A stretch of DNA of 58,663 nucleotides, filler included, from Sphacelaria rigidula (GCA_964200075.2; 3 parts of 3 records of this genome joined end to end with filler, not necessarily neighbours in it), one strand, 5' to 3'; counted from the first letter of the whole stretch, positions 1-58,663 are shown. Translations and numbers: made by a program. The notes: generated by a model from the letters alone, not told the origin.

Positions 1-70
1 GTCCCGGCTTTGTAGGGATGCGAGGTCAATGGTCTTACGACTATGGCAAGCATGATCATGAGTACACCAT
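1..70 (+). repeat. Dispersed short repeat flanked by C-tracts (copy at contig start)
   Basis: GGGATGCGAGGTCAATGGTC…GACTATGGCAAGCA…ATGAGTAC followed by a C-rich tract. Related copies at 19361-19450(-), 19590-19633, ~19725-19770, 20546-20602, 39021-39077(-), 47695-47995(-) and 58604-58663(-). Confidence 0.85.
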
Positions 71-3000
71 CCCCTTCTTCGTAAATAACAACGCATCCCT
101 CCCTGAAAAAAATCAAAGGCGGGTGTTGTCAAAGTTGGAGCCATTTGCGGCCGGACATCATTCAATCTGAACATGTGATTCATGCAAATAGAAAGCGTAC
201 ACCTCGACATAAATGATGAGACCTTGTGTTTTTGTCAGCGGGACTAGACACCCCGACGAGATTGGTCAATTCCCTCCCTGAGTGCGCGCTACGCGCAGGG
301 GTAGTGAGACCTTGCGTTTTTCTTAACGGGAGAGATTGGTCCATCCCCTCCCCAGGTACGCACGCGCAGGGGTTAATCTAACGCGGGAGGTATCGTTGGA
401 CGTATTCACCTACCCCTACTACTTTTATGACTCTCCCCGCTCCTCATCCTCTTTCCCGGGGATGACATCAACGCACCCCCTCCCCGAACAACTTCAGGGG
501 GAAGGGGGTGTTGTCCGATGTGTTAGCTATCTGCCGCCGGACAAAAATGAATCTCAACACATGATAGGGACCAGTAGAAAGACTACAACCTACCCGTAGT
601 AGCGATACCCTTTATTTTCCTTGACGAGATACAGACACCCCGGGGAAGTTGATCAGCTCCCTCCCCACGTACACGCTGGAGTTATAACCTACCATCAGGG
701 GCTGTTTAGTACGAATGGGGATGCTCCTGAACACGCGAGTGATCGCTAGAACGTATACAGGGTACAGGCTGATTTGAAACCACCCTTTGCTTCCTTCCCG
801 ACGATGAAACGAGCATATCTTCTTCACAAACACCCTCACCCAGGGGTGCCATTCAACGTATTTTCCGTTCGCAGGCAGACTTCATGTGTTGTGTTGTTGT
901 GTGTTGTCATCCCATCCATTCTGCATGCCAGTCTACATCTTTCGGTATATGTGGGCACATCAGCCGGGGTTACACAGGAGGAAGGCCAGCACAGGACTGC
1001 TTTTTCCCTTCATTTTGTTCTAGTGCTCCACCTTCCTTCAGCGGTGCTTGCCTTCTTTTTTTTAAGCGAGAGGGGTTCAGCAGTCCCTTTCCCTCATCGA
1101 CCGTAAAATCGAAATTTGTGTGCCCACGACATAGTCGCTCTCCATTGTTGGGCATGTTGTGAGAAAAAAAACAGATCACTCCGAGATTCAAACGCACGTC
1201 CCAACCTTCTGAAGGTTGCGAGGTTACCAACCGAGCCACCGGGGCGACCGACTACATGATGTTCCTAAACGTATGAGAGGTACCATCAATACTTCGACAA
1301 CCTTCCTGAGTACCCCTGGGACAGTCAGGGACACAACCATTCGTTTGCGACAGGCCGAAACGGTGAATACCACCCCCCCGGAGACGGCTATTTACTTATC
1401 TCTGAACCCAACCTTCTCCTGAGACTTCACGAGTGCCTGAAACATGTCGTCTATGTTGTCGTACGTGCCATGCACTAATGTTCCGACTCTTTATGAAGTC
1501 TTGAATATACTGAATACACCCAACAAAAGCGGGGCAACATTAGCCCGCATCTTGGTCTTGATTCAGACGAATTAATCAGGACCCGTCGCTCCAAGTACTG
1601 ACTCTATTTCGTTCACGAAGCCTAGCTTTAGTCGATTCGGCCGCGATTTTTTCTACTCCGACTAATCCGATAATAACGTAGATGCGATTTTCCGAGTCAA
1701 CTTTTTCGTATCCATTCTTGAATACCCCGAATTCGTGATGAGGGACGTAACACGGTCATTTTACAGGGATATGAGGATTAACATCGTGACAGGCACCTCG
1801 GATTCAGTGTCTGCGCCGATTTCCCAGACGCACTACGCTTTCTTCCTTGGTTCCAGTCAGAAAGGAGCCGGGGAAACTTTGGCCTTAACAACCGCGAAAG
1901 TGCCCGCTTTTAGAAACGATTAGCTCATGATACTGACTGTGCTGTGCTGTATTGTGAACAAGGTCAACAGCTTGCAAGCGAAGGTTGTCAATTGTGCGTG
2001 AAGTCGCTGGCAAGGTACTGTACAGGCTATTCAGGTAGTCCATATTTGTTTTTGAGGCCCTAATTCCGTAAAGGTGTACAATATGCAACGAGATTTGGCT
2101 GGCGGTCGTGACCTCATTTGAGACTACTGGTCAAGACATGAAAACTACACCCTAGCTGCGAGTGTGGCAATGGTCGGCATTTCTAGAGCATAACATCCTC
2201 GTTTTAAAATGATCCCGCTTGTTGGTTGGACCGCTTTACGGGTCCTCGAGCACACCCTCTCCCACACAAGAGATACACCCCCATCATGTGCGCCCCAGGA
2301 ATATCTGCGAATCAAGGGTCAAGGAAGTGTTGCCGAGACCCGGCTAGCAGTCATTGGCTTGAAGCGTGAGGTAGAAACGGGGCTGAATCTCAACCGCAGA
2401 GTAGATGCCAGGCGAAGTCACCTGTAGTTTATATTAGCTGTTTGGGTCTACCACGAGCTGAGCCGGGCAACGTTGCTTGTTCGCGGTTGGTGGGTGACGC
2501 GCCATTCAATGTTGAGAAGTTCCGTGATAGAGGTCATATATTATGTACGTTTTTTTTTTCAGCGGCAGAGCGTGCATGACAGGTTGGTCTGCAGTTCACA
2601 GCGATACACTCACATCGGATTGATTGGGGAAACTGAAGAAGTTGTTGTGTGCCCGGGATATGCACGCTTTACGGTCGGCCTAGGTCGTAGGACATGGACA
2701 TTCTCGTTCACGTCTTTCGCGCCTACACAACTCCAGATGGTCACTGGGTATCGATACGAGCCCTTGTTGAAGGCCGTCGAACTGGACGTGCAAAATTATC
2801 AGCAGTTATTCCAGTCCTCGGCAGTGTCGCTACAGCCCTGCAGTACAGTTCAAGCTGAGCTGCTCAAGAAAGCCATACTTTTTGAGATGGTCGTACAAAC
2901 TGAACGCCCCCTAGTCAGGCTAAGCTGAGCATTGTCGTTGTAATCGGCTAGTTAAGATGGCCAAGCGCAGCCATCTAGTCGTGGAATCCGCCGGGTTTAT

Positions 3001-3379
3001 CTCGTGAAACTCTCGTCTCCAAGTTCGCACTTTTTATATATCACTTTTTTTTTGTCTTGGAAGATCCCATGGAAACAAAAAAATCCGAGTTGGCTCACAC
3101 TTTCCAATCCCGAGGCAACAAGGAAGGCGGTGAAGGCCTCGTTCCGCGATTCATCTCCCTTTCAAATTTGGAGCTGAAAGTGCTTTCCTGTATTGTATCC
3201 AAGTTAGTAGAGGGAGCGATCTTGGTGCAAAGATCAAGGACTTGATGCCAGACGAAGCTCATTTCTTGGCCGTGGGACCTGAATTCTTGACATGTGATTC
3301 GCAAGTAACTCGCTGACACATCCGTCGTCACCCTACACTTTTTTTCTTTCGTCGACTTACGTCCCAACTTGCATGACTT

Positions 3380-3646
3380 CAAGGGGAGGTCGAGTAGAGT
3401 ATGTACTTTTGAGTACTCGAGTAAAATACTCCAGTATTTACACTACTCAAAGTTTGGGAAGGTAGAGTACGACCTCAAGTACTCTACTCAAGTTTTGAGT
3501 AGATTGAGTATGATCTCAAATACTTTACTCAAAAAAATGAGTAGATTGAGTACGACCTCAAATACTCTACTAAAAATATTGAGTACCAAAAATATGAGTC
3601 TTGGAAAATACTGGGTATTGAGTATACTCTACTCGACCTGCCCTTG
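3380..3646. mobile_element. Non-autonomous DNA transposon (MITE, hAT-like) with internal TACTC/GAGTA repeats
   Basis: 23-bp TIR with one mismatch (CAAGGGGAGGTCGAGTAGAGTAT ... ATACTCTACTCGACCTGCCCTTG). Flanks CATGACTT / TATGATTT resemble a decayed 8-bp TSD. A second partial copy lies at ~39253-39420. Confidence 0.75.
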
Positions 3647-3939
3647 TATGATTTAGAAAAGTTGAGTCGTTCTTATCCAAGAGGCGTGGGGCAGGGGGAA
3701 TGCGGCGACGACGAATATTAATGCGAGTTCCTTGCACATCACGTTGTTGAGATCCCAACTCGAAGGGATGAGCTTCGTCTGGCCTTTTTGTCGAACCCTC
3801 GCTTTGTTGTCTTGCCAAGCTTGTATCTTGATCGTTACCCCGCGAGCTGCATATGGCAGTGATTGCGCGACTGAAAAAGTGCATGCGTTTACCCGCTGTT
3901 TGCCCCACCCCACATGTCTCAATGCCTTCGTGTGCGCAG

Positions 3940-5957
3940 TACCCCGCGATCGGCCTCCTGCTGAATCGAGAATTTTACACGTTCATAGAAAACAAAGAGA
4001 CGCGGGAATTGAAACCAGCCGAACCTTTGGTGCGGGAGCTTACAAACTTTGGTATCAAGGAAGACGACGGCACCAAGAAGCAGTACCACGAGACTTTGGT
4101 CATGCGCGTTACGGTACCCTCTCACAGCCAATCATGGGGCATCAACATATGTCCAGAGGATCACCACGACTTCCGGGAGGTACTCTTTCACTTCAACCCT
4201 CGGCGGAGGTTCGTGGCGATGAACAATCGAGTAGACAAGGTTTGGGGGCAGCAGGTGCGCATAAAGTAGCGTATTTGCGTGCGGCTGTAACTGTTGATGC
4301 AGGTACTTCGTGCGCAGCGTCCTCGCAAAGGAACCCCAATGTTCAAGGGGCGTAGCACGAATACGTCGTGATTTTTTCAGGTGAAATTTCCTACATCTCT
4401 TGCAGACATGAACGAGGCACGGGAGAACTCGTGATTACCAAGAACGATTCACAGTTCCACAATCACGCTGCACTGCGTGGTTTTCCAAGAATCGTTCCCA
4501 TCACCTCAAACCTTCTTCTCGTTATGACATATCGTGGCGGCAGGAGAAGTATATGATGCAGCGATGGCCGGATCTATTCGGCGTGTCGATCATTATCGGA
4601 GTGCAGCTCGACAAGGCCGGGTTCCACGTGGCCATCGACGGCAAATACTGCGCGACCTTCGCCCATCGAACGTGAGTGAGTTCATGCCTCGTCTCCACGG
4701 TACTGCTTTACGACGTCTTCTTGTCGCGATTTTAGGGCACCTTGGGGTCGAACGTGATATCCCGTCAAGGGCATCTTGTCATCTTCATCCCAGTCTTGAG
4801 ATCATGTTTTATGCATACGTTTGCTACGGTCACGCTTGCAACTCAGGGCATTGCCTGCGAATGGAGAGAAGCTGTGTCTCCAAATCATGACGAAAGACGA
4901 CTACGATACCAACCTCGCACTCGTGGTGGACGAGATCTGGTGGGGCCACAAGGACACGATGCCGGGTCTTCCGTGAGTTCAAACTGTTGCCATGGTTCCT
5001 TCGCATCAGATGGTGCTGTCGCTGAAGTCGCGACCTGGGAATGGGTGTCGTCTCATCCGTTTGCACTCGTGTTTTCGAGACCCGAATAAGTTCCTTCATT
5101 TTTTAGAGGCAGCAGCACCAGCGAAATCACTGATGTTTCACCACCTGAGGCGGACGTCCGTTGGGTTTGCCCGATAACTTCCGGTGTGACGTCGAAATAC
5201 TCGCAGGTACACAAAATGAGTGGTGTCAATTCTCGCGCTCTCCTGTCAGTCATGCTCCGCTTCTCGCGCATTGCTTACAGGGGCGCAACCAAGGAGCGGA
5301 AGTCTGCGGACCACCGACGGGAACAACCGGAAGGTGAAATGGTGGATCTGCATGTCGGAAACCTTCCTCCAATGAGAACCGTGGATGACGAAAGCAGGAT
5401 CAAGGAGCAGCTCGAGAACTACTTCAGCTTCTACGGGCTGCAGCAAGTGAAGGTGTTTCACCGAGGGGAAAAAGACTTCGGGTGAGTGAAATTCCATTCG
5501 CCATCATCGTGCTGCGTGTGGTTCAGCGACTTCGATAGAGTATGATGGAGACGATCCTGTTGTTTTTGCGCATGTGCAGCAATGATTGAGACGATTCTCC
5601 TCATCTTACCGTGCGTACAAACAATCTGAAGTGAAGAGATCATCGGCGCAGGTTGAGGGATATTTTGTCTCCAGAAATATGCAATGGGGCGGTGGAACTC
5701 ATCCCTTTAAGCACTTGCACTGAGGTTTAATAGGGCTAGGAAATAGTTGATGGCAAGAACGACCCTCCGTTCGAGGTACGACCAAAAACTCGCCTCAATC
5801 ATCTCCAATTTTGCACTGGTTTTGAACGTTAATTTTTTCGCCGACCAGGTTTATCAAATTTCGAGACAACAGAAGTGCATCCCAGGCTTTGAAGGCGATG
5901 GATGGCAAGGCGATTGAGGGCTGGAAAATGAAATTGAGCTGGCCGAAGGGAAGATAG
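3940..5957 (+). CDS. Galectin-domain + RRM fusion protein (multi-exon, 5' end not resolved)
   Basis: Phase-consistent GT-AG exons 3940-4254, 4544-4671, 4847-4972, 5281-5481 and 5849-5957 (stop TAG). The spliced protein has the galectin signature FHFNPR..VAMNN...WGQQEK...FHVAIDGKYCATFAHR. It ends in an RRM: RNP2 LHVGNL, RNP1 KDFGFIKF, then ..A.QALKAMDGKAIEGWKMKLSW. Exon 3940 starts at an acceptor, so upstream exons exist (weak candidates near 2299, 2736 and ~3064-3305). Confidence 0.85.
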
Positions 5958-7025
5958 TGCACCGTATCTAGAACAGCGTGTATTGTGTGTTGTACAGTAT
6001 CCCAGCGAGCAAGGAATCACATCCCAAGTGCGACACGATCACTCGCTTCCCTGAACTAGAAATTAATCGACCAGCCTCTCATCACGTGGGAAGAGGATAT
6101 GAAACACCATAATGTCAACGTGGTGGGTGTTGCAATAGAGGTGTGAATTACACGTGAATATTTCGTATCGGATTTGGTGTGAGCATTGGCGGCACGAAAG
6201 TGGTGAAAACGGTGTGTGATCAAATTCTGAATTAGTGGTGAAACAAGTAACATGTGGTTACAGTTTTCTGCCGCGTTACACCTGGTGCCAGGGGCGAGAG
6301 TTAATTGGAAGTGAATTCAAAAGCCGGCGCCCCTACTCTGTTGACATGGGTTGGCATGGTAAAGGTGAGCGTGATAGTGTCCGCGTGGCATCCTCAATTC
6401 TGCGGGCAGTCCAGACTCCCCGTCTTGACCATGGAGTGAAATAAAGTTGCATCCGAGTGGGGACGCGATAGCCCAGAGTGGGTTCGAACGGGCAGACCGG
6501 TGGTGAGTTGGCAAACCACCAAGCAAGTCATCTCAAAACGGTTTGCCTAGGCCGTGTCTTATTGACAAAACTGTTTGAGGCAAAAAATTGTGCGAGAACA
6601 TGACTGTGAGTGCTCAGAACGTCACCATCAACAGAACTCATTCACCATTCCTCTCGAAAATACTTTTTTCCCCCTCAAAATGAGAGCGTGAAGGTGAGAC
6701 ACGCAAAGAGATAACTATGCACCTCTGGCGTGTGGTCCAGGCTTCATGATGAGCCAAACAGCCCACGAATGGCAACTAATTGTTCGTTGCGTTTCGCATG
6801 TTCAACGGATTGTTCCTCCGTGATCAAAAAGTAATTCTACTTCTACTTGTATTGATCTTTCGAGTATTTTTCGAAAGGGTGTTGAGAATCCAGCATGAGC
6901 CTTGAACGAACTACAAGGATAGAAAAACGCGGTGACAACCATATACAAAATCAAAGCTCTCTCGTTAACACGGGGCCTCAGTGAAACGCATGACGCTCAG
7001 CGCTTGGTGAAAGTAGGGACACGGT

Positions 7026-7939
7026 TAGGCCTGAGTCCTTTGTGCCGGCATAATTTCTAGCATAACTCGTCTTTTTTGCCCGAATCAGCACACGAGCATA
7101 ATTCCAGCATAACCAGGGCTGAGCTAGCATAATCGTCCGTTTAGCGGCATAATCCGGTAGCATAGAAACCGATACCTGCTATTTTGATTGTATTTTAGAG
7201 CATTACCTCTATAAGAAAATACAGCGTGCAGTACAGTGTACTAAGTGTACAGCATACAGCCACGTGCTACGAGAGAGGGGACAGAGACAAAGAAAACAGA
7301 GGTTTCGAGGTATCAGGTATGGTAGAGGCGCCAGCCAGCGATGATACGCCTGGTTTTATCCCTACAACAGGGCCATACCCTGTGAATAATGGCCATTTGA
7401 AGAAATCTCGGACACACATCGCCTGGGCGAGGTACCCAGTACGGGAGATACGACCGTACGTGCGCTGTCGGCGCTGCATCACAATGACACTACGCCCACA
7501 TGTCATGTGAAGTACACAAAACAAGCCCACATCGCTGAATCTGGGCTTGCGACTTGCAGCAGCACGTAATGGACCGCAAAACGGCCACTTTCTGTTCCGA
7601 TGATATATTTTTTTATTTTGGAGAAAGACTGTGATATTTTTTTATTTTGGAGAAAGACTGTGATATATTGATAACCAAATGCACTACGAATGCACGGCAC
7701 ACGGCGTGCACTGCCTCGCGAATACACGACACTGATGTCTGCGAAGCATATTTGATGCATATTCCTGCTTGGTGGCCAGCATAAAAGGAGCATCACATCG
7801 TTTTTTGTGAGGTGGCATAAAAGTATAATGGAGCATAATTGCAGCATAATTCACCTTTTTTGGAGCATAATCTGGAAAAAACGGGAATAAAAGACGTGGT
7901 ATAATCGGCGAGAAGAAGAGCATAAAGGACTCACGCCTA
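7026..7939. mobile_element. Non-autonomous hAT-like DNA transposon
   Basis: 20-bp TIR with 2 mismatches (TAGGCCTGAGTCCTTTGTGC ... GCATAAAGGACTCACGCCTA). 8-bp TSD GACACGGT / GACACAGT. Clustered subterminal GCATAA motifs at both ends. No transposase ORF. Confidence 0.8.
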
Positions 7940-8506
7940 GACACAGTACATAAACGAAGATGACAAATACGCTCAGTTCGACCGGATACAGATGTTTTGC
8001 AAATACGTTGGGTGCAGATCCCAACATTGCTGAGGTACAAAAATACCAATCCCGTACACGTCAATCTGCGTTGGCAAGTGTACATCGGCTAAATGGTAGT
8101 CTACCTCCTAGTGTGAGCGAGTATTTCACCAGCAAAATGTCATCATTCCAAGAGCCAAGATGCACGCCAGAGCCAGGGCAATGATGCTTCGGTATGGCAA
8201 CTGTTGACACAATTGTGTTCCGTCATGTGGTCGTGTGAACCGACCTGAAAGATCGAAAAGCTGAAGCGATGTACATCAAAAGTCCATACGATATTAACTA
8301 GCAAATATGAACCGATTGAATCGGTTGAAAACTCTAGGATGACAGTAGTGATCGAGATAAAATCACGTACGCGACGTGTACCAAGCCCGCGAACCTCACG
8401 TTTTCACCAAAACACGAGGAACTCTGGCAACCTCCACATACATGAGAAAATATCCGACCAGCAACCTTCCCCTCTACCCCTCATCACAGTAAAGCACTTG
8501 CAGATG

Positions 8507-9541
8507 CTAACGTGCCGACCCCCCCATAAAGTCAACCAAACCATCGAGGCTCCCGTTTTTGACGGAGCAGGTCGTCATCACCACCTCGCACGGCGAGTCC
8601 ACCTCCAGACTGAAGGGCTGCCCGGGCCGGCCAAGGACCATCGCCGTTGGCAAGTCATCTTCCTCCCCCTGCGTTCCGAGTGTGTCCCTGGTGCCTCTCA
8701 GCTTCTCCACCTCTTTCTGCAGTAACATCTTGGCCCGAGTCGCCTTAGCCTCTTTCAAGTCGCTCTTGTTCAGTGCCACAAGCAACCCCTTACAGCTGTC
8801 CATGGACGGGTCGGATACGACGTCGTAAAACAGCTCCGCCGCTGCTGACACTTGCGACGCTAGACAAGAGCCATCGAGGACAAAAACTACTCTTTCTGCC
8901 CTGCGAAGCTCTTCTCCAAGTCCACCTCGAAGTCTCTCGTGGCCGGGGTAGTCAATGAGAGCGGTGGATGGTCCGCCGCTTCTACTCCTTGCTCGGTTGC
9001 TATAATTGTCACGATAGAGGTATGTGCACGCTTGCATGGACGTGACGGTGTCAACCATGCGATCGTGGCATAGCCGGTGCATCATCGCAGTTTTGCCTGC
9101 ACCACATGGACCGAGAAACAGGATGCCCTTGCGTTTCATCGAGCCACTACCGCCGCCACTACCGCTGCCTAGGCTGCCGGCCTTGCGGATCAAGATGAAT
9201 GCGAGAACAGTAGCGGCGAGCGCGACGCAAACCACCGAGGTGGTCGGCAGCCCAAACTCGGCCAGAAGCATATCAAACGATCCAGCAAACGAGGATAGCG
9301 ATTGACTCCAATACTCCAGCAGCGATATGAATTTGCCTTCCCTGTCAGACGCCAGCAGATCAGCCACGATATTGCCTACGCCGGCGGTCTTCTCGATAGG
9401 TAGCTCGTTCGAAGCAACTTCTGCTGTGACGGCTGTCAGGTCGTTGTTCACCTCGAGGCCTAGCTCTGTTGCTGCTGCTGAGGGCACGTGGTAGGCAGCA
9501 GCCAATGCCAAAGCTACCGTGCGGAGCATCCAGCAGTCCAT
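8507..9541 (-). CDS. SRPRB: Signal recognition particle receptor subunit beta (Arf/Sar-like GTPase), intronless, N-terminally extended
   Basis: Uninterrupted ORF with a TM segment (VVCVALAATVLAFILI). It continues with G1 GPCGAGKT, TVTSMQ, the SR-beta-typical DYPGHERLR, VVFVLDG, G4 NKSD, LQKEVEKLRGTR, and a C-terminal TCSVK..LDGLVDFM. ATG 9541 was chosen for its aaaATGg context; ATG 9613 is an alternative. Confidence 0.9.
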   Translation of the reverse strand: MDCWMLRTVALALAAAYHVPSAAATELGLEVNNDLTAVTAEVASNELPIEKTAGVGNIVADLLASDREGKFISLLEYWSQSLSSFAGSFDMLLAEFGLPTTSVVCVALAATVLAFILIRKAGSLGSGSGGGSGSMKRKGILFLGPCGAGKTAMMHRLCHDRMVDTVTSMQACTYLYRDNYSNRARSRSGGPSTALIDYPGHERLRGGLGEELRRAERVVFVLDGSCLASQVSAAAELFYDVVSDPSMDSCKGLLVALNKSDLKEAKATRAKMLLQKEVEKLRGTRDTLGTQGEEDDLPTAMVLGRPGQPFSLEVDSPCEVVMTTCSVKNGSLDGLVDFMGGSAR

Positions 9542-9832
9542 TTTCGAAGTTATGGCGCCACTTTCGGCGCTCCTAGGCAGCGGTGCCACATAGATCCTTT
9601 TAGGTTTGAGCATAGCCAACGTCGGTATGCCAGGTGTCGCCAAGTGGGCTTGCTTCTTAGCGATTGTGGGCTCGAGATGGGCTGTTTGAGAAACTCTCGT
9701 GAATGGAGTATGGCAGTATTTCACGCAAAAGTGGAGTATGGCTTTTATTGTTACGGCAATAGAAGTATGCACTCTTTTGAGCAATCACAAACGTTTTTGC
9801 TCATGTTACGTGCATGCACCTAAGGATTAACG
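9542..9832. promoter_or_regulatory. Short intergenic region between divergent SRPRB and HAL2-like genes (likely bidirectional promoter)
   Basis: Only ~290 bp separate the head-to-head start codons (9541 on -, 9833 on +). No specific motif was identified. Confidence 0.45.
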
Positions 9833-12800
9833 ATGTTGTTGTCGTCGATGCGACGCATAACGGCCTTCTGCTTGTTAACAAGAGGGACTGCAAAGATCCC
9901 CTCCACTGCCCTAGCATTTTCTGTCCCATACGGATTTGACGGAAGGGGGTGAGTGAATTTGTTGTCATTTTTTTAGAAGAGCCAGCGCAACTCCACTGTT
10001 GTACTACGAGTACTCTCTCTCGAATTTCAGTGCGTCTGCAGTTCAACCCCCTGCCAGCCTAGTGCTCGTCGTTGCACACGACCTCCCGTGCACAGTGCTG
10101 GGTTGCCGTGGTTGGCTGTAGCCGTGTGCTCATTTCTCATCGTGTCTGGTGCTATCACTGTTGCTTGCTGGCGTTGCCCCTGCAAACTGTTGCGTCAGTA
10201 CTGCAAGTCGCAGGTCCGAACGCGGCGGAATCTTTTCGATGAAGTCGACCGACCTGCGCTTGCAGACAGCCGAGCCACTGCTTGCAACACAGCAAAAGCA
10301 GGTGCACCAACACGAGCTGCACGTTGTAGCCCGATTCCCAAGGGATGATGTCGATGCGAAGGCGAGGTGAGACAAACCTTTGAAACCTCAGTTTGCGAAA
10401 TAAATACAGACGGAAAGAGTTCTGAGATAGGATGGCAATGTTGCCCGCCGCACAGCCAGCTCTCTCCTGCTGCGTGCGGGATATCTAAAGATGTGGCAGC
10501 CAAAAAAACATGTACAGTGTACAGTCCCGCGAGTGATTAGAGCATGCTTTTCGTTTCTTCTTGACAGTATTTGTGTTTCCCCACTTTCTGTGAAAAGTGC
10601 TCGAGTAAAGCCCCGCCTCCCTGAGATCCCCGCCCCCCCCCCCCACCCCCCCCCTCTCTCCGGGAACGGTTGGGTGACTGGAACAGATTGAATTCGCTTT
10701 CATCAGCGATAAAGGCCAAGCACGGCGACAGAGTCGCGGTAGAGGGCCGGGTTGGTATTTGCGAGGATGAGGGGAACATCGATCTGGATGCGAGGTGCCA
10801 AAAGCTAGACGGGTGGGCAGAAGCTTGTAGTGAGACCAACCTCCCCACGTTCGTGTTCGAGAAGGAGGGTCTAACGATAGACGAGTACCACGCATACGGC
10901 AGCGCCTCCTATGAGGATGAGGTGCACAAAAGGGTGGATGCTGCGCTCTCCCTCTCTCGGCTGGAGGACGTCTGTGAGTCGACCCCCTGGGTGGTCGTGT
11001 GCTGTGTGTGTGGTGACGGATCGGTCGGCCTCATTTCAACACCCGAAATTGTTATCAATCAGTTCGCTATACCGTGCACTTTCATCATCAGTCGTACTCT
11101 AGCCTGAGCACTTCGTCCGGTTCATAACACTCGAAAGTGTGTAGTGACATCGAGCTACGCAAGCGTACGGCAGCGTGTCTCCTGACTCCCTTGGAATATG
11201 AAAAGGTGGGCTTCACATGCAGCTCAAGGAAGTGAATTTTTCGGGGAGCGTTTGTTACTGCGTTTCAAACCCCGTAACTGCAAAATGTTTGCGTAGGTTC
11301 ACTGCAAGAAACTCTCGTTGAAGTCAAGCCAGCACACCCTGGACGATACATTTTATTGTAAAAAAAATGTACAGCGTACAGTATGGAATCTATTGTCTAT
11401 TGCAATAGGCGCAATAGTCGATACTGTACGCAGTACACTACTTGATTGTGTTTTCTATTGTCCAGGGTATGCAAGCCAGAAACTTTTACTCTAACATACA
11501 TGCATATACCCGGACTATTTGGGACCACGATACAGGACTACTTCGCAAGCAAGCACTTCTCTTGAGGTCTCAAATATCAGTCCGTCATTTCATACGGCGA
11601 GTGTAGTGTGCGATCGCTCCTACAGTAATGATCCCCCAAAACTCTTCGCGGTCTATGTGGCATTGGGTGACCGCGTAATAGAGTCTTCACCAGTACGACA
11701 TACCTCAGTGCGGACATACCTAAGATAAAAAAAAGTATGGTAAGAGTACCAATGCTGAGGCACGGTTGAGTGGTCGCTAAAGGCCCGTCTTAACAGGAAC
11801 AAGAAAAAGTCAAGAGCAAAGCGAGTGTCCATAAGCAGCGTGTTGATAAGTCGCCACAACATCACGAGGCGGGGTGATGTCACGGCGACCAATCAACATG
11901 CTGCTTTTGTACGCTTGCTTTGCTCTTGGCCTTTTTTTGTCCCCTTAAATAGGCCTTAAGCTGGTTCTGTCGACTTATTTCATTTAATATCCTCTCCGTG
12001 AGAGGAATCGGACACCCTCTGCTCAATAGTCTAGGCACTGCCTGCGCGATGTTTGGCGCTGCTTGATTGAGTTCATCATAGAGTGACTGTTGCTGTGCTT
12101 TACTGTGCTGTGCTGTTTTCGTCGAATGGACTTTCCTCATGGACCAAGTTCGCCGGTGTGATACATGTTTTTAACTTCACGCCTTACATGCCCGCCCTGG
12201 TGCTTGCGTGCAGCGACTATGAAAGAGCTGTGGTCTCCGGATGTAGAGGGCGGGCACTATCGTGACGAGATGGCCGTGGCCACGTACGCAGTGCAAGTGG
12301 CCAGCACCGTTGCCAGAGAGTTGCAAGCGGAACTGTGCAAGCAAGGCGCCATAAGGTATTCCCATTCTGTCTGCTTCTGCGGGTGTAAGATACCTTGCCT
12401 GTCATGAATGCTCCCTTCGCGCTGGTTGTATGTGCTGTGCCGGAGTATGATCCCCTTACCCCATACTACTGTACACCATCACGCTTTCGTGTTCTCCTAC
12501 TGCCTCCCACCGGCACTTACTCCGTCGTCACTCGGCTCCGTGACCGTTCTATTACTCCGATTCCGCGTCATATTTTCATTCTGTTCTGCAGCAAGATGGA
12601 CTCCTCCCCCGTGACCGTGGGCGACTTCAGCGTACAAGCCATTGTCCTGCACATCCTCAACCGTTACTTTCCCGGCTACGGTTTCATTGCAGAAGAAACC
12701 TCCTCGGTTCTCCGACAAGATCCCGCCTCCCTTGCCGCCGTGTTGGAGGTTTTCAAGAAAACTATACACCCTGATCTGACGGAGGACGAACTATGTGCGG

Positions 12801-15800
12801 CTATCGATCTCGGCGGCAGGGGACACGGATCCCTCGGGCGGGTGCGACCGGGACGGGGAGGATGTACATGGGTGCTTGACCCCATCGATGGCACCAAGGG
12901 GTTCCTCAGGGGCGAGCAGTTCTGTGTGGCGTTGGTGAGAGAGCCTGTAGGACAGATTTCTTGGAGCCATTCGCACCGAACCGGTCGGTTGTGTCTTTCG
13001 AAGTCCACTGGGTTCCGTCACCCCTCGCAGTGAGCTGTCTTCGGCGTTTATTGCCTGCTTACTATTCCTACTGTATAGAATTTTGAGGGGCAATCTGGAT
13101 TGGTGAGCGTATTTCTGTGTGTAACACCCTACATGGGTGTCGTCGTTGCTTGAATCTGAAGTGTGGCCACGCCACGAGTTCTCCTCTCTCTTGACACTAG
13201 GTTCCATCCTCCCACCGCCGACTTCACCGAAATCGCGTATTTCAGGGCCTACTCGAGAGCGGCAAGGCCGTAGCAGGGATCCTGGGGTGCCCCAATCTGC
13301 CTGTGAGCAATGATGCTATGCCGGCGGGTAGAGGTGCTCCGGCTGCTGACGCCGACATGAACCGTGCATGTGGTGCCAGGCGAGTTAGTTCCCGGGTGTT
13401 GCTGCCACAGGGTAAACGACAGTACTTGCGAATCACGAACATGTCTTGGATACTGTCACGTACTACTAGCATGTGTGTTGACTGCGGTGACTGGAGCTTT
13501 TGGACCCAAAATTCTTGTCAGAGGTTTGTTGCTGATTTTTGCTTTGCCTTTGTTGCGCAGGGGGGTGGTATACAGCGCAGCTGTTGGAGAAGGTACCTTC
13601 GTCAGGGCACTTTCGGGCGCGGGCGACGACACTCGACGAGTCATGGTGTCGAGCGCAAAAAAACCGTGCGACACTCGGGTGTTGGAGTCTGTCGAGTCTG
13701 GTCACACGTCTCACGGGGTGGCCGCGAAGGTGTGCTCTGATCTGGGGATAGAACTTGCCCCGATCAGGATAGACAGCCAGTGCAAGTACGGGATGCTGTC
13801 TGAGGGACAGGTAAGCCCTGCTGTTCGGGCTGTGGTTTTTGCAGACAACGACACGCTCGTGCTGCCGTTGTACGGACCGTTTCAGTTAGGCCCCTGGCCA
13901 TTTTTTTGACGCGCTTGTCAGATTTCCCCAAAATCAAAGCCGAAGTGCTTGCGACGGACTTCCGAGATCTGTTGTTCCTACGTGCTTTTTGTCTGTTGAC
14001 CAACGCACGCATTGTTTCAACAGGGAGGAATCTATCTGCGCCTGCCACGCTGGGGCTATGTGGAAAATATATGGGACCACGTTGCAGGGTCCGTCGTCAT
14101 TCGGGTGAGCTTTTTCATACTGAATATGAACGTTGAGCTTGATTGGGAGTGTGTATGGGCTAGTATGTCTTCTCTTGTGTGCGGTAGCGGTAGCAGTTGA
14201 CTGCGCATTCTACGACCGCCGCTTCATATGCAACCCCGCTGATGATGCTGGGCAGCATGCATACTCAACGACGGTGACGCTTGTTCTGTCGCGACTTGAT
14301 CCTGACACACGCTGGGGATGAGCAGGCAAACGGAAGCACATTTTTGCTGAGTATCGCGTAATGCTTCGGGGCTTGTCCTTGACTTGCGCTCACGTCCGAT
14401 GTGCAACACCGAAACCTCTGAAGACACCGGAGTGTGCGGTCGGTGTTTTGTCGTTCCGACCACATGCGGGCTTACTCACCATCTTATCAGGAGGCCGGAG
14501 GCAAAGTCACAGACAGCCGAGGAATGCCGCTAGACTTTTCTCTCGGCGCTAAACTTCCAAGAGAGGTGAGTCAGTACCGTTCTTGATGGAGGCAAGAACA
14601 CCGCTTGTTGCAGCGGTAGCGATTATATGCTGCGGAGTCGCAGGACAGTATCAGAGTTCGCAACGCAGCATCACTATTATACCTACATAAAGGGCTGATG
14701 GGGTAATCCATGAAGTAGCGCTGCTCATGTCGACATACGTCCAGGCTTTTGCTTTCGAGCTCCGTACTAGAGACGGTCTTTGGTCTGCTTAATGACACCA
14801 TGGTGATGGAAAGCACAGTATTACACGCATGGGATATGAAATATTCAAGTCTCCGGAAACCGATCGCACCCTCGAGTTTGACTGCCTTTTCAGCGCCCGA
14901 GGTACTAGCTTTGGTTACTGCACACTTCTGTTCACTTGCGCACCGTTCGCTGCGACGCGTGTTTGCTTCAAACGCATGCATGATACGCCCCACAGGTGGT
15001 GGGTGTAGTGGCCACGAGTGGTAAAATACATGCGGAAGTGGTCCGTGCGGTAGGAGGCAGGCAAATTGAGGATTGGGCCCGGGTTGTCGCAGAAGCTAAG
15101 GGCCGGGGTCAGGCCAACGGCGAGATCGCCCCGCGTCTTCCCGGGGTGGACTGGTCGTTCGGCCTGGGCGAGAGCGACGACAGGATGAGCGACGAGTGGT
15201 GGACCTCGGCTGTTGAGCAGCAGCAGCCTTTGGTCATGCGGACGAGCTATCAGTTCTATGGTGCTCTTCGGCGGTACGTACTCCCGCGTTTGATTTGAGG
15301 TTGAGAAGCATCTATAATTGCGCACTAAAAGTAGTCCTAATGTTTAAGTTACCTCTGGCTACATTCGTGAGAATCACTGCATGTGTCTGGACAAGCTTGC
15401 CTGTCTCATCTACTTGCAATCTTAACTCCAACTGTTCGCGCCGTGGACGTATCCTCCTCCATTTATATTTTGCCCCAAGGTCGCCCGTGATTCACGTGTC
15501 CGGCTGACATCCTCGCGCTGTCCAACAGACGCCAACCTATCCGGCCATACGGTGCGATAGATGATACAATCGTTTGTTACTGCCTGAATCATTAACCCTT
15601 GTGTGCGGGGTACCTGGGAGTGATTGCTACGATGGGATTAACGGGCGTGATTCATGTCTATTCCGTTTTGCAGGGGCTGGGATAAGGTGGTGGTGGTATT
15701 GTTTCACGGCAGCTGGACGCAAGAGTCGCAGCACGCGGTGGGCCTCATGCAACACCTCGCCGGGCGGCGACATCAAGGACGAAGCCGCTCAGACGAACCC

Positions 15801-16091
15801 GACAACACCCACGACACGAGCGATAGAGGGAGTCTCGGTGCAGCAACGGTCGATGTTGTCTTTGCGGAGGCCGACGTGATGACACTCATCGACGTCGCGG
15901 ATCGACAAGCGATTGCTGCGCTGCCGTCGGTGCACCTGCACCTGGGGGGGCGGGAGGTAGTGAGGTTCCCAGTGAAGCGAAATGAAAGCGTTGAGTCTCT
16001 AGGTGCCAGAATAGATGAGGTGGCGAGCACGATTCAACGCATGTCAGAGTTCACGGCTACACAACTGGCAGCCGCGGCGGCCGCCCGGTGA
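9833..16091 (+). CDS. HAL2: HAL2/SAL1/MET22-type 3'(2'),5'-bisphosphate nucleotidase (inositol monophosphatase family) with N- and C-terminal thioredoxin-like domains and a possible organellar leader
   Basis: Phase-consistent exons 9833-9948, 10199(or 10214)-10366, 10687-10973, 12214-12355, 12592-12934, 13246-13379 (GC donor), 13561-13810, 14024-14104, 14491-14565, 14996-15273 and 15674-16091. Family motifs: SPVTVGDFSVQAIV, FIAEE, WVLDPIDGTKGFLRGEQFCVALGLL, GILGCPNLP, ESVESGH, DSQCKYG, IYLRLP..ENIWDHVAG..IREAGGKVTD. The catalytic core is secure; linkage of exons 1-3 and the last exon rests on phase and splice-site fit. Confidence 0.85.
11781..11956. mobile_element. Palindromic (foldback) MITE-like element / long hairpin in a HAL2 intron
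   Basis: Two ~85-bp imperfect inverted arms around an 8-nt loop (…ACATCAC gaggcggg GTGATGT…). Termini AGGCC…GGCCT are flanked by TAA on both sides (PIF/Harbinger-Tourist-like TSD). Confidence 0.7.
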
Positions 16092-17415
16092 ATGACTCGT
16101 CATGATTGTTTAGTGTGTGCGGTGGAGTATGCGTTCGCACCGAGCTCACGGAGTTTTGTTTGCCCCCGTCAGGAAACTGCAGGGTTTCCGTGTGTGTGTG
16201 TTTCAAGACGATGGCTGTCGTCACCTTGTGATTCTAGAATGCAACCGCAGCACGGAGAGCGCTTGATGAGCGGATTTTGTTGTCAGGTGTTGATGAACCT
16301 ACATTACCAGCATATATGTATTTTGTGCGTTTGGAGTTGATGACTGCGCCAAAGACCATGCGTTTGAGCGTTGAGTTAGAGTAGTGGGCACGGAAGTAGA
16401 GCATACTTGTAGCCGGGCACGAGAGAGTGCTCGCTGCGCAGTCATAGCTGCAAGCGATCCCTATTTTTCCGAGGAAAGGTTCGTATGTACAAAGGGGGGC
16501 ATGTGGCACTGGGAGACCATATTTTGCGCTTTTCAAGGTTGTTTTCAGGCTCGTGTCATCTGCAACGTGGTGCTCAAGCGGTTGAGTCAGCCACGTGTGT
16601 TGGCTGTTGTCGGGGGTTTTGTTTCCTCTCGGGGGGGGAGGCTGTATTTTTTGCTTGTCATATGCAATTGGGCGTACGCGTCCACAAGGAGGGGTGGCGA
16701 TGTGGGGTATGTGGACACGTCACTGTACATAAACGGTGTCATTTTAGAGGCACCTACGACGTCCATACCACCGATGGAATTGCTCAATGAAAATATGTGT
16801 TGTGAAGCGGCTATCATGAAGGTTCAAGCGTAAGATGTGGCCACTGCTGGGATACCAAATGTGTGCATTTGCGTCCATCACTGCAAACGAGGACCGACAA
16901 CGTTTTCGTGAGATTCAGAGTAGCGCGCTGACTGAGAGTGACTTTGATCATTCGCTTTGACTTGGCCAATTCTTCATTCCGTGTGTGCTTTTCTTTGCCT
17001 GTGTCACTGGTGTGTGCTTACAGCTACACGTCGACATTCTACTGAGGGATATCAGGGGCTTCAGTGGCAAGCTACTACAGAAAGCATATCGGGTCTCGCG
17101 GAGAGGCATTCCGGAACTGAAACGATTCATTCACCAATGGACCGCTTCTCGCTGATCGCATCCTCTACTTTCAGCCTCACGAAAACGTTGTTGACCGCAT
17201 TCAGCACTCAGCACACTGCTCAAGAGATGGTGGATGACGATGAACGACTTCTTCCACAAAACGCACATTCATTCCCATGCTGTTCCTATGCACAAAATAT
17301 ACCCGAAAAATTGGGTGTCCTGATCGTGTGTACCGACCTCCCCTAACCCGCGAACGCATTACCCTCGCTATGCATGGATAATCTCCGCCGGTACACGGAT
17401 AATCTTTCATCACCA

Positions 17416-17982
17416 CTACCAGCCCGCGAGCACAGCCCTTTGCGTCTCCAAATCCATCCTCGTGTACCCCCCAAGCTCCATAGTGAAACTCGCCTCTCCA
17501 GCCGAGATCGACCGCAAGGTCGTCGCATACCCCAACAACTCCCTCAGCGGCACCCTCACGCGCACCTCGTGTCTACTACCTACCCCAGATTCTACGTTCC
17601 GATTTTGAAGCCCTCGTTCAGCCTGCTCCATCCCCCTCATCCTCGCCTCGAGCGAATTCTTCAATCCTCCGTTTCTAGCCGCCGGCAAATCGACGGACCT
17701 TATCTCAGCCCTCCGATTGGCCGTGAGGTCGTTCAACACGGTTCCCACATGGCTTTCCGGCGCCCACACCTCTGCATCCATGACGGGTTCTAGGAGCCCG
17801 CCACCGGCATCACGCACGGCTCGTGCTACCGCAGAGGCCGCGGCGAAGCGAAGCGCGCCCGGGGTGGTGCGGTCGCCATGCTTCGTGACAGATATCACCG
17901 ACAGTACAAGGCCAGCCATGGGGTAGCCGCCTGCAGGTCCGCGGGAGAGTGCATCGCGAAGTCCGCCCTGAAGGGCATCCAT
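17416..17982 (-). CDS. GFM2: Terminal exon of an elongation factor G-family gene, most like mitochondrial EF-G2 / ribosome-releasing factor 2 (domains IV-V); rest cut off by the assembly gap
   Basis: The acceptor CCCCCAG precedes MDALQGGLRDALSRGPAGGYPM…LLEPVMDAEVWAPESHVGTVLNDLTANRRAEI…VPLRELLGYATTLRSISAGEASFTMELGGY, then a stop. Weak upstream exon candidates lie at ~18134-18195 and ~18829-18963. The GTPase domain is not in the window. Confidence 0.8.
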   Translation of the reverse strand: MDALQGGLRDALSRGPAGGYPMAGLVLSVISVTKHGDRTTPGALRFAAASAVARAVRDAGGGLLEPVMDAEVWAPESHVGTVLNDLTANRRAEIRSVDLPAARNGGLKNSLEARMRGMEQAERGLQNRNVESGVGSRHEVRVRVPLRELLGYATTLRSISAGEASFTMELGGYTRMDLETQRAVLAGW

Positions 17983-19489
17983 CTGGGGGCGAGAACAAGG
18001 GGAATTCGGAGGATAGTGAGGGCTCATGCTCCGGAAGGGTTGATGACTGTCATCTAGAGGACAAGCTCTTCGCCAGAGAAGCTGGGAAAGCGTTGAGCGT
18101 GCTGTGCATTGGTGGGTAGTGCTTGGTCGATACCGTCCCCTGCTCAGGCGGCGAGAGGCCCCCACAAACTGTGTTCTCGTTGCTTCTAGGGCTCGCTGAA
18201 ATACTAGTAAATGGACGCCCGATGTACGGTGCGGGGGTGCATTCGCGATGTAAGGGGGAAATATCAAGTTGGAGTTTTATACAGGCAAAAAAGCGCTCCG
18301 CATTTCTTTCTCGCGTGCGGCTACTGGTGCTCCTTTCCCTCGGTCCAACATCCACCGCAGCATCTCATATCACAGGGGGGAAACACCGAACTTTTCGTAT
18401 CGTACCGTTCTTGTACTTTCTGCAGCAAAGCCAAACGTTTCACCATGATTGTCCTTGCATAGAAAGTTCATTTTTTACCCACACGGCTCCGCAGGAAACC
18501 ATCACAACTTGTGTTGGTGCAATAATGGCGAATGCATGACACAGAGGTGTCGGCGGGTCAAGGCCTGGAAGCGCCTGCAAATGACCAGCGTTGTGGTGAC
18601 AAGTGCAGTGCCCCCAAATTTGCAGTTGCAGGCCGTAGTGAGATCAACTTTTAATCTTGCGACAAATATAAGTTGCACTTGTATTTCATTCTTGTATCTG
18701 AATTTCATAACCATTAATGAGGTAGAACCGACTGGCTTCATGTTAATGCAGGACTGTACTGTATTTGTATACTGGAACGACTCTACTGCCGTCTGTCGTG
18801 CTGACTGCAGCACGGGAAGCAAACGTACGCTGTCTCGCTTTCAAAGACGAGACCAACTGCGGCGTAGAATCTGCTGTGATTCAAGAGGAGAATTGTTTGA
18901 TAGCCGAGGGGAAACCTCATCGTCGCGTCGACTTCTAGCGCCCACTCTGTTTGCTGTGCAATCCTGATCACAAGTGACCTCGAACAAGGGCTGCGTTGAT
19001 TTATTTTCCCAGATCCCTTCTTTTAACCAACAATTGAGCATTTTCTAACGATTTGTGTCGAAGCCGCACACCAGAGGCCAGTTTCAAACCCAATACTACC
19101 CTTAACGCGCCCTGGGCGAAGCAGAGAACTACTCGGGAAGTACTGCAGGCAATCACGGTTGAAAAAAAGAGACCAAACCCTCGTACTGGCGAGTCGTATT
19201 AGCATACCGTAAGTTTGCTGAAGCCGTTTTGTATTCCCACTTTCCATTCCCTGGATTACGCCACCGTGTACAACCGTTCTGCCCAAATTTGGCACATTGC
19301 GCGCAGCTGATAATGAAAAAACGAAAGTCGATCATACGCCGTCGAATTAGGGGAGGGGGTGTACTCATGATCTTGCATGCCATAGTCGTATGACCATTGA
19401 CCTCGCATCCCTACAAAGCCGGGAAGGAGCACGCCGGATTTTCGCAGGGGCAGGCTCGCAATGAATCACCAACCGCGAAGGGCCGTGAT

Positions 19490-19589
19490 NNNNNNNNNNN
19501 NNNNNNNNNNNNNNNNNNNNNNNNNNNNNNNNNTTAATTAATTAANNNNNNNNNNNNNNNNNNNNNNNNNNNNNNNNNNNNNNNNNNNN
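19490..19589. other. Assembly gap with artificial six-frame-stop spacer
   Basis: N-run containing TTAATTAATTAA. Genes on either side (EF-G2-like, ABCA) are both truncated toward it. Confidence 0.95.
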
Positions 19590-19810
19590 AGGTCAATGGT
19601 GTTGTGACTATGCTGTGCATGATCATGAGTACCCCCCCCCCCCCCCCCCCCCACCCCCACCCCCTGCATTTTCGTAACTAGGATAGGCTACAGAGAAAAT
19701 GAGTGCTCAGTCTCAACAGGGGTGCGCGGGTGATAGTCAAATGACTTGAGGCAAGCAACAAATGGGTACCCCCCCCCCCCCCCCCCCCTGCATTTTGTCA
19801 ACGACGACAG

Positions 19811-22800
19811 GCTACACAGAAAACGAAGGTGCTGTAGCTACGGCCCTACTTTTCTTGCTGTACGGCCCGGCAGTGGCGCCTTTTACTTATTGCATCAGGT
19901 GAGGGTAGTGCATCGGGTTTTGAGTGGTACCCATCGTGATGGAACGGTAAGCGGCCGCTGTATTGGCTTGAGGCGCTGTATCGGCATGGGCGTAATGCTG
20001 AGAGGCATCCATTCGGGACGTACCCGGCCTACCTCAACGCGGCAGTCACTCGATGCTTGTTCACGATTAGATTATATACAGTCTGGCTGCATGTTTGCGC
20101 AAAACGTCATGATATTCTTGACATTCCGAAAGATGTACTGTTTCACCAAGGTTCTCACCTGAGGTTATCCTTTTGACGGTGGGGAACCCTCATCGGGTGG
20201 TTCTATAGCCATTCCGCCACGCTTCGTGACCACTCGCCCGCCCCATCATTTTGCGGCAGTACCAAAGTGAATGCCATTACTGGTATATGTGGTGCATCTT
20301 CCAACGCAAAGATACTTGTGCTTATGCGCTGTTACTTGCCTGAGCTATCATGTTCCTGATTGAAGTGGTATTGCCCTAAGCAGGTTGTAGCGTTTTTAAC
20401 CCCTGGGTGGTTGAAAAGTGCTCGTAATCGCCATATAGCCCACCTCACTTGCAGTGGGACTCTCTTCATACCGTCCAAGAATGCCTCTCCCCATCCATGG
20501 CATTCCTTGCACCCTCCCCCCCCCCCCCTCCTCCTCATGCTCTGTCTCGAAAGGGATGCGTGGTCAATGGTCACACGACTAAGGCAAGCAACAAATGAGT
20601 ACGCCCTCCTCCTCCTCCCTCCCTTCCGGCCGCCCTCCGTGCGCATCGTATCGAACAGCTTCCTGTTCGATTCGGCCTCTTCTGCTCAAAACATTGTTTT
20701 GTTCGTGAATTTTGTGACTGGCTTGGCGCTTATGGTGACATCCTTTGTGCTAAACTTGGTGGAGTCTACGAGAGATGTGAACAGCAAGTTGAAGTGGCTC
20801 TACAGATTTTTCCCCGGGTGAGTACTCGCAGCTCCCTTCGTCTATCACAACGGTTGTACGAACTAGCTCGATGCGAGGCGTCCTTCACGCCTAATACCCT
20901 CACTTTTCCCGGGACATGTCTACTATCAACCATGAACTGTACACACACTGGAATTTCGGCTGAAGTGCATCCTCGCACAGTACAGTCGTCCAAACGTTTG
21001 TGGTGGCACTGTATTGGACCGGCTGTACTGTGCTTCTTGGATTGTCTGCAACTGAAATGACGTAATTGCCACGTAACCGTCAAGTTTTGTCCAACCATTT
21101 TCATCTTATGGGTAATATTGGCTCATCCTGAAGGTATTGTTAGTCACCTGTATCTGAACGTCAGTGCAGTGCAGTGCAGCACAGCACCGTGGTACAGCAC
21201 AGCACCGCATGTTTCACGCGAGCTCGCTGAACTATTTTTTTAGTTGTTACGTATGCTTATTCGGATCCCGCAAAATCGTCGGTCTCGTTGTGCATTCCTT
21301 ACTCTACGGCACTCCTCGCCTGCATGATTTGCTGTGCTTGATCGTTCAGCTATTATAGCGTGGAACATATATGTACATTTATCATTTCACATTTTCCGCC
21401 ACTTTTGCCGAGTTTTCTCAGGCGACGAGGCATTTTACCCCGTGCTTTCTTTTGCGGCGCACTGAGAAAGCTCAACGGTACGTTGCCGTTCAGGTTTGGG
21501 TGTCATCTGATCCTGTGGCGCGTGTTCTGGCTACCGAAAGTAGCTTAAACTGGCCCTTTTTCGCGGGGTGTCGATCCCGAACCACAACAGCCTTTTTCAA
21601 GATGATGGAAAACTTGAAACAAGAACCCAAACAAAATAAAATCCGTTGTAGATCATGGAAATCTTCAAACATAATTACTTTCGCCGGGGTATTTCTTTCC
21701 CCATGTTTTCTCTATGTCGCATTCTCGTTCATCTGGGAGCACGAACACACCGGTTATGCCGCCAACGTCACGAGAACATGAGAGCAAAACAGTTGGAAAC
21801 AATTGAACATTGCCTTGGCCTTCGTCACCAGCGAACACAAGGCCGTGCAATGAGCCGTTGGCTACTTGAACAAGGGCTAGTTGAACAAGGCACAACAGCA
21901 GCACGGTAGCACAGGGATATTTTGCCGCAAAAACAATCACCCTGTTTACAAAAGACCCGGTGATGTGGAAGCCACAGTGATGTACAAAGGACATGCCAAG
22001 AATGTTCCACGCATTCCAATTTTTCGGGAGTGCCTCCCGCTGTCATGTCTTTGTGGCACGAGAGCAACTTCGTACTCTGGCACCTCGGAAATACACACAT
22101 GTCCGACGCCTGCGGTTCCGCCGTCTGCCACCGTTCTAATTCACACATTTCCGTACGACATCTGATAACACATGCGATGTTTTGTTCAGCCACGACCATT
22201 ACTGTACATTGAGAATCATCAACCGCTCTTAACCCTCAGACCGCGAGGGTAGGTCACCAGCTCAATCAGATCAATTTTCAGTTGAAAAAGTATGCGTGAT
22301 CCAGATGGACTACTCGCCCCGCGGTCTAAGGGTTATAACCATATATTTTCGACTTGCGTCACCCCCGGGAGGCCCGTACCAACCTCCCGAAGGGAAACCT
22401 TGTATTTCAGTATTATATCGCCGGCCAAGTCCCTATTGGCGACGAGTTGCCAACCTATACTTTACTTACCCTTGTAGGGGGTATGGTACCGTGACGTGGT
22501 GGGTCAGCTACTGTGGCCAGCTTACATGCATCGAGTGCGTGAAAAGGACTTGTACCTTGAAGGCTACATGTTTACGCGAGTGGGTTGTAACAATTTGCAC
22601 CGCCGGTTAAATATCTGATGTTTTTTCTTCCGCGGGACCTACACGCGTTTACGAGGGCAATCGCAATATTTCTAATGAACGCCTTTCTAATTAAATTGAA
22701 TTGTTGCGTGAACAATTGTTTGTGTCGTCGTCAGGTTCTGTCTAGGAGACGGGCTTGCTCAGCTTGTGTTGTGCGACAAGGGAGAAACGTGTACAGACAT

Positions 22801-25800
22801 ATCCAGCCTTGAAATTACGGGGATGCCGGTAAGGCTTACGCCACTGTCACCCAAAATAGCCGGAGCGGACATCTTGTGCCTTGTGGCGTGCAGTGTAGGT
22901 GAGGCTGATATGTATCGCGATGCCATTCAGAGTTTCATACCCATCATTTCTACTTTCGCACCCTTTCCCCCCCAAGACGTTTGGAGGTGTAATTTCCGGA
23001 ACCGCAACTGCGTCATGAATTAGTCGCATTTCGAGAGTCTCTTGTATTGTAGTTACCAGTGCGTTTGTACATATTGTTTCGTCAGCTCTACGTCCCTCTC
23101 CTTCCCTTACCTATATTTTTTTCGTTCTCGAGAGCACGTGCATCGTCGTCGTTTAACATTGAACCCTAAATAAACATGCTGTCCGCGCCCCTGGTCACCC
23201 CGTGGTGGCATGGCTTCGCCATCTTCGCCATCTACAACGACTCGCATCAACACGCAGGATACATGGCGTTGTGCTTTGCGATTGAGTACTCGAAGGCTTT
23301 CCCCAAGCTACGAGGAGTACTCAGCCGCGACCCGCATGTGCCCATCGGAAGCGTAGCTACAACCACGCACGGAAGGTCGTCAAACACTTCGGCGGACCAC
23401 GCCACCAGTCACAGTGGCCGGTTAACAGAGCCGTTGCTTGAAAGCAGTGATGCCATGGATTCGATTGTCGAAGATGTCGACGTTGCAGCTGAGGGTGCGC
23501 GGGTTGAGAGGATATTCGGTCGTGCTGATGCCCAAGATAGCGCGGAGGTGGTTTTGAACGGCCTTAGAAAGGTCTACCGGACCAAGCAGGTGCCATGTGT
23601 ACCGTACGATAGTGCTACTGTTGCCATGCTAGTGTTTGCCACGATATTCACACGTCTGTCGTACTGGAAACGCGAACGGGCCAAGCAGACGTCGCATGTC
23701 ACATACGTCGTCGTGTCCTAAAGCCGCGCGAGTGGAGATATGGCTTGCAGTTTGAAGCGACAATTCTGAGTCTGGCAGCTGTGATGTGACTCTTATATGT
23801 ATACGTTTTCGATTCTCTCGCTGGGGGATGATGTCATGTGTGCTTTCGAATCAAATACGCGTCGAGGCCTTGGAAAATTTATGCGGTATTGGTGCCGTCC
23901 AATTGATTCCTCACGAGATGAATGAATGAAGTATGCGCTGTGTGGCGCACAACTGCAAGCGGGCAGTAATACGTGTTGGGTGTGATGAATGGTGCATGAA
24001 TGTTTCCTTGTTGTTGCTGCAGTACAACACTTGACGTCTCTCTATGTTTCTCTAGTCGAGACCTGCACTTGTTGTTCACCGAAGTGCGAAGTGAAGTGAC
24101 ATTTCTTGTATGCTTTCACCAGCGTTCATGCACTACTTCATGACATTTTGCGGGCTACGTCGTAATGAAACAGGGGCCGAAGGTAGCCGTGCACCAGCTT
24201 AGCTTCGCGGTGTCAAAAGGGGACTGCTTCGGCTTTTTGGGCATAAACGGTGCAGGCAAGTGGGCTTGTTGGTGGATATCTGACGAGATGCAACAGCTTG
24301 TCTATTCACGGTCGCAGAACGTGTTGGAGTACCACCATCCTTCCTTGCTCAAGTAAACCCCGTGGCTTTTAATCGGCGTCGGATTCACCGTACGTGCTGA
24401 TGCGTTTTGTTCTGATTGCATAGCATGTAGAGCTTGCAGAGGTCAACGGGGCCTATGCGACATTGGAACAATGTGTCTCGACATTTCGGCGATGGTTTTC
24501 ATCTGTAGGATGTGAAGGATTGTGACCGCTCCAGCACAGCATGCTTCTCGCAATTTCAACACATCGTATGCAGAACATTGCCCCACCATGCTTCACGTGG
24601 TAAATGGCTTGCGAGTATTTGTCATGTCCTTGAATCTTTTCGGGATGCTCCGACAAGCTCCGTGACCGATAGCGGCGATTATCGTGAACTTGTGACATGT
24701 GAGCAGGGAAAAGTACAACGCTGGGAATTCTGTCTGGAGATATTTCTCCCACGGCCGGAGAGGCCACCATCGCAGGACATGATATCTTGACGGAGCAGGT
24801 AGGGCTACGGGTCTCAAACTCGAGGGTTGTGTTTTTTCATTCACCTTCTTGGTTATTTTCCATTGGGTCACTCCGATTTTCCCACAAATACAAGAGACAA
24901 TCTATTCTCTAGTTCGGTGCACACGTTTGTACTGAGGTTAGAGGTTTGGTCGCTAAAATGAAGTTGAGGTCCGGGTCCAGCCTTGTCGCACCCTCAAGCG
25001 GGAACGGATACTAGAGCGAGGCCAACACCCGTAAAATTATGCTTGTACATTCATCTGTCTCGTCAGCGATCTAGCCACTGTAGCCTCGTGATGTGCTCCG
25101 CGCCAGCGCTTGCACGTCGGGTTTGCTGAGCACGTGTTGTGAACCTTGTTGTGTACACTGTTGTGTACACTGTTGTGTACATTCATCGAGGTATGGATCG
25201 CCCAGTAAGTTGTGACAACAACAAACGCTGCATCATTGAGGGATTGGTGCGGACGTGGTACCCGATTATCCATCTTCGTTCGTTTGCTGTTTCGCAGCGG
25301 TCACCAGGCAGGTATCGTTTATTGCTATACTGTGGTCGTCGTGTTGCGTTGATGTGGATTGTTTATTGCGAGGTTGTTCATGTATTTTGCGACGCTCTTC
25401 GTTTGACGCCGTTCGTTCACACTGTTTTCATTCGATGTTTGCCGGCGCGGCTTGGATGATGGATGGATAGTCTAAGCTGCGGCGATATATCGGGTACTGC
25501 CCCCAGGAAGAAGCGCTACTCGACCTACTCACGGTAACGTTATGTTGTGCTTTAGAAAGTCGTCTTGAGTACACGTTGTTATATCGCAGTTTTGAAAACG
25601 CAACATAGCTACCGTTTCCGGTTCAGTTTCATGTTCCCTATCGGGCGATGGAAAATGTGGCCACGTTAATGTTTTGGTGGAGGGGAGGACTCTTCACTCG
25701 CTTGGGCAGCACGTACCGAGCGATCTACCGTAGGCTTGTCCATGTTCCAGGGGGTGGGGCAAAAGTAGATGGTGATCCCGTCTCTAGTCTCCTATAGGCC

Positions 25801-28800
25801 ATGCTACACTGGTCAATCTACTGCGCGAGGACTTGCGTTAACCACAAGTTGGTCACTGTGCTTGGCACATGGGGCTAGTGGGTTCCGTGATGAATACGGC
25901 TTACCCTAGGCTGCTGCTGTCTCACCGATTTTTTGTCCACTGCGCGCGGTGGACGTGCCTGTTGAAATGACCTTATGCCGTTGAACGGTTTCGTGTGTGC
26001 CATGATTTTGTGTGTGCTTTTCGTACCTTCATGCCTTTCCAATCACTCCGTACCCTCTGCAGGGTTGTGTACTGTAGTATTGTAGTATTGTAGTATTGTA
26101 GTCCACTAGATGGTCGTGGTCCGATTTTTGTGAGTAGTGCATCTTCACTGAGACGCTTTTTTCGTATCCTTCACCGCTCGGGTGACCTGTTCAACGCACT
26201 TACCAGCAATGCACAGGTCATGAAACAATGGAGCCATACAAATCATTTTGCTCTCTATAAATCATTTTTCTTTTCCATTCGATTTTTTCCTCTGCGCAGG
26301 TGGAGGAGCACCTCCTGCTGTACGCTCGTATCAAGGGAGTGCGGGAAGAGCTATTGGCCAAGGTGGCGGGCGACAAGATGGACGAAATGGATCTGCGTCC
26401 CTTTCAGAAGACGAAGGTCATGATGTGTCCTAGGGAATAATCTATAGACATGTGCTGTACTATGTATCAATGCTTCAGAGGTCAATAATGCCGTCCCTCC
26501 ACTATGGTTGAAAACAAGAACTCAAGGTCTCGCGCGCGATTAGTTATTCTTGAACGAATGCCCCTATAAATCACGGTACTTGCAGATTTCAACCGGTGCC
26601 GATGGTTCTGCGCCGATAAAAATCAGACTGAAAAATGGTTCCTAGTAATGATATTTCGGCAGCTCAAGGTATCACTGAACCCACCCCCCTTGAAGGATTT
26701 ACACTCCACGTCGAGGTTTCGCATATAGGCAGTACTCTGTGGTAGCGTCTATTATTGCAAAGGCTTACGTTGTTATTATTTTCCGAGGATACGCCGTCTG
26801 TGTCGTGAAATCTGCCACAGCATACCTGTGCTCAATGCGTTCGAGTCTCACGAGGAGCTGAACCACGATCAACGCGCCCGTGTCTCACAACGGTTTTGTG
26901 CCTTGCAACGGGTGCGTTTCTCCAAACTTGTCTGTGCTTCGTAATGTGCGTCGCAAAGGCATGTGAGCTTAGCGGCGGCAATAAGCGTAAACTGTCGGTG
27001 GCCATCGCAATGATAGGAGAACCACGAGTGGTGTTCCTTGACGAGCCCAGCACAGGTGACAAACTGCACTAGCCCTAGCCCTTACAGTTCCCGTACTGCC
27101 GTACCCCTAATCCAAAACCTGTTTCTTCTTATGCTACACCGACTGTTCATCGTTCTTCATTGACAGTACCATGTTTCATAACATTGGTACCAGAGTGCCC
27201 TGAAATCAGCAAGAAAGGCAGACGACAATCAATTTCACTTGCTGGGTGAAGAAGTATCTGTGGGTGATCGCTTGCTTTTCTGGCGATAAGCAACTGGAAA
27301 CGTGATGTCGGTTGACACATGGAACGTGAATGAAAGCAGTGCTCGGACACAAAGACGGCGATGCATATCCGCATTTGTAAAGTGTGACCGGTCGCGCGGT
27401 CTGTAACATGTGCGTCGTTCTAGATACGCTCGTGTAAGGTCGTGGTAAGCGTACGGACAATATTCCAACTGCACTGTACGTGTACATTTTGTTGTCCGTT
27501 TTGACACGGCTACGCGGCTAGCTTGATTTTCGGTCCCAAGCTCATTCGGTGGGCGCACTGCTGCCATAAAAAAAACAGCAACCAAATAGTCGTAGCAATC
27601 GCTGTTAGTGCTAGCGCAGCAGGGCCTCAATCGGGGGGGGGGGGGATGGGACCTTGGTACTAAGTGACTAATATNNNNNNNNNNCGCATTGGTGCAATAA
27701 AAAAAACAGCAACCAAGGATGCGTGGAATTGGTGGTTGGTGCTAGCGCAGCAGGGCCTCAATCGGGGGGGGGGGGATGGGACCTTGGTACTAAGTGACTA
27801 ATATGATACCTGCTATTGTATGTAGAGTATTCCCCCGAATACTTGAAACCACTTGTGAGTAAGTAGCAGGCGGCGCATCGTGTACAGCGTTCGGTTGGCA
27901 CAAGCGGCTTCATCGTAGCATGTTTTTTTGCTGGTGTTGTGTCAACGGCTGTGCTGTATTAGGCGCACGTGTTGTCATGTTGTCGTTTACTGACTATATG
28001 TGCCTTTCCGCAGGCATGGATCCGATCGCGCGTCGCTTCATGTGGGACATCATCAGTCGCATGACCACAAAAGATAGGGAGTGCAGCGTCATCCTCACCA
28101 CGCACAGCATGGAGGAGGCTGAATCCCTTTGCAACAACATAGGGATAATGGTGCGTAAGGGACCGTCGTCAGCGTGAACATATGTAGGATGTGTAGGACT
28201 CGGGTGGAAGGTGCGACTATTGTTTCGCCAAGAAAATGCGGCAACCGTGTCATGATTGCGTCCACTAAACGCGGCGCGCTACCCGGGGACATAGCAGGTA
28301 CCATGAGTGGTGTTGTACTTTTTTAGAAACGTACTCCAAGTACTCTGGATAGTTTTTCGTTCCTTTTTGGTACAGCGTAGCGTTTCGGTAACATGAACGC
28401 CACACTTGGAGACAAGCTACACAACTCCCGTAGTTGATAAGGTCATGGCGGGCACTCTTGGAAAGTTACCGACTTCTGCTCTCCGATGATGAACACCGAG
28501 AAGTACATCGGGAAGTACCGCGCTCGTGGCGAAAAAAAACAAGGAAACACCTCACTGCTGGGTGTTGCGGATTATCACAAAAACAATATTTCGGAACCAT
28601 TGCGTAAAGCCGTTTATGTTTGAAAGCCTGAACTAATGGTGAGGGAAGTTCTTCCGAAAACCTCGTACAGACGACCCCTGAAACACCGTTGTGATCCCGG
28701 GGTTCTCATTCGCACCTGGCCTGTCTCCATCGTGGATTTTTGCGGATCATGCTACATGAACTCGATCGTGGGTGAGAAAAATGACGGAGCCATCACACTT

Positions 28801-31800
28801 TCCGCAGAAAACCCTACATGCTTGTATGTTTCGTAACAATGTGGAGTCCTGTATGTTTTTCTGAGGCTCTTCTTCTCTATGACTCCCTTCGTCTGTGCGT
28901 CCGATTTCAGATGCTATTTGTTGCATGACTCTCTGCACAGTCTATACCTGTTCGCCGCTGAATATATTTACCGTAATGCGTAGTTCGATTAAGTTTGTTT
29001 TTTGACCGATCGATCTCATCTTCCATCTTCCATACTCCATACCCCTCTATACCTTCATCTAGGTCAAGTTTATTTCATAACTTTCAATATTTGGCGAGAC
29101 TCAAAACGACAGTTTTAATAAGAAGCAGGGATATTCGACGAATCGCGATTGGTAAAACACCGCAAGCACCACTTTTGGTCGGACTTCTTCCCGCTCATGA
29201 ATGGAGGATGGCTGCTGCACCTGTGCCTTGAAAACGGAGGGGAAAATAATGTTTCGCCTCATACGATTCATAGGCGGAAGAGGACTTGTTCACAAACATT
29301 GCCCGTACCCTAGTGAGGCCAGAGTTCTACATATATTCTCACGTAGTTCTGTCTTGAAGTACTTGTTGCGGACTGCTGTCCTGTATTTTGCAAGGCCGGC
29401 GGCAGACTACCCCCACACCTTGCCTTGTCATCGGGCGCGGCCATCTCACCCCCACCAAAAGCACCAATGACCCCCGGGGGATCTATTCTTCCTCGCCTTG
29501 TCCACCATTCCTGAATAAATACAACATCGACCAAAGCCAGAGAGTTCTTCCAAACATTCTCAAGGTCATTACTCTATGAGTAATAACATCGGACACACAA
29601 TTAGTCGGCGTTTTCGGAGGAAGAAGGTGTCAATATTGGGTTCTCATTTTTTTAGTTTTCTCACCAAGGAGGAAGTCGGGAAAATAAACGGTTACTTGGT
29701 GTGAAAAAAGAGATGATATTGTCCAGAGCAACTCTTTCCAAAGCATCTCTGTCTAAACAGAGCGCGCGTTGTAGTATTGAGCGTGCTGTAGACGGCGAGT
29801 CATGTGCTGCACTTTGTATCATGGGGTCACGTGTGTTGTACTGCTATAATTGATATTCGGCAATATACAAGGAAGAGTACACTCTGGTGCTTTTGAAATA
29901 AAAAAGCGTAGCGCATTTTTCGGTTCTGCGGAGCCGGCGGGACGGTAACACCAGTGGTGACCGCGCAGAAAGGTGCATACCTAGCCGTATGCCCTTAGTC
30001 GATGGCTCCGCGGTACCCAGTGGTGTGTGTCTGTATCTACTCTGCTGCCCTGAATCCCTTAGGCCTTTCTTTTTCTCTCCTTTTTTTTCCTTTTTTTCTT
30101 CTTTTTTTCCCCCATTGTTTTATTGTATTTTTTCATTTGCTTTTACTTTCCTCTTGTTTTCCTCTTTCTTGCTTTAGGTCGGCCATTTCTCTCTGCTTTG
30201 CTTGTGTTGAGTTTTTATTACTTTTTATGTTGGCACGACTTAGTCTGCTATGTCGTTCTGTTCGTTCTGTTTTTTCTGTTTTTTTTTTCTTACAGCGTGT
30301 TTGAATTTCGTTTTTCTTGGGTACGTCTATCATGAAACCACAGCTGGACCCCTGGGGGGTCAGTTAACGTGCGACAATCAAATCAAATTCAAATTAAATC
30401 AACGCCATTCCGCCGTGTCCCAGTGAAGCCACTGGTTCATGCAGAATCGACCAGGGCGAAAGGTTTCGGCTTGGTCTCCCGGTGAATTTGGTTTCTTACA
30501 TGTATCTGGATTCCGTCTTTAAAAACGTGAGGGTTTGTTCACAAAAAAGGCTACTCTCACAGGCTGTATTTTTCTGCGCCGGAATCTAGCCTAGTCCCAC
30601 GTGTGAAAATGAACAAAAATATGGTCGAGCATTCTGCCCAGACACCTTCGGCGTGGGGCTGAGGCGCTGGAACGTGTGTTCGAGGTGTTGAGCCGGCGTG
30701 CAGCACCGCGCCCCAGACCGAAAAATACGTTACCCTTTGTTGTTCCAAACGCACCGGGATGTACCCTTTCTTGTACATTGCTCATTGATGTTCTACAGGC
30801 CACCACATGCCACAGCACGGTTGGTAGTCAATAATTGCACAGACCATGCGAGGATAGCCCCTACAGTCCATTGCGACGACTATCGCAGTACAACTTATTG
30901 TGGGATGTAACACCCCGCTGTACTAAGCGCGATACCTTCCTCCAGCTGACCACGTGATGAAGTTGTTTCACACAAGAAATGGAATCAAAAGAGACGAACA
31001 AAACGCTCATCACTACAACGCCTACTGTGTCGAGAGAGGTGCTGGACAATGTTGCACACGGAAGAAGAACCGTTACTCTTCCCGATGCATCTGTTGGTAC
31101 TGTATGTTGGTACTGTATGTTGGTGTGTTGGTGGGAGCACCGGGAAAAGACAGCGCGAAATCAACATTTCCCGGATAATGCCGACAAGTTGTGTGTCCAG
31201 CATGATTGGCGTCGGAAATGGACGGGCTGGAATTAATTGTCCTGAGGAAATACATCACATCGGGTTTTCTCCGTTGATGTGTTTATTCGCGAACGGCAAA
31301 TGAGCCGATGAAGAATCAGCTCTGAGGGTACCATACTTACTTCCATCCGAGTTGGAGTACGGGTAGCCGCGTGTGCTGACTAGGCAAGGTACTGGCGTGG
31401 TCCGGCATCCGTCTTGAAAAGGTTGCAAAGGTAGTCCAGAAAGGTCTTGAGAAAAGGAAGACCGCATCGGATATATCGGCGCAAATATTACCTGACTGGG
31501 GAACGACGTAGATGTGTGGAAAAACCCCTCTTGACGCGTGGGCCGTGTAAGACGAGGTGCCTGTGCCACTGCCGGCAACGAGCGAAGTCTGAGACTGTAT
31601 TGCACGTGACGGCGTTCGATATGTAACGGCACCAGGTGAACGGGAGGCTTCGATGTTTAGGATCCACCCAACACCTTAAGCACCGCTTCGGCAAAGGGTT
31701 TGAGGCAGACATGAAACTGCATAAGCCCTCGAGCGTCGCCTCGACAGGAGTGCTGCGTGTCCTACAGGAGAAACGACCTGGTCCCATAATCGGGGAAGGT

Positions 31801-34800
31801 TTGGATCGGTGAGGGGGTCAACTGTCTGTGGCGAATGGATGTCAGGTCGCTTAAGAGCAGCGAGTTTGTTGGTGCCATATTATGTGTCTTTGTCCCGTCA
31901 CCGAGCTCTGCTTGGAGAGTATTCTTGCATGCGGCTTCCGTGTGTAGGCATGTTCGTTTGCATGCCCTGATGATTTATTTCGCCGTAGGATCGCACCTAC
32001 ATTCGGAGGACGCCCTCGTGGCAATGTCGTTGCGCATTGTACCAGGCTTCTAGATGGGTGACGGTTGAAGTTGGTCGTGGAGTATTCCATATGGCCGACT
32101 GGGGAATATACCCCTTCATTGCGGTCATACTGGCATAAGTTGCGTTTCGATGGCCGTTGGCGATGTTAGACAGCTGCTTTCCTGTGTTCTCGTTTATATT
32201 CTGCGCAGCTGGAAACTTACCTTGCAGACCCCTCGGCGTACTCATGTTTGAGCGTAGTGACACGTGTTGTTTATACTTTATACCGTGTATCCGAGAGCCA
32301 CTGACGACCTTTCGGCGTATCAATATCTCTGCTCCTGTGTGATGTTGCGTTGCGATTGTTAGAGCGCGACTCATGCCTCCTCTGGATGTGTACTGCCGAG
32401 CTCTAGCGGGAGGATCCTCCGCACGGTAAGCCAATGCACTTCAATCATCAAATGTGCACGTTGTCGAGTACTTTGTCCAGCGAGTCATGTTAACATTTCG
32501 ACGTTTGCCGTTGCTTCCGAAGTTGGGGGCGCACACCGCGTTTGATGACATAATGCAGCATGTCGGTCGTGCGTGGCTGGTTTTGACGTTGACGAGACTT
32601 CTGTCGTGCTACACTGTTCAAATGACTCGTCATGAATTTGTTTCAGTGCGGTGAAGGCATATTCTTTGGTGATCGCTTGTGCAGGCAAAATATGCACTTG
32701 GTACTGGTGGTGGTTTTCATGCGCTTAGGCCTTCCGTCTCACGCTCTGGTAGCTCGCCCTGTTGCATGCTTTTTGCAGGGACGTTTCAATTGGCCATATT
32801 GCACAATCAAGATGGGCGTGGACGTGATCCTTTTAATATGGAAGTGGGTGTTCACCACGACCGGTGCTGTTCAAGATCACACGGTTGATCCAGAGAATAT
32901 TGAAATGTATTGCAGGATTGCAGTCACTGATTGCAGCAGGCATTTTTTTCCATCAGCGCGTTTAGCATTATTGTTTAATTGCCAGGGCCGATGCGATGGA
33001 GGAGGCCCTACAATATGGTAGCGGGTCATTTTTGCAAGATGTCATCGGGTCCGAGGGGGGCACCGTGCCGGCCAGGTGATGAACGTGTACGGTGGTTGCC
33101 ACTCTCATGCACCTTTCTGCTCAATCACTTCAATTAGATATGCGCACGCGATACCTTGCCACGAGCGTGTGGAGCCAGATCTCGCCCCCTAGATGAACGT
33201 CGTCTGTTCTGTGTTTTATTCAGCCGAAAATTGGTATGAATTAGTCTCAGTAGCTCAGAAGAATTCTGCGTTCAACACTCCTTAAGCAGTCCGTATAATC
33301 AGCCGCACTCAGTGCGTCATCTCGAATACAGACGTACTACAGACCCAAAAGTCTCTTCGTCAGCAGGTCCAAACAGTCTGTTAACTGAATGTGTCAAGTC
33401 CGCCCAACGTTTGACCATTCTCAGGATACCCGGGTCATAGGTCGACAGCAGAGGGACGAAACAAAAGTAGCCGATTGAAAGTTGCCACGTGTCACTACTG
33501 CCACCGCGTCACTTGTCCTTTATTTATAGTGCTCACGATTTCTCGAAGCTCCTGGTTCGTTCGACACATCGTAGCGGATGTCCTGTAATGCCTGTTGTTC
33601 ACCTTTCATTGTTCCTTGTTCCCTGATGCTGTCGGGTGTTTTACGTGCAGGTTATTCATCGATTGGTATCTCTGCGAGGACAGAGCTGCCGAGCTTGAAT
33701 TGTTCCTGAGCACCACCTTCCCGGGATCAGGTACGAGCGAACACCCCAAGCCACTGCACTAGTCAGTTCACTTCGGGATAGTCTGCTGTGAAGTTCCTTG
33801 TTTTTTTTCGAAGCACGGCGGCACCCTAGGAAATACGTGCCTCCCCCGTTCTTCGTTAGTCGCGTGCATGTTATGGGATGCGACACCTGGTCGGTGACTC
33901 GATGATGACCTTGTCGACCACATGTCATCGGGCTAGGGTGTCCACTCTATACGTTTTACACATTGTATACTACGCCACGTTCACTGCTCTTCTTTCCTCT
34001 CATTTCACACATTCACGCCGCGTTGACAAACCTCACACGATACGATGAGAGGACGAACGGTACGCTTGGAGACACACTGAAACATATATTTTTACGGCAC
34101 TAGTAGCGTGGGTGGCATTGGCGGAAGGTTGATCGTTCTGCGTTTGCCATATTTTTGTAACCGAGTTTACCAACCAACACGCATATCCAGATTCGCCGGA
34201 AAGGCTGGATTAAGCTGACATTTACGTCCGATTGAGTCATGCGCAACTCGCAGTCATTCACGAGATCTGGGCGTGTTCGAAGTTGAGGCCTGTGGAGTTC
34301 GACGTCTGCTCCAGCATGCTGAAGAGACGGACGGTTGCACACAATTTGAGACAAGATTCTTGTTTTTGAACGGTTGACATGAGTATATGACGCTATGATC
34401 CATGTGCCATTTAGGCACTGGGATGACCGACACGTGTGCATACTCCACGTCAACATAGCATTATTTTTGGCGAGGGTTTGACATGCGTCTTGTGTCTTGC
34501 CAGTTTTCATCTGATCGCAATACTGGACCGGCGCACTGTTTTAATAAAAGCTTGAAACACTGCCGCAGGCCGTACAAGTGAGGAACGAATAGGCATTCTT
34601 CGACGCCAGAACTAGCTTTGAGTGAGATTTATTTGTAGGCATATTGCGGAGTATTTTGTTCATGCTTTTCAGGGTTGGGCGAGAGGGCGATACATAGCCC
34701 AATTTCCGTGTAAAACCCAACTCGTGAATGAAAAGCTATTTGTCATTTGTATTTGTGCAACAATGTACATCCACATGTATACACATTAGGTCTACGTGCT

Positions 34801-37800
34801 TTTAAGGTCGTATTCCGAGATGTTTCGTTGGATGATGGCGATATTTGTGGAAACCACTGATAGAATATAGTCATCTTTCCCCATAACCTTTCACAACACT
34901 TTGTTCCAACGGCTGGCCGGCTGAAGCTAGCGCAATGTCCTTGCGCTAGTTGTCCGGGCTCAGGGTCGCGAATGTAGTGTGGAGCACACAAGTTGCTAGT
35001 CTTAAGTAGGGTGTCTCCCTGGGCATGAGACGACTAGCAACTTGTATTTTGTCGTGAATGACCTTTGATAGATGTTGTCCAGGGGAGCGATCAGACTGAA
35101 ACCCAGGGGCGAGGAGCGCCATAAACGTGCTTCTAACACCGAGTCGTGTTCCATCATTGGTGTCTCTCACAAATACCCCCTATTATTTTTGTTAGCCCCT
35201 CCTCCCCTCCCCCACCTGCCGTCCTTGGCCCAACGTTTTGACTTATGATGACTGTGCGCTCAAGTTTGTTGATATGGATCATGTTTTTGAGCAAGATTTA
35301 GATAAGTACTTGTCATTGTTCTGTCGTAGTATTGGGGTTAGCGTCAGAGATGAGAGTTGACTAGTGGCGCGCGGAGACGATACAAGCAACCTGACCTCTG
35401 TTGGTCATTGTTCTTGGTTTATTTTTTCCATTTCACCGCTGTTTCATGTCGAGCAGAGCTGGTGGAGCGACCAACCCTGTTTTCATGCCGTTATAAGATT
35501 GCACATCAGGAGGGGATGACGCTAGCGGATGTTTTCCGACACTTCGAAGAAGCGAAGACCGAGGTGTGTGGGCACGAGCGATATCATGCACTCTCTACAC
35601 TGGTGCTTCATTTCATGTGTCCTTACACTGTCTGAGTCATGTTTCATTTTGTGCACGAATGTACTTTGTCTATAATCTTTCACCCCGTACGCGATGTTCT
35701 ACTCCGTCTATCATGATTCCATTTCACTCGGTGTTTCACTATTCTACTTTTCCACTATTCTACTATTCTACGAAGAAGTAATGAGCAGGTGTAAATATTC
35801 TCCGCTCCTCCCCCCTCCCCCCCGCATCATTGCGCCACACTCCCAAGTAGTAATTCTGGATTAGAAGACACGGTGTGAGATGGAAGTTGAGGCAATGAAG
35901 ATGCTGCTGCACCTTTTGGCATCTTGCAGATTGCTCTGATCTTACCGTGTCGATTATCGCACATTAGCTGACAGCGTGCCTTGGAGTCCACGAGTAAGAG
36001 CAACGCTCGCGGCGAATAAACGAAAATTATGCCACAGCAGGGTACCAGTAGTTGCGAATGTGTGTAGAATCGATGTTACGAGGAGAGTGGACAGGCGCCA
36101 CGCAGCTCGAGCCAAGCGATCGCCCGCCTTAGATGCCTCACTCTTGTACCAGTGCGCAGAAACAGCTCCGTTTCGAGGCCCGGAGTAAGACATATTTATT
36201 CTCGCTTTTGGTATGTATCACCATTTGCAAGATACAAGCATTTGTAAAGCTGAACAGCGTCCGCATGATTGCTGTAGCATGTTGAGTTATCAGAATCTGG
36301 GCACAAGTCGAATTCCTACCTTTTTCGTCGAAGCGAGAGTTGTGGGCGTGATGCACTTCACCCGTGAGGTGCATGCGCACCATCATTTGTAAAAAACAAT
36401 CGTTATATCTCTGACGCGCATTCTTTCACCCACGAGGTGCATCTGCACCGCCAGTTGTCAAAAACAATCGTTATATGACGAACGCGCGTTCCTCTCCCCC
36501 ACTATTACCAAGACGGATTATTCCAGAAACTTGCTACAGACGGTGAAGCAGAGGGGCAAATGAAACTCAATGCCAGACAAACGCTGTTCTAGATTTTTCG
36601 GTGGGTATTTTACTGGTTCCCACCGTTTCTTCGGGCCACAATTCGTTCCATGGGTCTCAACATTAGGAACAAAGCAGTGGATTCGGCACGTAATTATGAC
36701 AAATCCGCCTTTTCATGCAAAAGTCGAGTGTCGTTTGCACCCAAATGTTTCCTCTGTCGCTGATTCTATATGTCTTGACGGTCTTTTTTCGTCATGGTAT
36801 GAAGGATGAGCATTTCGTAGCTATTGATTGATGTGATCGATTGATATTCGGACATTATGCTTCGCCGCCGATATATCTGAATCTTGAATGGATACGGCCC
36901 GTTATTATCGACCCTTTGTTTTCTGAGATCCCCGAACTTTTCTGGACTGGCAAGGTATCCGATCACTCTCGAACGCTTGCGATCGCCGCGGTGTATTCAC
37001 AGGGCGGCTCCCCGAAGTGCTGCGTTGCAGCCCGAATGTTCGGACTTGTCCGAAAATGAAGCTTCGGGAAGAAAAATCAACCCCTTCATTTTTGGACAAG
37101 TCTGAACGCAGGGTCCCAACATTCTGAACATTCCTGAGGTGTCCAAAATGCACTTCCGATAACGCTGGACCTAAGTCGAGTACCTATGTTTTTTCTGTTC
37201 CCGCGTTGCCAATCGATGTACTGTCGACTATGTTGCGCCGAAGATTGTTGGATGAGTTATCCTAAATCTAACCCTAAGATCGAGAGGTGGGTGAGGGTTA
37301 GGGTTACTAATGTTTTGCTCCATCCGCTCTCCTTCACTCCGTACGTCGTGCTTTGCCATACATACCACGGATCGTCCAATAGTTACGCTTGACCTGAACG
37401 CCACGGGTTGCTTTCATGTCATCGTTCGCTCGGTACACTCGCATGTTTCATTGCCAACGTCGTGCCCGACATGCTTCAGTTGAGCCATGTTCGGTGCTGT
37501 GCTCCTCTGGACTCTGTGCTTTTCTCCTTCGACCCTGTGCGCTGTTATCGTCACATCTTCAAGACCGCACTCGGTCTGTTACCGCGGACGTTCTGAATTC
37601 GTGCCTGCGGAATGCTCGATAGTGATTAACGAGGCTGCTGAATGGCGGGTTGTACTCTTTGACTTCGTGTCAGATTGTGGCATTGCAGACAAAACGGGTG
37701 CCTGAGCTTGTCTGTTTTACGACATTCCCACGTGCCATGCTGTTTTGTGCTCGCTTTCTATCGTGCGCGTGTTTTACGCAGCTTGGTCTTGCCTCGTACG

Positions 37801-37889
37801 CGGTCGGGCAGACCACGCTAGAGCAGATCTTCAACAACTTCGCCGCTAGCCGAGAAAACCCTGAAGTTGGGCTGGGAGATGGGAACTAA
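19811..37889 (+). CDS. ABCA: ABC transporter subfamily A, C-terminal half (TMD2 end + NBD2 + regulatory tail); 5' part missing
   Basis: Exons 19811-19898 ([18 protein letters not shown]), 20659-20817 ([11 protein letters not shown]…LYRFFPG), 22735-22898 (FCLGDGL), 23258-23589 (EDVDVAAE…LRKVY), 24174-24255 ([12 protein letters not shown] donor), 24707-24798 (GKSTT), 25471-25533 (IGYCPQ), 26300-26416 ([13 protein letters not shown]), 26959-27055 ([14 protein letters not shown]…FLDEPST), 28014-28150 (GMDP…[10 protein letters not shown]), 31636-~31808 ([17 protein letters not shown]), tentative ~32362-32425 and 32986-33075, 33651-33730, 35457-35563, and 37782-37889 (QTTLEQIF…stop). Confidence 0.93.
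29920..30402 (+). mobile_element. Probable 3' end of a non-LTR retroelement/SINE in an ABCA intron
   Basis: A T-rich tract is followed by GGGTACGTCT…, a stem-loop GACCC…GGGTC, GTGCGACAATCAA and an (AATCA)-like tail. The same terminal motifs recur at 40806-40878. The 5' boundary is uncertain. Confidence 0.45.
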
Positions 37890-39077
37890 AAGCGAGATGC
37901 GTTCCTCCGTTTCTGATATGCATCCAAGCTGGATATAGCTCAGACTTACAAGAGGTTGCATGACGCACGTGAGACGGTGCTGACACGCGTCAATCGTGCG
38001 TAGAACGGCGTTGCGGGATTACTGTAGCCTCATCCCAGCAGCTTTCTACTGGTTTCTGCTCGGAACCCGCGATCCCGCCTTCGTTCGTTATTTTTTCGCG
38101 TTTGCCCATTTTTTGTGCTGTATTACTTTGGAATACAGCCCAATGCACAAAGTTAGCTAGTCGGTTGAACCCTACGGTTGCCATCATTAGCACAACGCAT
38201 CGCTGAACAAGCTCGCAGATGAATTTTCATCTGCCGAGCTACTCGAATAATGGATAACGGCAGACGAACTGCGTAGTCTACTGGAAGTGCTCGAACTCGT
38301 GGAACGCCTTCCTGTTTGGAAGGTTACCAAAACGTTTGAACAGTGAGTTACGTGCACTGTAAATTGGTGTCGTTGCCTTCAATGTTAACCCTGGAACGCT
38401 GCCTACTGTTATTCCATCGATAATGTCGTCGTAGTTCTTGATGTTTCCAGTTTGTAAAAATTGGGTCTCCGCCAAGGGTCTGTCAGAAACATATTTCGGG
38501 ACACGTGGGCCCCAGGATCGAAAATACGATTTTTTGAGGGGGGGGGGGGGGGGGACCCAGCCTGCTGTCCCCTAGTTTACTGCCGAGGCGTTGGCGGATG
38601 CGGTCAGCTGCCGTGTACAGAGCTCCTTGGCGTGGAGATCGACGGACACACCGCGCCTCTAAGCCCATCATCCACCATGATTAAATTTATGGGATCGTGT
38701 TCCGTGTCGTGTGCCTCGACTATTTACCACTAGTAGTCCGGGCAAATTTGGCGGGGCGTGAGATAATTTTGCTAGTTTGGCTACAGGCTGTTGCTACCGT
38801 GCGCTTGTGTATTGTACATAGATGTGTTTGAGCGTTGCCGGCATCCGAGGTCATTGGGACAGGGCGGGCATTGAGCAGAAGTAAATATACGAACCTCGCA
38901 AAGCCCGCCAGAATTTTCGGTTTTTGTCAGTGTTTATTTTCTCTAACAATATCAACAAAGTGTTGAAAAAAAATCATGACAACTTTCGAAAAACTGCTCT
39001 CCGGGATGGGGGAGGGGGGGCGTACTCATTTGTTGCTTGCCTTAGTCATTTGACCATTGACCACGCATCCCTTTCGA

Positions 39078-39177
39078 NNNNNNNNNNNNNNNNNNNNNNN
39101 NNNNNNNNNNNNNNNNNNNNNTTAATTAATTAANNNNNNNNNNNNNNNNNNNNNNNNNNNNNNNNNNNNNNNNNNNN
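39078..39177. other. Assembly gap with artificial six-frame-stop spacer
   Basis: N-run containing TTAATTAATTAA, the same format as 19490-19589. Confidence 0.95.
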
Positions 39178-39252
39178 TTGTCCCCTGGTCATCATCCAGG
39201 ATCCTACATGCTACATTTACTACGCCTTGGTGTATTTTGGCTACAAATCTCA

Positions 39253-39420
39253 ACTACTCTACTCAACTTTTGAGTAGATTGAGTATGATCTCAAATGCTC
39301 TACTCAAAAATTTGAGTAGATCGAGTACGACCTGAAATACTCTACTCAAAGTTTGAGTACTAAAAGTATGACTCTTTGAAACTACTGAGTATTGAGTATA
39401 CTGTACTCGACCTGCCCTTG
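39253..39420. mobile_element. Partial copy of the MITE at 3380-3646
   Basis: Near-colinear with 3480-3646, including the right TIR …TACTCGACCTGCCCTTG. Confidence 0.75.
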
Positions 39421-39656
39421 GATACGTACATGTTCCCCGCCTTCCATCCATACGAGGTGAATCAAGCGTACACGTTTCCCAGTTTCCGTTCATGCATGAA
39501 ATAAACGTACATGTTCCCTCCTTCCACTCCTACGAGATGAATCAAGCGTACGTGTTTCCCACCAATGATTTATACAAGAATTGCAGCTCGTACATATTTT
39601 GCACTATTGATTTGACTGATACTGCCTGGAATGTAGATTTTTCTAGTTTATTATTC

Positions 39657-39915
39657 GACACTTTCTACGACACCCCCCCCCCAAACAAAAAGTGCATGGT
39701 TTTGGGAGGCAAAATATTCACGTAAATCGACATGGGAAAAGCCGAGCACAACGAGAAGTTGGGGATTCCCACGCTTGGGTTCGTTCTAGTCAATGTCGCC
39801 AATATGAGGCGCTTCATCTTCATGCAGCCTGAACCCAAACATCAGGTGCTGAATGGCCATTTTTTTCGTGACACTTTTGAGCTGGTTTTTGGGGGGGACT
39901 ATCGTAGAAAGTGTC
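39657..39915. mobile_element. MITE with TTTCTACGA…C-run termini (copy 1)
   Basis: Inverted termini GACACTTTCTACGA…TCGTAGAAAGTGTC. The internal sequence (ATTCCCACGCTTGGGTTCGT…CTTCATGCAGCC…CCAAACAT) is shared with 56690-56915. Confidence 0.65.
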
Positions 39916-40404
39916 ATTCGTGCGGTGTGACCTTGAATGTACAACTTTACTGTCCGTAATTTATACAGGATGACTCTTCGATACATGATTCTCACTCAAC
40001 TTACATGGGGAGTCAACCCGTATGAAGTCTGATTCATCCGGACATGGGCGTTTTCGTGAGATTGAGAGTATAGCGTTGATTGAGAGTATAACGTTGATTT
40101 AGCGTGAGTTTTACAATTCGCTCTAACTTGGTCAATTTGCCATTCTATGTGTCCTTTACTTTGCTTGTAACACACTGTCGTATACTTACAGCTACACATC
40201 GATATCAAATGCCTCTTCGGGGCAAGCTAGTACAGAACTCGCTTGAGGTCTCGTATAAGGCCCGAAGGGGCGTCCAGGAACTGAAACTTCTTCATTCATT
40301 GATAGACCGCTTTTTCGCTCTCAACCGTATCTTAGACTCAATATCACGACAACATTGTTCACTCTTGCTATTTTTCTTTTCTCAGTGTTATACTGTAGCA
40401 GTGT

Positions 40405-40878
40405 GATGTGGTGCCTCGCTTCCGTAAGGATCATGGGTGAGAGCTCATGCCCAACCAGGATGGTCCGACATAGCTGAGCCAAGATTTGCTCCCAGCGTCT
40501 TTCGTTTTTGTTTGATGAGTAGGTACATGCGCTTTATGCCCATGACCTTTTCCTTCACCTAAAGCCATGCCGCAGGGGCCGGCCATTTCTATAACGGGTT
40601 TGTTTCCTTATTATCATCCAGGCGGGTGTTTCTTCTTCTCTTCTTGTTCTTCTCTTCTCCCTCCCTTTCCTTTCCTTCTTCTGCCTGTATGTTTATGTTT
40701 GTGTTCGGGTTCGTGATTGTGTTATGCCCTATTATAAGTTGTATTATTTCTCATTTTTTCTTCCCATTTTCCCTCCCTTCAGCGAGTGTGTCCGTTTTTT
40801 TCACCTGGGTACGTCTGTTCTGTTACCCCAGATGGATCCCACAGGGATCACTCAGAGTGCGACAATCAATAACCAAAG
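40405..40878 (+). mobile_element. Probable non-LTR retroelement/SINE 3' end related to 29920-30402
   Basis: Pyrimidine-rich tract, then GGGTACGTCT…GATCCC aca GGGATC…GTGCGACAATCAAT. The 5' boundary is uncertain. Confidence 0.4.
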
Positions 40879-43502
40879 ATTAGCCTGTAAGTTTCACTTG
40901 CATTAGGAGATAGTCGGAGCACGGCTCACAAGTTATATATTAGTAGCACACGCACGCAGCGACCATGAAGGGGAATTATGGTATTCTCTTGCTCGCGTTT
41001 CGAGGCCTTCCCTCCCATGACCTCGACCAAAGCAAAGCAAGAGTCGACATCGACGTCGGCCGCGGTCCATATCAACAGGACCAAACCCTCACCGATTACA
41101 ATTAGAACAAAAACACCCCCGAAATCAAAGATTCCCTCCCGTTTCCTCCGCCGTGATCCCATTATGACACATCATAATCACATGAAAGGTACACAACCTC
41201 GTCAAAACAAGTCGATGCAAACAACTTCAAACGAGTCAAGAAAAACATCGAACCATCTTCTAGACATTATACGGTAGTGACGAAGCAGTACCCACTACAG
41301 TATAGCGGAGATGCACGTGAAGAACGAACAGATGCCCCTTCTCTTCCCGTGCGTCACCCGCCCCCTTGATGTTCGCATTAATGTTAACGTGCTCTGGTGC
41401 ACTGTCCTCCCCGTGCGGTGGTGTCCAATTTTCCACAGTAAACATTACACTGAGTAAAAACAGAAGCAATACATACGTTGGTGTTGTTCTTGTCGCTTAC
41501 ACTACATTACCACCAACCCACCCACCTCATCGTGATCCACGAATACACACACTGAAATTGAGCCAAATGCCCCCGCACAGTTAAGTTACACGAACAACCA
41601 CTCCACTCCACTCGTAACAGCAGGCACACACGAAACGACGGAAAGGGTGAAAATACCCACAGTTCGTTTGTTCTTCAGCGACACGATTTTTGAGGGGGGG
41701 AATCTGACTGATTCTTAATCCTTGTTTGATGGTAAACCGGATTCCCTCCGAGTGACGTCATCCATAGTCAAGGTTCCTCCCGAAAAAGATGACGTCGGGC
41801 CCATGCATAACACCACCTGTTCACCTCTCCTCTTCTACCTTTCGGAACGAATTCCACGAATATGGATAAAAGCAATAAGGGAAACCTGTAGACTGAATGG
41901 CCCATGTAATATCAGCGACGCGCACAAAGACTGAACACACTCGGCAATTATAATCAAGACCGAAACATGCTTTCGCTGAGTAGCCATCGCCCTCTTGGCT
42001 GCTCGAAAAATGAAGCAGACAACAAGCAGCAACAGCAACAGTAACCACAAAGACCAACCACCCGAACATGACAAACGGAGTTCACTAGAACACGGCCACT
42101 GCGTATGTTCGAACGGTGCACGCACAACGGCCTAGATCATTTTACACGAAATCTAGTGCCCTCCATTCCAGCGGACTGCACGGCACGCATGGAACTTCAC
42201 AGGCCCAGCGCACCAATCCGTAGGGCATACAAGACAATGCTACAACAAAGCAACCGTGCCGGAATCGGGGGCCAGCATACTGCACAGAGGGAGCGCCCAA
42301 GAATGTTCTGCGTTCATTGCGCCTGCAGTGAGTACCTTATGTGAGCAAGGCTCTACCGCAAATCGCGCCGCGCCAGCGCGAGAGCGACATGACGAACACA
42401 CACCACGTCTCCCCTTCGAGGACAATCGACTCCCCGTGTAATAAACCGCACACGTGCCTCCCGCGAAAACTCCGAAAAACGCGGTCACCAAAAGGCACGT
42501 TCTTCCTCCTCGGAGTACGTCGGATAGCGCACCAGTGCGATAGCGCACAGTTTACGACTAGCTAGCCGATTATTCTTCGAACTGGACAATCGATCACGCT
42601 ACGATACCTCCATCGCCGTGACTGTTCTCTGGACGACGCTCAAGACTGTCAATCAAACGGGATACAACAGGCAGCGGCACGCTCGCTTTTCTCGTTTTGG
42701 TCAATAACTTATATTAATACTGACATATGATACCCAATAAAAGCAAAAGGACTAAGGAGTGGAGAAGTCATTATAAGACGTGTTTACCTAAGTCGTCTCG
42801 ACCTCATTTTCTCCATACTACCGTCAAAAATCAACATCGCACCAAATCACCACAATAAAGCAAAAAGGAAAAAACGGAGGAATGGACGATCTCTGTCCCC
42901 GTCAATTCTGCTTTGGAAAAACACATGACTAACGACCACAATCACCGTTCACCAGCAAAGAGTGCGCATAAAACGGTCTAAAATCATACTATTTCATCAA
43001 ACTTCCATCATGCACGGGTATTGAATTTTACAGGACTAATGCAAATCTTTGTCCATAGCAAAACTTTCCAAGATCGTGCTAATCAGCCACGAAATCAGCA
43101 GGCGAAAACAAGTGTCACACCTCAAAATCCGTGACCAAGCACCCGTCTACAAAAAACGCTTCAAGAAACAACCTTCTACCCAGTCTTACGTGGGGCGGTG
43201 CCACCAGCGAGACCGAAATTCCAACAAAAACAGGGCAGGCATTTTGGCACGTGGACATACATACCTGCACGCGGGCGGACATTTCCCACCCCTGATGCCC
43301 AAATTCACCTACTTGACCTCTCTTGTCACCTCCAGCGTGTTTGCGAAAACTAGACAAACCAACCACAACTCGAGCAACTCACGACAAACGTTTCCCAACA
43401 CTACAGACTGCAAATGAACAAATTTACAGTAGCTGACATTCGCTGAAGCACGTGGAATCCTTCACACCAAGCCTGGAAAATCATGAAGCATCGTTTGAAG
43501 AG

Positions 43503-43965
43503 GATCCGAGTGGACCTCTGTGTGACGAAATACATTATATACAACCTGTCTACGAGTGAAAACTACGATGATCACCCTCCCCCTCCGAATAATGCATTAA
43601 ACCAAAATTAAACGGCAAAGCAATAGCGCAAACAGCGAAAAAAAGTGATAGAGATCCGAGTGGACTTTCGTGCATGATCGAAACTCTTATGTGCAACCTG
43701 TCTATGAGTGAAAACTACGATGATCACCCCCCCGCCCGAATAGTGCATTAAACCAAAACTAAACGGCAAAACAATAGCGCAAATAGCGAACAAAAGTGAA
43801 AGAGATCCGAGTGGACTTTCGTGTATGATCAAAACTCTTATGTGTAACCTGTCTACGAGTGAAAACTACGATGATCACTCCCCCCCCTCCGAATGATGCA
43901 TGAAACCAAAATTAAACGACAAAGAAAAAATGCTCAAACCAAAAGCAAGTGAAAAAGATCCGAAT
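43503..43965. repeat. Tandem repeat, ~150-bp unit, ~3 copies
   Basis: GATCCGAGTGGAC…AACCTGTCTA(C/T)GAGTGAAAACTACGATGATCAC…TGCATTAAACCAAAA recurs at ~43503, 43653, 43804, with a start at ~43957. Confidence 0.85.
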
Positions 43966-44383
43966 AATATCATGTGTGTAACAATCAATCTTGAGTACGT
44001 CTTTTCTTTCTTTATACCTTGTTCGGGTCGTGAGCCTGTGACCATCGAAGGCGTTTGCATCAGATGCTCAGAACGGAAGTAAACCTAGTGCGCAGATATC
44101 GGAACGGCTTCAATGTGAGGATAAGAACAACAACAGCAACAACAAAAACGTCTCTGCGAGTAAGAAATACAAGCATCACCTCCACCCCAAACCGTGCAAT
44201 GAACCAAAACAGAATTTGACAAATTATATCGCGAACGAAAAACTAGTGGAGTAGGAAAGTAAAACATGGCAAGGCCGGGGGCAGGTTATACAAAGTATAG
44301 ATAGAACAGCCCCACTTCTTGTCCACTCGTTCACAAGCTCACCCACCACCTCTATGATAATACCTGCCCACCTTGGGCGACCG

Positions 44384-44544
44384 TGTCATGCGTGAGGGGA
44401 CCGCGTGCTTCGAGGACCGCATCGAAATTTGAACGTCCCTATGGCTATGGTCAGGGTCAGGGGCGTGGCCCCTGGAGGGACTGACCCGACTGGTTTCGAA
44501 AAACGTCGATTCTGAGGTTCTTTCAACTACGGCGCGGTCCCTTA
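44384..44544. mobile_element. Truncated, inverted copy of the telomeric-repeat MITE
   Basis: Begins TGTCATGCGTGAGGGGACCGCGTGCTTCGAGGACCGC and matches the reverse complement of 48214-48448. The second TIR is incomplete. Confidence 0.7.
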
Positions 44545-44557
44545 TCACCGGCGATTT

Positions 44558-47329
44558 CTACTCTTCGAACGCCAAGAAACCCAACCACTCGTCATCACTG
44601 CTCATGTCAGTTGCAGATCGGAGGCCGATCTCGGCATCCAGGACGTCGTCGCAGAGGAGGGGAGGGTCCACCCCGAACGTGGGAAACTCCGCCCCCTTCG
44701 CCCCCTGCACAGACACACAACAATAGCAGTAGCAGTGGTTTGCAGAGAAAACGGAAAATCAACGGAAGAAGCACGCCTCCATATGTTAGGGTTCGGGTTG
44801 AGATTTGACTACGAGCCAGAAAAAACGAGCGAGGGCTGCATGGGAGGCGACAAAGAAACCTGCATTAGAGTCTGGCCTATAATCAAGTCAGGTAAGGAGA
44901 GGGCAGGAGGCACTTTGAGGCGCGTGCAAGTACTGTGGGAACGATAATCTTTGGACGCACATAGCTCGCAACAGGGACCGAGCACATTCCACGAGGCGGA
45001 GGCGGATATAAAAAAGCAACACCGAACAACATCGACGACAGCAACAACAAACCAACCTGGGGTTCGTCAACCCACAGTCCCTTGGCGATATCAAGCCCGT
45101 CCACCCCGCCCGCCTCCACGTGCAGTTGCACCTCCCTTTGGAGGTCTTTTGATGTGAGGACCCCCCTCTCGAACGACGGAACAGCGCCCCCGCTACCGCT
45201 ACCGCTACCGCTTCCGAGCGCTAGGGTGCTGGCGTTGTTGTCAATGCTAGTGCTCGTGACGGTGCTGGAACTGGTTGTGGTGTTGATTCCGTCGAAGGTG
45301 AGGGATACAGAGCTCCGCAAGGCAGAGGAGTAGGAGACAATGTTGTGTTGGTTCGAAATGATCGGAGAAGAGGCGACTGCAGCCGCGGAGGCGGAGGCGG
45401 AGGCGAGTGCGCGGGCGGGCAGTGGGAGGCCAAGGCACCTCCTCTTGACCCGTGGGACCCCCATGCCAGCGGTCGCGGGGGAGTCGTGGCTGTCCACCTT
45501 GTGTAGCGTTGATAATTATTACGACGGGGAAGGCGGGGAGGTTCTCAGGTGAATACGTAGTCATACCGTGTCTGCTCAGTGAATAAGTGTTTCGGTCGAT
45601 ATGTGTGGTACCTGGAAGCACATCTCCATACACCATGTGCCGGCACATTAAACACCCCGCTGAATCCTCCAGGCACATTGTTGGTATAAGCCATCAAGAG
45701 CATGCATGCAAGTATCCAACATGGCGTCCGCGGTAAACCGACATGTTTGGTAGCGCTTACAGGGACACGCACAGTTCTGGGTGTCGTACAACAAAACACA
45801 TCACGTGCTGGCTATTCAAGGATTACGTCTTGATGTCGATAAGACTGAAATACTTTGGTTCAAATCTTTCGACGGGCCAGGGACGGTATACACGGGGGTG
45901 TTACCTCGGAATTGCCTGTCCGGGCGTACGGCATTTTTAAAAATACTGGAACGATAGAGTCTGGAGAGACCTTTTAATTCTGAATTGAAGCTAAATGGGG
46001 TCATCAACATGAAAATCGAAATTCATACCCGGCGGGGGAGGGTGGAGGAGAGTCCAAACAATAGATAGGCACGACGGTGAAGGCAACGAAGTGGGGCTGA
46101 GAAAAAAGAAGACATTATGTATGATAGCAAGACATAAACAAATCCTACAATGCAGATATTGTGTGCCCCATCGATACCAGGTAAGCCGTACGTGTACAGC
46201 ATCCATCCTTTCAAACCTCGAGATAAGCAGGGATCATATCGGATGTCATTTCTTAGCTGCTCCTGCTGAAAACTGGTGACAACGCAAGGAAAACAGATCT
46301 CCGGGTCAGGGCGAGGACAAGGACTACCGAGCACGAAATCGAGATCCTTCACGACAGCCGTACAATATGCAACATATCGCACACCCTCGCCGACACATCG
46401 ACACAAGCTGAAAGACGCACATGGTGGAAGGGAATTATAATTAGTCATCAGTCATCAGCAGCTATTGCCTCCTCCCGTTCCCCCCCCAACCCCAACTATT
46501 TGTTTGTTACTGAGTAGAAATCATAGGGAGGCCAACCCGGAGATTACCTGCAAAAAATACATGAGAAGCATATATATTTTACATATTACCATCTACACGG
46601 TTCTCGCAAGTTGTCGGTATTCACAGGGTGAAAACCTATCACACGTAGGACAGCTCATGAGCTAGCTCATCTGCGGGCGGTAGCTCACTTGTAGTCAAAC
46701 ATGTACATTTGAGCCACGTCCGATAGCTCAACACAAGGTAGACGTGTGCTGATGATGTACGAGTTGGTAGCTCACCCGGGACAAACATGCGTAGCTCATG
46801 CAGCTCTCATGCCTCACGCAGGGCGAATATGAGCTGATGAGCTACGGGTTGGTAGCTCACCCAGGGCAAACATGCGTAGCTCATGCGGCTCTCATAGCTC
46901 ACCCAGGATGAATCTGAGCTGGTGAGCTACGGGTTGGTAGCTCACATATCGCAAACGTGCGCAGCTCATGCAGCTCCCATAGCTCACCCAGGACGAATAT
47001 GAGCTGATGAGCTACCCGTTGGTAGCTCGCGTACGGTAAACACGCGTAGCTCATACAGCTCTCATTGCTCACCCCAGGAGAAACATGCGTAGCTCATGTA
47101 GCTCCCATAGCTCACTAGGGAGCTACGCTCAAAAAGAAGTAGCTCGAGCTATAGGGAGCTCATCTGTCCGACGTGTGAAACTTATCTCGACGATACAGTA
47201 CGTTAGTACCGTGTGGTATTTATGGTGTTCACCTGAGCCAATCCGTCCACATTAATGACATCTTCACTGCTGCTGGTGTTGGCTGATGTTCCCCCATCGG
47301 AAGACTGGCTTCCACCCAGCGGCTTTGCG
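44558..47329 (-). CDS. Low-complexity exons ending in an acidic/aromatic tail; alternative 3' part of the Myb gene or a separate unknown gene
   Basis: Phase-consistent minus-strand exons 47329-47233, 45497-45057 and 44704-44558 (…SSDDEWLGFLAFEE*), with AG/GT boundaries. No recognisable domain. Confidence 0.5.
46640..47177. mobile_element. MITE with 8-bp TSD filled by ~85-bp AGCT-rich tandem units
   Basis: TIR CACACGTAGGACAG … CTGTCCGACGTGTG. TSD AAACCTAT / AAACTTAT. Internal repeats GAGCTACGGGTTGGTAGCTCAC…ATGCGTAGCTCATG. Confidence 0.8.
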
Positions 47330-48213
47330 CTGTACCCCCGAGTGTAGAATGCCCCTACTGTTCATGACACGACCAAGGGGGACGTGAATGGCGTGACAAA
47401 TACAGGCAAGCAGGATGGCGGAACGAATTGCACATAAGAGAGAGCTGAATATTCCCGCTCATGAGCTCACCGTTGGAGAACCCAAAATCTCAGAACTGGA
47501 AATGCAACTACTCATGCCTTCAGGCGTAGCCCTGTATTGTCACGTCGGTTTCTTTTTTACTGTTGGAGCGGAATCATGACGGAACTGAACAAAATTGCCT
47601 CCATGTCTTTCCCGCCACCTTCTGCCCAGCGTACTCCGTGGGTGGCGTGTTTTACAGCGTCACTGCGAGCCGATGCCAACCCCATAGGGGGTCCATCCCT
47701 ACAAAGCCGGGAAGGAGCACGCCGGGTTTTCGCCGGACCAGGGGGGGGGGGGGGGGGGCACACTTCTTTTCTGGTTGAGTTGGGGGCGGTCCCATTGGAC
47801 CCCCGTCCCTCTCGAGGAGGGGGAGGAGCGGGGGGGGNNNNNNNNNNCCACCCCCGCGGGGGGCCCGCCCCGCAAGGCCGGGGGGGGGCCCCCCGGGTTT
47901 GCGCCGGGGGGGGGGGGGGGGGGGGTCATACTCATTTGCTGTTTGCATTAGTAGCTTGACCATTGAGCACGCGTCCCTTTCGAGATGGAGTAGGAGCAGG
48001 GCGGGTGGGGGTCTACAACTTTCGACACCTGTAATGTCCCTATGAAGAGTAGAAATTGAACACGCGGGCTTACTTATTGAGGAAAAGTGGCGAAGCTACA
48101 TGTTGAGAGAGCGTGCAGGGTTTGTCCGGGGATTTAGAAACATGTGTCTCCGGGAGCGATATCTACTGCTTCCTTGTGTTTCAAACAAGGGGCGATACGC
48201 TCTTGATCATGTC

Positions 48214-48448
48214 TGTAATGCGTGAGAGGACCGCGTGCTTAGAGGACCGCGCCGTTGGTCAAAATACCTCAGGATCGACGTTTTTCAAAACCAATTGAGT
48301 CAATCCCCGGAAGTACCACGCCCCTGACCATAACCCCGACACTAACCCTAACCCTAACCCTAGTCCTGACCCTAGCCCTAACCCTAACCATAGAGGTGTT
48401 CAAATTTCGATGCGGTCCTCTAAGCACGCGGTCCTCTCACGCACCACA
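48214..48448. mobile_element. TGT…ACA MITE with 5-bp TSD and internal telomere-like repeats (copy 1)
   Basis: ~37-bp TIR TGTAATGCGTGAGAGGACCGCGTGCTTAGAGGACCGC. Perfect TSD ATGTC. Internal degenerate (CCCTAA)n. Confidence 0.85.
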
Positions 48449-49482
48449 ATGTCAGCGGCACACGAGGTAATAATGTATATCTATTCTACTCATTGCGGTG
48501 ACACCTTCAGGGCATCGTAATCCGCCGGCGATTGGTGGATGAGATGAACGAACACTCCGCCCCTGAACATGTTTCGGGAGGCGATGAAACTGTCGCATCC
48601 CGAGAACGGTAGATGGGGACGAAATACAAAAATACGCAAACGAGGTAGGTAAAGTGCACACCATCTGGCGACACCTCTTACATGTCCAGGGTAATCGTTG
48701 TTAGTGTCAAAGAGGCGGAAACGGCAGATGACACCCGGTATACCCCCTGAGGCACTGTGACCATGTTCGGGAGGAAAGGCGTCAATTCCGTGCACGGGGG
48801 ATTTTGTTTTTGCAATTTCCCCCAATTACGATTGCACACAAAAACAACAGTACTGCTGTCATAGTGAGGGGCATGGTCGTTAGTCTTTAATACCGGCTGG
48901 TTTCCGGTGAATGCCCAAAATTTACTCCCCAGCGATTTCCAAAACGGGTGTCTAGACCCTGAAATTTTGCATACGTTTACTATGCGATATTGCAGAACCT
49001 TCGATGAATGGTTATATCTTTGCTTCTTCTTTCGCCAAATATCCGATGTCCCAGGGGTCCCGGGGACCATATGGTCTCGTGGGATCTCAGACTTCTGGTG
49101 GTCTTCACGCCGGGACCCCCGGAAGTCGTTAGAGAGCGGATAAACTTGTGGAATATTCTTGAACGATTTCCTCTCACCATTTGGAGCACCTATACCTACC
49201 AAATTGCCAAGTTTGAGGATGGTCGGAGCCTTTCTACTGCCAGCACTAAGGAAACCGCCACGAGGATCTCCGGCTGTTTGATGCACTCGTCTTATCAGTG
49301 GAACTCCGACCACACCGAAGCACCACATAACCCAAATACCGCGGTTTGAAGTGTAACTCGATCCCGTACAAACCATTTTCAAAATCGTTTTTTCGTTAAG
49401 TTTCCTATAGTAGCTTATGCCGGTTACCAAGGTTTGAATCATGATGAGATCGGGAAGAGCTTGTAGCGGGGATGCGTATGTG

Positions 49483-52400
49483 TCATGTCAGAACAGTTTG
49501 AAAGCCCCTGATCGGCCGAGTAACGTCTTCACTACTGGCTCCACAGCAAGCAAGGTCGCAAGAAAATTCTGGCTCTGTCACACTCTTCGCTTGCTCGTGA
49601 GCGTCACTACAGGACGCGATAGCGCTTAAGAGATTACCTGTTAAAAAATAGAGGCTCAGATGTTTCAGATTTGAACAAACTGATGCCAGGAAATGTTGCT
49701 CAAATCGGAGCGAAAATAAGGATAAGAAATTGAAAGACGTAAGACACTCGGCGGATAAAAAATCTATCATCGGCACTGCCGCCTTGGGAAATAAGAAATT
49801 GGTCCCATACCCATCAGCCTCTCGACGATAGAGGTGGGGGGCATACTCAAGCAACAAAAGAGTACGCCCCCCGCCTCTACCCCCCCTCCCCCCCCCCCAA
49901 GAAACTGGCGTTCAAGGAATTCATCATAGCACGTGTACGGAAAGTAAGAAATTGGCTGGAAGAAATTATGCTTGACTCGGTGATGAGAATAAATCTTGAG
50001 CCTCGCCTCAAATTAGAGTTTCTTGAGCAGTGACGCCACCTTTATGATACCAAATATATTTCTATCGGATTAGCATTTCGTTCTGTATCTAGTGGGGAAT
50101 AAATTTGGGGTGTTCACCGTCAACCAGCCTGCAGGCCAAAACGGTGCCTTCGACACTCACATACGCTAGGTACCACCCCGAGAAACGACGGCTTCTTTCC
50201 AGCTATTTCCAACTTCCGTGCCGAACCGTTCACCTCCCTACCGAATATAGCTCCAGTAACGCTTTCCTCTATACAGCGCCGTACTCTCAGGAGTCATGTA
50301 TTTATTTTCGAAACCCGGACTCTCGATACGTTTTGGAGTGTGTTACAGTACATCAGCCCGACAAAGCAAAAAAGGTGGTTTATCTCAGAATGGAAAGAGT
50401 TCAGCAGATAACAACCCACTCCACACACTCACGATCATTTGCAGATAAATAAGGCATCGATATTCCAAAACCACACAAGGATGGGTAAAAGATACAACAC
50501 GACTGTGCTCAATACAGCAACTAGAGAACGCAGGCACACCCACGCACGCTCACTTCCGGCGTGAAAAAGGCAAGCAAAAGACATACCATACCTTGGAACA
50601 ACACGCTATTAATAGCACACGACAGAAAAACGAACGCACCTGAGGAGTTGACGTCGCGCGGGTTGGTGTACGTTTCGGAATTGCCGCCGCGGTTCTCTTT
50701 GCCAACGCCGTTGTTACTCCTATCGGTGTTCGCGCGAGCCAGTGTATCGGGTCGTCGTTGAGCCCTGGACGAGGGATACCTTCCGGATGAATCGGTGGAC
50801 ACCTTCGGCGTGGTGGCGCTGCTACTAGCGTTCGGGTACACGTGGTTCAGGGGTACCCCTCGGGACAGGAACCTGTACATGTGCCGTCGTGTGATTGGAT
50901 AAAACAGGGCAAGGAGGCAGTGGGGGGTTGAGAAAGAAAATCTGCGCTTGTTGATGGAGATCTAAAATGCGTCGAAGCACCGAAGCAGTCGTTATTTGGG
51001 ACGCCTGTCAGGGAGGAGCCTTCACAACGCGTGGTCAACGTCGATCGCACATTTCACCGTAGACATCGCGCCCACGAACAAATGATGACTACAGTATGAC
51101 GTGTGATATCATGAGGGGTAAAGTGGGCGGGAGAGGCAGGGGAGGGGGCGGCAGGGAATCGTCAAGGGACAAAAGAACGCTGGGGGTGCTGATCAATGGC
51201 ATTCGATCAAGTCGTACATGCTATTATTATGTACTGCAGTACAACAGCTGTAGACGCCCTCAATACTCTATTATAGTAGTAGACCGGGAAACGCGTGGCG
51301 ACTGTGACGATCACATCCACTCTACAAGAAAAACGAATATGTTCACTGTTGGATACACCAAAACCGCGGCCGGCAAAATTAAAAAATAACGAACGAAGAA
51401 AGACATTTCCAAGGCGCGCGCAATACTCTTAGCAGAACCAGACAGGCAGCAGTACTATAAGACTGTATCACCCGCCGCCGCTCCTCCGTCGTCTAAGTGG
51501 TTACACATCCACGGGACGGGCCAGCCAAGAAACCCGCATTCCGTCGGCACACGACCGTCTTTTTCACTTTCCCAACTCAGCCCCATGTAAGTACGTCGTT
51601 GTGAACTGCGGACCAACCTGCTCATCACACGCTCTGCAGCTGAAATATGTGCCTATATGTACTGCATAAGACATGACCTCAGAGACGGAACTAGATTTTT
51701 CTAAAAAAAGGCGCGTGTCGGGACCTGAACTCGTGATCTTCCGCCGTGACTGCGATTTCCCCCTGTACCAGCTAGACAACGGGGTGCAGCGGTATCCCTC
51801 CAAAAAAGAGGATATCTTAGCCAGTTTTAGGCGTTTTAAGCGGAACGTATACGAGGACTTTCTACACGCAACTTGGCAATTCTTCGCGGAAGCAGCCAGC
51901 GTTTTCTCCGCCGCGATAGAAATTTCGATCACTCTAGTTTTCTGCTTTCTTCACTTGGCTCCTTCCGCTGTTTTTCGCATATTGATGTCATCAAACTCTG
52001 GTCAAAACTTTAGCTTGTAACTCCTAAGATCGAGGAGGTCAAAGCTGTTGAACTCCCAATAAAAGCCCATGGCTGACTCACCTCGTAGTCACTCAAGGCG
52101 GAAGGTCGCGGGTTCGCATCCCGACTTACTATCACGGTTATTATTAGTAGTATTACAACATCATTAGTATTAGTAGTAATATTATTATTTTTACATCTGT
52201 TTCTACCATCATGATTTTCCGCAAATGAGATTCATCCCTCGAACCCGTAGTCACAGATAGATGTAGGCTCACTACTCCAGTACCGTCACTATTACTTCTT
52301 TCATGAGACAGGAGAGTTTAATGGGCGATTTTTACGAAGACTCCGAAGAAAGAGGCAAAAACAAACTGAAGCAACAAGAGAGGGACGTCAAAAAAACAGG

Positions 52401-55123
52401 AGATAAAAAGCTGCCCCCCGAGTTCGTCGGAGTGTGGTGAAACAAAAAAAGTTAGATCTGCCAATAAAACCGAAATGAACCGTTTTTTTAAAGCGAAATC
52501 TGTTTTTCGTTGAGAGAGGAGATACGAGGAACACACAGACTAAGATCACTGAAAGTCGACGGGATGCGATAGTGTTAATGTCATGATCCAATTCTCGATA
52601 GCGAACTGTGAGGCACGTACGGAGGAAGGACGGATTCATGTGTTGAGAATACGGACTCGCCCCGACAATAGGGACAACAACACGGTGCATGCCGCCCGTG
52701 CAGATGGGTCGGTGGAACAGCGTTCGTTCGCTGGCGGACCAGAATATTGTCTCAAAGTGCTGTGTCCATTTTGTGGCAACTATTCATATGACTTTCTCAG
52801 GTGCCTTGTGAACGTTGGTGTGCTCGACTTCTCCAAGTGTGTGAAGCGTGATCGATTGAAATAAGTGTGCTGTACTCACGATGGAACGAAGTCGGCAAGT
52901 GATGTCGGGCTCATGTTGTTGCCCTTGTTTCCCTGGACCTTGTCGTCATCGAAATCCTGGTTTTTGTTTTCAGACAAGTACAGAGCGCAAGCAAGGACGA
53001 AAACATCAAGGGGGTATGCAACATCCACAGCGCCGGTGGACATCAAGGACGCCCTGTTTCTCGTTTACATTCCAGCAATAGTAGTAGCAGTGACACAAGA
53101 ACGACGAGACTTTAGCGGTCGAGGCAAAAAAAGTAGCAAAAGTACCGAATTACACGGGGCGCGCGGGGGGGGGTACGCTGTCCTCACTTCAAGTAGGGGT
53201 TGGCTGGCTTGCTTGTTGGGCTGTCAAATACCAAGAGAGACCTTGAGCTGTGATCCCCACGCCCCCCTCCAGCACAAAGGTCTTCTCCACACGACAGCCC
53301 CCTCTTCCCACATCGGCTGCAGCGTACATCAAACCTTCCACTCTTGTCTACCCCGGACAAGACACCGAATTTCCAACGTTCATGTTCGTTTTTCAACGGT
53401 GTACGTTTCCGATTTTCCCCACCAAGCATTTCCCAACGTTTTCAAACGAGTTTCAACCACGGCCCCCGTCTACTACCACCAGAACAAGAATCGCAGAAGG
53501 GCTAAGACATGAAACGGACCCAGACTACCGGATAGACAGTAGAAACCGACCCGCGTTGCGTCACATACCCGTGTCCTCTTGACTCCAGCTGCCTTCATCG
53601 ACGGGCCTGCACGGCTCGGCACGAAACCTCCGCGTCCAACACTGCTTCCTCTCCCTGTTGCCCACGTTGCCACGGCGAAAGCAGAAGGGCAGATGGTGCT
53701 GGATGGTGCCATCGTAGGGAGAGGAGGAAGAGTAAGGAACGGACCGTGGCGGGGGCTGCTTTCGACTGATGCATCCGAGCGTAGCCCGTCGTCAGTGATG
53801 CTGCTGCTGCTGCTGCTGCTGCTGCTTCTCCTGCTGCTGTGGTAGATGGCGGACCAAGCAGAGGTTTGACAAACAAACCGCTTTCGTGAATTCGCATGCT
53901 TGTGAAATTTGTGAATGCCAGACATCATGTTACCCTCACACGTGTTCTGGATCGTCTTGAGCTATTCACAGCTTTGTTCTTTCAGGTGAGAACCCTCGTT
54001 GAGTTGGCGGAGGAAATACGGTAACTAGATCTAGTCAGAGTTTGTCATGGTTCGGAGATTGTGGAGGTGCCGCAGATAATAGTTGTCGTGATTTTCAAAA
54101 CTAGAAATTGACACCCCGGTCTACTCTTGGCGGGTGACTTTTCATTTATCGGCGGTGATTCGTTTGCCGTTTTACGTCATTCAACACTCCCCCCGTCATC
54201 ACTGCCATATTTCCAAATTGTGTAAATTATGGTAGTTCGAGCTTTCACAGAGGAGGCAATGCACACAAACGAATACTAACCCTGCCTGCAGTACATGTGT
54301 GTATCACATATATATATATATATTCATATATTACTCGGTGTTCAACTTCAGTTCTTCAGCATGAAGTATTCCTCACACCCCATGCTATTTTTGTGCCCTT
54401 TTCTTGTTTCTCGTTCCCATTTCCTGCTTGCTTCTTTCACTTGGCTGCAATTTCCAGCACCCCCTAGGCCGACGGTAACTACACCGGCAGCAGCTCCGGC
54501 TCCATCAGCCCCCCCGCCTCCCACCGCGGCGATGCCAACAACGATGTAGTCCTCAACAGGTGAGTCAACACATTACCTGAAAAAAAATACTGCATGGCCT
54601 CACTTAATACATTAAGTTGGATTGGTCAAGAGACGGAACACCTCAGGCGGCCTTAAGAGTCCCTTGCCTGTATGCGAGCAACATATAAAAAATTATCAGT
54701 ATCGAGATTGTTGTTTCTAGTTTTGCCTCACCCAGTGGCTGTGCCTGCAGCCGCGGAAAGAGCACCCTTTGTCTTCATGACGGCTAGCGTAATCAATTGA
54801 TCGAGGGTCACGGGGCGACCCTCCTCTTCGGCAAGTTTCTGTAGCTTCTCCACCTTCTTACAGAACTTCTGACCGTGAGTGCTGCACTCCAACCAGCCGT
54901 GTTGTTCCGTTGAGTGTTATCGTTTGATGGCACAGCGTGCAGCCGTTGGATCAGCGGCCAGCCGAGGGAACGGAGAGGTGGGGGGGGAGGGGGGGGGGGG
55001 GGGGGGCCGACAGACGACCAGGCAGACAGACAGATCAACGGACGGAGACAGGGGNNNNNNNNNNGGGTGTGTGGGTGTGGTGTGTGGTGGGGGGGGCGCG
55101 AGGGGGGGGGGGGGGGGGGGGGG

Positions 55124-55179
<56 letters not shown>

Positions 55180-57516
55180 GACAGACGACCAGTCAGACAG
55201 ACAGATCAACGGACGGAAACAGGGGCAAGTGTGGAAATAGGAAGAGGCAGAAGGAGAAAGAGGCAGAGGTGAACGCACAAGGAGACTGACGGAGGCAACC
55301 AGAATCAGAAATATTATTAACATCGCCGAAGGGAGTCATACACCTTGCAGTACCGAACAGATGACGAAAAAATACGTTTGGTCCACTCGGCGCTTTTTTC
55401 TAGCTTTCATGTTATCACGGTTCATCTGCAGCTCGAATGTTGCGACATCTACATGCGTCACACACGGCGAGGGCTTGGATGCAGGGGGGGTCAGCAGTGG
55501 GTAGAGTGTGTTTTTGTGTCGGCATTTCACATTTTGACAGCTAACCTAGTGGACAATAACCTCTTCCTATTATACCGCCAGACCGTACACTGAACGAGCG
55601 TGGTTCCCTTGTCCTGAGAGCACATTTCCAGGACTCATCTCGCAACGTTTGCCGCGGTGTATAGAATTTGCCGGTACAGGTAGCACCGCACAATGGTACA
55701 ATTGCACTACCGTACTATACCGCGGTATCATCACGAGGCCGTGCTTCCTATTTACTGTGAACACCCGTACCGCGAATCTTTGTTGCCATACCGTGCCAAA
55801 CCGTACAAGATAACACCTGTAGCACGTCGTACCGTACAGTCAATCACAAACGCAGCACCGCGCTTGTACTGTGGAACTGCAGAATCATTCAATATAAACC
55901 ATCGAATACCGGCTGGTGATGAGATGCGCATGGCTCGAAGGTCGGCGCTCAGACACCAACTGCGGTTGAGCATCCAAATCCCAGAATTGTGAGTCCGATG
56001 ATGCGTGTTACCGCGGCAGGGCATACCGAGGTGTCCGATCAACACCGACACAGCGATGGCTTCATGTTACCGTGGAGAAACACGCAGTGGTCGGGCCAGT
56101 ATCGTACCTTACCTTGATATCAGGAACCACATACATATGTACACACAAAGCATAGATGCCGTGGTACCGAGATATATCGAGATGGCAAAATGTCAATTCG
56201 TACTTATACCGTACCGTTTACAACAGGTACCGCACGCCGTATACCGCTGTGGTGCCGCGGGAATCAAATGCCGTACCATTCGATCAAGTTTCAAATAGCG
56301 GCTGTCCCGAGGTAAGAGGTAAGCCTTGGACGTTTCCAGTGTTATGGTCTACCCAGTGTGTGGCGATGTCTACTCATGATACGAAATCGACTCAGTGATG
56401 GCGTTGTCATATCCCCACCTCTGCTTCTTGAAGACAATTGAGGCTATAATGCCTGAAAACTGACCATGTATACCATACTATATTCAATATCCAGATAGAA
56501 GGGGACAACTAGTGGGATTCAAGTTTTACTTGAGATGCAGAAGGGACGAAATATACTGTACATTCGCTCGATGTCAAGCAAAAACGTCGTGGCAGCTGAA
56601 CTTGCTGAACTAGCTGGCAGCACGAACACCTCATTGTTTCAAGAAGGGGAGCGGGCGAGAGTGTACAGGCAGTATCTAGAAGGGGGGGCTTTCTACGATA
56701 TCCTCCCCCCCAGAAGTGGCAGGTTTGGGGAGGCGCAATCGAAACGTACGCGCACAACGAGCAGCTGTAAATTCCCACGCTTGGGTTCGTTTCCGCCAAC
56801 GTCACCCGTATGAAGCGCTTCATGCAGCCCGAAACCAAACATGAGGTGCTGTATGCCCATTTTCTTCGTGACAGTCGTGGGCTGCTTTTTGGGGGGGTGG
56901 GGGGTATCGTAGAAATATTCAAGGACACCGCATAGTTTGAGAGTATTGTTACGGCAGTAGCGGTCTGCCAGCAAGGACCTTGTAATGCGTGAGAGGACCG
57001 CGTGCTTAGAGGACCGCGCCGTAGTTCAAAACACCTCAGCATCGACGTTTTTCAAAACCAATCGGGTCAGTCCCTGGAGGTACCACGCCCCTAACCTTAA
57101 CCCCAACACTAACCCTAACCCTAACCCTAACCCTAACCATAGGGATGTTCAAATTCCGATGCGGTTCTCTAAGCACGCGGTCCTCTCACGCATTACAGAC
57201 CTCCTCTTCGACCCGAGACTCGACACATTTGTCTCCATTGCCAACGCTGGATGGAGTTGGAAAAAGTGAAATCGCTATGGTGTCGTGTTGACTGTGTCGC
57301 CTTGTGCTATACCGCTGTGAGCAAATCGCCATTGCTATATCAAGCTTTTTGATCTTGCTGTTGTCGTCGTTGTCGTCGTCGTCGTTGTTGTTGCTGTTTC
57401 TCACCGGATCTGGATGACGGTGCGCGTGGGCACGAAAGACTGAATCTTCCCCCAATCCTTCCAGTGGCGTCGAGTGGCGTCAACGAATTTCACGTGCTCG
57501 TCCGTGGTCCATCGTC
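49483..57516 (-). CDS. Myb-related transcription factor, SHAQKYF class (single repeat); 5' exon(s) unresolved
   Basis: Exons 57516-57405 (GRWTTDEHVKFVDATRRHWKDWGKIQSFVPTRTVIQIR), 54881-54732 (THGQKFCKKV…), 53836-53569, 52956-52880 (MSPTSLADF), 50872-50640 and 49637-49483 (stop) join in phase. The Myb domain is secure; the downstream exons are less so. Confidence 0.75.
52060..52190 (+). repeat. Possible tRNA-derived SINE remnant
   Basis: T-arm/B-box-like GGTCGCGGGTTCGCATCCCG is followed by a (TTA/TAG)n-type tract. No complete cloverleaf. Confidence 0.3.
56690..56915. mobile_element. MITE with TTTCTACGA…C-run termini (copy 2)
   Basis: TTTCTACGATA…TATCGTAGAAA termini and internal identity to 39657-39915. 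Confidence 0.65.
56981..57197. mobile_element. TGT…ACA MITE with 5-bp TSD and internal (CCCTAA)n (copy 2)
   Basis: Same ~37-bp TIR (one mismatch). Perfect TSD GACCT. Internal CTAACCCTAACCCTAACCCTAACC. Confidence 0.88.
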
Positions 57517-58603
57517 CTGTATGTTTGGAAGCACACCAAGAAACAGCGTACAAATACGCACGCACTAAGTTGGTGAATCGTTTGCATCCCATACATGGGG
57601 AAAGCAGGTACGGTACAGCAGTCAGACTTCCTCGTATTGCGTTTTGAAGCAATCGTCTGTTCCATCAGCAGCCGGTACAAGTATGATCGCCAACACAAGA
57701 AATCTTCAGAGGTAGGTAGGCCTCTCTGTCTGATGCAAGGGGGAGTGGCAACGGTGCTGTCAAGGCAAAAGTTTACGTCTGTGACCATGGGTTCGAGAGA
57801 CCGGGCTAATGTGCGACAATGATAACGATCTCAGAGAAACACGGTAGCGTGATTTCGGGCTTGCTTGAGAAAATGTTCGCCCGGCCTCAAGTCAAACTGG
57901 GCACACTAAAATTCAAAGAGTGCGCTATTAATAGAGCCCTCGAAGAAAGTGCAGCGACAAGCCTTTGTGAGGTGGCACAACCCACCGAACCCCTTATTCT
58001 GGCGAAAATTCGCACTGAATTCGCTACGTTAGACTTTTTGCAGAGATCTTTTCGTACTACAAAAAAAAACAGCATCGAACGATTTTTCCGTCCCTTGGTC
58101 TCATGCAAAGGAAGGACCACGCAAGAATGAACGGCAGGATGTTGTTGGCTGCACTTTAATGGCGTTCGAACCACGGTAGAAATTTTTCTCGTGGCCTCTC
58201 TGTGGAATGGAGGGGTAGTCGGAAAGGCAAGGATCGACCGGTAACTATATGCTCCTTCTTTGCCATGAGTTACGCATTTTACGCATGCACGGGCCCTTGA
58301 CCGTGTCCGTTGCGTACGCGATAACTTTCGTAGAATAGCTTGCGGTTCTTTAACTAAACTTTCTTTTTCCCTGCTCGCGCTCTACCCTGTATGGGTCAAC
58401 GGCCGAGAAAGAATCATGCCGCCCGATGATGGCGGCAATATGCCCCTATTCCACCGCACAAGAAAGGTAGAGTAAGCAAAACAAATAAGAGAGAACACTC
58501 TTGTGCTGACCTTCCTCCTGTGGGACCCCGGTCGATGCGCTTACAGGTACCGAAAGGTAGACTGGTGTCCAGAATGCGTGAGATGACAACGCAATCACAA
58601 CAC

Positions 58604-58663
58604 ATGCATGCCATAGTCATCAGATCATTGATCTCGCATCCCTACAAAGCCGGGACGGAGCAC
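58604..58663 (-). repeat. Copy of the C-tract-flanked dispersed repeat at window end
   Basis: Reverse complement closely matches 1-55 and 19375-19432. Confidence 0.8.

Follow-up and report, generated by a model that had tools for sequence, protein, structure and literature searches.

The SAL1/HAL2 phosphatases are the closest described relatives of the enzyme considered here. Three solved structures (8f9y, 4hxv and 1k9y), of 325-357 aa, cover the catalytic core alone, and these enzymes are therefore single-domain proteins, as the preliminary description of this locus had stated. To our knowledge, no plant, yeast or bacterial SAL1/HAL2 carries additional thioredoxin-like domains, and no fusion of SAL1, or of an inositol monophosphatase, to a thioredoxin-like domain is mentioned in the titles and abstract openings surveyed. 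Plant-type APS reductase combines a PAPS-reductase-like domain with a C-terminal thioredoxin/glutaredoxin-like domain. In thioredoxins (Trx), the active-site loop and the cis-Pro loop form the target-binding groove. Phosducin, Dim1 and the b domains of PDI are Trx folds used for binding, not for redox chemistry. Brown algae heavily sulfate their wall polysaccharides and have to clear much PAP, and brown-algal stress signalling evolved independently of that of plants.

According to the review PMC9426629, PAP is a toxic by-product of sulfation whose level is set by SAL1, and in plants it is a chloroplast-to-nucleus stress signal that is switched by the cysteines of SAL1 itself. The locus analysed here occupies positions 9833-16091 on the plus strand of the window, the whole stretch of DNA of 58,663 nucleotides, filler included. 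The reading that is considered fairly probable is that one expressed 11-exon gene encodes a three-part enzyme of 763 aa, in which a SAL1/HAL2 core is joined to a Trx-fold C-terminal domain and to a probable degenerate Trx N-terminal domain, with a binding-module role proposed for the additions. The central observation of the preliminary description, that terminal Trx-like domains and a PAP phosphatase belong to a single protein, is confirmed; the interpretation that went with it is partly supported.

The N-terminal domain spans residues ~78-190 and the core residues ~205-551; a conserved linker follows, and the C-terminal domain occupies residues ~610-763. The same three parts are found in three full-length relatives, of which one comes from Undaria, a brown alga; identity to the present protein is 65% for P0006 and 61% for P0007. 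An exhaustive profile search with the C-terminal domain found it in about 19 fragments or proteins and matched no canonical thioredoxin.

Gene structure and transcripts

The coding sequence begins with an ATG at 9833, 12 nt after a stop in the same frame, and is open throughout when spliced (Table 1). All ten introns are bridged by transcript-like contigs from four runs of two studies, compared over 9700-16300. The runs are presumed to be RNA; they carry no RNA entry on record, yet the contigs are spliced. Exons 2-11 lie in one piece on a contig of 3049 nt (run X3, record 12). Runs X2 and X3 have contigs that join exons 1 and 2, in which exon 1 contributes only 29 nt. Nine of the introns have GT..AG borders. 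The exception is intron 6, where the joint found at 13376/13558, with four ambiguous letters, is placed at 13379/13561 and gives GC..AG. A GT donor for exon 6 at 13397 was ruled out, the contigs placing the donor at 13379 (GC).

Alternative 5' forms also occur, some contigs being read unspliced through intron 1. A loose end of 28 nt preceding 10052 in run X1 has no match anywhere in the window. The upstream neighbour is a divergent gene for the SRP-receptor beta subunit on the opposite strand. The Rfam scan of 9000-17500 returned no match, and the window contains no paralogue of the PAP phosphatase gene and no canonical Trx gene.

Table 1. Features of the locus, with positions counted from the first letter of the window
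Feature	Position	Strand	Basis
Exon 1: start codon and basic, Ser/Thr-rich likely presequence	9833..9948	+	upstream in-frame stop; contig joint
Exon 2: end of presequence, putative first strand and start of first helix of N-terminal domain (ELHVVARF from 10314)	10199..10366	+	joints 9948/10199, 10366/10687
Exon 3: conserved part of probable N-terminal domain: GDRVAV strand, variable Cys-containing loop, LPT 10841-10849, two strands, last helix	10687..10973	+	alignment of relatives; PDB profile search
Exon 4: short linker, start of core (~12258)	12214..12355	+	joints 10973/12214, 12355/12592; 75% identity to P0006
Exon 5: core, metal-site motifs FIAEE and VLDPIDGTKGF	12592..12934	+	TIGR01330 86.1 bits, profile 38-158
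Exon 6: core (ILGCPNLP), GC donor at end	13246..13379	+	TIGR01330 21.2 bits, profile 159-186
Intron 6, GC..AG	13380..13560	+	contig joint in all four runs
Exon 7: core	13561..13810	+	TIGR01330 60.1 bits, profile 197-278; contig joints
Exon 8: core, WDHVAG motif	14024..14104	+	TIGR01330 30.4 bits, profile 281-305; contig joints
Exon 9: core	14491..14565	+	TIGR01330 17.9 bits, profile 307-328; contig joints
Exon 10: end of core (~15055), conserved linker, predicted first strand and helix of C-terminal domain (from 15227)	14996..15273	+	56% identity to P0006; joint 15273/15674
Exon 11: Cys-free C-terminal domain of predicted Trx fold; WTQES 15714-15728, then disordered insert; LPS (cis-Pro loop) 15921-15929; stop codon TGA 16089-16091	15674..16091	+	profile, model, residue counts
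3' UTR	16092..16300, continuing	+	contigs extend past 16300; X3 record 12 has 663 further letters

The peptides quoted in the preliminary description were all recovered in the frame that it gave: HVVARF in exon 2, AIKAKHGDRVAV, WAEACSETNLPTFVFEKEG and EVHKRVDAAL in exon 3, and VVVVLFHGSWTQES, VVFAEADV and VADRQAIAALPSVHLHLGGREV in exon 11 (translated from 15675-16088). Its claim that the terminal exons are spliced to the catalytic exons is borne out as well, since the junctions 10973/12214 and 15273/15674 are found exactly in the contig joints. Were the terminal exons parts of neighbouring genes or non-coding, the architecture would be an annotation artefact. Nothing beyond the alternative 5' forms speaks for this. 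Against it stand the bridging of every intron, the 3049-nt contig that runs over exons 2-11, the same order of the three parts in three relatives, and the divergent orientation of the upstream neighbour on the other strand. The artefact is refuted, because contig joints connect all the exons, and its probability is considered negligible.

The phosphatase core

The core, as judged from its sequence, is a complete 3'(2'),5'-bisphosphate nucleotidase of the SAL1/HAL2 type, as had been claimed. The relatives P0006 and P0007 score 292 and 294.7 bits with TIGR01330 (bisphos_HAL2), both above the equivalog cut-off of 267.05 bits, which applies to the whole protein. When the exons of the present gene are scored singly, exons 5-9 match the profile collinearly over positions 38-328 (Table 1), and exons 4 and 10 give no match. 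Residues 122-459 of P0006 align to the solved SAL1 8f9y_A with an E-value of 2.6e-70. The metal-site motifs of the inositol-monophosphatase superfamily, which we take to be D-P-I-D-G-T, W-D-x-x-x-G and an upstream Glu, are intact. The core is collinear as a whole with SAL1 (8f9y), yeast Hal2p (1k9y) and 4hxv, and it shares their metal-site motifs. It is predicted to hydrolyse PAP to AMP and phosphate.

Two differences set the protein apart from these enzymes. Unlike the solved SAL1/HAL2 proteins, it has additions on both sides of the core: about 150 aa between the presequence and the core, and about 210 aa behind the core. The other difference concerns the cysteines of the plant switch. In the numbering given in PMC9426629 (Cys119, Cys167 and Cys190), the position of Cys167 is kept at the aligned site, within GCPNLP, whereas no cysteine stands at the sites aligned with Cys119 and Cys190.

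The two terminal domains

Residues ~610-763 form, by profile and by structure model, a true thioredoxin fold. A profile of 20 family sequences was compared with the PDB, and 23 of its 24 matches were thioredoxins, the best with an E-value of 0.0071. The alignment consists of two collinear stretches, one of which places WTQES on WCGPC/S and the other LPS on the MPT of the cis-Pro loop. The structure was modelled by AlphaFold for the relative P0016, which is 47% identical to the present C-terminal domain, with moderate confidence (pLDDT 61, pTM 0.54). The succession of strands and helices in this model (E20-22, H25-33, E39-45, H50-67, E92-98, E116-121, E124-130 and H137-156) is that of thioredoxin, and its first two elements, E20-22 and H25-33, correspond to the stretch encoded by exon 10. 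In a Foldseek search the best match of the model was yeast Trx2 (3pin_A; E 3.4e-7, TM 0.81, rmsd 2.6 A); there were at least 342 matches at E<=1e-3, and among the matches listed all 44 were Trx-fold proteins or designs. VIA-align, run against 48161 chains, gave 109 chains with Z>=8, headed by TXNL2 (Z 13.2), phosducin (12.9) and Trx h1 (12.9). The model of exon 11 itself, built on a four-sequence alignment, is poor (pLDDT 53), and its best Foldseek match is not significant (E 0.18); 42 of the 46 matches listed are nevertheless thioredoxins.

The relation to canonical thioredoxins is distant. Pfam calls neither of the extra domains, whether in single exons or in the full-length relatives. With PF00085, the exons of the present gene give no match and P0005 and P0006 reach 12.1 and 11.6 bits (E 0.2-0.28), all below the gathering score of 23.5 bits. 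Comparison by hhalign of the C-terminal domain with a profile of 81 proteobacterial thioredoxins gave P 0.073. In hmmsearch against 81 proteobacterial TrxA sequences, the best scores for the two domains were 6.4 and 2.6 bits, and reversed controls gave -0.2.

Residues 472-763 contain not a single Cys, and neither position of the CxxC place is occupied by Cys in any of the 16 family members. WTQES is present in 12 of these 16 sequences, and the remainder have variants of it. The domain is without any cysteine, and thiol-disulfide exchange is therefore not possible. Conservation within the domain is highest in two blocks, the one at the CxxC place (LFHGxWTQESQHAV), which leads, and that of the cis-Pro loop, both ahead of the core strands. 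A disordered insert of variable length, from 28 to more than 100 aa, precedes the third strand. The domain thus shares its fold with the eukaryotic cytosolic thioredoxins of the h/Trx1-2 type, with the Trp preceding the active site and the cis-Pro loop in register, but differs from them in the absence of CxxC, in missing the PF00085 threshold, in the long disordered insert and in being fused to an enzyme. The proposal that the last exon encodes a Trx fold in which WTQES replaces WCGPC is thereby upheld.

The N-terminal domain is the less certain of the two. Residues ~78-190 are probably a degenerate Trx fold, the second half of which keeps the pattern of cis-Pro loop, two strands and helix. 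The alignment comprised eight sequences, among them four exon-sized relatives and the N-terminal parts of three full-length relatives. When its profile was compared with the PDB, 14 of the 16 matches at E<=10 were thioredoxins, the best with an E-value of 0.061, which is below significance. The thioredoxin matches cover only the second half of the fold, about 45 residues with the cis-Pro loop, two strands and the last helix, and all are in one register. The conserved block CLPAFxF..GL.IDEYH aligns to the cis-Pro loop and the next two strands. The second half of the domain lies on the Cys-Met-Pro-Thr-Phe region of thioredoxins of the h/Trx1-2 type, and five of the eight sequences have Cys-Leu-Pro where the best-matching solved thioredoxins have Cys-Met-Pro. 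Of the Trx-like pattern that had been noticed in exons 2 and 3, the exon-3 half finds partial support and the exon-2 half is putative. The exon-2 part has no homologue in the databases searched, phmmer with the exon-2 peptide found no match in the PDB, and the relatives available either lack the first half of the domain or show no conservation in it. The absence of CxxC had been described correctly: PRDDVD occupies its expected place, where the first long helix would begin, and the cysteines of the domain (C120, C132 and C142) form no such motif.

It is also possible, though rather doubtful, that only the C-terminal domain is a Trx fold. The N-terminal extension would then be either a small domain of unrelated origin or an addition peculiar to the lineage and disordered in part, and its LP(T/A)F..G..IDEY likeness to thioredoxin would be convergent or due to chance. 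The E-value of 0.061 over only some 45 residues and the lack of relatives of the exon-2 part favour this, as does the failure of hhalign, like hmmsearch, to match the domain to the 81 bacterial thioredoxins. The ESM Atlas gave no usable match either with exon 3 or with P0028, and the length of the loop that separates the first conserved strand from the LP motif differs greatly across the eight sequences. The thioredoxin matches, all in one cis-Pro-loop register, and the Cys-Leu-Pro of the five sequences argue the other way, and since the protein has another Trx-derived domain as well, a Trx origin is plausible. The N- and C-terminal domains did not match each other in hhalign. Longer proteins with the N-terminal domain were sought by a word-indexed search, and none came up at E<=0.01; this blank reflects the sensitivity limit of the search, because three such proteins are known.

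Possible roles and a likely presequence

In the favoured reading, the C-terminal domain would serve as a non-redox binding module, in the manner of phosducin, Dim1, the b-type domains of PDI and the Trx-like domains of Grx3/TXNL2. By holding a partner protein, or by folding back on the core of the phosphatase, it would place or regulate PAP clearance. The preliminary description likewise proposed that the extra domains may dock partners or regulate the enzyme, with a possible relevance to heavy sulfation. Like the modules of phosducin, Dim1 and PDI b, the domain is a Trx fold incapable of redox chemistry, and such redox-inactive modules are among the best structural matches of the model: besides TXNL2 and phosducin, these are PhLP2 (Z 12.5), the Trx-like domain of Grx3 (12.5) and Dim1-type proteins (11.7-11.9). 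It differs from phosducin/PhLP, Dim1, Grx3/TXNL2 and PDI b/b' in that no sequence relation to them is detectable, and fusion to a phosphatase occurs in none of them. The fusion of an enzyme of sulfur-nucleotide metabolism to a Trx-fold domain recalls plant-type APS reductase. The Trx-like domain of that enzyme, however, keeps its redox cysteines and joins in catalysis, whereas the present C-terminal domain has none.

A more specific proposal, which is regarded as very unlikely, casts the cysteine-free C-terminal domain as a thioredoxin mimic. The target groove, formed by the invariant FHGxWTQESQH and the cis-Pro loop, would be kept without the ability to react, and the domain could therefore bind stably to a surface on which thioredoxin normally docks, perhaps that of a PAP-producing enzyme of sulfur metabolism (PAPS/APS reductase or sulfotransferase) or of the SAL1 core. 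Should the domain be a mimic, it would link the production and removal of PAP physically, or a switch at the protein level would stand in for the cysteine switch of plant SAL1; the SAL1-PAP stress signal would then have undergone independent rewiring in the brown-algal lineage.

Two other explanations dispense with a binding role or move the regulation elsewhere. The extra domains may go back to active thioredoxins that were fused to the enzyme long ago and survive as relics, without any binding or regulatory role, solely for the stability or oligomerisation of the enzyme. The loss of the catalytic cysteines in all 16 sequences, the long, variable and disordered insert inside the C-terminal domain and the lack of a known partner are in keeping with such an origin. 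The conservation of the active-site and cis-Pro loops above that of the core strands, however, is unexpected for a purely structural relic, and the domain has been kept in some 19 fragments or proteins; the explanation is considered unlikely. Alternatively, redox control may have been kept but relocated, so that a thiol switch would be formed by C120, C132 and C142, which lie in the variable loop of the N-terminal domain, and the Cys of GCPNLP in the core may take part in it. This is judged quite unlikely. The cysteines are present in the loop; the Cys of Cys-Leu-Pro, two residues before the conserved Pro, occurs in five of the eight sequences, P0005 having C-G-S-C there, and the only plant switch cysteine with a kept equivalent is Cys167. 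No cysteine of the loop is invariant, however, the present protein itself lacks the Cys-Leu-Pro cysteine, and P0006 and P0007 have Phe at that place.

This lineage-conserved SAL1, which has lost two of the three plant switch-cysteine positions examined and gained one or two dead Trx modules, offers a testable handle on the regulation or localisation of PAP clearance. The C-terminal domain is also a clean natural example of a Trx fold recycled as a non-redox module. A function of the extra domains is proposed, and the value of the case accordingly lies in a well-founded hypothesis.

The first ~55 residues of the protein are likely to be an organelle-targeting presequence. Nine of the first 55 residues are basic and two acidic, and 13 are Ser or Thr. 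Against this stands a weak hydrophobic core in the presumed signal peptide, where the nine-residue Kyte-Doolittle mean reaches at most 1.48.

Gene structure and transcripts

Positions 9833-16091 of the window (+ strand) are one gene, whose 11 exons were delimited from the peptides quoted in the preliminary description and by tblastn with a full-length relative. The spliced frame is open and encodes 763 aa; it begins with the ATG at 9833, the first to follow an in-frame stop that lies 12 nt before it.

Exons of the phosphatase gene in the 11-exon model
Feature	Position	Strand	Remark
Exon 1	9833-9948	+	
Exon 2	10199-10366	+	holds the HVVARF segment
Exon 3	10687-10973	+	
Exon 4	12214-12355	+	
Exon 5	12592-12934	+	matches TIGR01330
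Exon 6	13246-13379	+	matches TIGR01330
Exon 7	13561-13810	+	matches TIGR01330
Exon 8	14024-14104	+	matches TIGR01330
Exon 9	14491-14565	+	matches TIGR01330
Exon 10	14996-15273	+	
Exon 11	15674-16091	+	last exon

Splicing was followed over 9700-16300 in Logan contigs from four runs of two studies; the runs are not recorded as RNA, and the contigs are spliced. Joints were found at all 10 introns, nine of them GT..AG. The single GC..AG intron is intron 6 (13380-13560, donor AG/GCGAGT), the joint of which occurs in all four runs. The joints 10973/12214 and 15273/15674, singled out for checking in the preliminary description, were likewise found in 4/4 runs. A single contig of 3049 nt (run X3, record 12) spans exon 2 to exon 11 and extends into the 3' UTR, which puts all three parts of the protein (N-terminal, catalytic, C-terminal) on the same mRNA. 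Only two runs show the exon 1/2 joint, and there the exon-1 side is covered by 29 nt. The main spliced contig of X1 and that of X8 continue through intron 1 (region 9982-10364, starting at 10052 or 9982) and are not joined to exon 1; they may represent alternative 5' forms. Before 10052, the X1 contig has a loose end of 28 nt that matched nothing in the window.

The first 55 residues (2 acidic, 9 basic, 13 Ser/Thr) have the look of an organelle presequence, with a weak hydrophobic stretch before Ala-Leu-Ala-Phe. Here the Phe that follows a possible signal-peptide cleavage site is reminiscent of the heterokont plastid motif. Translation of the read-through form from the next in-frame ATG (~10239), if it occurs, would yield a protein without the presequence and so permit dual localisation. 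Plant SAL1 is described as located in chloroplasts and mitochondria (PMC9426629).

The phosphatase core and the domain layout

When the last exon was used to look for longer proteins, three relatives of 643-692 aa came up, one of which its source names as Undaria pinnatifida. All contain PF00459 with the same head and tail as the window's protein, to which they are 49-65% identical over nearly the full length, and conservation of the three-part layout in all full-length relatives found (3/3) is strongly supported. The TIGR01330 equivalog model (bisphos_HAL2) scores the relatives P0006 and P0007 at 292 and 294.7 bits, above its cut-off of 267, and matches exons 5-9 of the window's gene in collinear order. 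Residues 122-459 of P0006 align with residues 3-342 of the 352 of a solved SAL1 (8f9y_A, E 2.6e-70), followed by yeast Hal2p and then another PAP phosphatase. The metal-site motifs of the window's core are intact. Sequence comparison thus strongly supports the assignment of the core as a SAL1-type PAP phosphatase, as the preliminary description had it.

At aligned positions, in the numbering of PMC9426629 for plant SAL1, the window's core retains Cys167 (GCPNLP) but not Cys119 or Cys190. Since a cysteine sits five residues ahead of the Cys190-equivalent position, the core could conceivably form a shifted disulfide.

The statement that HAL2/SAL1 enzymes are normally single-domain is true of the solved structures, whereas the window's enzyme carries extra domains. 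Literature searches on the fusion and on the redox background of SAL1 brought up no title or abstract opening that names a SAL1 or inositol monophosphatase fused to a thioredoxin (Trx)-like domain; supplements of genome papers might list such an architecture. In this protein two well-known folds are combined into a new domain arrangement. It would be of interest for algal sulfur metabolism and retrograde signalling; the functional claim is a hypothesis.

The terminal domains

A four-sequence profile of the C-terminal domain, searched against 1.84 billion representatives, matched 21 proteins at E<=1e-3 (17 at E<=1e-10) and no canonical thioredoxin or other family. Most matches are last-exon ORFs taken from genomic contigs, and these ORFs begin with intron-derived junk; of the 20 examined (P0024 was left out), 19 are the same domain and one is an unrelated repeat protein. 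A 20-sequence profile had 24 matches in the PDB at E<=10, 23 of them to thioredoxins, led by yeast Trx2 at E 0.0071. The alignment has two collinear stretches: in one the WTQES block lies over the WCGP(C/S) active site, in the other DV...LPS...GGRE lies over the DV...MPT...GGKE region with the cis-proline. The most conserved block is LFHGxWTQESQHAV, and a disordered insert of variable length precedes the third strand. Window residues 472-763 contain no cysteine, and none of 16 family sequences has Cys at either CxxC position. In seven genomic ORF fragments (P0012, P0013, P0014, P0017, P0018, P0023 and P0026) the frame breaks directly after SLIDV into junk, which points to an additional intron within the domain in those lineages; at this place the window's gene has no intron.

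The model of the window's own exon 11, from a four-sequence alignment, was poor (pLDDT 53) and had no significant Foldseek match. The model of the relative P0016 (18 sequences, including the stretch that exon 10 encodes in the window's gene; pLDDT 61, pTM 0.54) has strands and helices in thioredoxin order. Foldseek gave it at least 342 matches at E<=1e-3, the best being 3pin_A (E 3.4e-7, TM 0.81, rmsd 2.6 A), and all 44 matches listed are Trx-fold. A VIA-align comparison with 48161 chains reached Z 13.2 and placed 109 of them at Z>=8; several redox-inactive Trx-fold binding modules (phosducin, PhLP2, the Grx3 Trx-like domain, Dim1) are among the top matches. The claimed C-terminal Trx-like domain without CxxC is borne out by profile, by the model of P0016 and by cysteine count alike, and there is strong support for a Trx fold devoid of cysteine that shares its polypeptide with the phosphatase core.

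The N-terminal domain was aligned in eight sequences, among them four exon-sized relatives and the N-terminal parts of the three full-length proteins. The alignment shows a conserved GDRVAV strand, a loop of very variable length often with cysteines, a conserved (C)LP(A/T)F.F..GL.IDEYH block and a conserved helix. Its profile had 16 PDB matches at E<=10, 14 of them thioredoxins, aligned over the cis-Pro loop, the two strands after it and part of the last helix. The earlier claim of a Trx fold here is partly supported, through these elements and with a best E of only 0.061; the domain is probably a degenerate Trx fold. HVVARF would be the first Trx strand, its spacing to GDRVAV fitting the fold; the exon-2 part had no relative in the databases searched. 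In P0005, from Undaria, C-G-S-C stands right before the conserved Leu-Pro, a CxxC at a non-canonical place; other relatives carry one or two Cys there, the window's protein none.

The C-terminal domain could not exchange disulfides, yet would retain both loops of the thioredoxin target groove, and most likely binds without reacting. The bound target might be a partner protein or else the core of the enzyme itself, whereby PAP clearance would be placed or regulated. The N-terminal domain may bind likewise, or its loop cysteines may serve in redox sensing.

Surroundings and repeats

The upstream neighbour (8510-9628, - strand) encodes the beta subunit of the SRP receptor (PF09439, E 5.5e-25) and is divergently transcribed, with only ~200 bp between the two start codons. 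Intron 2 has a long C-rich tract (10627-10655) shortly upstream of the exon-3 acceptor region. Intron 3 contains a MITE-like element (11332-11472), in which a 35-nt perfect-register palindrome (11368-11437, 77% complementary) lies inside a second, 17-nt inverted repeat. In transcript-like contigs its summed depth is ~2800-4000, against ~100-300 for exons, with many different flanks, and it is therefore a dispersed, transcribed repeat.
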